NCBI RefSeq assembly: GCF_001194135.2
Contig: NC_068998.1
Coordinates: 54,856,534 to 54,920,533 of the forward strand
Direction: 5' to 3'
DNA from: Octopus bimaculoides
Taxonomy: Eukaryota
Length of the DNA: 64,000 nucleotides
This document shows, in pieces, positions 1-64,000 of the stretch (positions are counted from its first letter, which is position 1; every line of letters begins with the position of its first letter). Made by a program: the position numbers and the translations under genes. The notes below the pieces were generated by a model. The model ran no database searches, was not told the origin of the DNA, and saw only the letters and a list, made by a program, of their open reading frames with translations.

Positions 1-1062
1 TATATATATATATATATCATCATCACCATCATCATCATATATATATATATATATACACACACACATATATATCATTATTCAGTTTTATTTGAAGATTTCT
101 TGCCAACAGAGAAAGAGTTGGTTTCTAACCTAGATCCAAGTCTCCTTCATTGCAATTTCAAGGTATTTTGTATGTATGTGCTAAGGCTAAATTTTTTTCA
201 TTCATTAACATAATGGACAAAAGCCAGTTGACATAGTTCCAGTCTTTGACAATTGGTGCTTTTAAATTAGCGTCAGAAGGAAGAAAGGAAGCAAGGTCAA
301 AATTATGACGAATGCAACTTCATCTGTGGTTTTTAGAGAAAACAAACTGAAATAACTTTATCGACAGAAGCTTTAATGGGAAAGAAAGGAGAAGAGAAGA
401 CAAACCATTTGAGAAAAGTTGCCAAATTATTAAAAGCTGTGAGAGAAAGAATTTTCTGAGTTTAAAATGTTCCTAAAAGAAAAGGTCAAGCTAAAAATGT
501 TGAGATTTAAAACTACAATAGTTTTGACAGGCTGATTCTCAAAACAAGACTTATTAATGTCCTTGTGGTATGTTCTGGATAAAAGCTTGCAAATGTCATT
601 TTGAGTGCCTCCCACGAACTGTAGAATGTGGGCAAACTTTGTGCTGTGTATAACTGACTAAAATCTATTGTGATTTCTAAAGTAAGAATACGATGTGGGT
701 TACGACAAATGAATAAGTAAATATCTCTATGAATTCCTATCCATTTCAGTTTGGTGTCATTGTGAAATCTGACCCATGAAAGCCTTTCCAGCAGCTTCAG
801 GTTAGGATTGAACTTGTGCACATTTGGTTATATTTAACAGATGCTGAAAGCATTGAACTGGCAGAATCATGAATGTTTTGCTTGTATGAGATATATATTT
901 CCATGTGTATACACACACACACACAAATCCATAGATTTCTGTTCTAGTTAGTGAGAGAGGCAATGGTAAATGTTGTGTAATTGCATCTATCATGTTTCAG
1001 CTAACATCACAACAACAACAACACCAAGAACAACCACATATATTTTGGTAAGGTTACTTTAC

Positions 1063-1222
1063 CTTTCTCAAGAACATTGATCTGAGATTTCAGCATTTCC
1101 TTTTCTTTCTCTCCTTCGATTTTCGTGTCTTCCAGAGCTTTTAATTTCCTGCTGATGGTGTCCTTGTTTTTGTTCAGTCGTTCGCATTCTCGTTTCAAAA
1201 TTGCTACTTCGTCTTCTTTTTG
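1063..1222 (-). CDS. CFAP58: CFAP58 exon ([53 protein letters not shown]), phase 0-1
   Basis: TAG acceptor, G|GTAAAG donor, 160 nt. Aligns with AKEEEVHQMRLDIGKLNKIREQIHKKL...LKNQIVGLER. Confidence 0.9.
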
Positions 1223-1664
1223 CTACCCAAAGTTATTAGAAACAAAAGGTAGGGAAAAAGGTAGGAAAAAGCGAAAAACAAGAGAATTCTGATCATTGTA
1301 ATAAATAAATAAATAAATAACAAAGGGGTAAAAAGTACAAAAAATGGATGGAAAATATGGGAGTGGAAAAATTCTAAAAAAAATATTTGAATGAATGGAA
1401 AAGTAAATAAATGAACTTAGAATATAAAAATGGAAACAAATGAAGGGAAAAATAAGATAATAAATGTAAAAAATTTCATAAATGAATAAACAAAATATCA
1501 ATTTTGCTTCTGAGGAAGGATTTTGAGAAAAATAAAAAATAGAGACCAGTTTGTTTTGATTTCTCATTTTTTTTTCTTTCTTTTCTTTTTTGGTACCAGC
1601 AAATTTAAAGTGAGAACCATGTCTTCTTTTATCAGCAGGAAATTGTTAAATACCAAACAAAATA

Positions 1665-1716
<52 letters not shown>

Positions 1717-2688
1717 GCAACAATAATGATAATAATAATAATGTAGGTACAAGTGTGGCTGTAGGCACAGACACGGTTCCAGGTTCAATCCCACAATGCA
1801 GCACTTTGGCAGTTGTCTTCTACTATAGCCCTGGGCTGACCAAAACCTTGTCAGTAGCTCTGGTAGATGAAAACTGAAAGAAACCTGGCACACACACACA
1901 CATACATACAGCTAAGTAAAACATTGCTATACATACAGGCATGTCCAATACAACCATGACCCACACAATCTGTCCTTTGTCTAAACACCCCTAAAAACCC
2001 ATCTTCTGCACATCCCCCCCCCATCTCACTACCCATGATCACCACCCACTGCAGGCCCCTCCACTCTCCCTCACATGCCTGGCTGCACTCTCTCCATGCT
2101 TTANNNNNNNNNNNNNNNNNNNNNNNNNNNNNNNNNNNNNNNNNNNNNNNNNNNNNNNNNNNNCCCCCCCACACTCCACTTTCTCTCATTCATTACAGTC
2201 ATGTCTTATCCATCTCCTCTAAATGAAATTTTTTACATCTTTTGTCTTATTTTCCCTTTCATTCCTTTCTATTTTTATATTTTAAGTTCATTTATTTATT
2301 TTACCATTCATTCAAATATTTTTGGGAATTTTTTCACTGGTGCCACATAAAAAGCATTTGTGCTGGTGACATGTCAAATACACTAGCTGCATTTTCTCTC
2401 TAGTCTTTGTGTGTCCTCTGCATCTAGGATTGAACTTGGAACTAATGGATGACAAACAGACAACTCAACCACGTTGTTCATTATACCATCACTTTTTATG
2501 ATAGTAAGACATGATTTTCTCAAAGTTATGACAACAGAACTGTTCTCAGAATGAGGCCTTAGCTTTTTTTTATTTGAAACAAACAAAAAAAACCCAACAG
2601 TTAAGTGAGGATTAAACTAGTCGCCATTTAAAAGACATATATTTACACTGTTAAACTGAATGTAAGTAAAGATAGAGAAGATTCGCTG

Positions 2689-2730
<42 letters not shown>

Positions 2731-3799
2731 TGTCCTGTGTATGGAAAACATGTTCAGTTTAAAAACCAAAAAGTATTGTAAAGTCTGTGAATTCTTACCT
2801 TCAATTCCTGGTTTTTAAAGACAAGTTCTTGGTTCAACTGTTCACCAACTTCCAGTTGGTTCCTGTAGTCAGAATCCAGCTTGTGGAGCTTCGTTTCAAG
2901 CATTTTGTTATCTCGAGCATTTCTTTCTAAGTGAACCTGAAAGAAATACATACAATACATATATGTGTAATATATACTGCATATATTATGTAGTATATAT
3001 ATATATACATATAGTATATGTAAGATATATATATATATAATATATATAATACATATATAATAGATATACTATATGTAATATATATATACTATTTTCAATT
3101 TAAGATACTGCAAACAATTATGTTTTATCTTCTTGTCAAAGACTCTGTAGCGAGGCACAAAGAAGCCAGCACCATTTTGAAACAGCAAGATCTCACCTGC
3201 AACCATTATTTAAGGAAAAGACAAAAACATTTTCCTTCTCATTCTTCTCACACTGATGCTGAGCAAGACTTTGAAGCCAGGAGCTCACAGCGGACTTTTG
3301 TCCTGCTGTGATACCACCTGCATTGTCTCCAGAGGTTATTGAACCTCACGTGTATGGGAGAGAAGGCTAACAACGCACTGCTGTGAAGATGGTTACTGAA
3401 AACAAACCCCTTGAATGAAGCACCTGTGAATAAACGGTTATTGAATTTACTCTTCCTGAGAACTTCGTTCTTCATATTTCCAGCTTCTTGAATCAACAGA
3501 ATAATTATAATGGAAGAAAAAGACACCCCAAAACCCTTCCTTCCATTATAAAATGGTGACCCCAGTCTAAAAGGATTTTCAACAGCCAAAAGCTTCTATC
3601 GTTATTAAAATGGCTCACCCTGGGGTATCTTCTTCCATTATAACTCTATTATTTGATCAGGACATATATGAGTATATGTATATTTTTATTAATATTTATA
3701 TAAATTTGTAGTGCAATATATGGGTCCATAGAAGCATGTGGCTATCACAGCAAGCTCCTACAGTGGACCTGGCTATCAGACCACATAGTAATCCAATAT

Positions 3800-3855
<56 letters not shown>

Positions 3856-4829
3856 GATTTACTTCCATCCCATTTCAGTCTATCTAAGTCCCTCACAAGA
3901 CATTTGTCAGTTCAGGGCTAAAGTAGAAGACACTTACTTTCATTTCTTCCAGACTGTTCTCTTTCTCTGTGATTTCCTCTTTATATTTATCTTTCAGGTA
4001 TTGAATACGTTTCAGCTCACTTGTTACTGTTTCTAAATCCTCCTTAGTTAGTTTCATTTCTCTTTCTAGTTTGTCCTTCTTCCGTGTTTCTCGCTGTGAT
4101 TCAGAGATTTTCACCTGAATGTCATGCGTTAGCTGAAATAGAAACAAAAGGAGACAAAATACCATTAACCATTGATTAACTCAATCACCAATATTCAGGA
4201 ACAGCTATTGTCCTTCACTTCCAATCTTCTGTGAAAACCTTTCTGGTTAACATGGGGAAATATTTGTTTATTTGGAAATAGATGAAGGCTGGTGGGTGAC
4301 TGAAAAGGCATAAGGCTGTGGAAAATCTGTTTCAAGATATTACATCTGACCCGTGAAAGCATGGAAAAGAGGATGCTAGAAGGATGATGACGGCAACAAT
4401 GACAAGAACGATATGTTATTTTGTGCACTTGTATGAAAAGAAATATTTCTTGCATATTTGAATATTAAAATAATTTTGGAGCAGTTAACATTTTTCTGCA
4501 ACTAAATCTACCTTTTCTATCATGAATGCTTAAACTTATGAAGTAGAAGTAGAGCATTTTATCAACCAGGCTGATTAAAGAATTGCAGAACAATGTCCTT
4601 AGCCTGGGGCACAGTATACTGGCTGCACTCAAGTTCCAAATCTTAACCTGTAGAGTCATCAGTTCATTTCTGTAACTTTACATTCTACTGCAATATTTCT
4701 GTTGCTAAACTCAATATGAGGTCATTCTGCTATGCTTCAATGATTCAAAGAATTTCTATAATTAATTGACGACTTAGCACCAAGGTAGAATTTAGAAACA
4801 AAATTTGTAGAATAGAGTGAAAAAAAAAG

Positions 4830-4864
<35 letters not shown>

Positions 4865-7270
4865 ACCTTACTTCAGTAATTTTTTCTTCAGTTTCAACAA
4901 TTCTCTCTTCAAGTATCTTCCTGGTTTCAGAAACATCTGACAACTCACTCTGCAAGTTAGAAATTTGGTAAACCAATTCCTCTCGTTCAATTTCATGAGC
5001 TTCTTTAAGTCTGAATATTTCTTGCATTCTAAAAAAAAAATAAAGGAATCAGATGAAGAAATTAGTGATTGACTTGTTTAAGGAAGCAGAGGAGGACAAG
5101 TGTGGGGTAGGGGTGTTGGATTCCTTACCAAAGGACTAACAATTCACACATTCTAGCACAGTGTTGGTTCCACTCTTGACTCTGTGTTGAGTCAATGGGG
5201 AAGCCTCTATGCAGTTGTCAACTTAATAGAAATAGCAGTCTAATTTCCATCAAATCCTTTCATTTTAAATAATAATAATAATAATGAACAAGAAGAAATA
5301 TCAGTCATTGTAGCCCCCAACACACAATAATGTGGGATGGACACAACTGGAACTCTTTGGTCAAAGATCCTTTTTTATCACAGCTGACCAGAAGCCAAGC
5401 AACACTTACACCTTTGCTGGACCCATGAATAAGATACTGAACACTTGCTGATCAATTCTTCTTCTTCACCATCTGTGGTTTACATAATTGACTATAAGCC
5501 TGACCACTTCTTGTCAAACTGTCCAACCCTTGCCAGCATGGAAGGAGGACATTGAACGATGAGGATAAGGAGGAGGAGGGGTTTTTTTTCCCTAAATTTT
5601 TACCAGTTGCTAACAATTTAAAATATGTTTTCTCAACATGATTATTCAATATCTTCAGAGTTTTCGTTTAACATAAAGAATTTCATGTTCAGTTGCAAAA
5701 ATTAAATTAAAACTTGGTATTTTTCAAAGTTTCTTTCAATTTAATTACAACATGTACAACAAAAGATTTGATTTAATTACTGAGAAATCAAAAATAATAT
5801 TTAAAATTTTTAATTTTCTTACAATAATTTTTCTTATTCAGCCAAGTCCAAATTTAATTTCTTGCTTTAATCATAAGGTATAAAAGAGGAATATTTTCAC
5901 TGAATTTTTCCATTCAGTTGCTGCTAAACAACAATCAGAGGATAATTTCTTCTAATTCTTTTACAATTAAACCATTTCTTACACGTGATTGCAAGAAATG
6001 TAGGTAAACGCTCCAGTGTTGAATTTTCAGTTAAAATATTACAAAACATTCTCAAAGTCAATGTTTTCTTGGTCTAACCAGGAATTTTGGCATTTCTGAA
6101 CTTGATTAGTATTGGAACCAACATTGATTTCAGGATCTCATCTACTGAGTGAAGAAATGGCAAGCATTGTCCTTGGTCTCAGACATTAAACTACAAACTA
6201 CACAGAACAACAATCCTTTTTACTAAAACAACCTTCAGATACACAACACTCTTATAACATGGACATACAAGATATAAATGGAAAAAAAGAGGTGCCAAGA
6301 TGTGAGGACAGAGAAAAATTGATGTCAGTTCAAAGTTAGATAACTCAAGTAACTTCATGCCAAAACAGAGTCTCCATCAACCGAATTTCATTCTCAGGTT
6401 GATAATACTGATCAACACAAATGTATGGTTGAAGAGTTCTTACCCTTGGTGTGCTGAACAGTGGGATCAAACCTGGAACCGTGCAGTTTCAGAGTAAATT
6501 CCTTAATCCCAAAGCCATACCTGTGTATAACATAACTGACAGACCAGGAAATTGGAGAGCCTCCACACGGTCATTCAACCTGCTATAAACAGTAGCCAAA
6601 GCTCCCTCAAATGACACCATACTGACTTAATGAACACTTTGGATAATGTATTCCTAGATAAATAAAAAAGGTGTGTTGATCATGACTGGAATGTCTTTTG
6701 CTTAGCCAGGGCTGACACAGTTTAACAGTGACATCTGGTCCTTGGGTACCTTTAGCAACGTCCACTCTGTTACATGTATTTGAACCAGGCTTTCAGTTTA
6801 AAGATAACATCATTCCCCCCTTTACACCAACTTCAGGAGGCCTGGCAAAGGGCCATCGGTGCAGCTTTCTTTGTTTCATTAACAGAAAAGAAATCTTTAT
6901 AAAGTCTGTAGACCCTAACCAAGAGTTGTGATACAACATGTGAACAATTATAGAATGCTACCTCGACTTACTTTTGTTCTTCATTAACATCCAATGCCGT
7001 TCCTCGATCCAAGGTCGAAGATATATTCTCAATCTCATTCTTCAGGCCTTCTATGGCTTCTTTATAAGTGAGTTCCTTCTCTTGGTTTTGATCAACGAGT
7101 TTCCATGCCTTTTCCACTTCCTACAACATATCCATTCAATGTACACACACAGTTTACAATCAGTTGTGTGTGTGTGTGTGTGTATGTGTGTGTGTGTGTG
7201 TATGTATGTGTATGTACATAGATCTATGGACACATACACACATATATGTTTATATATACATACATATATA

Positions 7271-7338
<68 letters not shown>

Positions 7339-7985
7339 CATACATATATATATATATATATGTATAATCTATGAGTGGTTTTCTCCAATCAGATTGAAGC
7401 TTGGTGTCGCCTCCCGGTCCACCAGTCCTCAGTGAAATTGTCCAACCCATACTAGCATGGAAAACGGACGTTAAACGATGATGATGATATGTATGCATGT
7501 ATGTATATTCATATATAGGCACGCATATTTATGGTGGTGCTCCAGTATGACAGCAGCCACATGGCTGAAACATAAAAGAATGAAATATATATCCAACAGG
7601 CTTTGATAGAATTTTGCCTTCCAAATTTTACCCCCAAAAATTTGGCTGCACCAAATGTGGCACGGAGAGAAAGGTAAGCTAAATTAACAAATAAAAATTT
7701 GAAATGGAAAGTGTTACCTTCTTAAGGGAAGCAATGTTCGTTTGGTCTTCTTCGGACAAAATCATCAGATGGGATACTTTGGCCCCTTGGGCTATCATCT
7801 CAGCATTTAACTCCCGACATTTTAACATTAACCTTTTTTCATTTTCATGAGATTTCTTCAAGGCTTGATGTAATTTTTCATATTCACCTCTGAATTTATC
7901 AAGAGTTTTGTTTGCTGCCAACTCTTGAAGGACCTGTGAAATATTTCGTAGAAAATTTCTTAAAACATCACATTATATATGTATG

Positions 7986-8020
<35 letters not shown>

Positions 8021-11000
8021 NNNNNNNNNNNNNNNNNNNNNNNNNNNNNNNNNNNNNNNNNNNNNNNNNNNNNNNNNNNNNNNNNNNNNNNNNNNNNNNN
8101 NNNNNNNNNNNNNNNNNNNNNNNNNNNNNNNNNNNNNNNNNNNNNNNNNNNNNNNNNNNNNNNNNNNNNNNNNNNNNNNNNNNNNNNNNNNNNNNNNNNN
8201 NNNNNNNNNNNNNNNNNNNNNNNNNNNNNNNNNNNNNNNNNNNNNNNNNNNNNNNNNNNNNNNNNNNNNNNNNNNNNNNNNNNNNNNNNNNNNNNNNNNN
8301 NNNNNNNNNNNNNNNNNNNNNNNNNNNNNNNNNNNNNNNNNNNNNNNNNNNNNNNNNNNNNNNNNNNNNNNNNNNNNNNNNNNNNNNNNNNNNNNNNNNN
8401 NNNNNNNNNNNNNNNNNNNNNNNNNNNNNNNNNNNNNNNNNNNNNNNNNNNNNNNNNNNNNNNNNNNNNNNNNNNNNNNNNNNNNNNNNNNNNNNNNNNN
8501 NNNNNNNNNNNNNNNNNNNNNNNNNNNNNNNNNNNNNNNNNNNNNNNNNNNNNNNNNNNNNNNNNNNNNNNNNNNNNNNNNNNNNNNNNNNNNNNNNNNN
8601 NNNNNNNNNNNNNNNNNNNNNNNNNNNNNNNNNNNNNNNNNNNNNNNNNNNNNNNNNNNNNNNNNNNNNNNNNNNNNNNNNNNNNNNNNNNNNNNNNNNN
8701 NNNNNNNNNNNNNNNNNNNNNNNNNNNNNNNNGAGGTTGGTCTTCAAGCGACAAGTGACCATTCCTAAAACGTGAAAACCACTCATAAACTTGTGTCTTG
8801 CTCATGCCAGCAGCATCCTTGTAAGCTGTTTGAAGCATGGTAACTGTTTCAGCTGCTGTTTTCCTGAGCAGAAAAAAAAAATTCATGGAAGCATGCTTCT
8901 TTCATTTCAGCCATTGCAAAAATCAATGAACAGGTGAGAAGTACTGCAAAACAAAGACGTATCATGTGGCAGTACAACTTCAATCGACCAGTTGGCAGAC
9001 TGATGCCTGAGGGTCACATCAAGTGGCTTCTAGTGACAGAAACCTGAACTACAATGGGTTTGTCCCACAGAGAACGTTTCCGGTTACTATTGGGTACCCC
9101 CTCGTATATGTATATATATAAAATGACAGGCTTCTTTCAGTTTCCATCTACCAAATCCAGACAAGGTTATAATAGAAGAAACTTACCCAAGATGCCACGC
9201 AGTGGGACTGAACCCAAGACCACATGGTTGGGAAGCAAACTTCTTACCCACACAGCCACGTTGGCATCTATGCACTTCTGGAAATATTTTCATTCAGCAT
9301 TGGAAATTACTAAATCATTCCCCAACTTTAAAAAGTGGTGTAATTCTAATAACCCTGTGTCTATGTCCAGTTCATTGGAATGTCTTTGGACAGGGGCGGG
9401 GCCACAGACTTCCACATCTGAGGCTGGTTGTAGCCCCTCCACCACCACCACCACTGGTTTGTTTTAAACAGAAGCAACTTGTCTTTTAGAATAATAAATC
9501 TGATAAATCAAAAATTATTGCTTACTTCTTGAAATTCTTGTTCCATAGTATTAAATGCGGTGTCATCAAAAGCCAATTTGTCGACTTTACTTTGCCCGAA
9601 GAGTTCCTCCTCAATTTCTTCTTTTGTGTCCTACAAAATATATAAAGACAATTTAATGTATAAGAAATAGTCATCATCATCATCATCATCATTATTGTTA
9701 GTAACGCAGTTCTTAGTCCATGAAAGACTGCTTTGATGATCGCTATTACTGTCATTCTGGAACTTTCTGCCTACATGTGCAAAGGCACTTTGGATCGATG
9801 TTAAACCTCTGCGCCTTTGTTTTCGTTTCGGGTGATCTATGTCGTTACTGATGTGAAAATTATTTGTACTGATCAGTATCTTCCTGGTTTTCACATCAAT
9901 GGCTCATCTAAAAGGCCCTTCAAACAGCAATAAATATTGGCTTCAAATTTTGGTACAAGGCCAGCAATATCGGGGGCAGGGGAGGGAACCAGTAGATTAC
10001 ATCGATCTTAGTGCTCAACTAGTATTTATTTTATCGACTCCAAAAAGAAGGTGACTCCGGCGGCATTTGAACTCAGAACGTAAAGAAGGACAAAATGCCA
10101 CTCAGCAGTTTGCCCGGCGTGCTAACGGTTCTGCTTGCTCACTGCTTTAAACAGCTACAAATATTAATAAACCTTTTTCAAATCACACTTCTATAAAGTA
10201 ATCCAAAGTTTCAATTAATTTTTGACGCCAATGATACATGGGAGGCAACTCTTTAAGTCTCGTCTAGAAAACACAAAAAAAATATTCGCCAAATATTTCA
10301 AAAGGCGAAATTATTTATAAAAATAAACGTTTGTCATTGAAATGAAAGCTTTAATAATTAATATGTATTGAAGCCCGAGAGGAATGGAAATGTTACATTC
10401 TGTATGTTACGTATAGCATTTATTTACATCTCTCTTCGACAACATTGTCGCTGAAGGGCACTTTGGTTAAAACTCCTTAGATTTTAGTTTTTTTTCTTCC
10501 ACAATACCGTTGAAGTGGAATTTAATAAACAGGAACTGTGTAAAGCCAGTCGTATTTCTAACGAAATAATCTTTATTGTATTTTGCGGTTCGATTCTAAT
10601 ATAATATAGTCTTTTAAAGAGGCCAACATACTTTTGCTTCGCCAGAAATCAGACGACAAACTGTTAATATTACATTTTTTTTTTCAAATATTATTCAGAT
10701 AAATAGAACTTATTTGGGTTCACGAAAAAGATATTGCTACAGGAGGGGGGGTAAGTTATAGCTTCTTAGAAGGTGTATACTCCCTTTAAAGTTTTATAAT
10801 TCATTTTATCTTAAACGAATCGATGACAGTAATTCTCCATGATAACGTAATTTGAATTGCTTAAAATAGCAGCCAAATCTATTTTAAATTACACCCTTCT
10901 GACTAAAAACATAAAGGGGCCCACATTGCATAATGTTGTCGACTGCTTGAAAAAAATATATGGGATGATCAAAGCTGGAACGCCACAAATTATGGGTAGT

Positions 11001-11255
11001 CAGATACATTGTGAATTTAACCAGAAGCAGTTGACTATTAGAGTTATAAACGATAATTCAAAAATTTATGCTTACTTCTGAAAAATGATCATCCATACTT
11101 TTAAACATGACATCCTCCTCAGCTTTTTTGCCTTTGTCATCTGGTTTTCTGTCATCACCTGCTTTGTCTTTACCAGCTGGCTTCACTTCCTTGGGCAGTT
11201 TTTCTTCTTGTGCTTTCTCTTCCTTCTTTTGGCTGTCAGTCTCCTCTTTTTTTTC
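1063..11255 (-). CDS. CFAP58: Cilia- and flagella-associated protein 58 (CCDC147), 5' part of a multi-exon gene. Start codon not firmly located; 3' exons lie beyond the left edge.
   Basis: Eight GT-AG exons with consistent phases (11076-11255, 9526-9630, 7718-7933, 6972-7120, 4872-5028, 3938-4132, 2799-2936, 1063-1222). Spliced translation ...[11 protein letters not shown]|[46 protein letters not shown]...|[10 protein letters not shown]... is collinear with human CFAP58 as recalled ([57 protein letters not shown]...EIEKAWKMVD). Confidence 0.93.
1672..1742. repeat. (AAT)n microsatellite
   Basis: Near-perfect trinucleotide run. Confidence 0.95.
1742..1890 (+). mobile_element. tRNA-derived SINE (Octopus-type family A)
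   Basis: GTGGCTGT...GGTTCAATCCCAC B-box, then GTCTTCTACTATAGCC...GGTAGATGAAAACTGAAAGAA ending in (CA)n; related copies elsewhere in the window. Confidence 0.8.
2799..2936 (-). CDS. CFAP58: CFAP58 exon ([46 protein letters not shown]), phase 0-0
   Basis: TTTCAG acceptor, AAG|GTAAGA donor, 138 nt; coiled-coil sequence in the expected collinear position. Confidence 0.9.
3938..4132 (-). CDS. CFAP58: CFAP58 exon ([27 protein letters not shown]...LEEMK), phase 0-0
   Basis: TTTCAG acceptor, GTAAGT donor, 195 nt. [12 protein letters not shown] matches the recalled REFRKKEKLEKE. Confidence 0.92.
4872..5028 (-). CDS. CFAP58: CFAP58 exon ([18 protein letters not shown]...ETEEKITE), phase 2-0
   Basis: T-tract TAG acceptor, GTAAGG donor, 157 nt; phase matches the 6972 donor. 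Confidence 0.9.
6972..7120 (-). CDS. CFAP58: CFAP58 exon ([49 protein letters not shown]), phase 0-2
   Basis: TTGTAG acceptor, GTAAGT donor, 149 nt. EVEKAWK motif. Not shown in this frame by the ORF track. Confidence 0.93.
7385..7490 (+). mobile_element. RTE-type LINE/SINE 3' tail
   Basis: TGTCCAACCCATACTAGCATGGAAAACGGACGTTAAACGATGATGATGA; related tails at ~5520, ~30570, ~43690 and (minus strand) ~56975. Confidence 0.65.
7718..7933 (-). CDS. CFAP58: CFAP58 exon ([21 protein letters not shown]...TNIASLKK), phase 0-0
   Basis: CAG acceptor, AAG|GTAACA donor, 216 nt; the most conserved CFAP58 N-terminal block. Confidence 0.95.
8733..9106 (-). mobile_element. Tc1/mariner element: 5' TIR and transposase N-terminus, frameshifted, running into an N-gap
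   Basis: TA followed by TIR-like CGAGGGGGTACCCAATAGTAACCGGAAA ending at 9104. ATG at 8914 (MAEMKE...), then a 1-nt shift into [48 protein letters not shown] (mariner HTH). Confidence 0.88.
9110..9265 (-). mobile_element. tRNA-derived SINE (family A)
   Basis: Reverse complement of GTGGCTGTGTGGGTAAGAAGTTTGCTTCCCAACCATGTGG...GTTCAGTCCCACTGCGTGGCATCTTGGG. Confidence 0.85.
9526..9630 (-). CDS. CFAP58: CFAP58 N-terminal exon B ([35 protein letters not shown]), phase 0-0
   Basis: TTGTAG acceptor, GAA|GTAAGC donor, 105 nt. The end matches human VLEESAFEEMERDFQG. Confidence 0.88.
9930..10145 (-). mobile_element. SINE family B (central-domain SINE)
   Basis: GGCTTCAAATTTTGG...TACATCGA...TATTTATTTTATCGAC...GGCGGCATTTGAACTCAGAACG; homologous copies at ~19480, 21032, 21345, 21650 and 35610. 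Confidence 0.75.
11076..11255 (-). CDS. CFAP58: CFAP58 N-terminal exon A, paralogue of exon B ([60 protein letters not shown]), phase 0-0
   Basis: GATAG acceptor, GAA|GTAAGC donor, 180 nt open. Same terminal F-x2-M-x3-F-x-E motif and similar intronic flanks as exon B. Confidence 0.72.
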
Positions 11256-11658
11256 CTATCAAGTATATAAAAACACTTTGATGGATGAAATCTATCTTTA
11301 CACTTTGAATAAACAACATCAACAAAGGAAACCAGAACAACATGACACGAGAGAAAACTTTTGCCAAATGAGCTAATTCTAAGTTTTATCCCATTTGATG
11401 ATGGATCTCTTTCTAGAAATCAAGAATTGTAACTAACTGCAATACTTTACAATAGGAATGTATTACAAACAGAATGAACAGAGCAATATATGTTTATAGT
11501 GATATCTATTTAACAAGACTTCTTTATTGGAAGAGCCTCAGATCTTAAACAATCATATGAAGTGTTAAACAAACCACAAATGGTAGAACCTCAAAGAAAG
11601 TCAAATAACAAAACCAGGAAGAACATTAATTTGAAATATAGTTCTGCATGCTGATGCA

Positions 11659-11691
<33 letters not shown>

Positions 11692-14109
11692 CGATGGCTT
11701 TCTACTTGTGACAGAAGAACACCCTCACTGACCATTAAAAACATTGTGCACTCAAGCAGCAATGTCCATGCAAAATGTCAGCCATGCTTGTGCAACATTT
11801 CAGGTTCAATGAGCCTTGCATGATACCTCACAGACCCTATTGGCATGATCGAGAGGCAACCCAACCAAAGATATCTCGTGCCAATACAGGTCACAATCTC
11901 AGGAACATGGGATCACCATGATCTCAAGTGCAAACAAAAGACCCCAAGATATCCAGTGCCATTTCTTACATATCCAGTGGTGTATCAGAATGCCTTTTCC
12001 AAGAGACATGTTCTGTTGCCAACAACCCAACCATGCATCAGCTTGTACTGCATTCCATACATACATACACACATACATGCATGCATACATACATACACAC
12101 ATTTATTATGTATGGCTTCCTTTCTTAAGGTTTCTTGTCAAGACTGGAGGGGAAAGACGAGATGTTCATGGTCGGAATGTCTTTGATTTATAGATCCATT
12201 CTATCAGGGACAGACCTGAGGTTAAGCAACGATAACTATTTTACTGAAACATGACATAATCCTGTTAATAAATCTACCTGCCAGTCAGTCTGTCTGTCTG
12301 TCTGTTTCCTCTCTCCCTCTCCCATACAATAATGGCTTCTGTTCCTCAGACCTGGTTGCCACTCACCCCCAACCTCCACCCCCATCCCATGTATTTTTGA
12401 CCCACTTCCCTCTCTTCCTCACAACCCTCATCTTGAGTTCACCTCCTCACGACCCCCCAGCTTCACAATAATCCCTACACACAATCTTTCCTTCCCAGAA
12501 CCCCCTCCCTCTACAATTCTCCCCCCCCCCCACACACACACTCATCAAGCTTCAAGAAAAACAGGACCAACGTCAAATCTCACCAATTTAGGAAAGGAAC
12601 GATCGCAATGGCTGTGGCCAACGCCTCTTCCGCCGGAGCCAAAAAATAACAAAGAAAAAAAAACAAGAAATAATCCTCTCGCTCATAGAGGGGGGGAGAC
12701 GGGGAGAGAGAAGGGGAAGAGAAAAAGAGAGGGGAAAACACATTCAGAGAGAGAGAGAGAGAGAGAGTAATATGTGATGTTTATACTTTTCCTCAAAAAC
12801 CTTGGCAACATTAACCAACTAGGAATCGAACCCTAGATATGAGAATGGATCCTATACAACAACAACAACAGTAATAACATGGGAGCTTGTACGTGGTTAC
12901 TCGTGCTAGAAATAACAGCCAAAAAAAGGATGCATTTAATAATGTAACTTGAGGTACACAATGCATGAATAACAGGTGGAGTAGTCACGACTGAAACGCC
13001 TTTAATCGTAGCTTTGCTAGATTGAGGATGACCTGGGGTTAGATGACAACAACAACAACAACAACAATAACGAGCCTTACAATCATGCGGTTGATTGCGA
13101 TGAGTTCTTCAATCACCCACAATAGACGGAAAGAACGATACGTTATATATAAGAAAAAATACGTTATATATGTAACATAACCCACATAACATAAATAAAT
13201 GAATATATATAAAACAAATAAATATTATATATNNNNNNNNNNNNNNNNNNNNNNNNNNNNNNNNNNNNNNNNNNNNNNNNNNNNNNNNNNNNNNNNNNNN
13301 NNNNNNNNNNNNNNNNNNNNNNNNNNNNNNNNNNNNNNNNNNNNNNNNNNNNNNNNNNNNNNNNNNNNNNNNNNNNNNNNNNNNNNNNNNNNNNNNNNNN
13401 NNNNNNNNNNNNNNNNNNNNNNNNNNNNNNNNNNNNNNNNNNNNNNNNNNNNNNNNNNNNNNNNNNNNNNNNNNNNNNNNNNNNNNNNNNNNNNNNNNNN
13501 NNNNNNNNNNNNNNNNNNNNNNNNNNNNNNNNNNNNNNNNNNNNNNNNNNNNNNNNNNNNNNNNNNNNNNNNNNNNNNNNNNNNNNNNNNNNNNNNNNNN
13601 NNNNNNNNNNNNNNNNNNNNNNNNNNNNNNNNNNNNNNNNNNNNNNNNNNNNNNNNNNNNNNNNNNNNNNNNNNNNNNNNNNNNNNNNNNNNNNNNNNNN
13701 NNNNNNNNNNNNNNNNNNNNNNNNNNNNNNNNNNNNNNNNNNNNNNNNNNNNNNNNNNNNNNNNNNNNNNNNNNNNNNNNTGCCCAGACTCCAGTTGTTA
13801 CAAAGGCAAAATGATTAAGAAACTTACACATATATTAAGAACATGTTAACTTTTAAGAACCAAATCACCAACTTCTATGTGTAGTTTGCTTTGAGACTGG
13901 TGGAATTTGTCTTTTAGAAAGTATAGAGAGTAGAACTATTTCCTGGTGGCTTTTTATCTATATTTATTATATATATATATATTTTTTTTTTTTTTAGGGT
14001 AAAGGATTGAAAATTACGACATTGAAACCTTTCCACGAAAAGAGATACAAGGAGATGAAAAGTCTGGAATTTATCAAATTCCTCTGCAACACCAAACTTA
14101 AGAAATCTA

Positions 14110-14620
14110 CTGGTGAAAGTAACCGTGGCATTACTTTTAGTAATGGTCTGTGTTGGCTGAACCACATTTTTAAAATCATCCAAAAAATGCCAAAAGTGTC
14201 TTCGTATCACTCAGTAAGACTTCATAACTCACTCACCAGCAGCAATTTGTTTAAAACTACATATGGCTATGGTGTGTCTTCACTTACAGTTTGCATTTCC
14301 AGTCTGGACTCCACCATCTTGTTTAGAATGTCAATCTGCTGGAAGCTGTACAGAGATGTACAACCAAACATATTTTCTGTTCATCATTTATTGAATCTTG
14401 AACATTTTATTTTTCTGGACATTGATACATTAAAGTTTCAATATCTCTCACAGCTGAATTGGTAGAAGCTCATAGGATTATCCCATCTTCTTTCCAATGA
14501 CAACTTTGGCCACCTTTTTCAATTCAACACCTCTACGACTCAGCATCCATGATTTTCAGAAACATTTTTCATATCTAGAATTATCAAAGCATGGAACAAC
14601 CTATCCTTATCAGTTAACAA
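14110..14620 (+). mobile_element. CR1/L2-type LINE 3' RT remnant
   Basis: Across frames: GITFSNGLCWLNHIFKI, LKLHMAMVCLHLQFAFPVWTP, LEAVQRCTTKHI, KHFFISRIIKAWNNL, all typical of CR1 ORF2 C-termini. Confidence 0.8.
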
Positions 14621-16669
14621 CTAGGATACTTCTAGAAATCCGTTAACGTCTAAGGCTCTTTTACTCTCCACTTTTCACTTTTTTTCTGTTTTATCCTATG
14701 ACCTTTGCCTGCACTTCTGGCCTCCATTGTTGTCTTTCTTTCCTCAACTTGCTTTTTGATGCCTCTTTTGCCTTTGTCTGGCAAATTGTTGTGCATCTGT
14801 GCATTCGTAGACAATAAGTGCATCATTGAAGGTGGCAAGTAGACAGAATTGTGAGCAAGCTGGACGAAATGCTTAGAAGCATTTCATCTTTTAGGGAAGG
14901 GAGTCAGTCATGGCCCTTTTGATGTGGTTCTGACATTGGTGGCAAGAAGGGACTCAGAAGTTATTACTGAAGACAGAAGCACATCAAGATATTAAGTCAT
15001 CCTCAAATCAGGGGCCAGGTGGTTCAAATGCTAGCAACTGGACAAACTCTATGAAAGTTCCCTAATGGCAAGTGTTAAAAGAGGTGACAGATTAAGATAT
15101 AACCAATCATGGTTGTATTTCTAGTCATACCAGAATTATTAGTATGGCCTTTAACTCTGAGAAAGGAATTTTGAGTGCGAAGGCAGGTCTCGCCTTTTTG
15201 ACTGGTGAGTTGTTAGTGAAAAGAATGGAAATTATGGGAAATGCTTCCAGCTGGGAACTGAAACCAGCAAGCAAGAAATAGCAGCCAAATCTCTCTCAGA
15301 TCACACCCTCTCAGGGGAGAGATATATTCTTTTCCTTCTCCTCCTTCTTCTTTTTCCCTCCTCTCCTCCTCCTTCTTCAATCATATCGAGAAAGCAAACT
15401 TTTGATCAGCCGTGAATGTGACTTAGTTTCACACCCATGCACGAGTTGTGTGTGCGCACACACACACGTGCGCATGCATACATACATATATACGTACGTA
15501 CGTACATACATACGTATGTACGCGCACACACACACACAGTGAAATTACAATTTCAGCGATAAATTAAAATTCCACGTTGTACTGGGTAAAGCGAAATATA
15601 ATTAATCCTTTATGTTATTGTTAAATTGTACGCTATAATGAATAAAAAGGGAAATTAATATTTCTCTACGACGACATTGACCAAACGTTTTACTTTTTGA
15701 TTTTAGACGCTGTGATCACATTCTTCGGTGTGATCTTCTCAGTTACTAAGAGTGTGATTAGAATGAGATTTGACTGCTATTTCTAGCAGGTCGGTCGATT
15801 TTGTTGTAAGGGCGTGTCTAGTTGGTTTATTTTATTCCAATTCATTAGAATTAATTCTATTTATCGACCTCGTATGTAGGAAAGCTAATCTCAACCCTGC
15901 TAATATTCCAGTTTATAAACAATAAAACATCAAAGTCGCCGTTATAGGATTTCTTTGAATAATAATTCATTTATGATCTGAGGATGTTAGAATGCTACCG
16001 TTTTTACTTCCGCAAAAACAGTTATCACTTTCCCGACGAATTTTCCTTCGAGAATTGACTAGTTTTTCATTTATGCAGTTGTTTTCCCCCAGTTCTTGTT
16101 CCATAATTTAAATGTATCTTTGATTTGCTTTAAATAACAGATACGACCCTAAATCCCCCTTGCTCTGCGTGAACAGTATTTCCTTCCTTCGATTTAAAGT
16201 TATCATTGCTATAAGAAAACAAGTCTTCGTTCGTTTAAATCTTTTGTTGCTGAAGTAATTCTGTTATTTTGAATATTGTTATTTATTTGCAAAACTGAAA
16301 TGAATGCAGAAGCTTACGAAACCGAAAATATGATCTTGAGTTAGCGAAATGGAAAACGGTACGCTATTCTCTAAAATCGCTTCGAAACTGAAGATGAACT
16401 ACAATATAAAGGAATAATAATAATAATAATAATAATAATTGCAGTACATCGTTGTGGTTTTTTAACCGCTTCAAAATCTTATCGAAAATAATGTTTCATA
16501 ATTAAAACATATAATATAGATACTAGTTAGCAAAAATAAGTGATGTCTACATGATTCGTTTATTTTTCCGTATTATAAGCATAAAAACAAAAATATCAAT
16601 TCATTTGTAGCTTTTTTAATTCTTTGTTTTTGTTTATTTATATTTATTCTCATTTATAATTGATAATTT

Positions 16670-17300
16670 GTTCTTAACCGACGCACCGACGCAATTAGGA
16701 AGGCGGATGCCGGCAATATACACGGGAGATAATCATGTACATCCTGTTCAATTAATCTTCCTATAAAGTAATACTTTTAAAACATTACGTTAATAAATAT
16801 TTCTTTTATATTATGCTATTATTTTAATTGAAAATAATTATAAATAACAATAATAAAATAATTATTTCAAATTATTGTCATTATACCCATACTTAAATTA
16901 ATTTAGAGAGTTTATAAAATATCTATACCAGCAGTTGATACTACACTAAATATATATAAGTTTGTACTCCAGACGTAACTCTTTAGCTTTGCGCAGAGGC
17001 GGTACCATAGCCAATGAGGGTTATCCGAGGCGTGGTTATTGCTAGTTGAAAACTATTCCCAATACCCCGCGATGGCGCCTAATGGGCGCCAATCGCAATT
17101 TTTAGGCACCTCTACGGAGGTGTGAAATCACTTTAATATCAGACTGTATTGATTGGTTGTGTATCGATAATGATTACTGAATCGATGTCAATGACCCAGC
17201 ACGGTTGTTGCATGTGTGACATGGTTATCCATGTTGACAACGATTCTTTCACGTGGTATTTCGACTTCATATTGAATATGTTCCTGAACTCAACAAAAAA
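16670..17300. promoter_or_regulatory. CpG-rich, CCAAT-box-rich promoter-like island of unknown target (could instead be a repeat)
   Basis: AGCCAATGA (~17030), GCGCCAATCG (~17085) and TGATTGG (~17150); GATGGCGCC YY1/E2F-like word; GC and CpG far above the flanks. Confidence 0.35.
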
Positions 17301-18208
17301 GGCGAGATGGTCACGGACAGAGCGCCTTTGATCCTTAAGTCTGTTCGATCAAAACGTATTTTATTGAATATGTCCCTGACCACATATGATGGCGTTGGAT
17401 TAACGTTTAGGGAGGTTTGACTGTTGTTATTAGCAGATTGTGCGACTACATAAAGAACTTTTCATTATCTTGGAGAAAGCTCATTGACGTTGGATTTAGC
17501 CCTTTTGCGATTATTCGGTCTGCCAAGAATAGCAGACAATCTCCCTTAAAATCACACACTATCGTATCGTCTTTAAAAAATATATATATACATTTCATCC
17601 AAGAAATATAAATGGAAAAAAGTCGGGATGAACACGACTGGAACGCCTTTGATTTTATGTTTTCTATATCAGAGCCTGCCTGGGGGCTAGTAATTTTTCA
17701 CGTGTAGAGCCTCTATGCTACAAATATCAGTTAAATCACTGCTCTCCGTTTTAAAAAGTGATACATCGGATAGTATTGCCCTGAAAAAAATCCCACGATG
17801 GTCAAAGTTGGAACGCTTTTGATTAAGGTTGACATGGAACTGAACAAGTCTTGCTTACGAGGAAACTGTGTTATCAATCAAACTGCTAGAGATAGCAGCC
17901 AAACCTCTCTCAGATTACAAACCTACCGTCTGAAAACAATGAAAGGGTACTTTGAATAATATAGTCCTAGATAGAATAATACTAATATAAATTTTTAAAA
18001 CATGTAAGGACAAAGACAGGACGAAAGTTACAAAGGGTTTTGTCCGAAAAGAAGAAAACGTTCGTGTAAACAGTGAAGAAAACAGAGAAAGATGTAACAA
18101 ATAAAACTCCCAATAGGGGGGGGGGGGCGCTTCGAAAGGTTACACGTGGAAAAACCAATAAAAGCCACGGGAGCCTGGTCAGAAACGAAGTGTGTATATG
18201 ATGCAAGA

Positions 18209-18375
18209 AATCCAGGTAAAATAAAGTTACAGGGGCTTTGTCCGGGAAGCGGGGTCCGAGGGGTTTTTTTTTCCGGATCCCATAAATTAATTGTGACTTT
18301 TTTATTCCTGTGACTTTATTCCAGGCCACCATATATTAATTGTGACTTTTTTCCTGTTACTTTATTACCGGTCAC
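18209..18375. mobile_element. Putative MULE/Rehavkus-like MITE with a 10-bp target duplication
   Basis: Flanked by direct TGATGCAAGA (18199-18208 and 18376-18385). Imperfect inverted ends GGTAAAATAAAGTTACAGG / CCTGTTACTTTATTACC and an internal ~45-bp tandem duplication. Confidence 0.5.
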
Positions 18376-19029
18376 TGATGCAAGATCCGAAACATCCATT
18401 GACTCCAAGTATGTAAACGTATGAAAAACGTAAATAAAACGTAATTCCTCCCTCCCCTACGGTGTAATACCGTATTGTCATAGCGTAGAAGCCATACATT
18501 GTTAGTTAATAAGCGGCTTGAAATATTAATGTCATAACTGTTATCATTTATGGTATCTAAATGAATTGTGACACGTTTCCCTCGTGATTTATTTCCATTT
18601 CTTTGTTTTAAGAAAGCAATGTCGCACGCGCACGCACACACACATTAAGTCAAAGCTAAGATTTATGTACAAGGAGCACAACAGTAGCCTATCGTGTTGA
18701 AGGTGACCCGAGACTGTCTGCGGTGCCGGGTTCGAATTAACGTTCTTGCGTAAACTAATTCATTTTTGTCGCTAATGATCTGCTAAAATATGAACATCGA
18801 AAATTCCTCCACTTCTAAAGACAAGATCTCTGATTACCATAATTAAAAACAGATAACTAAATGTTTATCCCTGTACAATGAATAAAATAACATTAATCAC
18901 ATATAGAAGGAACTATGTATCACAAATGATTTCATAATTCATTTTAAAACATTATAATTACTGAAGAATTGAGAATTCTGTGCGATTGCTCTGCTAGAAA
19001 TAGCAACAAACTCTCTCTCTCAAATCAAA

Positions 19030-19310
19030 CCCTGTACGTTTTGTCAGCCTGGTACTTATTTCATCGGTTACTTTTTGCCGCACCGTTAAGTTACAGGGAC
19101 GTAAAAAAGCCAACATCGGTTGTCAAGTGTTGGTAGTAGTCAAACACAAACACACTGAAGGGTATCTATCTATCTCTTCCCGTCTATCAACTCTCTTCAC
19201 AAGACTGGTCGACCCAGGACTGTAGTCAAGGACACTTACACAAGGTGCCACGCAGTGTCTGAACTGAGAACCATGTGGTTGGGAAGCAAACTTCTTACCA
19301 CATAGCCACA
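19030..19310 (-). mobile_element. tRNA-derived SINE (family A head with central conserved domain)
   Basis: Same head as the 9110-9265 copy, plus the TGGTACTTATTTCATCGG...GTTAAGTTACAGGGACG core. Confidence 0.8.
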
Positions 19311-19479
19311 AAGAAATAAAAACTGGAACATCTTTGATCAAAGACTTTCTACAAGGCTGACTTGGAGTTAACTAATGAATATCTTTTAGAAAAATGAAAT
19401 GAGTGTAAGTTCTTATAAACAATGCAATTAGGTTCCACAAACGATCAACAAATAACGGCATGAAAGAATCTCCTTATAA

Positions 19480-19680
19480 TAATGGTTTCAAATTTTGGCG
19501 CAAGGTCAACAGTTTAAGGGGACGGGGACAAGTCGATAACATCAACCACAGTAACCGACTCGTACTTATTTTGTCGACTTCGAAAGGATGAAAGGCAAAC
19601 TAGACTTAGGCAGAATTCGGAAGAAATGCTGCGGAGCATTTTGTCCGGTGTGCTAACGATTCTGCCAGCTCACAGCCTGA
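19480..19680 (-). mobile_element. SINE family B
   Basis: GTACTTATTTTGTCGACTTCGAAAGGATGAAAGGCAAA core and GTGCTAACGATTCTGCCAGC head. Confidence 0.8.
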
Positions 19681-19739
19681 GAATCTGCTTGCATTATAAT
19701 ACAAGTGCGCTGACCGTTCTCATTTTCACAAGACTACTT

Positions 19740-19753
19740 ATTGCTATGGTAAC
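19740..19753. promoter_or_regulatory. RFX X-box (ATTGCTATGGTAAC)
   Basis: 14/14 match to the X-box consensus RTHNYYWTRRNRAC, located upstream of a ciliary gene. Confidence 0.65.
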
Positions 19754-19989
19754 GTCATCTCGAATGCTCACCACAAAAATTATGTAAGAAAACTGAACCT
19801 TACGAATGAAATATAGAAGACAGCATAGGCATATAAAATGAATAACCGTAATATTTTATGTGATTGAGTCTATGAAAATGCTAAGTGTTAAATGTTGTGA
19901 AGCAATCGTCATCCTCGTTCGAGGTTGGCGGCGTGGACTGTTACTAAGTACGCTATGTAATCGGATGTAGCAGTATACACATGATAGCA

Positions 19990-20260
19990 GTTAATAAGCA
20001 ACTTCCGGTAAATATCCTTCCCCGTCATCGAAAAAGTTCGTTAAAAAAACATTAATAGTTGTTGCTAAATGCTGCACAAAATGGCAATGATTTGTCGGAC
20101 AAACATTCCGAATTGCTAAAAGTACAAGGTCAATTGTAAATCTAGTTAGCTATAGGTATAGAATGCTTCATATATTAGCCATCAAACAAAACACATCAAG
20201 CTTGTTTCCCATATCCCTCCGCCTCTCCTTTACTCAGCCATCCGCCATCTTGCGGAATCT
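19990..20260. promoter_or_regulatory. Core-promoter-like region with an ETS site (ACTTCCGGT, 20001-20009) and a YY1 site (~20242-20251)
   Basis: Exact ETS/GABP and YY1 consensus words, with locally elevated CpG, between two divergent genes. Confidence 0.6.
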
Positions 20261-20399
20261 CTGAAAGATTTTTTCCCATGGAATAAATATTGCAATAATA
20301 TATGGAATAATATCGGAGTAATATTGCAATAATAGATGGAATAATATTGGTTGTGAGAAATAGGCGCACATGTTTGTTGTTATAGCCGGCCTCTGTCTG
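20200..20399 (+). other. HMG20A: Probable non-coding first exon (5' UTR) of HMG20A; 5' boundary approximate
   Basis: Pyrimidine-rich start, YY1 motif CCGCCATCTT (~20242-20251) and a consensus donor CTG|GTAAGT at 20400, upstream of the first coding exon. Confidence 0.6.
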
Positions 20400-20887
20400 G
20401 TAAGTGAAACTATCTCTTGAGTTTTTCCCAATAAACTCTTTCTAACAATAAACACAGAATTTTCTGCAGCCAAGAAATGTGGCCAGAAAAGCTGTTTTTC
20501 CTTTTCGTTTTGTGCGTCATTCCTCTTTTCTCTCCACTCATTGTGTCTGTGGCTCGATCTATCTATCATATATATATATATATATGTGTGTGTGTGAGAG
20601 TGTATAAATTTTCGTGTTCCGAAATATATTTAATTAAACAATTTGTAAATAACTCTTTTGAGATGATGCATAGAGACAGAGAGAGATGCACAAACACAGT
20701 ATTTGTTGCATGTTATTTCTTCAACTTACCACATATTCCTTTTTGTTAATAATAATACAGCCTTTCGTCATGTTCTTATTTTGCACTTGACTCAACTAAA
20801 CTTTCAATACTACCATTAAAGCATGTATATATACATACATATATGTTGTGTGCTCATATGTATATATATACACACATATATATATAA

Positions 20888-20922
<35 letters not shown>

Positions 20923-21031
20923 GATGTGTGTGTTATATACTGGCTCCTTATTATTGTCTTGCCGCAAGTAAACAACTAACTAAATACTAACTACAAAGTT
21001 ATAATAGAAAATCATAACTGATTGAATAATT

Positions 21032-21185
21032 CTTTCTACTGCAAGCACAGGGCCTGAAATCTTGATTGATGGGCTAATCAATTACCTTGAACCCCTAGCT
21101 CAACTGGTACTTATTTCATTGCCCCCGGGTGGATGAATGGCGAAGTCGGTTTCGACACTATTTGAACCCAGAACGTAAGAATCGA
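21032..21185 (-). mobile_element. SINE family B bounded by an 18-bp direct repeat (probable TSD)
   Basis: ATAACTGATTGAATAATT at 21014-21031 and 21186-21203 flanks the core-containing copy. Confidence 0.7.
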
Positions 21186-21344
21186 ATAACTGATTGAATA
21201 ATTGTTCCAAATCCCAGTTATTTAATTACTCTTTCGTTTCTTTGTTTTTTAATTAATATATTAATTGTTAAAATAAATCTGAAACTATTACTTTAGGCCT
21301 TTGTTGCATCCTAACATAATCAATGACAGACAAAATGCTTTGCG

Positions 21345-21500
21345 GCATTTCGTCTCTCTTTAAGTTCTGAGTTCAAATTCCACCCAAGTTCACTTTGCCT
21401 TTCATCTTTTCGGGGTCAGTAAAATAAATACAAATTGAGTACAGGGGGTCAGTGTAAACGACTTACTCCCCCAAAATTCCAGGCCTTGTGCCTATTATAG
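21345..21500 (+). mobile_element. SINE family B, opposite orientation
   Basis: GTTCTGAGTTCAAATTCC...TTTGCCTTTCATCTTTTCGGGGTC...AAAATAAATAC. Confidence 0.75.
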
Positions 21501-23833
21501 AAATGTTTATTAGTATTTCAATTCGGCTTAAATCAAATGTGTTGTTTTTTTTCATGTGCAATCAGTCATGTGCTTTCTGAAACGATTTTAATAATAATAG
21601 TAACAATAATAATCTTTTCTACTAAGTATACTCCTTTAATAATTATAATAACGATTCCTAATATTGGCATCAGGCTCCTAGTCGATTTAATCGATTTCTC
21701 GACTTGACTCATGTTCAAATTATTAATCGGCCCAGAAAAGATAAAAAGCTGACTCCCGGTGTGATTTGAACTCGACGTCAAGATACGTAACTAAATGGTT
21801 TCATTCTGCCTAAATAATCATCCGGGAATTATTCTCTTCCAACTACATCAAGAATCAAAAATAACAATGAATTAGTTAAATTGTTGTTGAGGACATCACT
21901 GATGAAATATTCGATTACATTGATATTAAGGGTTAGGTTTAATTTTTTTTCTTATTGGTTACTCTGTACAAAAACACCAAAAAAAAAAACGGAATCTGTT
22001 TTATGACATCCTAAAAACTATACCTGACAATGTGAACTAAATATATATATCACATAAATTTGGATAATTCAGTTTAAATGTGGTGTACTAAATACCACAT
22101 GCTGTAAATTCATAATGTGTGTGTGAGCTAGATATGAGATGCCAGGTTTAAATGCATCATCAGATTAAGTCCCTAACAATTCTGAGTTTGAACCTTGCCA
22201 AGCTATTTTACTCTTTCTTCATTGGAATAAATATGTGAAGTATTTAACTTGTGGTAAATTCTCTAATACAATACACTGAATCATTGGAGCATAAGCATTG
22301 TAAATTCTGATGTCTGTGTCGTTCAATATTTCTATCAGTATATCTAGCCAGGTGAGTACCATCATTTAAGCATATTTGGGGTACAAACATAAACTTGCAT
22401 CTCTTCAGTCAGACTGTCATATACCTGAAAATACTGTATGCCTCAGTTTGTTGTTTGAAAGTCGTGAATCATTGTTAGATATTTCATCAGTAAACACAGT
22501 AATACGCCTGACACAAATATGATAGAAGAAGGAACCTCAAAAGAAATAGTTTCCCAATAAATAGCTTTGGTGTCATAAAATATCTAACTTTACAGTTGAT
22601 ATTCATCTTGTTCACATGAATGGAAACCACTTTGATCAATTGTGTATCAGAAATTAAAATACAAAGATTTGTTTGTTGACAGATTTCCAATAAATAGACT
22701 CCTTGGTGAGATTGTTTCCTTGCTGTTAAATCTTGTAATTTATCCTATTCTTACAAATTTGATTGTAGACAACTAAAAGTTAGGAATGTGAAAGAACCCA
22801 ATAGTGAAACATTTCAAAACCTGTCAGAAATATTATCATTGTCATTAAACATCTAGTTTTGAAGTAAGAATTGCATTCCACTATATATTTGATTATTCAA
22901 ACAGTTGATATATTTTAGTAATTTGTATTTAGCAAAAACTCTTAATTTAACTATTAAACAATATGCTTCAATTTTAAACTTGCTAACTTTGCTTGACTTC
23001 TTTTTTTCCTCTTCATCTAACTTGCCAAAATTGAATGAAAATAATAATAATTGCATGAAACTGTTCAAACTCATTAGTTATCAATCTCTTTTCTTTTAAT
23101 TTCTGTAAGGCTTCCAAAATTACAAACCCAATATTTCTCTTGAATTTAATGAAGAAATATATGAACTATAAAACTACATATCAGTCAAATGAATTGTATA
23201 TTTTCAATTAATTCTGGTAATTTGAAATTTTGATCATTTTATATTTGAAACTAATATCAATGATACAAAAATTTAAATATTTATTTTATTATAAATCCAA
23301 AGTATAAACATAGTTCAATAATAACTAGTAAATTTATTTTGTATATGAATTATATTTTAAACTGTAAAAACCAGAGAAGCTGTTGAAAATAGCTTAAAAA
23401 TTTGAGCCTGAATTTGACTGGAGTCTTTGTTCTTCCATTGTCTCATGTAGCTGTGATTTTAATATAGTTTAAACACTAATTTTTTAAGAGAAATAGATTT
23501 TATTGTTTGCATTCATGGTAGTGCTTCTTATAATATCTTATTAGTGCTTGTCTAAAATGCTGGGACTTGTCTTTCTTTCTCTCTCTCTTCAAGAGCTGAT
23601 ACAAATCAAAGGATAATATAATGGTAATTTATTTCAGAAAGCTGAGATATAAAGGTAGATTTTTGAGACCTAATGAGTGGTGCCAATAGAGAGGTAGTCA
23701 CTTTCTTTAAACAGTCTCCTGTATATTGTTTTCTCCAGCTTCTGTAGGAATCAGTCCGTCACCTCATATGATGTCTATTTCAGTTTTGATCTGGAATGTG
23801 TGAAGTTGGAGATCCTCTCCAGCTCCAAGAATA

Positions 23834-23913
23834 ATGTCTGTACTGAAGTTACCATATGATGGCTATGAAGAAGACGTTTCAAAAGAAAGCAATGATTTGA
23901 CAGTGGACTCTGG
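23834..23913 (+). CDS. HMG20A: HMG20A first coding segment ([27 protein letters not shown])
   Basis: ATG at 23834; GG|GTAGGG donor (phase 2); acceptors at 23738 or 23747 upstream; [10 protein letters not shown] motif. Confidence 0.8.
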
Positions 23914-26416
23914 GTAGGGATATTTCTATATCTAACGGAAACTGTAAATTTTTAATCAACGTACCTTAACTGTGCAGAGTGAATGAAGTTCTATTTCCCT
24001 ATGAAAAAGAAACATTTCCAAATGTATCCTATTCTTTTAGGTAGCTAATGGGAAAGGATTCTGATCAATATTAAGAGATGCATGGAAGCTGTGTGGTTAA
24101 GCTACCTGAATTCCTATGCTACAGGTTCAAATTCCCACTATGCTTTTTGTGAATTCAACACCTTCAATGACCTCATTCTCTATTTGAGGTTTTTTTTATC
24201 TTCAAATAGTTTCTTTCATAATGGTAGTTTTGCACCTGTTTATGTCATATCTTATCCCAAATAAAGTAAAATTGTTGTTTTGAAAAAATAACATTTCTTC
24301 CCTATTTTAAGACTATGCTAATAGATTGGTTAAAATAATGTTGATCTTTTAACTCAAGTCCGAGAAACTCCTAATGAATTTTTTCAAATCATATCTATAC
24401 AACCACATGAAAACTATGTAACAAATATGGGCTCCATGTATTTTAATGTTTGATGGCCGGGATGCTTGCTCTACCCTCAGATTTCAATAGTTACACTCTG
24501 TTGTGTGTTCATCGTCTTAACCCTTGTCTCTTTTTAAATGCTTGAGATAAACTGTTGTCTTTGAATTTTGTAATGCATGGATTTTGCATGTCTTAAAGTT
24601 GCTATTAACAATAAGAAAATGATTTATTAATAAATATAAAAACAGTTGGGAAATCTTATTGAAAATTTCCATTTTGTTTTGCCCAAATATCTTAACATAT
24701 CTTCTCGCCTAATTTAAATATGTGAGTACAATATCTTAATTATTCAGCAATCACATGATTTATTGAAGTATTTTGTATAAATTGGTTTGAAGAGCTGAAT
24801 CCTTTTTTCAAAATGTGCAACTCCGTTTTAATCTGTCGGATGTCTCAATACCATCTACTGAACGGATGGAAAGGATGAAGGACGTATCCAATCATCCTGA
24901 ATATGCAGTATTCCTGGGCACAGAAATACTAAATGGTCATGGTTGGAAGACTCTTGATCATAGAGCTGCCCCGTCAGATGACCTTGGACTAAATGATAAC
25001 CATTTGTACAAGCCTCCCCTCTCTGTTTCATTTACTGAAGGACTCTACACACGTATATATGTAATAGTTGGGGGTGATGCCAGATATGGCCATATTACTT
25101 CTACCATTACATGGATTACGTATGTAGAGATTATAGTTTCTATGCTAATAGTTTGTCTTTAACAAAACAAATCAACCCATTTATATATAATGGTAAAATA
25201 AACATTAAATAATGATGTTAATTAATGATTGCTTCATAATTGTGTACGGAAGTAATATAAATTCAAAATAACTACTTTCTAATTAACTTTTGTAATTTAA
25301 TTTGTAGGTGACTTGTAAAATAGTCTAGAATTGTAATTACTGTAGTAATCTGTAATTACAAGCTTTTAAAATCATAATATTGAGAATATATTAATATAAT
25401 CCAGCTTAAACACCTAGAGACAGTTTCTGGCAATATTTACTCCTTATAAGTAACAATAATAGCAAAGTGGTTAGAACGAGTTGGCTTCTGGTCAGAAGAG
25501 TCTTCCACTAGTACGGCTGACCTCTGATCTGAGTAAAGTACTGAGTTATTCTGGTCAGCAGTTCAGAACAGGGAAGATCAACTCTGTGGAGGTGTGACCT
25601 TAACCCTTTAAGCATTCAGAAAACTCTTGTGAAATGTTATACTTATTTATTCACCATGCATTATTTCCCCACTTTCAGATTTCAATGATGTAATTGTTTA
25701 TTTTGATGATATCATTGTAGGGTAGGTGTGAGAGGTTAAATCTGGCTAATTTGAACACAAAACAGGTAGAATATTTGGGCCTGATGTGGCCAGTTTAAAT
25801 GCCAAAGGGTTAATAGTGATGTCACTATTCTCATTTCATACATGTTGTTACCTATTCAACATTTTGGTGTTTCCGTTTTGCCTGTTTCCATTGAGTTTTT
25901 TTAATATTTTTGTCTTTGTAATCCTTGTATTTTTTTTCCCCTATAAAATGTGAATATTTTGTGGATTTCCTTCAGCACAAACTCTCATCTTTGTAGGAAA
26001 TTTTGAAGTGAATTGAGACTGGTAAGAATCTAAATGCTGAAGCAAAGGAATGTATATGCAAAAGTGGTTTTTATTCATAACTTGAAATTAGTTTTACACA
26101 CACACACACAGCAGGGGAATGGTTAAGGGATATATAGTCTCAGACCCTACAACTGCCAGTGTATTAGTGTTTGGGGTTTTTTAAAACTTATTTGCTTGAA
26201 TAAATGAAAATCAGTTAGTATGTTGTAAGGTTGAACTATTTTCACCAAAGCTGTAGTTTATGATTTCATCGGATCATTTTTAGGAATCAGTTTTTCACTA
26301 AAAGGCTCAATAAGCTTCAGATTTTTCTCCATTTTACAGATTTATCTTGCAAAAGCTTTCAAGGAATTTTGAATAATTTACATCAACTTCAAGAATCTAG
26401 ACTCGGCTGGAGACAG

Positions 26417-26454
<38 letters not shown>

Positions 26455-27799
26455 ATGATGCTGTGTATAATAAATACCTATAACATGGCTGGGTCTTACA
26501 TATGTAATTTGAATTGCAAATTTTCACTACTTGTAATTAAGTTATTTCCTTTATTTTAGTTTTTAAATGCTGTTAGAGGGAGTTTTGTCTATTAATAGCA
26601 TGGGTAACCTCATTTCAAGACATATGTGAGATCCCATCATATTTGAATTTAGTGTGCAAAATACTCCCCTGATTTATTCTTCATGAGTCATGTTGTTAAC
26701 ATTGTTTATAAAGCTTTTGTTATGAACTCTGCATTCATTTAGTTTAGTTTGAATCTTTATAACTGTCTCCTCCTCTCTACACATTGATCACTGTCTTTTT
26801 AGATTCCAAGTTGCCCAATTCATATACCCAACAAACCATGTTCTATGTAACCCTTTTCACCATGCAGCTTTCCTTATAGTATCATAACTGGAATTATATT
26901 GAATTGAATGAACTTATTGTCCATGATATTTAGGTTTCAGTTGATGAGATGAAATTTAATGCTTGAACTTCACTAAATGACCATGATGATGTTTGGGATT
27001 GTTTTAAATATAATTTGATGAGTTGGACCAATGAATTAATTTAGAGTGTCATGTGGCCTTTTTTTTTTCAATGTCTCTATTTCAAAGTCAAAATATTATT
27101 GCTTTCTTTATAAAAAAAAAAAATTATAAATTTTTCTTTATTCTCTTGTTTCCAGACATAATTCAGAACCTGGATTCAATTCTGAAAGTAGACAGGAATT
27201 GACAACTCAAGGTAAATGCAATTCTGTTCCGTAAGATACCTGTCCATTTATTTATTGGAGAACAGCAGCCAAAAAAGTGAACTGAACAAATATATATATT
27301 TAAAAAAATAATCTATTATAATAATGAACTCGTTTGTGAGTTTGTCCAAAATCATGCAATAAAGAAGTAATGTTATACTTCTTTCAGTTTTTCCCAATGC
27401 ATCAATTCAATATACCTCTAAATAGATATGGAGCAGCCCTCCAAACTCTTGGTTATTTTAAGAACTATGGCTCTGAGTATTGAGAGTATAATTGTTCATG
27501 TAAGTTAATGTGTTCTCTCATCACATTAGTGACTGTAAAATATTTAAAAAATACAATATTGCTTATCTCTACTGTCTTTGTTGCTAATTACTAACCAGTA
27601 ATTTTGCTGGTATTGTAGATCAATTATTCTACAACAAAAAAATGTTATTTCATGCATAAAATTTTTTAATAATTTGAATAATCAGTTGAACTGTGAATTA
27701 GAGAAAAGATGCAAAATTGCTTTTTATACAGTGAAGCTCTAAAGTCTTGATATAATTTATTTTAACCTTTTGTTTTGTTTGAAAATTAAGATTGAATTC

Positions 27800-27831
<32 letters not shown>

Positions 27832-30800
27832 ATATAGCTGTACAACTCTGAGACCTTTTTTTTCCCCTCCTAGCTAGTATTTTTTAGTAAGAGTAGCTGC
27901 TAGTCATGTCCCTAAATTTTTCCCACAGAATCTTATTTATTAACCCTTAAAGAACAGAAAGCAAGTTAACCCCATTGAAATTTCAACTCACAGCTATGAA
28001 GATATGACAAATGCTCACAGCTAGTGCCATTGAAAACCCAACTATGTTCTAACCAAATCACAGAGTACCATTAGAAGATGGTCTCACCAATGTGGTTTGA
28101 ACACTTGATCTGTAGATTTAGCATCCAAAAGAATTAGGGTAGTTTTAAGTATCCTGTTTTTAAAACTTCTTTCCACAATTTAATGATTCAAAATAATATA
28201 GATGTATATTAACTTATGTGTGTATATGTATTAGATAAACTGCAGAGTTGTAAAGCATTTCACTTTTAAATATAGTTTCGAATATAGTTTGTGCTCTTCT
28301 AATAAGTATATGGTGTTACTGATTGAAAATATTGTATTTGCTATTTTATAGCCATGCTTCAGAAAGATGAGAGCCAACTGGGACCTGACATGCAGGATTC
28401 TCATGACGTAAGAATTTTTTAATAATGCTATAAAATAGATTCTTACATAAAAACTCAGTACTCTAATTTATGGTTTGACAGTCAATGTTTCTGTGGAACA
28501 CTTAGTTTATTGGTTGCTTATAAACTGGATTTATATCTATATCAACATTTTCAAGAATAACACACACAAAAATAGAAAAGAATATGTTGACCAAAACATT
28601 ACAGAAAATAAACTTTGTTGAATACCCTGTATAGATATAGCTTTGAGTTAGCTGTTAAGGTTTAACACTCTGTTACTGCTAATATAGTCTATTTAAGTGA
28701 AGCATTAAATTGTGTGTGGTTGAACCTCAGTACAAAATGCATATAATTCCATTTTGTGATAGAACGCTTAGTAAATGGAAAGGCTGATCCAACCCCTGTC
28801 CTTATGCAAAGAACATCAATAAACAACATATTTGCAGAATCATTCAGTTATACCAGCATAAATATTGGATGTAAAATGGAAAACAAAACCCCAACATCTG
28901 TATATTGACTTGTCTCACATTCATGGCAAAACATAAAAGATGATGTTGATTTAGATTTACTATTGTGAAGTCCTTTGATACCTGTGGATTAAAAGCATAC
29001 CACCACATCTGTATATGTGCGTATGGCACTTCCATGGAGTTGTTTCCATTTAGTGTTTCAATTTCATTCAGGAGGCATCCGTTAACCAACAGAAGACACC
29101 TCAGTTGCAATACAATAGGACTCAACTTGGAACCATGTGTTTGCCCAAGCAACCTCATAACTCTACATCCTTTACCAGCAGCCTGTCGAAACTAAACCAC
29201 ATCAACTATTCAGTCTTGTACGTTGTTTCTGCTAACTTGCTACTCTCATATCTAGATATCCTATTATTATCGTTATTGATACCTTAATTCTCCTAAATTA
29301 TTCACATTAAGCATGTTAATTTATTCTTTGTTAATTTTGCTTTTATTTCAGCAAAAGAAAAAACCTGGTTGGACTAAAGGTAAAAAAAGGAAAGCAACAA
29401 TGAAAGATAAAAATGCTCCAAAGCAGCCTTTAACTGGTTATGTACGTTTTTTAAATGAGCGACGAGAAAAGTTGCGCCAGGAGAATCCAAATCTCTCATT
29501 TTCTGAAATAACCAGACAGCTTGGTGGTGAATGGTCTAAATTGGCACCACGAGAAAAACAGGTAATCCATTTGATTATCTTTTTTTTTTTTTAAATTAAT
29601 TATTCAATTCTGTTGTGACAAATCTTGTTTTATGTCAGTAATGGTCGACTGATTGAATTAAATCTATTTTCACCCAACATCTTTGTAAAACTCAACAACC
29701 AATAGTTTTATGCTTCTAATTTTTTTCTTAATGTGGGTTGTTCCAGTTTGTTTTAAAGCAAATAGAAAACTGTCAAATTGGTTTATCATCCTATATATTA
29801 ATATTGTTTTATTGCATTTCATTGCTAACCACAATTGCATGCTTTTATCAGTGTCAGTAAATAAAGAAAATTGTACCAAAACAGAACATTTCTCTCGATA
29901 TCAGAGTTCCATAGTTCCTCGTGCTTATTGGTTTCTTTTCTTTACAGCGATACCTTGACGATGCAGAGAAGGACAAAGAACGATATTTACGAGATATGGA
30001 AGCTTACCAAAAGACAGATGCATATAAATTATTTAAACTCCAAAAGGAAAAAAAATTAAAAAGTAAGGCAATTTATTTATCCTGGCAGAAGGTAAATTTC
30101 TCAAATATTGTTTCCGAGAACAAAATAAAAATGTTTGGTTAAAAAGTCCTAAATTAGTAAGAAAAATATATTCAAAGCAAACAGAAACAAGAACACTAAT
30201 GAGGCTTGAACCCTATATTGATTGATTACCGTATATTAACAGTTTTGCTAATTGAATGACAGACAGGTGTGTGTGTGTTTTCTTTTACATTATTTTTTCG
30301 TTTTAGGAAAAATAGGATTAGTTTTCACAGGTTTAAAGACAAGATGTGGACTGAGTAACCTTGAACAAAGGGGAGCAGTAACAGAATAAAGGAAAATCAT
30401 TAATCCTTGCAGATTAAACGAAATGTGCCATCCATACTGTAAAGTGACTGGCAATAAATGGGGAAGGGTATCCAGCAAACTTGTCACAACAACAACGATT
30501 GGTGGTTTTTCTTTGTTGTGCATTTCAGATGATGAACAAACATGACAAGTAGGAAGATGGTGTGAAACCTATCCAACTTTATGCTAGCATGGAAAATCAG
30601 ACATAAAAGAATGATGATGATGATGATGATGTGTATTACATCATCTTTAAATTTGCAGCTGGATACCTTTCAATAACCTTTAAAATATGCAAGCTGTTGA
30701 TCAGCCAATCAAACTGATGCAAATAGCTATGTGCCTTACCCAGTGCCCATAATGCAGCAATTGCTATATATTTTTCTATTATATCTCATGTAAATATTCT

Positions 30801-33423
30801 GAAAATAATAATGGATATTCTCCTTAAGTCTTTGAAGAAGAGTTGGTTTAGAATTTATATAATATTCAATAATTTTATAGTTAAAAACATTCCTTGAATG
30901 AAATAATATTGATTAAAAAATAATTTACATGTTGTATACAGCTAACTTGACAAATTAGATCCAAGACCAAGTTTCTGTTGTGATGTCCCCCGGGGAAAGG
31001 TAAACATACCGTTGCTGTCATTGTTCCTTCTCAACACATGAGAATATACAAAAATAAATCATTTTTCTTTTCCAGGTGATATAAGAGAAGATTATGATGG
31101 TCAAAATGGTTCTGCTCTACAGGTAAATACAATTTCATGAAAGTATTTATATGGCTTAGCTTTTAATCCAAGCTGAGTTTGTGTGTGTGTGTTTTGGCAG
31201 TAGACAGATTCCTTTCAACATCAACTTTGTAAGGCTAAAAATTCTACATTAATTCTCGCAGTGTCACTTTTTCTTGTGATTCAACATTAAAAAATGCAGA
31301 AGCATTGAATTTATTCATATCAAGCCTGAGAGAGAGAATTATTAAGCAAAACAAAAGGATGTGAATGCTCTGGAATGTTGTAGTCTATGAAATAGATGTG
31401 ACTTGAGCGATTTATATGAAATGACATATTTTACTGCTCGTTATCAATGTCTAGCACTTTCAGGTGGGGGGCGGGGAGTGGAAAGAAGATACACTTATTT
31501 TTCATTGAAGTAAACGTTGATTAAATAGAATTATTATATTTTCTGGAGTACAGAACAAGAAATGAAGTATTTGCTGATAAGACCAGAGTAAAAAGTCTTG
31601 TAGTTTATCAGTTCCCATGCACCTGTTGTTCGCTGGAATTTATAATAGGCATTTAGTGAACAGCTAAAGGTTATATATTTATTATTTGAAGACTAAATGT
31701 TAATCTTTAATCTTTATCCATTACAGCCTGAAAAGGATGAAGAGGATTATGGAACATTTGATATTCCTGTTTTTACTGAAGAATTTCTGGATCATAATAA
31801 AAGTAATTATTTTAAAATCATATTTCATGAATTCTTAAAAGATCGTCAACATTTGTTCCATTTTGATGTTAAAGAAAATATACAAACATAAAATTACTTT
31901 AAATTTGGTTTGAAGTTTTATTTTGAAATTAATTTCCTTGGTTTTACCTTTTGTTTTCAGCACGTGAACAAGAATTACGGCAGCTACGGAAGCAGACCAC
32001 CGAACTAGAAGAACAAAATGCTATTCTAAGTAAACATATCGAAAACATGAAACATGCTATAGAGAAACTTGAATTGGAAGCTGTACAACAAAGGAACCAC
32101 AATATGGCTCTCCAGTGTCACTTAAATACACTTCGTACAATTTTGACAACTAACTTTGCAAATGTGCGATTGCCAGGTAAGATTCTGTTAGATTTCTTTC
32201 TATTAATTTTGTTTGTTTTCAAGTAAATACCTCAATACTAAAACCTGATGGTCAGGGTGGTGGCAGTATTGTTGTTAAACTGTTTTATATGTAAAGCCTA
32301 ACTTTAATAAATCTTATTTCAAATTAAATACTTTATAAATAAAAATATTTTTACTTCATCATTGCCTAGTTTCAGGTTTGATCTCCCAAAAGCTTGAAAC
32401 TGGAATTTAGGAGAAAATTGTGTGGCCGTCCGTCGAAGGGACAGTTGTTGTTTTTGGATGGTAGATTTAATCCATCATCCACTTCAACACCACCATCTCC
32501 TCTTTCAATACTCTTTCATACAGTCAATTCCGTTGCGTGTCTTTGGCTTACACCTCTGCTCCGTGGGCTTATCCTCTTCTCTCTCACGAAACCATCGTGT
32601 TTCATTCTTGATATGTATTATTTTTAACTTTTAATTGTTTTTGATAAACAACACAATTTATATTATTTCATGCATTTTGATGCAAACTTCTTGAATGTTT
32701 TCTAGTTTTGTCATAATGTTCTTCTGTTGTTTCCAGGTACAAACGAAGTTCCTACACTAGAAACTATTGATTCTTATATGGCAAAATTGCATTGCATCAT
32801 TCTGGAAGCTCCTCAAGAAAATGAAAGCCTCATTGTTACAGTAAGGGAAATTGTTGGAAGACTAAATGTTGACGGGTGAGTTTCTCATTTAGAAAACTAA
32901 AATTATGTCAACTAATTAGAAACATAATGAAAAGGAATAAAGCAAGGGGAAGCTTGATGTGATCCTGAAGAGAGATATTGGTTCAGGTAAAAAAAAAATA
33001 AAGAGACTTTTGACAGAAAATAAGTCAAGAGAAGCATCCAAGCTCGATGAATAGCATAGAATAATCTCCAACACGTATTAGCTTACTTTCATTATAATCT
33101 TGAAACAGATGATTGGGATAAAGAGGTGGAAGACATAATTAAAATTCCCTTAATTTTTTGATAATGTGTATGAGGGTGGGGAGTTGTCTTAAAAGTTTGT
33201 CCTTGTGTCGGTACTTTTGAAATTCTGATTTTATGAATTTGGTATATTTATATAAATAAATAAATAAATAAGCAAAAAAGCAAGACAACAATAGGGAAAC
33301 TAAAGTCCATGCTAGTTCTTCTTGATATCTGGGAAGTTTATACTCTGATATCACAGCTAGATTTGATCTGGTCTGAACAATAATCTATTTTTATTCAACA
33401 ACTTTTCACATACTCTTATCCTT

Positions 33424-33467
<44 letters not shown>

Positions 33468-34910
33468 AGTACATAACTCAGTGTTTATTTCCTTTTACAA
33501 GGTAGTGGGAGATTTGGCTGTTATTTCCAGCAGGTTCAGGTGCCTTCATTGGCTCCTATCAATTCAAAAGTAATTGCAAAGAAGGGGTTTGCTTATTCAA
33601 GCAACTTTTTTTTTTTTTCTGTTCTGTTTCTGAATGTATCAGATTTTGTTGATTGGAGAGGTTTTTCTTTATCTCAGATATTGGTTCTATTGGAACAAAT
33701 ATGAACATTGTGGATAATCCTTACTGATATGATATCAATCATTATTATCGTTTTGATGCCTTTTTTGTCATGCTGGTATGGGTTTCACATGTCCCATGCA
33801 GCATCATACCATCTTGTTTTTTGCTATCCCATATTTGAACTCCCATCTTCCTGACATCTGACTTTACTCCTATTTTCTCATTTCTTGTTCCATTTTTCTG
33901 TGCCACAGGTACATACAACAGTTAGTAACAAGGTAGTTTTCACTCAACACTTGTTGTCCATTCACATCACATGTCCACACCCACTTTCCCTTTCCTTCTG
34001 CTCTGTCTTTTCACATGTTATCTCATCCAATGAGCTTCATTTATTTCTCCCTAGACTTTGCAGTAACCTGATTTCATTTCCAAGTTGCATCACTTCCCTA
34101 ATTACATGGTTAATAAAGTTTGCTTTTCACAAGAGAGAGAGAGAGAAAAACCCTTAACCCCTTCAGCATTTAATCCAGCCATATCCAACCCAAATATTCT
34201 ACCTGTTTATGTTCAAACTGACCAGATCCAGCTCCTCACACCTACCATGCAATGTCATTCTAAAAATAAACTCACATTTTTGAAATCTCTAAGCTACAAA
34301 ATAATACATAATTAATTTTTTTTTACCTGTGAATAAATAAGTAACACATTTGACAGTAATCTGAATGCTGAACAGATGATTGTTGTTTAGCCTCCAACAC
34401 AGCCATAACTGCTCTTTAAACTTCTTTCTTCCTTTTTCCTTCCTGATTTATTATTCTCTTACTTTAACCATTTCCAGCTCTGATTCCATTGTCTGGGTTA
34501 CAGAAAATATGAATTCCATATTCTGGGCTGCTTTGGCTTTCTTTTGCATCTAGCATTTTTGAAATGTTATGAAGAGCTAAATATCATCTGAAGCAATGTT
34601 AATAGGAGGTTGTGTGCTGTAAAGTTTACTAGAAATTGTTTATCTTGTCATGTATGAGAGAATGAAATTATGTATTTACCTGTTCATCAGAAGGATTGTC
34701 TTACTCCTGTGAGAGACTTGCCCATTTATTATAATAAAAGATTATAGAATTAACCAATAATTGTTAATGAGTATAAAAGAGATAGAAAAGAAAACAGTTT
34801 TACTGTTATACCTCTTTTCTTTGTTAACTGATTCTAGTAAAATTTCTTGTAGATTTGATAAAATTGTTCAATGTATTTTATCAATGATGATGGACTTGGC
34901 ATTGTTATAA
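23834..34910 (+). CDS. HMG20A: High mobility group protein 20A-like (HMG box plus C-terminal coiled coil; BHC/CoREST-type subunit), ~350 aa
   Basis: Phase-consistent exons 23834-23913, 27156-27211, 28352-28407, 29352-29561, 29948-30062, 31076-31122, 31727-31802, 31961-32176, 32737-32875, 34853-34910 (1053 nt with stop). Diagnostic motifs: [21 protein letters not shown]...[58 protein letters not shown]-terminal SKESNDL as recalled for human HMG20A. Confidence 0.95.
25604..25809 (+). mobile_element. piggyBac-like MITE (206 bp) with TTAA target duplications
   Basis: TTAA|CCCTTTAAGCATT...AATGCCAAAGGG|TTAA; interior homologous to the copies at 39579 and 34158. Confidence 0.8.
27156..27211 (+). 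CDS. HMG20A: HMG20A exon ([18 protein letters not shown]), phase 2-1
   Basis: Long pyrimidine tract ending TTCCAG; AAG|GTAAAT donor; 56 nt; phases fit neighbours. Confidence 0.8.
28352..28407 (+). CDS. HMG20A: HMG20A exon ([19 protein letters not shown]), phase 1-0
   Basis: TTTATAG acceptor, GTAAGA donor, 56 nt; phases fit. Confidence 0.8.
29352..29561 (+). CDS. HMG20A: HMG20A exon, HMG-box N-terminal part
   Basis: [14 protein letters not shown]...[50 protein letters not shown]; TTTCAG acceptor, CAG|GTAATC donor. Confidence 0.97.
29948..30062 (+). CDS. HMG20A: HMG20A exon, HMG-box C-terminal part
   Basis: [38 protein letters not shown]; TTACAG acceptor, GTAAGG donor. Confidence 0.96.
31076..31122 (+). 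CDS. HMG20A: HMG20A linker exon ([16 protein letters not shown]), phase 1-0
   Basis: Pyrimidine tract ending TTCCAG; CAG|GTAAAT donor; bridges phase 1 to phase 0. Confidence 0.85.
31727..31802 (+). CDS. HMG20A: HMG20A exon ([25 protein letters not shown])
   Basis: HMG20-family FDIP.FTEEFL.H motif; TTACAG acceptor, GTAATT donor. Confidence 0.95.
31961..32176 (+). CDS. HMG20A: HMG20A coiled-coil exon
   Basis: [30 protein letters not shown]...FANVRLP; TTTCAG acceptor, G|GTAAGA donor. Confidence 0.96.
32737..32875 (+). CDS. HMG20A: HMG20A exon ([46 protein letters not shown])
   Basis: Matches the recalled GSGETPTVDTIDSYMNRLHSIILANPQDNENFIATVREVVNRLD; TTCCAG acceptor, GG|GTGAGT donor. Confidence 0.95.
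34158..34375 (-). mobile_element. piggyBac-like MITE, inverted copy with one degenerate end
   Basis: TTAA|CCCCTTCAGCATT start; interior is the reverse complement of the 25604 and 39579 copies. Confidence 0.7.
34853..34910 (+). CDS. HMG20A: Probable HMG20A terminal coding exon ([19 protein letters not shown])
   Basis: Best pyrimidine-rich acceptor I found downstream (TTCTTGTAG), phase 2, TAA at 34908-34910. No homology support. Confidence 0.5.
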
Positions 34911-36910
34911 ATCAAATAGATTTTCTAATAAGGTCAGATAATTTCCAGTTGGAATTATATTCATTTTGGAATTTGTATTAATTTTCTCAGAAAGATTAAA
35001 TTGTTAAAAATTTGACGGGGTTAATTTTATTTTTGCATACCCCTTTTTTTTTTTTTGAATGGCGATGGTAATATAAACTGCTATTTTTATGTTTAATGTT
35101 GCCTGCATTTTAATCACCATTGACTATTAAACAACTCTCTGGACTACAATAAATAGACTAATTGAACTGACATTTTGTAGCATCTTTCTCATGCTTTCTA
35201 GTTTCCAAGCATTTCCAAACAAAATTGATAGAATTTTCTTGCTCCCTGCATTAAATATGTTAACACGAGCTTGACTATTGTTTTTGCTTTGGATGGCCTC
35301 TCTGAGTAATTAACTGCAGTGATACATTTATTACAAATCTCGTGATGTTCCTGTCTACTCCTGTGCATTGTTGTCCATTGACCTGGTGATTCTCAGTTCA
35401 CTATTTCAGTGAGGTGAAGTTGAATCTTTACTGGAGAGGTTTAATAGCATCAAAACATGTCTGAAGTTGTCTCCCTTAGTTGCTGACATGATTGGAATCC
35501 TATTACTAATTGAGCTAATGTTGCACTGTTCAAGTAACCCATCTTTTTTTAGACCAAGACAAAAGAGCAATGTGCATGATAACACTTGCGATCAATTAAG
35601 ATCAGAAGCCATGAAAGCTTAGCGACATCTGACTTTGTTTTGAATTCAAATGCCATTGGGGTCAACTTTACCTTTCATCATTTTGGGGCTGATAAAATAA
35701 GCACCAGTCAAGTACTGGGCTCAATATAATTGCCTTTACCTTCTCCCTGAAATTGGTGACCTTGTGCCAAAATTTATTAATATAAATGGCTTGTAAGCAT
35801 CTTGATGGAGCAGATCTCTCTCTTTTTTAATTATTTCAATATTGAAGAAGTCTGGAGTTTTTTTAGCTTTCTGATCCTGTAGGTTTTTTTTTTTTTTCCT
35901 TTCAATTTGTTGACTTTTTGTTTATTTATTATCTATTTTGTAGTCCATATGCTACCTTCGATTATTTTCTATAACAGAATGATGCATGTTTGTATCTGTG
36001 AAGCTTTTCACTTCAGTTTCGTAAAAAAATGCATCAAAGACCAATAAAGACATTCTGTATTCAGCATGAACAAGGATGCTTTATTTCAGATGACTTAGAA
36101 ACACTGCCTTATCCCTGCCACTTCCCCCCACACACTTTTTTTGCTTCTTTTTGTTTTTATTGATATATCCCAACTCATTAATTGTGGAATTGTCATTTGT
36201 TTACTAATAGAATGAAGTCATCTCTTCCCTCTAATCCGCTGCATTCGTTTTAACACTGTTTTTATTGTTGTTATTGTTCCAATCATTTAATGTTTGTTTT
36301 TGTTTTGTTTTTGTACATATATAGCGTTGCTTTTTTTTCCCTGATGGTCTCTCACTTGTTTGCTTTGGCATTCTTCATTTATTTTCTTTTTTACTTTTTT
36401 TCCAATTTTGAGTGTGTCCTGCTTACACTCAAAACCGGATTCTCTTATCATTTGATGTCCAGTCAAATATCAAAAACAGATCTCACTCGAGGGGCAGCAG
36501 GCTCCATGTGCACAGCCTTTTTTTTGTTTGTTTGTTTTTTGGGGTTTTTTGTTCTGTTTTTCAATCAGAGATTTTTATTTGATTGTTTGTTGGGCCAAAT
36601 GACTGGTTTAGGTTCTGTTTCATGATTCAAATTAATACTCATTTCTTTTTTTAGGAGTATTTCTCATAATCTGACCGTACAGTTTCTTCTGCGTTCATTT
36701 GTCGTATTACAAGATAATCATAATCTTCAGTTACATTTTTATTTTCACCTTTTTTTTTCTGCAAATGTTCTCAATTGTTGAACCCTATCCATTATTCAGA
36801 TTTCAAGACTTCATTTGTTATACAAGGTAAGTTCTGGATCTTTAAACTTCAGAATCATTCAAACCCCATGTCTAAATAACGTTCTATGTTTGAGAAAAAA
36901 ATTTGTTGCA

Positions 36911-36916
36911 AATAAA
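36911..36916 (+). terminator. Candidate distal HMG20A polyadenylation signal (proximal candidates at 35148 and 36043)
   Basis: AATAAA followed by a U/GU-rich tract, downstream of the predicted stop. Confidence 0.35.
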
Positions 36917-38415
36917 AACTTTTTTAATTTCTTCCTTTTTTGGTTTTTTTGAATGAAATTCTGAATGTGTTTTTGCTGTTGATAACCGAAATATCAATGA
37001 ATCTCAGCTTTGCTAACTATTTTTATGACCAGCAGAAACTGTTAGCGTTGTTGTTCTTCTTCTTCTTCTTCCATTCACGCAAACTAGCCAAGGAATGCAA
37101 GTTTTATTTATTAACTTTATACTAAATTTGGCTTCAATTTAATTTGTTTCTTTTTTCTTTTTTTACTTTTTTTTTTTTTTCTTTTTTTGTTCCCTCTTGA
37201 TTTCTGTTTCTAATTTGAAATTGTTTTAATGAAATGGCTTCCATTGTAGAAACGTTCAGTTTGTCCTCAGTTGTGTTATTGCTTGGTTTGTTTGTGTTTG
37301 TTTCTATGCTTCCTGAAGGTGTAGCAAAATAGATGGTTAAGGTTGGTGTCACTTCTGATTCCGAAATAATAGCAACACAATAATCTGCGTGTTTAAAGGC
37401 TTTTTCAGTGCAATTATCTAATCTGTAATCTATCAAGCTTAATATAGCAATTCTGTAATATTGAGCTTAATCACATTGCTTAACCCTTGAAGGATCATAA
37501 TTCTAACGAATCAACATATGTATTTCAGTTAATTTGACAATAATTAAGAATTTGAATAAGTTTTGTAAAGTAACTTTTTTTTTTTTTACATGATGATATA
37601 AGGTGATGTTTGAACTTGAAACTTAATGGAAAGTTCTGATGGAATTTTCATATCGAAACCACTAATGAAATCATTATGGTGGTTTAACGAGATATGTCAC
37701 ATTTTTAATTAGGGGCAGGTTGGTAACCCACAAGTGGAGGAGGGATCCTCAAGCTATTCAATGACAAATGGTGAAAATCTTTTTTTTTTCTTGGGAATGT
37801 TCTTTAATTTTCTTTTATTCAGTTTCAGCTTTCATATTTTTTATAATTACAGATTTTTTTTTTATTGTTATGGAATTATTTTATATTTTTGACTATTTAG
37901 AAATATTAATTATTATATTTTCAGAGATAAATTATGATATCAGGTGGTTAGAAACGTCAGCCTGTGTTGGTCAAAGACATTTGCTCTGTTCATCAGTCCT
38001 GAACTGGAATATTACACAGCTACTGAAACGAAGCGCTCAAACACTCTCCGTTTCCTCCAATCCTCAGAGACACATCTAACATACATTCACCAGCAATTCT
38101 CCAACTTTTTCATTGTTATTTTCAAGTGACTCATAAAACAATTGAACGTGAAAAATGAATTTTGCAGAAAGTAAGCCTGAGACGATGCCTCTGACTGCTT
38201 TCCAGTTTTTTTTTTTTTTTTTTTTTTTTGTCCTTTGCTTAATGACAAAGTCAATTTGTCATCTGACACCAATTCCAGCTGTTTTGTATAACTCAACACA
38301 TTTGTAAACTGTAAGATCTTCCTGTGGACTTTCTGATTTGTTTTAAACGTAACAACATCATTGTATTATAGTCCATCTCTTTCATGAGAATAATTTGGAA
38401 CTTCTCATAATTTAC

Positions 38416-38459
<44 letters not shown>

Positions 38460-39117
38460 GACATAAATGCTTACATCTATACACATACAAATAAATTCAT
38501 GTATGACGTAGGCATTCAATGCTATAGATATATGTGTGTGTTTGTGTGTACACAATCATACACGCATATATATATACCTACATACATACATATATGTATG
38601 TATAATATAATTCCTCTACAAATGAATTAAACTTTGCTTCAAAATTAAAAATTTTGCAACATAAACATTAAACAGTCTTGTTTTGTTTTTTATTTCTTGA
38701 AGTAGAATCTTTTATATCATTGTCATTTTTTAAACGAGTTAAATTTTTAAAAATACTCTTAGGGTGGGCTCTTATTATTTATTTTTTTAAGTCTCCAAAA
38801 GAAGAAAAGCCATGCTCAGAGCCTGATGGTCCAGTTCCCAGATCTGATGTGCAGTTGTTAGAGGAATGAAGAAACTGCTTTGTGAAATGTTTAAGTCAGT
38901 GCATTGAAGGAATACATATATAAGGTGTTAGGGTTCCACAACAAAGTAATCTCTGAAATTTGAGGTCAGGTATCAAATTACTGGACCACATGAAAGTCAC
39001 TAAAAGAGTCAGGGCCCAGTTAATTAAAAGGAGAGTTAACCTAGATGAGATGCAGAGACATTGATTGATGTTCTCTTTAAAGTTTGGCAACTACAGAAGT
39101 ATTTAGCAAAAGGTAAA

Positions 39118-39570
39118 CCACTGTTGACCTGAAGAAAGCCTTTTACAGGGTGCCTCAATCCCTCATCTGGTTGTTATTGTGAAAGCTAGGGAGAGATGTT
39201 CAAGGATGTCGTTGGCAAAGTAAATACAGCAGTGAATTTAGTGTGCAGGTAGTTCATCAGGATTCAGTTATCAGTCCCCTCTTATTACAGTCCTCTAGGT
39301 CATAAGAGGGGAATTTAAGACTGGTTGCCCATATGAACTCTATACTAATGGCCTTATTATAGCTGAAAGTGTGGAAGAATTAGATTTAAAATTTCAAGTA
39401 TGGAAACAAAACCTGGAATCAAAGGGTCTTAAGGTTAATTTTATAATTAGCAGGAGAGCAGACATAACACTAATCCCTTCAGGTAAATGACTCTGTTTCA
39501 TATGTAGAAATTCCTTATGGTGTGCTCAGTGGAAACTATGGACACATAAGAGGTGCAGTGGAATCGAAAC
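39118..39570 (+). mobile_element. RTE-clade LINE RT remnant
   Basis: DLKKAFYRVPQSLIW..L*KLG, VHQDSVISPLL, EFKTGCP.EL and ESVEELDLKFQVWKQNLESKGLKVN. Confidence 0.85.
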
Positions 39571-39578
39571 TAGCTTAA

Positions 39579-39791
39579 CCCTTTAGCATTCAGATTACTT
39601 CGTCAAATGTAATGCTTATTTATTCACACTGGTTTGAATTAATTATGTGTTACTTTGTAGCTTTGGAATTTTGATGAGATAATTGTATATTTTAAGAATA
39701 TCATAGGGTAGGTGCGAGAGATGAGAACTGGTTGGTTTAAGCATAAAACAGAATATTTGAGCCAGATATGGCTGCTTTAAATGCTAAAGGG
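39579..39791 (+). mobile_element. piggyBac-like MITE (213 bp), perfect 12-bp TIRs, TTAA TSD
   Basis: TTAA|CCCTTTAGCATT...AATGCTAAAGGG|TTAA. Confidence 0.85.
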
Positions 39792-42486
39792 TTAACAGAG
39801 GAATTGGAACTTGCTTGTGGCAGATGTGTAGGAGCAATAAATAATAAAAGTACACAGGAATTAGATGTTCTGAAATGCTGACGAGGCTCCCTAGAAGTAG
39901 TAGATTGTTTCTGATATCTAGGTGACCAAATTAGCAGTGTAGGAGGATGCTCTGAAAGGATAGTTGCTCCTAAACGTTTATTTGATTTGTCTTTCATTCT
40001 CATAAGTTAGGACATGTTTTCTGTCCTTATTAGAAATCAAGTAATTAGAAGAAGCAACACAACTAAATTCTTGACTGTGTGTGGAGTTTTTTGGGGTTTT
40101 TTTCTTTCCGAAATGTTGGTCATGGACATTAAGTCTTCTCCAAGAAGGAACTTACCATCTTTGAGAGACAGGAGATGGAATTTCAATTATTAAAGATAAT
40201 ATTCTCTTTCCCATCATTACCTTTCTCTCTCTCTTTCCATTCAGAGAATATGACATTTCAATGACACATTCCCAAAGCATTTTCCTGTTAATAATTCATG
40301 CCACCACAAGTGCGTTTATAAGTTAGCAATTCTGTCTGTTTGGTTTATGGATGTCTTTTGCACACTTTGAAAGGTGTTGGTAACACAGTTCTGAGCTGTG
40401 AAGAAATCAATAAATGTTTCTTTTGACATTTTTGCCAAACAAAAAAAATAAAGGAATCGGTCGAAGGTCATTTGTTTGTTTTTGCTTTCAATATTGAAAA
40501 TTGTTTTTTCTTCGTTTGGCATAAAGCCAAGTTTTGCAGCAAAAGAGGAAGGACATTGTTGAATTCATCCCCAAAGACCTTAGATGTTTGAGGGAAGTGA
40601 AATAGCATTGATCAGGGATTGAAACCTCAACTCGGTTATCATCTTCAGACCATTCTCTCTCATTAATGAGGTTCTCAGTACTTCCTTGATATGCTTCACC
40701 GACTGGCAAAACAAAGAACAGTTTATGTTGATAAACAAGATCTAGAGCTGTTTAACACCCCATCAACTCTGGAGACTTAGCCAAAGTGCTGCTGTGCTGT
40801 GGAATTGAACCTGAAACCAAATAACTGCAAAGTGAATTTGTCTTAACCACACAGCTTTGCCTGTTTACTGAAGCATTGTGTTTAAGAAGTCAAGGTTTTA
40901 GGTGAAGGGAGATTGCACAAAGTTGTTAAAAAATGTTTTTCACAAGGAACCAAAAGAATTGGTTGCAGTTTGAAAAGTAGGAAAGCTTGTGCAATGGAAG
41001 CATTCTTCATGGTTTGCATGATGGTTTCTCAAAGAGTTTGTAGAGGTGAGGACTTCTACTAAGCATTGATTGTTATGTTGTGATGTTCAGGTATTTCCTG
41101 AAAATTGATGTTGTTTGGTCCATGTTGGACTTGATAAAGGCAAATTATAATCAAAGATTACACCTGTGACTACCAACTCACCTTTGTATCTCAAATGTTT
41201 TGTATCTTTTTAAAGCCAGTGTGATGTTGTTTAGGGGAACCTTTTGCTACTATTTCTAGCAGGCTGGGTGACCTTGTAAAGACACTTTGTTAACTTGTTT
41301 TCCCTGAAGTAAAATGACTTTAATCAAAAGCTGACTCCAGATCAAAGACTCCAGAGATTAACAACAACAACCACAACAACAACAAAATGGCAAAGAATTA
41401 AATATCCGAGAACAAACGAGCAGTGACTGCAGTAATAGCAGCAGCAGCAGTTTTCTGTCACAGCTCACTGAACATGAGTCATGCATAAATAGCAGCAATA
41501 GTAGTAGTTTTATGTTATTTAACTGTTTCTACAGCAAGTCCAACCATGACCATCTCCTCTTGCTTTTATTCATACATTGTAATATCTAAGACTAAACCAG
41601 CCAAAATGTTGTTTTGCAAAGAAGGTAATTTAGCAGATTTTTCTCATGCGTTGAGGTTCTTTTGTTAATTCTGATCATGTTGTGAGTGCAACCCTGAAGT
41701 AGGGGTGTCAAAAGGGATCGAAAATTTGTCAAGGGAACTAAGTAATGTAGTAGTGGTGGTGGTGGTTTTTCTGGACATACATTGACTCCATTATTGAAAG
41801 AGTATCACATATTTTTAGAGTAGTAGAGAGAGGAGGAAAAGCAAGAGAGAGAGAGAGAGGGAGAAATGAGATGAAAGGAATTAAAGAGCATTGCCATTAA
41901 TGTCAGTGAATTCTATCTGGCATGAAATCTACCAAATCACTTACCAAACCTGATTTCTGCAGAATCCTCAAAAGCCGATATTTTACCCAATAACCTTTCT
42001 TTGATATTTCCTCTTTTTTGCATGAATGCCTTCATTTTAAAATATTCTACTTCATCAATGCATTACTCTCTCACCATTAGCTGTTATTTCTAGCAGAATT
42101 CACAGATTTTTCTTTATTCATTATTTTTATTATTTTCCTTTATAATCGTTACACTTTTTATCAGGTTACAATTGTGGCCAAGCTGGGGCATCACCTTGGA
42201 GAGGTCTTGTTGATCATATATAATCTAACATTTATTTCAGTCTAATCTGTCTTTTATTGAAACCGCTTTGTCAAACTGCTAAGTTATGAGACATGAAAGA
42301 AGACAACAAGAATAATAACACCATTCTTTTTAAATTGGTGGAAGCATAAACATAGATACATGTTTACACATACATACATGCACATATATTCATATTATAT
42401 ATATACATATATACCTATATATTTATATATATATATATATACATACAAATATATAGGTATATATATATATATATATTTATATTCAC

Positions 42487-42523
<37 letters not shown>

Positions 42524-43068
42524 CACACTGCACATGTGTATGTGTGTGTGTGTATGCAGTTCTGCACACAATTTCCATTGACTAAATTCTACCGACAACT
42601 TATGCATCAACCCACAGCCATTATGATGTAAGATACTTCCTCAAGGTGTTCTGCGGCAGCATTAAACCATATACAATGCTTTTCAAATATACACCTACAC
42701 CCTGAATACGATTTATAGCACATAAAACATTATTTATCAAACACAATATTCCACTGAAAGTCCGGTTGTGTTTGTTCTGACATTTTACTCCTGAGACAAA
42801 CGTATTCACATAAACACAAACGCATCTGTATGGGAATGCCAATGTTCTTGTAGGTACATGTATGTGTCTGTGACTATGTTCACACACACACACACACACT
42901 ATCTGTTGGAATCCTGCTGCTATTTTCGATATGACATGACTGTTCTTAATCTACAAAAGTGTTATGGTACAGGTGTAATTCTTCAGTTTGATGTCAGCAG
43001 GTGTGTCTGCAATAGCACTTCTCCAAGAATATAAACAATTCTATAAGCAAACCAATGATATAAATATA

Positions 43069-43110
<42 letters not shown>

Positions 43111-43444
43111 GCCTCTATATATATATATATACACACACACACACTCTCATATGCATACATACATACATATATTTATACATACACACACACACATATATAC
43201 TTATTTGTGTGGGTGTGTAATAAATGAATATTCTTAGTGTTCTTTTATTCTTTTACTAGTTTCAGCTGGAGACTGAGGCCATGCTGGGGCACTGCCTTTT
43301 AGTGCAATTGGTTTTCTTTCCTGTATTGTAGCAAGTTGCATGGAGCTATATTTTTTTTTTTTTTTTGTGCCTCTTTTTGTGATGTTGGTTCCTTCGATAT
43401 CTCAGATGTTCTTTGAAAACCTCCACAGAATGCTGAAAAGTTGT

Positions 43445-43600
43445 GGTTCCATTGGCTGGAACTGTCTGATTTCTGCCTTTTGAAAAGTCATGCAACCACT
43501 TTTCTAGTTTTCCAGCGATTCCAAGGTCATGCACTTTGTGACATATAATTTCTTATTCAACTTTGTCAAAGGCCTTGACTACATCACATCCACATTTGGT
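43445..43600 (-). mobile_element. CR1-like RT fragment
   Basis: VDV...KAFDKVE*EIICHKVHDLGIAGKLEKWLHDFSKGRNQTVPANG, resembling KAFDKV.H..L..KL...GI.G....WI..FL..R.Q.V. Confidence 0.8.
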
Positions 43601-43781
43601 TGATGAGGGTAGGTCATCCAGCTGTGGAAACCATCCAAAAGTAGACAGTAGAGTCTGGTGCAGCCCTCTGGCTTGCCAGCTCCTCTCATACCACCCGACC
43701 CATGCCAGCATGGAACGCGGACATTAACTGATGATGATGATGATGATGATGAAGATAATGATAATGGTAATAATAATAATA

Positions 43782-43955
43782 AGAGAAAGCATACGATGCT
43801 GCATCATAGACATAGCATGCCCAGCTGACAACAAGGTATGCGATAAGGAAGAAAGAAAAGTCGAGAGATATGACAGGTTAGCTTGGGAGGTAAAGCAGTT
43901 GTGGTCGGTGAAAAAAGTGGTAGTAATACCAATAATTGTCTGAGTCCTGGGAACT
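43782..43955 (+). mobile_element. R4/Dong-like non-LTR retrotransposon restriction-like endonuclease fragment
   Basis: CCIIDIACPADNKVCDKEERKVERYDRLAWEVKQLWSVKKVVVIPIIV*VLGT matches the REL pattern IIDIA.P.D.....KE.EK..KY..L..E...LW....V.VIPIV.G.LG. Confidence 0.8.
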
Positions 43956-44171
43956 GTTATGATCTCAAGATGGCTTCATCAAACTTCACCTGAGATTAAA
44001 CAACAACAACTGCAACAGCAACAACATTGTGTTGACTTTGTTTTATTGACTCTGGTTGAATCCACATGACTCAAGTTTGACTCTTTTACTAGTTTAATCC
44101 AAAATCATTTATGATTTAACTAATCCTCCATGAACAAAAATAGGTTTGCAAGGCCACTACAGTTAGTAGCA

Positions 44172-44648
44172 TGTGTGTGTGTGTGTGTGGTTGTGTATGT
44201 ATTTGTGTGTGTGTGTGTGGTTGTGTATGTATTTGTGTGTGTGNNNNNNNNNNNNNNNNNNNNNNNNNNNNNNNNNNNNNNNNNNNNNNNNNNNNNNNNN
44301 NNNNNNNNNNNNNNNNNNNNNNNNNNNNNNNNNNNNNNNNNNNNNNNNNNNNNNNNNNNNNNNNNNNNNNNNNNNNNNNNNNNNNNNNNNNNNNNNNNNN
44401 NNNNNNNNNNNNNNNNNNNNNNNNNNNNNNNNNNNNNNNNNNNNNNNNNNNNNNNNNNNNNNNNNNNNNNNNNNNNNNNNNNNNNNNNNNNNNNNNNNNN
44501 NNNNNNNNNNNNNNNNNNNNNNNNNNNNGTTGTGTATGTATTTGTGTGTGTGTGTGTGGTTGTGTATGTATTTGTGTGTGTGTGTGTGGTTGTGTATGTA
44601 TTTGTGTGTGTGTGTGTGGTTGTGTATGTATTTGTGTGTGTGTGTGTT
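44172..44648. repeat. 30-bp compound (GT) minisatellite spanning the 44244-44528 gap
   Basis: Unit TTGTGTATGTATTTGTGTGTGTGTGTGTGG on both sides of the gap. Confidence 0.9.
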
Positions 44649-45000
44649 TACATCATATATGCTGCTGCTGTGTGTGTCTGTCTGTGAATTTGTGGGATGT
44701 GTGTGTGTGAGTGTGAGTGTGTGTGTGCATGCTGTATATCAGCAGCGTTAATGCCACTTGATAAACTCCATAATTTCCATTCCAATATGATAAATGATAA
44801 ATATGTGTCACTTTTATTAGAAACACGTCAGGTAAGCTAACAAAAGAATCTATACATGGCCATTCAACCTGCTAGACATAGCAGACAAATCTCCTTCATA
44901 TCAGAAGTAAATGAAGGAAAGGCACATTGTATAAAGATCCTTGATGGATCGGTTATTTAAAACTGATGATGAGTTGAGACTCACAAGACATTGGTCAGCC

Positions 45001-45240
45001 CAGAACTAAAGGAGAAGTCACTTGCCCAAGGTGCTATGCAATGGGACAGAACTAAAGGAGAAGTCACTTGCCCAAGGTGCTGTGCAATGAGACAGAACTA
45101 AAGGAGAAGTCACTTGCCCAAGGTGCTGTGCAATGGGACAGAACTAAAGGAGAAGTCACTTGCCCAAGGTGCTGTGCAATGGGACAGAGCCTGGAACCAT
45201 GTGGCTGCAAAGCCAAACTTCTCAACCACACAGCCATGCC
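45001..45240 (-). repeat. Four 46-bp tandem units embedded in a family A SINE
   Basis: CAGAACTAAAGGAGAAGTCACTTGCCCAAGGTGCTGTGCAATGGGA starting at 45001, 45047, 45093 and 45139, followed by the SINE head (GAACCATGTGGCTGCAAAGC...CCACACAGCCA). Confidence 0.9.
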
Positions 45241-46219
45241 TTATACAGATTTCATACATAGATCAAATGTATTTAGTATTAATTATTAAAATATTTAATG
45301 AGCAATTTAAACTAGGGCCAACGTTTCACATCTGGCTGGGGTCATTTACAAGCTTTGTATGNNNNNNNNNNNNNNNNNNNNNNNNNNNNNNNNNNNNNNN
45401 NNNNNNNNNNNNNNNNNNNNNNNNNNNNNNNNNNNNNNNNNNNNNNNNNNNNNNNNNNNNNNNNNNNNNNNNNNNNNNNNNNNNNNNNNNNNNNNNNNNN
45501 NNNNNNNNNNNNNNNNNNNNNNNNNNNNNNNNNNNNNNNNNNNNNNNNNNNNNNNNNNNNNNNNNNNNNNNNNNNNNNNNNNNNNNNNNNNNNNNNNNNN
45601 NNNNNNNNNNNNNNNNNNNNNNNNNNNNNNNNNNNNNNNNNNNNNNNNNNNNNNNNNNNNNCACCATTCTATCTCTTTCCTACTCACAAATACACACACA
45701 CACACACATTCTGAACAATAACACTGTTGGCTATATAAGTTTCTAATGAGTCAATCACTATTGCATTGTAAAGTGAATCTGTCAAATGAGAGTCTGTGGA
45801 CTTCATTCATTAAACTCTTTTTTTTCACCTTTGTTTTTGACTACACAACCATCTTTGTGGAACTACATAATATGTACATATATATACACACACACACACA
45901 TTTACATAATATCTATCTATCTCTCTATATATATGTATATATATATTAAATAGTTGTTGGTTATGACCAGATAGAAAACTACCGTTGGTTTCACATCAAT
46001 TATTACTCTTAGCAGTATAGGTCACTCATCAGAGTTGGTGAGTGGCTGGAGGCACATAAACTCTTTTCTAATGGAATACAGACTTGGTCAGCTTGGTAGT
46101 GAAAAAAAAAAACCAATACAAAATTCTTTGAAGCGAAAACCCCTTTTGAGTGAGGCTGAGTTATCTCCCTTTGACCGCTTTTAGCTGTATTTACCCCCAA
46201 AAAGGATCAGTTTTTGTTC

Positions 46220-46470
46220 ATCTTTTCTGTTCACGAGTCAGCAATCGGGGAAACTCATGTCTTCAATACGAATTTTTCTCTTATGACAAAACACTTCACT
46301 CTTTGAATTTAAGGAGGCCTGGAAACCAAGCGAAGTTTTTAGGGTTCTTGCCCTCTTGCCCAAGCAAAATTTGCATCATCTGCTTCTGTTGATATATGGT
46401 TCAAGCTGTTTCAGGAGCTTCCATTTTTATCCTGTATGGCATTCCCATTTTGTTTTTAAAACATATTTAA
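46220..46470 (-). mobile_element. Penelope-like element GIY-YIG C-terminal remnant
   Basis: KWKLLKQLEPYINRSR*CKFCLGK...SLNSKSEVFCHKRK resembles the PLE pattern W.IL....PY...S..C.LCL.EK...LN.RSE....CRH. Confidence 0.7.
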
Positions 46471-49400
46471 ATAAATACCAATTTTACACACATTCACAGC
46501 ACATAAGTAGTTAATGGCTGTCAACTCGTAGACGAGTGTGACCATCACTCAAAGCAATGCCTGTGCAAAATATCGCCTTCCAATAAGGCAAACACCTCGT
46601 AAACCGTTCCCATCTAATCGACATGATCCAGAGGCAAGCCGAGGAAAGGTATCTAATGCTAACGACGAGCTAGCAATAACACAGGCGCTAAGGAATTTCG
46701 GGTTGGTATCTGGCGTGCTCGAAGACAACTGGGAGGAGGCACTTCTCAGCTTTTGCTAAAACATGTCTCTAGGACGCAATACCAGTTACACAGGGAAGGA
46801 CATTGCACACACACACAAGTGCGTGTGCATAGACCATATCTACACACACTTTAAACATCTCTAACATTTACCTTTGGGAAAGAAGCATCAAGTATTTAGA
46901 ATATGTATGCATGGATGTTCTTTCTGTAGAAAAAGACCTACATTACTTATATCAACGTATGATTTGCACAATTTCCACAGTTAAGAAATATCGCAATAGG
47001 GAATGCGTTTATATCTTTATTGTAATGTAGTCATTCTTTATTCAACAGATCGCACAGCATAACCTAACTGAAAATATTACATCGTAGAGTATCTTTTCTT
47101 AAAATTCAAACATATAATATCGAATGTGTATCTTTATGGTTACCGACACCCGAACTGGATTCGACAAACCCAGTAAATGTTTTTTTTTTAAAGTTCTAAT
47201 AAGCTAATTAGCCGATGACATGTTAGTTCGTCGCCATGGCTCAAATAGGAAGAAGATAGAAATACAACAATTTATTCTTATTTCCGCATGCTTCACATAA
47301 CGCAACAACCTTGTGAGCAGAAAGCAGGGGCGAGAGTGATTTGATGTCTCCTGTAAACCAGCCCTGCATAAAGGGACGAATAAGGGGAAAGATTTTCAAA
47401 TGTATTTTATAACTAAATCAACAATTGTTCGAGAATCATCGATTTTTACCTTTCAGAACCTAAAAAAGAAAAAAAGCAGAAGGTATCACTTATGCATGCG
47501 AATGAATGAATGAAAAAAATTGTTCTTGATATAAAAATACGGGATTTCGTGACTAAATAACAATTGCATAAAATCCTTTCAGAGCAAGATACTGTTGTTT
47601 AGAAACTTAGAAATTAATATCACGTTTTGTTATATTTAAATTTTAATTATAAAAAATGAAAAACAATTATAATGGCATTTCTACAGTTTAATGCTTCGAC
47701 TTAGTTTCCTCTAACTTTCTAGAAATACATGTTTTTTGTTTAATGAAATTCTGCAATGACACCTTTTCGAGGGCGTAAATTACGAATACATTGATAAACT
47801 TTGGGCGGAAAAAAGGCATTTTTAAAAAGGAATTTCGTTTCACCTTTAACCTAATTTTATTACCAATTCCCGCAACTTGAGCCCTTTTCCATTTTCTTCC
47901 TCGGATAAATATCTGACTAGTCAACATTAAACGTAGTTTACACTTTCGAAAATATATTTCAGCAAAACGCCATTTAAAGATATGCATTTTAATAAGTTAG
48001 TAGGTCATTAAATCGGTGAGTAACTGATCTGAAATCCGTCTAAAAAATTCCCTTTTTTCTTTTCTTTTATCAACATAATCATAATCTACGTTTCCAAAGA
48101 CCTATTTTCAAGCTGCGCTTTTTAGAAAGCTTTGAAACAAGTCAGCCAAAGTGCGGGTAGCAGCAGACGGTAGTTATGGCGTTGCTCGTGACCAAATCGC
48201 CAAGAAATATATTTCTGACCATAAACTTTTATTATGCAACAACCTGTGTTTATTAAAAGATCAGGGAATGTATTGGTCTCCTTAAAAGTGCAATGTGAAA
48301 ACTGATGGACCTTATGTTGACATTGAGGAGAATCAATAAATTTAGTTGGGCGTCTGAAAACAAAACGCCTTGCAGTATTTAGTTGTGTCCCTTTGTACAG
48401 TGAGTTCAAATCCCACCAGGGTCGATTTTCCCGAGTTCCCTTAGAAATCCTTTCGGGATTTGATCAAATAAATAGCATTTCAGCACAAAGTTCATAATCG
48501 ATTTATTGATCTCTAACTTTTCCCTTCATCGCCGATTCCATGGCGTTGTGTTGTGATGTTTTAGAAACCATTCAACATCAGCAACAACGCCCATCATCAT
48601 CAACAGCCTTCCAGTCGGCAGAGCATCCGCTTGACAGTGCTTGGTGGTGGTCAGCTGAGACCCTGTGAGGCAGCAGCAGGAGCAGCTGTTGATTTCAGAA
48701 GAGTGCTGGAGGAGGAGGAAGAAAAACAGTACAACATCAGCAGCAGCAGCAGCAGTAGTAGTACTGATAGAGGGTGATGCAGCAACAGTAGAAGTAGTAG
48801 TACTACTACTTCTAGTGGTGGTGGCAACGTTACTGAGAGAGAGACAGCTTCTCACGGCTGTTTATGTATCTTGTCTGCTTTTATTTATTGTAACATTCAT
48901 ACAATAAACACAGACACACATACCTATACATACATACACACACACATATACATATATATATATATATATATATCATATATAAGCACACGCACACACACGT
49001 TTTTTTTTTACCTATGTGGAGAGGAAAGCTAATTAACGAGGTGAGATCTTCCCAGCTTCACTGCGACAGGAGAAGAAATGAGAAGAGGTAAGTGGCAAAG
49101 AAACGTGTTGCTGCTAATATTTATGTTATTCTCGCTTCTTCTTTCCTAAACTTCATCTTCGACTGCCGCATTTCATGGCACACACACGCACACACATTCA
49201 CGATATATATGTATATGATATATATGTGTGTGTGAATATTTGTCTCTTTGTCCATCGTTCTTGTGCGGTTCCTGTCGTTGTTTCCTCCCAACTGGAACCA
49301 CCGCTACCTTCTTTTTTCATCGGATGCTTTTTCCCTCCGCTGGTGGGAGCGATAACCCTTTTCTTTGTCATACAATACACACGCGCATATATATCATATA

Positions 49401-50689
49401 TATGAGAGAGAGAGAGAGATGATGATGATGTATATGATGTTTTGGAGAAGGAATCTAAATTATAATTGAACTTTCGAGGCTGTGGTCGTGCCTTCTTGAG
49501 TGTTGGCCACTTTGTGGGTTGCTCCTTACGCTACGCCTCTTGGCTCCAAATCAACACCGATAGAGCAGACAATATCTCCTATGATCAAAAGTGTTCCAGC
49601 AATGACCATCACGTTTTTTTTTATTATTATTATTATTTGGCATACTACATGCATGGTTACATTGTCCAATATGTCTTTTTTAAATACCGTTGGTTGTTAG
49701 ATGTGATGGAGAATTGGGAGTGGAATTGGCTGCTATGTCTAGCTCATCGGTTGACTCCTCATCAACTCAAAGTGAATTGAGGATCGTTTCCTTTTATCTT
49801 CCATCCTGACCGATATATACACTCTTCTGACACTATTATTAATTAATTAATTAACCCATCGGTCCCTGTTGCTTCCCCACCAAACAACATATGTGATACG
49901 AAACTTTTTTTCCTCACCATTCATCATTGAATGCTTCTTCTTCTTCTCCCATCCGCCTCGAATCCCCTTCACACTTGATAGGTTTTTTTTTATATAAATA
50001 CATTTAAATATCCTACACTATCCACTATCAACATTGTTATTATTATTATTACATTAAACATGACCATAGTTTATTTCTTCCAATTGATTTCTGATCTTGT
50101 TGTCATGGTGCCTTCCTAAATCCTCATCTGATGCTGTTTTTCTTCTCCTCTCATCTTCTCCAAAATCATATTTTATTATATTTACGTCTCTCTTATCAAA
50201 ATATGCAACAATTCCTTTTTCTTTTCTACGGCAATAATTCAAATATAAACGTGGGTTTCAGTCGTTGTTTAACGGATAAGAATGGTTTACCTGGCAGTTG
50301 GTTGCCACTAAAACTAATAATTATTCTATCAATAAACAATGGTTTTCTTTTACCTTTTGAGTTTGGCAGGAACCAAAAGAACTGTAAAACAAAAGGAAAC
50401 CATTATTATCAAATGTTAAGGAATTGTTGCTGATGACTTGTGTATATTTGCTGTGAGTATTCATAGCTGTTTGATAAATAACAAGAGATAAAAAGTGAAA
50501 TCTATTCCTGAATATAAGATTAGATTAACACAGATAAATAAATATTTACAAAACAATTATTACAATAGAAATTTTATTTTATTTTATTACTGTGATAATA
50601 ATTCTAGGCTAAAATTATTAATGAAAATATGTGACCATCTTTTCGAATATCTATTTATCATGTATGTATACAAGAGATATACAATATAT

Positions 50690-50970
50690 ATGTATATACA
50701 ATGTATGTTTTTATGTGCATATGTATATAATATGTGTGTATATAATATGTATATATATGCATATAATATGTATGTATATGTATATATGTATGTATATGTA
50801 TATAATATGTATATATATGTATATAATACGTATATATGTATTATATACATGTATATATATGTATATATATATATGTATATGTATATAATACGTATATATA
50901 TGTATATAATATGTATGTATAGGTATATAATATGTGTACAATATGTATATAATAATTATAGGATATATGC
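50690..50970. repeat. Degenerate (TA/TG) low-complexity satellite
   Basis: Repeating TATATGTATATAATATG-type units. Confidence 0.85.
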
Positions 50971-53900
50971 ATGTATATGATATAGGCTAAGATCAGGGTC
51001 TAATATCTATTCTCATCAGTTTAAAGTATATGTAGAATGTATATATGTATATGCGTGTATAATATATAAGTATACTAATGTATGTATAATAAAAATAAAA
51101 ACAATGATATGGAACAGTTTTGCTTGTGTGTTTGAACGCCGTGTCGTTTTATCAGTAAACGGGTTCTGGTGTCGGAATTGGTCTGAAGAAACGTCTTGAC
51201 ATCAAAACTGTCTTTAAAATACCTTGCTTTGAAAAGACCCTTTATCCTGAAAGAGACGGGGACAACAGGAAAAAACAAGTAATATCGATATTCTAATAAT
51301 ATTTATTTAATGGTTTGTTTTATATTCGGTCAACAAGTTGTGACCTTGTTCTTGTTTGTTGTGAATTCTGGCGGAACATTGAGGAATTTGTTATTTATTT
51401 TAAAGAAGGAAGCAATGGATATTCGTTGATTTTTATTTTGCTTTTATTTTGTCTTTGACGATAGAATTTAGTCGGAAATGTATGTTTACCATTTCCACTG
51501 TCAGCCCTGCTTAGAGCTTGTTACTTCATGCCCAGACGTTTAAGTGCATATATATATATATATANNNNNNNNNNNNNNNNNNNNNNNNNNNNNNNNNNNN
51601 NNNNNNNNNNNNNNNNNNNNNNNNNNNNNNNNNNNNNNNNNNNNNNNNNNNNNNNNNNNNNNNNNNNNNNNNNNNNNNNNNNNNNNNNNNNNNNNNNNNN
51701 NNNNNNNNNNNNNNNNNNNNNNNNNNNNNNNNNNNNNNNNNNNNNNNNNNNNNNNNNNNNNNNNNNNNNNNNNNNNNNNNNNNNNNNNNNNNNNNNNNNN
51801 NNNNNNNNNNNNNNNNNNNNNNNNNNNNNNNNNNNNNNNNNNNNNNNNNNNNNNNNNNNNNNNNNNNNNNNNNNNNNNNNNNNNNNNNNNNNNNNNNNNN
51901 NNNNNNNNNNNNNNNNNNNNNNNNNNNNNNNNNNNNNNNNNNNNNNNNNNNNNNNNNNNNNNNNNNNNNNNNNNNNNNNNNNNNNNNNNNNNNNNNNNNN
52001 NNNNNNNNNNNNNNNNNNNNNNNNNNNNNNNNNNNNNNNNNNNNNNNNNNNNNNNNNNNNNNNNNNNNNNNNNNNNNNNNNNNNNNNNNNNNNNNNNNNN
52101 NNNNNNNNNNNNNNNNNNNNNNNNNNNNNNNNNNNNNNNNNNNNNNNNNNNNNNNNNNNNNNNNNNNNNNNNNNNNNNNNNNNNNNNNNAATAATTCGTA
52201 TAATAACTTAATATATATGAGTTGAGTATAATATAAATATTAATAATAGTTCTGTTTTACAGCCACCATCGTTTAATGCATTTTATTTGGCATCAAATCA
52301 GGAATCGATGAGATCCCTCCTGTTGCCTTCTCCGAAAATGTGCTGCCTTTTGGGCCTAAATTAGAAATTATTATTTTTATCATTATTATTATTTGTGTGG
52401 TCTTGTGTCTAAATTAGTGCTTTTTTGATAGGGGATGCCGCTTGAAATACCAGCGTGGAATAAAGAATTATAATAATTTAGACTCAATGCCGTAGAAATA
52501 GCAACAAGGATAACGATTTTTTTTTTCTCGTAAACATTTCGTGGACAATAAAGGAATCATCATAATTGTTATTTGTGTCTATTATTATCATTTCGATGCT
52601 TTCTTGGTTAATTTAAGAAGTGACCCTTATTCAAAAAAGCACATGTATCTAATGCTGCGCATTTGTTTGACATTTCAACAACAGCTGTGAATTTCACTTC
52701 CTATTTTATTAATGTCTGTCCAAGTACCAGTCATGTTACTGGAATATATGGAGATTCGATTTAATCGTCGTCTTCTGTAGAACACCCTCGACATTTGAAT
52801 TTTGTATCAGTGAGAAATCAATAGAATTTGTTTTTGTTCAATTCTAAAGGAAATTCACCCTTCCTTTACGTAGGCAAGCTTTGGCTCTCGTTTCCCATCC
52901 ATTATTAGCAGCAACAGAGAGACATGGTGATGTTGGAACTCATTGTCTTTGCTTCATCAACTTTCTTGGCATTCACAATAATTACCACTTTTAAAACATT
53001 AAAATTAAGATTGGAACCTCAACGCCAATACCACCACCTACTACCACACACACACACACACACAGTTTAAATCTTTCTAAATCGATTTGACTGAAATATT
53101 TAAAACTTTTAATTCAATGCTGTCACTTCCTTCTTTGAATCTATTTTTTCTCTCTCGAGTAAAATCAAATAAGCTCATGATTTTTGCCAATTTTCTTTCC
53201 CTGAGATTTATTTAACTCCAGGTCAGCTTTGATCGAACCCATCCCTGATCAAAGGCATTCCGGCTGTGACGTTGTCATCTTTTTTCTCTATTACGGCTAA
53301 TATTGTCCAATGAATCTTTATTCAAGACATTCAGGTGTTTTGCCAAGTCGGACGAGCTGGTTGGCTCGTTTCTATTTTATTTGTTTAATGCAGTGTGAAA
53401 ATATTTATGGGGATCGAGCTGTCGGCTTTTACTGTCGTCATTTCTTCAAATATTAATTCTAACCACTTCTCTCGCTCCTCTCTCTCTAACTTATATATGT
53501 GTGTGTGTGTGTGTGCATGTACATATATGTGTGTGTGTGTGTGTATATATGTATACATGTGTGTATATATATATTTATGTGTGTATATATATATTTATAT
53601 ATGTATATATATATATATATATANNNNNNNNNNNNNNNNNNNNNNNNNNNNNNNNNNNNNNNNNNNNNNNNNNNNNNNNNNNNNNNNNNNNNNNNNNNNN
53701 NNNNNNNNNNNNNNNNNNNNNNNTGTGTGTGTGTGCGTGTATACACAGATTTTTTTCTTGAAAGTAAAATGAGACATCTTGATGTACATTTTGGTAAAAA
53801 TATAATCAGACATAACAAGTTTGATAATGTTTATATATTTTCCAAAATTTAGTCTTCTTCCACCTTCGTTGTGTGTGTGTTTAAATGAGAATATTCTCCA

Positions 53901-54479
53901 AAGATCCGTGTCTCCCCTGCAAATTGAGGAGGTCATTGTGTTCGTTGAATGCCTTAATGCACCTCCCCACCCTTATCCATTCTGTTTATTCAATTTATGT
54001 AGGTTAACCTGAGTATGATTGTAATTTTTAGGTTTTGTATTTTCAAAATCTTTATTTTGCTATTTTGTTTTTCGCTTCTTTTATTTTTCAATTTGTGGAA
54101 CATCCTCCATGTATTCTTTACTTTTGTAATCAATATTGTTTTCCACCTGCATTTGTGTTGCTAATTTGAAATAAACGACTACTTGTTGATTTTGGATATT
54201 ATCTGAAAATAAAGAAAAAAATGATCTTGGGATAGATTTATCAAATGTCTGGCTTTTTTGTATTATCGATGCTTGCTGTGAGTTTATATCGTAACATGTA
54301 AAATTGTTGGTTTCTTACCTGAGAACAATCTTTGTAGGAAAGGTGTGTAATCAACTACATTGACACTCGTTTCAGTTTATGCTGAAACACTGCCATGAAC
54401 AATTTCAGTCAACTCCAGGATTTATTTTCTAAAGTCTGCTACTTATTCTATCAATCTCCTTTTTGCCGAACCGCTAGGT

Positions 54480-54920
54480 TATGGGGGGACATAAACCTCC
54501 GTCTGTGTAGGAAATGAACCATGGCTTGGAAACAGTGGTCATCTGATGCTGTAAGGTGTGGACTGTAGGTAAGGTGAGAAAGCCCTTCTAGACCCTCAAG
54601 TTTGCTCTTGGCAGTGTGTGCTGGAGCATTGTTATACTGTAAGGAGTGTTTTTGATTGACCAATGTGAGGTAACGAGCTTTCAAAGCATCATATAGTTGC
54701 TGCAGTTGTTAGTGTCAGCAGCATGACCATCTGGGACAAGCTCAAAGTGCAACATCCTTTCGAAATTCCACCAAACACAGTTTGACCTTCTGTTCAAACT
54801 GCCCTTGTTTGACAACAGGTTCTGAAGCCTGGCCAGAATGAAACTACTGATTTTTCTTATTAGGATTACAAAAATAGATCTTCTTTTTTTTTTCATCCCC
54901 ATTTACAATTCAGTGTCAAA
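54480..54920 (-). mobile_element. Degenerate mariner transposase catalytic-domain remnant
   Basis: WWNFERMLHFELVPDG, QYNNAPAHTA and HLTYSPHLTASDDHCF resemble the mariner WW..G..H.EL, HDNARPH and HPPYSPDLAPSDY motifs; multiple frameshifts. Confidence 0.8.
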
Positions 54921-55691
54921 AATCAGCATCTTGAGGTCTAAAGAGTTGTCAAAGATGATTCTACCTTGGTGTATGGAAAGGAAGTGTTAATCTTGTTGTT
55001 GAACAGGAATTAAAAGGCAATAATGAGGATTATCATCATTATTGGTCTTAATGATATCTCAACTGGTGTAATTTTCTAGTTGAAATGTGATTGTTGTATG
55101 GTTTATATATTTGAAGAAAATCCAGATTTCGCTCACCATATGTTACCATCCACACTTTTAATTGATCATTAGTAAAATGTTATTTCTTTATCATTATAAA
55201 ATGTAGAAATATTTTGAAAAATATTTTTGTCATATTGTCAATTAATAAGAGGGATGGGGAAACTGACAAAAACATAATGAGCTGCAGTAATACAATGTTA
55301 ATTAGTAACTGGTTGTTTGCAAAATCTCACTTTAAATTTTCTAGATTATTAACCCCATGAGACATAATAGTGATGAGATTCAAGTATTGGAGGACTGGTC
55401 TAAACGGTTTGGAGTTCAAATCTTGTAACTGTCATTATGCTGTTCTCAAGTCCAGCCTCCAACTCCACTCGTTTCAGTTTACCACATTTGAGAAAAAAAA
55501 AATCATTTACTCATTCCCAATAGGAAGGCCATTTTAGTATAGAAACGATTTCTCCACCAAATAAATCATCTCACCCTTGCAAGAATGAGTTTAAAATTAT
55601 TCTTATTTGCTTTTTCTGTTTCAATATTGTTTCAGTCAGTCACTAGGTGCCTTAGTCTTCTCTTTCCTTCCTTCTTTCTCCCTCTCTCTCC

Positions 55692-55810
<119 letters not shown>

Positions 55811-58800
55811 TTAGGTGTGAATTGCAAACCATGTCTTATGTAAAACATTTTTTGGTTTTTATTGCAAAGAATTGTCTTGTTTGATACAAAGCAGAATTTG
55901 GCAGGTTAAGTAAATCATGAGCTCCAGCAAATCTCACCCGAAACAACTATATATATTTTTTAAATTGACAGCTTGCTATTATTTTAAGATAAAAGTTGAC
56001 CTTAGATTACCATAATTGTGCTACTTTTAATATTTGGGTGATTGATGACTAATGTTATAGCATGTATAATTGTAACTAATTGGCAACCAATGAAGTATGT
56101 TTGGTTCTTTAGAAGTGTTGTAGTGTCTGAGACATCAGTGATGTATTTCCATTCACAAAAATGGTAGCAATTTGATAAAACTGACTGCAGATATTGATAG
56201 TTGCTGCAATCAATTAATGGCAATAATATAAAGATTATTTATAAGTTTATATAGTTTTAAATGTATTGATAAAATATATTGAATTGGCTATAACAAGCTT
56301 GATGAAGTGATTTGCTATGAAACTATATTGAAGTGTAGCTGTTTAATAAAATGTCTCAATAAAAAAAAGTACGAATGATTCAGAGTAGACAAATGTGCTT
56401 GAAAAGGTTCTTTCCAATTGTTTGATGTCACAGTATAAACAGTGATTCCATCATTCACTGTAATACAAGGAAGAATGAAAGATTCTTAACCATGGTTCAA
56501 AGCAATTTTGTATGAATGGGGATTGAGGTTGCCATAACGATTTTTCTATGGCAAGTTTACAATCACTGTATTCTTATTACAAGAGCGATATAAAGAACAG
56601 CTTTAGATTAGCAAATGCACTGTCCGAGAGGATAAGCTATGCTGCCTCTTAAAACATTGAAACCATGACCAGATTTATTTGTCTTAAAAAAAGCAAATTT
56701 TGCAAAGCTCAAGAAAACTTATAGCAGTCTGTTATAAAAAGATTCATTTAATTGAAGGTTGCATTCTAAGTTGTAAAGGATGAAATTTCAGTTTCAAAAA
56801 CTCTTTGTCCATTCTGGTATAGCTTTTTCCCATTCAAGTCTTAGACTTGCAAATGGAGGAGGAGGAGGAGGAGTGTGTACAAAGCTCATTTCTCTTCCAT
56901 ACTTTGTTCTTTTGAGTGACAGTCCTCTCTAGCACTCCAAATATGGGTTACATAAAACGTAATGGTGTGTGGGATCATCATCATCATTTGACATGGGTCT
57001 TCCATGCTGGCATGGGCCTGGATGGTCTGACAGGAGCTGGTAAGCCAGAGAGCTGCCCCAAATTCCACTGTCTGCTTTGGTGTGGTTTCTATTGTTGGAT
57101 GCCCTTCCTAATGTCAGTCACTTTACACAGAGTGTAGTGGGTGCTTTTTACGTGGCACCATCACTACTGCTTCTTATGTAGCACCAGCACTAACTAGCAG
57201 GGTCACCAAGTAAGTTGCAAGATGACAACCTCTTGGTTGGGAGAGGGAGTGGTACTGAGAAAGGTGGCTTTTTACCAATTGAGAGATAGAGTATAATAGA
57301 GGGATAGAGATAGGTGTCTTACCATAAAGAGGAAGAGAAAGGAGTGGAAGAGAGACAGTGAGAGAAAGAAATAGATGGTGTAGGAGATGCATTAGGGGCA
57401 TACCCACAAGGTACAGAGAGGGGATAGAAGGGGATGTGTCGATAAGAGTGTGAAGGGAAATGTTTAGAGAGGAGGTAGAGGTGACTAGCAAGTAATGGTG
57501 AGAGAAATTAGAATGGCTGGGGGTAGGACTGTGTAGATATGTGAAGGACAGAGAGTGTTTCTGTGCGTATGAAAAAAATAAATTGCAAATTAGGTAAATC
57601 CCTGCTTTGATGAGACATGTAAATATAGTTATACAAAGATATTTTACTAAAATCAAACCAACTGGTAATTTAGGCAAGGATCATTTATCTCAATCTGTAG
57701 TTTTATTTGAATAGATTGACCCTGTTTCAAAATATTGAGAAAAGGCTGTACAACTTTTTCCTTCTCACAAGTCCATGAAATTGAACCAATCATTTAATTG
57801 TACAATTCAATGACTGGTCTGTAGGGCTTGGTGTATATGCATTCATGTACTTGTACAATACACTAATAGTTTGTGTGTGTAACCTAATATTGTTTATATC
57901 AACTGGAGCAGAGCTGGATAGCACACTGACATGCTCAGTAACATTTCACAGTAAAAGTATGAATAACTTTCTATAAAAACAAATTAGAGCAAAAGGCAAG
58001 CTTCTTAGTTGGCCTATTTGAATATATATCCACGATTTGGTATGAAAGAAAATGGTAAACTTCAAAAGAAAGTTGTCTTTCTACCTGCAAATGCTAAATT
58101 GATAGGATGTAATCAATGCTGTTTCCAGCAAACTCATCAAATGGTGGATTGCTAATTGAATTTAAATTGACAGTTTTTCACATAGGGAATATATGAGATT
58201 GATTTTGCAAGCAATCTGATTCTGTTCAATTCCCTTGTACATGCAACAACTGAATATTTAATAACTTAATGACAGACATGTTTCTAGATGAAGTGATTAT
58301 GTTGCCACCATCTTTTAAGAAACAGACAAAAGCCTATAATCTCTTGACATGCTAGAAATAGCAGCCAAATCTGTCTTAAATTTTAAAAAAATTTTAACTT
58401 TTTAAAAAGGATACATTGGATAATGTAGTCCAGAGCAGTCAGTGCCTTAAAAAAACTGGTTAGTTATAACTGATCAGAGCTGAAACAACACATGGTGTAC
58501 ATGTAGTTTACTTATGTTCACATCGAAGTTTTGCCCAACTAAAAAAAAACAGAATGAGTTTCAGCTATGGCATTCAAAACCATTCCATCAAGAATTTTGT
58601 TCAAAGACATTCAAGCCAAGATTTTATTCTGTACTAAGAAGAGCACAAGAGTTTAGTAATTACCACAATCAGATTTCCCACGTTTTGGAAGAGCTGTTTC
58701 CTTCTTTTGTATCAGAGTTGAATTGTCCAAAATAAAATGCATTAAATTATAAAGCATGTATTTAATCTTCAACTTTTGACTTCTGAACAAGAATCCCTTC

Positions 58801-59560
58801 AGTTCCACATGATTTTTTTTTTTTTTTTTGCTTGTGTTGAGGTTTTCAAGTAAAATGTTCATTGGTCCCCATTTAATTTCCTTAGATTCTCTGAGCAATA
58901 AGTGAACACATGTTGATATTTTTATGATGGTTTTAATTCCTCCATAAGGGATACAAAAAACACATATAAAATTACTAAATTTCTGGGATCTTTTCCATCT
59001 CAGATTTTTGCTTGAGATGGAAAAGATCTAATTTCTGTTGATACAACAATGGTTAAGTAAATAGCAAACTAACTTAATTACAAATGAATGATTTCCAATT
59101 ACAAATGATACTGTAAATGAAACCTGAATTTTGTGCTTTATTGATTTCAGAAAGGTTTTAGTTATGGATGGAATGTTTTCAAACGGTTGGAATATCCTGT
59201 TCATCTTATTTGACCATTGCATTATGCAATGGAAGCTTGGCTACAGATTAACAGCTAATTTTCACTGCCATAGTGAAAAAGACTCGTACTAGTTTCTACA
59301 TTTTAACAGTTTTAGAAACAATATATTTTATTGCAGGACAATTTATTTCTCAATATAGATCAGGAGTAACAACGAAATTCTTTCAGCTTATTTCTTCATT
59401 GTGTATTGAATTAATTTGGTTCTGATCATTTATGAAGAATGCAGAAGTGCAAGAAATAGCTGTCTTAATAAGACAGACAAATCACTTGGATAAAAAATAA
59501 GAAAACGTAATGGATTCTGATCTGATTAAAAACCCATTGAACCACTTGTTTGAGAGAGAG

Positions 59561-59612
<52 letters not shown>

Positions 59613-61274
59613 AGGGAGGCACGCACGGAGCTAAACTTATTCACTTTATTGATTTTTTAATGTTATCATGGTATATTGTCATATGAAATACACTGTGTCA
59701 ATTTATTTTGAAAATGATAAAGAATTTGGAGGGATTTTGTATAAAAGAACATTGCTATTTATTGCTATATTAATCTGGTGCTTAGATCATGCATAACAAA
59801 AGTTCTTTGATTAAATTATGATGAGGAGATTTTGTATCGAAGAACCAGAGGCCAGTTGTTAGGTGGTGGTGGTGGTGGTGGTGGTAGAATACATGTTTCT
59901 TTTGGTAAGCTTCATCTGCAAATGATACAAACTCACCATTAAAGATGCTAATATTTCTAAATATTCTTGTCTTTTGAACCATAATTAAGTCTACGAACAA
60001 TGGATTAATAATAGACTCAAATATTTCTGATAGAAGTTCTCTGAAGTGGATCACTTTCACTCATGATTCTGAAATCCTTACTGGAATATTGGGTTTATGA
60101 TCATCAACTGTTTCTTTAAGTGATTTTGGTTGCAGAATAATAAAAGACTTCTAAGCTGTTCTTTTATAGATAAACTAATATAATACTCAGATATAAAACC
60201 CTATAATTTTTTATTCTACTTTTAGTAATTTCTCACTTATTTTCTTGTTTCATTTCCTCTCCTCACCTCACTGCATTTTTCACATGCTGGCTTTTGCTCT
60301 CTCCTATCTTTTTTTTTTTTTATCTAATTTACTCTTTTTTTATGTTTCCTTTTCTTTCACCACTCTCAGCACAGCCACTGTCTTTTCATTCCATATGATG
60401 ATGATGATTATTATTATGAAAAGAAGACCAGAAAAAAAAAATCAAGCCTTTGGCTTGGCATTTTACATTATATATAAGTCTAGCAATTAAAAATGTCATT
60501 TCAGGATCAAAAATGAAATTGTAGTAATTAATAAAAATGGAAAAAAATGACCCAATGGAAGTTTTATTTGAAAGATGAAGATTTTAGTATTTTTGTTTCA
60601 GAATATCTGATTAATTCATTTGTTTGTTGTGGGTTAATTATAAAAACAATATTGACAATGATGGGTTTGGAGAGATCTAAGTGTGATTTATCCTAAAAGA
60701 CAGTTAATTGTTTGGTTGGAAATGTTATCAATGTTACTCATCCTGTATTGATAGGATAATCAACAAGAAACCTGACTGAATTAGACTAAATGAGTTTTTA
60801 TGTCAATATACACAAGTACAACAAATATTTGTTCATATCTCACTTTGTCATTGTATATTCATTGCACAATGAAACTATGTGGATGGAAGACCAGTGTTCA
60901 ACAGGTAATGAATGATGTCAGATCATTGAAAATACATTTTAAGAAATTTTTATCCTTAGATTATATTTCTCAGCAAATTAAATTCAGAACTCTAAATGGT
61001 TTTGGAGATTTAGTGCTGGATTTTGAATTTCCTTATGAAAAATTTGAAGAGCTGTGTGGTTAAATTCTTTTAGCAACAATGTGCTTCTGGGTTCAATCTC
61101 AGTGTGTGGCACTTTTTAGTGTCTTATGTCACAGCCCCATGTTGACCATCATGTTGTAATTCAATAGAGGGAAACTGTGGAAGCCTATTGCATTTTATAT
61201 ATACACATGTACACACTGTCCTTAGGCCAAATGTTTATTTTAATTAAATACTGTCTCAGTTGCATATACCAGAT

Positions 61275-61316
<42 letters not shown>

Positions 61317-64000
61317 TCAATGAGAGATTGCTAATAAACTGATGTGTCAAGCAGTAATTTCAAATTTTATCTCATTCAATAAACTAAACTACCAGACAAA
61401 TACCGACATAAGTCAACTAAACCCCGTCAAGGCAGTGCCCCCAGTATTGCTCTACTGCAAGAGCTAAAAGAAATGAAAAAAGAAATATATTTAATCTTGG
61501 ATAGTAAATGTCAAGTTAACACAATGGTGAGCATGAAGTAAAATTTGGTTCCTAAAATCCTGGAAGGAATCTGCTGACCTAATGCCATAAATGATGAATC
61601 TTGTGAAGTAGGTGTTTGGTTCTTGATGAACCGAGTCTGTGATTACATTCTGATTTCTAACTACAAATAATTCACTTTAATTATAATGGCCTCTTGTTTC
61701 TTAATTCTATTGAAGCCATATTTTATTTAAAAATAAATCACAAGCAATGTACTCTGGTTATTGAGTTAATGCATTGGATGAAAATAAAATTAACAGAATA
61801 TAAGGAAATTATAGATTGTCTAAATTACGTAGCCTAGTTACAGCAGTTATAAATAGAACTTTACCAATATTCAATGAAATTTGTTGAATATTTGCTAAGA
61901 TCACTTAGCAGCCAGGTCAGGTGAATAAGTTTCACTGTCATATTTCCCTCAACTATTGCATCTCCTTTTAATTCGGTTTGTTTATTTAACCAGTCTTTAC
62001 CTAAATTTGTAGCTTGTGGTTCAGCTCTTTCTTGTAAGTTGTTTAGCTCAAGACCCTGCCAACAGAAATGGATTATGCTGTTCACTTAATTAGTTATTAA
62101 TAACTAATTGTCATTAATAAGTAATTAAATACTTTTTGTGTAGCTAAACAAAATAAATAGTTATTATGGAAGGGATCTTGTTATTAAATGTCTAAAATTC
62201 CAAATTTCTCTAAGCCATACAAGTTTGAAAAGTAAACGCTTTGTGAATAATAATGAAAAGAATAAAATCTTTTATTTGCCTTTGATTATTAAAACTTTAT
62301 CTCCCTCTATAAATATCATGGTAAAGTGAGAGAATGGGTTGAAATTTTAATTTCAAGCCCATCCAGCATTGTTGTTTTTGCTATATTCTGCTGGTTTAAC
62401 AAGAAATAGCTATTTTGTGGCTATGTGACTAAATGTATATCAATTATTTCAGAACTGTTAATTTAAGCAATTATCTAACACTCTCATCTGCCATCCGGAC
62501 TGACTCGCTCAGTCGAGCCACTCTGGTTCATCTGCTGACTGACTGAACTTTCTTAATCATCATAATGTAACAATTCAGCGACAGCTGCAGTTAGAATGTC
62601 CTGACTTAATGAAATCATTCCTTCATCTTTATTGATGAGATATGAACCAGGTGCAAACGTTATTATGTCCCTAACCAGTAACTCTATATGTACGCTTTTC
62701 ACTTTTGAAGAATACAGGTACAGCATTTATGCATTTCCCCCACCCCCACCCCCACCCACTTTCATCTTTGTCCTCTCGTTTTACTGGCAGAGATGCATTA
62801 TGAATATTACATTGCTCTACTGAGATGAACAGCTATTCTAAAATGGTGACGGTTCTGAGTCTGGATGAAAATTTCTCTTGTGTACAACAGATCTTCAAAA
62901 TATTGAGAAGTTGAGATGCATGGAAGAATACTGCATTGTTGGTTTTGCCAAAAATCTACCCCAAAGGATTTTGTCTGACCTATGCAAGCATTGGAAAAGT
63001 AGATGCTAAAGCCATGATCATGATGATGTTGCTTGGATAGTGACATTCCACCCATGTCGGCATAGACAAATTGGAAACGAATGTATAGACTTTTGTTACC
63101 ATTTGACCTCAATATGTCCCTTCTAAGTCTGAACCCTGCCAATCTTGATTTTTGCCTCTTGTTCCCCAACTCCCATACCTGGGCCTGTATTGAAAAAATA
63201 AGTATCACTAGTCAACTACTTGACTCGATTGAATTAACCGTTTACTCTTTCAACATTGGCACCATTCTGCCTAAGTGGCAATAATTAAACCAAGCATTTG
63301 TTTTGCACTTTTTCTAGGTTAAATTAAGTGAAATTTAACTACTTGTTTTAGCCTGTTTAATACAATTGTTGTCTATTCCATATTAGCTTGTAATGGTGGT
63401 GTAAAATAATATTAGTTTTGAAACGCTCTTCCCTCAACACTTGTTATCTGACCCATTAATTTCAACTTCATCTTGCTTTAATAGTTGATTCTTTGTGCTA
63501 GTTTTAAGGCTTAATTTTTATTTACTTACGACAAATTATGCCTGAAATGTTTACTTAATTGCCTATTCCCATTGTGCTAAACAGTTTAAATGAAGATGCT
63601 TTAGTGCATAAGCAACGATGCTGAGAAATTCAGGCCACAAAATGTATTAAAATCACTGATGTCTGAATGCTTATTAATAATTATAAATAACCAGGGTTGT
63701 TTTTAAAAAGGTTTTGAATTGTAAATTTGTAATAGAATTTTTATGTTGACACTGCTTAGAAGTAAATATGTACTTCTAACTGTGCGTGTGCATGTGTGTG
63801 TGTATACAGGGTATGATGGGTGAATTGTTGCCATTTTAGATTTTTTATTTTGTGCATTGTTTGCTTTTGATTTTGTCGACTACATAGTATAGTAGGGCCA
63901 GTTGGGCACCGTCTGTGAGAAAAACAGCACCATGACACAATTCACTTTGCCAGAAACTTGGAAATAACATGCTGTACTGCTTGGCATTCGTACTGGAAGC

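What the first reader, a model, noticed from the sequence alone, without database searches (positions are those of the whole stretch)
9501..11276. Tandemly duplicated CFAP58 N-terminal exon with conserved intronic flanks (possible alternative or mutually exclusive N-termini)
Seen in sequence: exons A (11076-11255) and B (9526-9630) are both phase 0-0 and similar at both ends. They start EKKEET versus DTKEEI and end [18 protein letters not shown] versus [18 protein letters not shown]. The first 25 intronic nt after the donors are 21/25 identical (GTAAGCATAAATTTTTGAATTATCG vs GTAAGCAATAATTTTTGATTTATCA), and the last 21 nt before the acceptors are 16/21 identical. Exon A has an extra ~25 aa K/E/D-rich stretch. 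Established knowledge: the shared terminal motif corresponds to the single conserved start of CFAP58 (human VLEESAFEEMERDFQG, from memory). Inference: a whole-exon duplication now allows A-only, B-only or A+B isoforms that change the head of this axonemal coiled coil, perhaps by tissue (sperm versus sensory or epidermal cilia). Flanks conserved while the codons diverged hint at a retained splicing element.
Basis: partly seen in the sequence, partly recalled or inferred. Interest (0 to 1): 0.72.

Follow-up and report, generated by a model that had tools for sequence, protein, structure and literature searches.

The report
Duplicated CFAP58 head exon, both copies used
An octopus-like cilia gene (CFAP58) has a real tandem copy of its N-terminal exon, but public RNA data splice both copies into the same messenger one after the other, so this is an ordinary lineage-specific lengthening of the protein's head and not a switch between alternative heads.

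Summary
On the minus strand, exon A (11255..11076, 180 nt) and exon B (9630..9526, 105 nt) are both phase 0-0. They are homologous at both ends and into both flanking introns: 51/60 on the donor side and 24/32 on the acceptor side, with blastn E 2e-11. Exon B is the orthologue of the universal CFAP58 head (AFxxxAFxxxExxFQE|VLQEL). Exon A is an extra upstream copy.

The proposed alternative or mutually exclusive use is not supported. Assembled RNA contigs from 10 runs, plus raw reads from one more (6 studies), all read exon1-A-B-exon3. The same A->B junction occurs in three related species. No contig shows exon1->B or A->exon3.

Exon A is coding:
- An upstream exon, absent from the window, ends in ...CCACGATGGAGGAG. 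That places an ATG in frame with exon A.
- Only that frame of exon A is open.
- Indels in two sister species are +3 and +18 nt.
- The last ten codons (FKSMDD[H/Q]FSE) are nearly unchanged in a more distant species, while the K/E/D/P-rich middle evolves fast and is predicted to be disordered.

Verdict: a constitutive in-frame tandem exon duplication, which is a known kind of event. Interest is low. Minor tissue-specific isoforms are not excluded, because contigs drop rare variants.

The parts
11076..11255 (-). Exon A. It is the derived copy of the CFAP58 head exon, 180 nt and phase 0-0. It encodes a K/E/D/P-rich, predicted-disordered stretch followed by the conserved motif ...[13 protein letters not shown].
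   Evidence: Sequence and translation. RNA contigs cover 11075-11257. Only frame 0 is open. The exon is in frame in sister species at 183 and 201 nt. AF2 pLDDT is about 46-54 over these residues.
9526..9630 (-). Exon B. It is the ancestral CFAP58 head exon, 105 nt and phase 0-0. It encodes ...[18 protein letters not shown], the orthologue of AFESSAFEALERDFQE at the start of CFAP58 in other eukaryotes.
   Evidence: Alignment A1. PDB matches start at query residues 76-83, which correspond to chain residues 3-13. RNA contigs. The motif is helical with pLDDT 84-95.
9631..11075 (-). The 1445-nt GT..AG intron between A and B. It is removed in all transcripts seen.
   Evidence: The joint 9629/11075 'skips 1445, CT..AC' appears in X1, X2, X6, X7 and in X4 and X24 raw reads.
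11013..11075 (-). Donor-side intronic flank of exon A. It is homologous to 9463-9525.
   Evidence: Gapped alignment 51/60 identical. blastn E 2e-11. Repeat families D1 and D11.
9463..9525 (-). Donor-side intronic flank of exon B. It is homologous to 11013-11075.
11256..11287 (-). Acceptor-side intronic flank of exon A (polypyrimidine tract plus AG). It is homologous to 9631-9662.
   Evidence: 24/32 identical. Repeat families D2 and D5. Bins of 16/20 and 12/20 against a background of 5.1/20. No RNA run holds words from here, with a maximum share of 0.52, which is about the exon's own share of the query.
9631..9662 (-). Acceptor-side intronic flank of exon B. It is homologous to 11256-11287.
7718..7933 (-). 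Next CFAP58 exon ([22 protein letters not shown]...SLKK, 216 nt). In every contig it is joined only to exon B.
   Evidence: the loose end behind 7933 is the 3' end of exon B in X1, X7, X6 and X3. Sequence.
9933..10145 (.). Interspersed (SINE-like) repeat inserted in the A-B intron. It is not part of the duplication.
   Evidence: blastn finds copies at 19478-19676, 21331-21442 and 35637-35775. Contig depth is very high and comes from many unrelated contigs.

Best explanation
This is a constitutive, in-frame tandem exon duplication at the 5' end of the coding region of a CFAP58 gene, apparently from an octopus-like cephalopod. A segment holding the ancestral head exon, with at least ~35 nt of upstream and ~60 nt of downstream intron, was duplicated in tandem. 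The downstream copy (B) kept the conserved CFAP58 head, AFxxxAFxxxExxFQE, which leads straight into the coiled coil. The upstream copy (A) kept the splice signals and a recognisable version of the motif ([11 protein letters not shown]). It also gained a ~40-residue K/E/D/P-rich low-complexity stretch that changes quickly by substitution and in-frame slippage.

Both exons are spliced into the same mRNA in the order exon1(ATG GAG GAG)-A-B-exon3. The protein therefore begins MEE + 60 aa (A) + 35 aa (B) + VLQEL... Compared with CFAP58 of other eukaryotes, it carries a ~65-residue, mostly disordered N-terminal extension ending in a second, degenerate head motif.

Shown here: the homology, the splice junctions, the open frame, and conservation across related species. 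Inferred: translation starts at the exon-1 ATG. Also inferred: the extra motif is functional. In Chlamydomonas, the N-terminus of the paralogue MBO2 maps next to the tail of inner dynein arm b, so the octopus extension may add or extend a contact there. The conserved intron flanks are most simply the splice-proximal signals that each copy needs for efficient constitutive splicing.
For: Homology of exon ends and flanks.

Gene identity: matches to solved CFAP58 chains 9fqr_It (7.7e-41), 8glv_LP (2.4e-40) and 8j07_j1 (3.4e-39). The match starts at query residues 76-83, which lie in exon B, and at residues 3-13 of the solved proteins. In alignment A1 every other CFAP58 starts with M plus ~10-25 residues and then the head motif.

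Splicing: the A->B joint with GT..AG ends is in contigs of X1, X2, X6, X7, X4 and 2 raw reads of X24. There is a single contig over exon A in X2, X5, X18 and X27, and its downstream continuation is always the start of exon B. There is a single contig over exon B in X1, X7, X5, X8 and X17, with the end of exon A upstream and exon 3 downstream. There is a single contig over exon 3, with the end of exon B upstream.

Upstream exon: the X18 and X27 contigs carry 28-33 nt that are not in the window. In transcript sense they read AACATCGTATAAAAACATCCACGATGGAGG, followed by AG and then GAAAAAAAAGAGG. This puts ATG GAG GAG in frame, with A at -3 and G at +4.

Coding status of A: frames 1 and 2 contain stops and frame 0 has none. 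Organism B has a +3 nt indel and organism E has +3 and +18 nt, giving open 183- and 201-nt exons with an identical C-terminal 20 aa. In organism C the last 31 nt of exon A differ at 1 position (FKSMDDQFSE), whereas exon B differs at 11 of 102. The organism D transcript reads ...TTTCAGAA before exon B.

[quoted passage not shown] The MBO2 N-terminus is disordered and maps near the tail of IDA b (PMC11151096).
Against: All but one of the RNA data sets are assembler contigs, which drop rare variants. Minor or tissue-restricted isoforms would therefore be invisible. The raw-read runs gave only 1-2x depth here, and tissue identities are hidden by the coded run names.

Exon 1 is known for only 33 nt and has no in-frame stop upstream of its ATG. 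The true start could lie further 5'.

Six of the seven substitutions between organisms A and B in exon A are non-synonymous, so the middle of the exon is at best weakly constrained.

There is no protein-level evidence. AF2 gives no confident structure for exon A. No protein in either large library aligns to exon A, so its distribution beyond the four related species is unknown.
Confidence: 0.78

Rival explanations
1. Exons A and B are alternative: mutually exclusive exons, or independently skipped cassette exons. Different tissues would then make CFAP58 with an A-only, B-only or A+B head.
For: The exons are adjacent, homologous, in the same phase, and each is a multiple of 3, so any combination stays in frame. 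The intron flanks are unusually alike: 85% on the donor side against 70% for the adjoining codons. That pattern often accompanies regulated exons. Contig data cannot exclude rare forms.
Against: The A->B junction is the only form in 11 runs from 6 studies of the same species and in 3 related species. No second contig appears at any of the three acceptors examined. The lengths differ by 75 nt, which is outside the <=60 nt window used to define candidate mutually exclusive exons (PMC5740500). No docking/selector-type inverted repeats were found in the introns: the best are 14-24 nt at 71-93% complementarity, mostly AT-rich or simple sequence. An A-only protein would lack the invariant head that every other CFAP58 has.
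Confidence: 0.08
2. Most of exon A is 5' untranslated. Translation would start at the internal ATG of exon A ([11 protein letters not shown]...), giving a protein with a normal short leader before the head. The K/E-rich 'codons' would not be translated.
For: Exon A has in-frame ATGs 11 and 7 codons before its end. The resulting 29-residue leader would resemble the 10-25-residue leaders of other CFAP58 proteins. The 5' two thirds of exon A evolve almost without constraint on amino acids, with 6 of 7 changes non-synonymous, and are predicted to be disordered.
Against: The upstream exon supplies an in-frame ATG in a strong context (ccACGATGG), and a scanning ribosome would meet it first. Only that frame is open across all 180 nt of an A/G-rich exon. 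Both indel events in sister species are multiples of 3. Several out-of-frame ATGs lie between the exon-1 ATG and the internal ATG (read directly from exon A), and these would hinder leaky scanning.
Confidence: 0.1
3. The similarity is chance or low-complexity convergence between two unrelated AT-rich exon borders, or exon A is a dead duplicate.
For: Both introns are AT-rich and share generic splice consensus sequences (GTAAG, a polypyrimidine tract and AG).
Against: The alignment score is 21 sd above shuffles. blastn gives E 2e-11. Two independent homologous blocks lie in register with the two splice sites. Exon A is spliced into mRNA in four species and is intact in a fifth genome.
Confidence: 0.01

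Closest known systems
CFAP58 (CCDC147) / Chlamydomonas FAP58-FAP189, the L-shaped coiled-coil docking factor of the 96-nm axonemal repeat (PDB 8j07, 8glv, 9fqr; PMC10266980, PMC11151096)
   Same: Exon B plus the downstream exons align to these proteins from their residues 3-13 onwards at about 55-60% identity. The head motif and the coiled coil are the same.
   Different: In those proteins the head motif sits right at the N-terminus, after a short leader. Here it is preceded by ~63 extra residues (MEE plus exon A) that include a second, degenerate copy of the motif. None of about 700 library relatives aligns to that extension.
Constitutively spliced tandem exon duplications (internal protein repeats created by exon duplication)
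   Same: The two exons are adjacent and homologous, with the same phase and homologous intron borders. Both are included in the mRNA, so the protein is lengthened by an internal repeat.
   Different: Nothing essential differs. The only peculiarities are the fast-evolving low-complexity insertion in the new copy and the better conservation of the intron flank than of the adjoining codons.
Mutually exclusive exon clusters derived from tandem exon duplication (for example the human MXE atlas, PMC5740500, and Dscam, PMC1397879)
   Same: The origin by tandem exon duplication, the sequence similarity and the same reading frame (for the criteria).
   Different: The two exons are joined to each other in all transcripts seen. 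Joint inclusion keeps the frame. The lengths differ by 75 nt. No competing RNA structure is evident.

Membership tests
CFAP58 / FAP58-FAP189 family | Significant sequence homology to established CFAP58 proteins over the N-terminal coiled coil | tested here: met
   phmmer against PDB chains named CFAP58: 9fqr_It 7.7e-41, 8glv_LP 2.4e-40, 8j07_j1 3.4e-39. There are also 74 database relatives, among them an NCBI entry named cilia- and flagella-associated protein 58.
CFAP58 / FAP58-FAP189 family | Conserved head motif AFxxxAFxxxExxFQE immediately before VLxEL...EYEKLH | tested here: met
   Exon B ends [16 protein letters not shown] and exon 3 starts [22 protein letters not shown]. Alignment A1 has invariant F86, V96, L100 and E112-L116.
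CFAP58 / FAP58-FAP189 family | Location on the doublet microtubule surface (A04/A05 cleft) as part of the 96-nm repeat | not testable with these tools
   Known for the Chlamydomonas and human proteins from cryo-EM (PMC10266980). There are no data for this organism.
Tandem exon duplication | Two neighbouring exons of one gene with significant sequence similarity, in the same orientation and phase | tested here: met
   Both exons are phase 0-0 on the minus strand, 1445 nt apart.
Tandem exon duplication | Homology extends into the flanking introns, so the event was a genomic duplication and not convergence of coding sequence | tested here: met
   Donor side 51/60, acceptor side 24/32. Bins are far above the intronic background.
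Mutually exclusive exons | One and only one exon of the cluster is included; the exons are not joined to each other in mature mRNA | tested here: not met
   The A->B junction appears in every run examined. No A->exon3 or exon1->B contig was seen.
Mutually exclusive exons | Similar exon length (<=60 nt difference in the WebScipio/Hatje criteria) | tested here: not met
   180 against 105 nt, a difference of 75 nt. The criterion is from PMC5740500.
Mutually exclusive exons | A mechanism enforcing exclusivity: frame incompatibility with NMD, steric hindrance from a short intron, or competing RNA structures | tested here: not met
   Both lengths are divisible by 3. The intron is 1445 nt. No convincing selector/docking complementarity was found.
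Cassette (skipped) exon | Transcripts lacking the exon exist alongside transcripts containing it | tested here: inconclusive
   No skipping contig was found in any run. Contigs drop rare variants, however, and the raw-read runs had only ~1-2 reads here.

The most novel reading that the evidence does not exclude
The duplicated head may not be neutral padding. The conserved FKSMDD[H/Q]FSE motif of exon A could be a second functional docking motif, giving octopod CFAP58 an extra or longer-reaching contact at the inner-dynein-arm-b end of the 96-nm ruler. The unusually well conserved splice-proximal intron flanks could then allow regulated skipping of A or B in particular ciliated tissues, for example sperm against epithelial or sensory cilia, at levels invisible in assembled contigs.
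Probability: 0.1. Interest if true: 0.45.

Novelty: new member of a known kind. Interest (0 to 1): 0.2.

Why it matters
This is a clean, datable example of a conserved axonemal ruler protein being lengthened at its N-terminus by exon duplication in one animal lineage. Any annotation that treats A and B as alternatives, or that starts the protein in exon A or B, would be wrong, because the start codon lies in an unassembled upstream exon. If the extra motif proved to bind something, it would offer a natural variant for probing what the still-unmodelled N-terminus of CFAP58 does. In itself, though, constitutive exon duplication is common and opens no new question.

Tried and rejected
The cause was probably the (TG)n and (AT)n microsatellites at 7165-7366. 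I worked with short exon-only references instead.

2. The raw-read RNA runs X23 and X24 gave only 1-2 reads over the exons, and the intronic SINE flooded the tables. They are not usable for minor isoforms.

3. A search for the upstream exon in the window with up to 2 mismatches, and with k-mers of 10-12, found nothing. It probably lies in the N gap at 13233-13780.

4. I considered the GC-rich stretch with a GGTGAG donor at about 12584 as a possible first exon. I rejected it because its sequence does not match the 33 nt that the contigs carry upstream of exon A.

5. The search for homologous proteins and the 1.8-billion-representative phmmer search returned no cephalopod CFAP58. No protein aligned to exon A. 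The three hits that start near query residues 48-56 carry unrelated leaders. The duplication therefore could not be dated outside the four related species.

6. AF2 with a 16-sequence alignment gave no confident structure for exon A. I ran no fold search because it would be meaningless.

7. Pfam finds no domain in the N-terminal 220 aa.

8. No tRNA-like gene was called in the intronic SINE.

9. No inverted repeats suggest competing RNA structures.

10. No paper in the library mentions CFAP58 together with octopus.
Full report
**1. What is in the sequence**

The gene lies on the minus strand.
- Exon A is 11255..11076 (180 nt): [60 protein letters not shown].
- Exon B is 9630..9526 (105 nt): [35 protein letters not shown].
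- Each follows a pyrimidine-rich tract plus AG and precedes GTAAGC.
- The next exon is 7933..7718 ([22 protein letters not shown]...SLKK).

**2. Is the similarity more than chance?**

Yes.
- A Smith-Waterman alignment of the two exons with 150-nt flanks scores 75. The mean for 500 shuffles is 20.6 (sd 2.6, max 34).
- blastn of 9300-11500 against the whole window pairs 11016-11105 with 9463-9555 at 76% over 93 nt, E 2e-11. Apart from a dispersed repeat, nothing else stands out.
- The repeat finder independently returns a donor-side block (54 nt, 78%), an acceptor-side block (51 nt, 76%) and a 14-nt block at 93% further into the intron. Their start-to-start spacings are 1550, 1625 and 1553 nt, in register with the two exons. 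The 75-nt difference between the donor-side and acceptor-side spacings is the extra length of exon A.
- Anchored on the splice sites, identity is 17/20 after the donors and 16/20 then 12/20 before the acceptors. It then falls to the intronic background of about 5/20, whose 99.9th percentile is 11.
- With gaps, the donor-side intron flank is 51/60 identical. The acceptor-side flank is 24/32. The last 30 coding nt are 21/30.

This is a genuine duplication of the exon with its splice-proximal intron sequence.

**3. Which gene, and which copy is ancestral?**

A query of MEE+A+B+exon3+exon4 matches solved CFAP58 chains:
- 9fqr_It, 7.7e-41
- Chlamydomonas 8glv_LP, 2.4e-40
- human 8j07_j1, 3.4e-39

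The alignments begin at query residues 76-83, inside exon B, and at residues 3-13 of those proteins. In an alignment of 15 relatives, every protein starts with M plus 10-25 variable residues, followed by AFESSAFEALERDFQE|VLQEL. Exon B ([16 protein letters not shown]) is therefore the orthologue of the universal head.

Exon A ([15 protein letters not shown]) keeps the F, M/L, acidic, F and E positions but is an extra upstream copy. Of about 700 significant hits in a 1.8-billion-representative library, none aligns to exon A. The few with alignments starting at query residues 48-56 have unrelated leaders.

**4. How are the exons spliced?**

- Public RNA runs of the same species (coded organism A) hold the exons but nothing upstream of 11257. 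The maximum word share was 0.52, about the exon's own fraction of the query.
- Contigs of X1, X2, X6 and X7 contain a joint 9629/11075 that skips 1445 nt with CT..AC ends, which is GT..AG on the minus strand. The same joint is in X4 and in two raw reads of X24.
- Exon A laid alone: each of X2, X5, X18 and X27 has exactly one contig, and its downstream continuation is the first 30 nt of exon B.
- Exon B laid alone: each of X1, X7, X5, X8 and X17 has exactly one contig, continuing upstream into the last 30 nt of exon A and downstream into exon 3.
- Exon 3 laid alone: each of X1, X7 and X6 has exactly one contig, continuing upstream into the end of exon B.

Ten contig runs and one raw-read run, from six studies, therefore agree on the order ...A-B-exon3. 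No contig joins A to exon 3 or anything other than A to B.

Caveat: these are assembler contigs that drop rare variants. The two raw-read runs gave only 1-2x depth. Minor or tissue-restricted isoforms are not excluded.

**5. The real N-terminus**

Contigs of X18 and X27 extend 33 and 28 nt beyond the acceptor of exon A with sequence that is not in the window. In transcript sense it reads AACATCGTATAAAAACATCCACGATGGAGG, followed by AG and then GAAAAAAAAGAGG.

- This puts ATG GAG GAG in frame with exon A, with A at -3 and G at +4.
- The protein starts MEE-EKKEET... A and B are internal coding exons 2 and 3.
- Exon 1 is missing from this assembly and is most likely in the 548-nt N gap at 13233-13780. 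That gap lies just upstream of a GC-rich stretch and well before the next gene, an HMG-box gene on the plus strand from about 29.3 kb.
- The 33 nt contain no in-frame stop, so an even earlier start cannot be excluded.

**6. Is exon A coding and maintained?**

- Only frame 0 of exon A is free of stops.
- In organism B (RNA run X3, genomic run X16) exon A has 7 substitutions and a +3 nt insertion.
- In organism E (genomic run X19) it has the shared substitutions plus insertions of 3, 4 and 14 nt. The last two are adjacent, making 18 nt. I take them to be one event split by the aligner, which is my inference.
- The reconstructed exons are 183 and 201 nt and open.
- All changes lie in the K/E/D/P-rich middle, and 6 of 7 substitutions are non-synonymous. 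The last 20 residues ([20 protein letters not shown]) are identical.
- In the more distant organism C (X12) the transcript reads ...DEKTPDDENT-FKSMDDQFSE joined to exon B. The last 31 nt of exon A differ at one position, whereas exon B differs at 11 of 102.
- In organism D (X14) the 8 nt visible before exon B are TTTCAGAA, the end of exon A.

Exon A is spliced into mRNA, and it has no stops or frameshifts in sister species. The pattern is a conserved short motif behind a rapidly evolving linker. AF2 agrees: pLDDT is about 46-54 over exon A, 84-95 over the head motif of exon B, and above 90 over the coiled coil.

**7. The conserved flanks**

The donor-side flank is 85% identical between the copies, against 70% for the adjoining codons. 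The duplication is older than the split from organisms C and D, whose exon B already differs by about 11% from the window. I infer that 85% identity between paralogous intron flanks is higher than neutral drift would leave. That points to constraint on splice-proximal elements, or to gene conversion. This rests on about 60 nt and remains suggestive only. The A versus B/E comparison (2-4 changes per ~80 nt of flank) is too shallow to test it. No long complementary elements of the docking/selector type are present.

**8. Comparison with what is known**

In kind, this is a constitutive tandem exon duplication. It shares its origin with mutually exclusive exon clusters but fails their defining features:
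- the two exons are joined to each other;
- joint inclusion keeps the frame;
- the length difference of 75 nt exceeds the 60-nt criterion (PMC5740500).

The gene belongs to the CFAP58/FAP58/FAP189 family. [quoted passage not shown] For the paralogue MBO2, the disordered N-terminus maps next to the tail of inner dynein arm b (PMC11151096). Whether the added motif changes contacts there is speculation. No paper in the library links CFAP58 and octopus.

**9. Verdict**

The novelty is that of a new member of a known kind, and interest is low (0.2). The best remaining unusual possibility, at about 10%, is regulated skipping at low level or in unsampled tissues, combined with a functional second head motif.

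Noticed in passing
Upstream of window 11257; probably the N gap at 13233-13780: The first coding exon of CFAP58 is absent from the assembled window. It ends ...AACATCGTATAAAAACATCCACGATGGAGGAG and carries the start codon. Gene models built on this sequence alone would therefore mis-start the protein.
   Followed up: partly
window 9933-10145 (copies at 19478-19676, 21331-21442, 35637-35775): An interspersed SINE-like repeat sits inside the A-B intron. Hundreds of unrelated RNA contigs carry it at very high depth. ARAGORN calls no tRNA in it.
   Followed up: partly
window 8734-8901, minus strand: An open stretch, [56 protein letters not shown], matches the Mos1/mariner transposase HTH domain (PF17906, E 1.9e-08). 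This is a mariner-type transposon fragment in the B-exon3 intron. It runs into the N gap at 8021-8732.
   Followed up: partly
window ~29280-32223, plus strand: The neighbouring gene is transcribed divergently from CFAP58. It has an HMG-box exon (PF00505, E 9.5e-14) and a downstream coiled-coil exon ([31 protein letters not shown]...), which looks HMG20-like.
   Followed up: partly
window 11201-11213 (exon A), in organisms B and E: The K/E/P-rich part of exon A expands by in-frame slippage in sister species. Organism B has +GAA. Organism E has an extra EEKPP/EEKPQ unit, +21 nt in all. This is a small coding microsatellite-like hotspot.
   Followed up: yes
window 11073-11115: Tandem Repeats Finder reports a two-copy 22-nt repeat (81% matches) spanning the last codons of exon A and its donor: GGATGTCATGTTTAAAAGTA against GGATGATCATTTTTCAGAAGTA. 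It may be a micro-duplication inside the motif, or it may be chance.
   Followed up: no
window 12300-12700: A GC-rich, G-run and CT-rich stretch lies about 1-1.4 kb upstream of exon A and includes a GGTGAG donor-like site at about 12584. It is not the exon seen in the contigs. It could be promoter-proximal sequence or an alternative non-coding first exon.
   Followed up: no
window 9671-9692: A perfect (TCA)7 microsatellite lies about 40 nt upstream of the exon B acceptor. Its length varies in RNA and DNA reads that derive from other loci.
   Followed up: no
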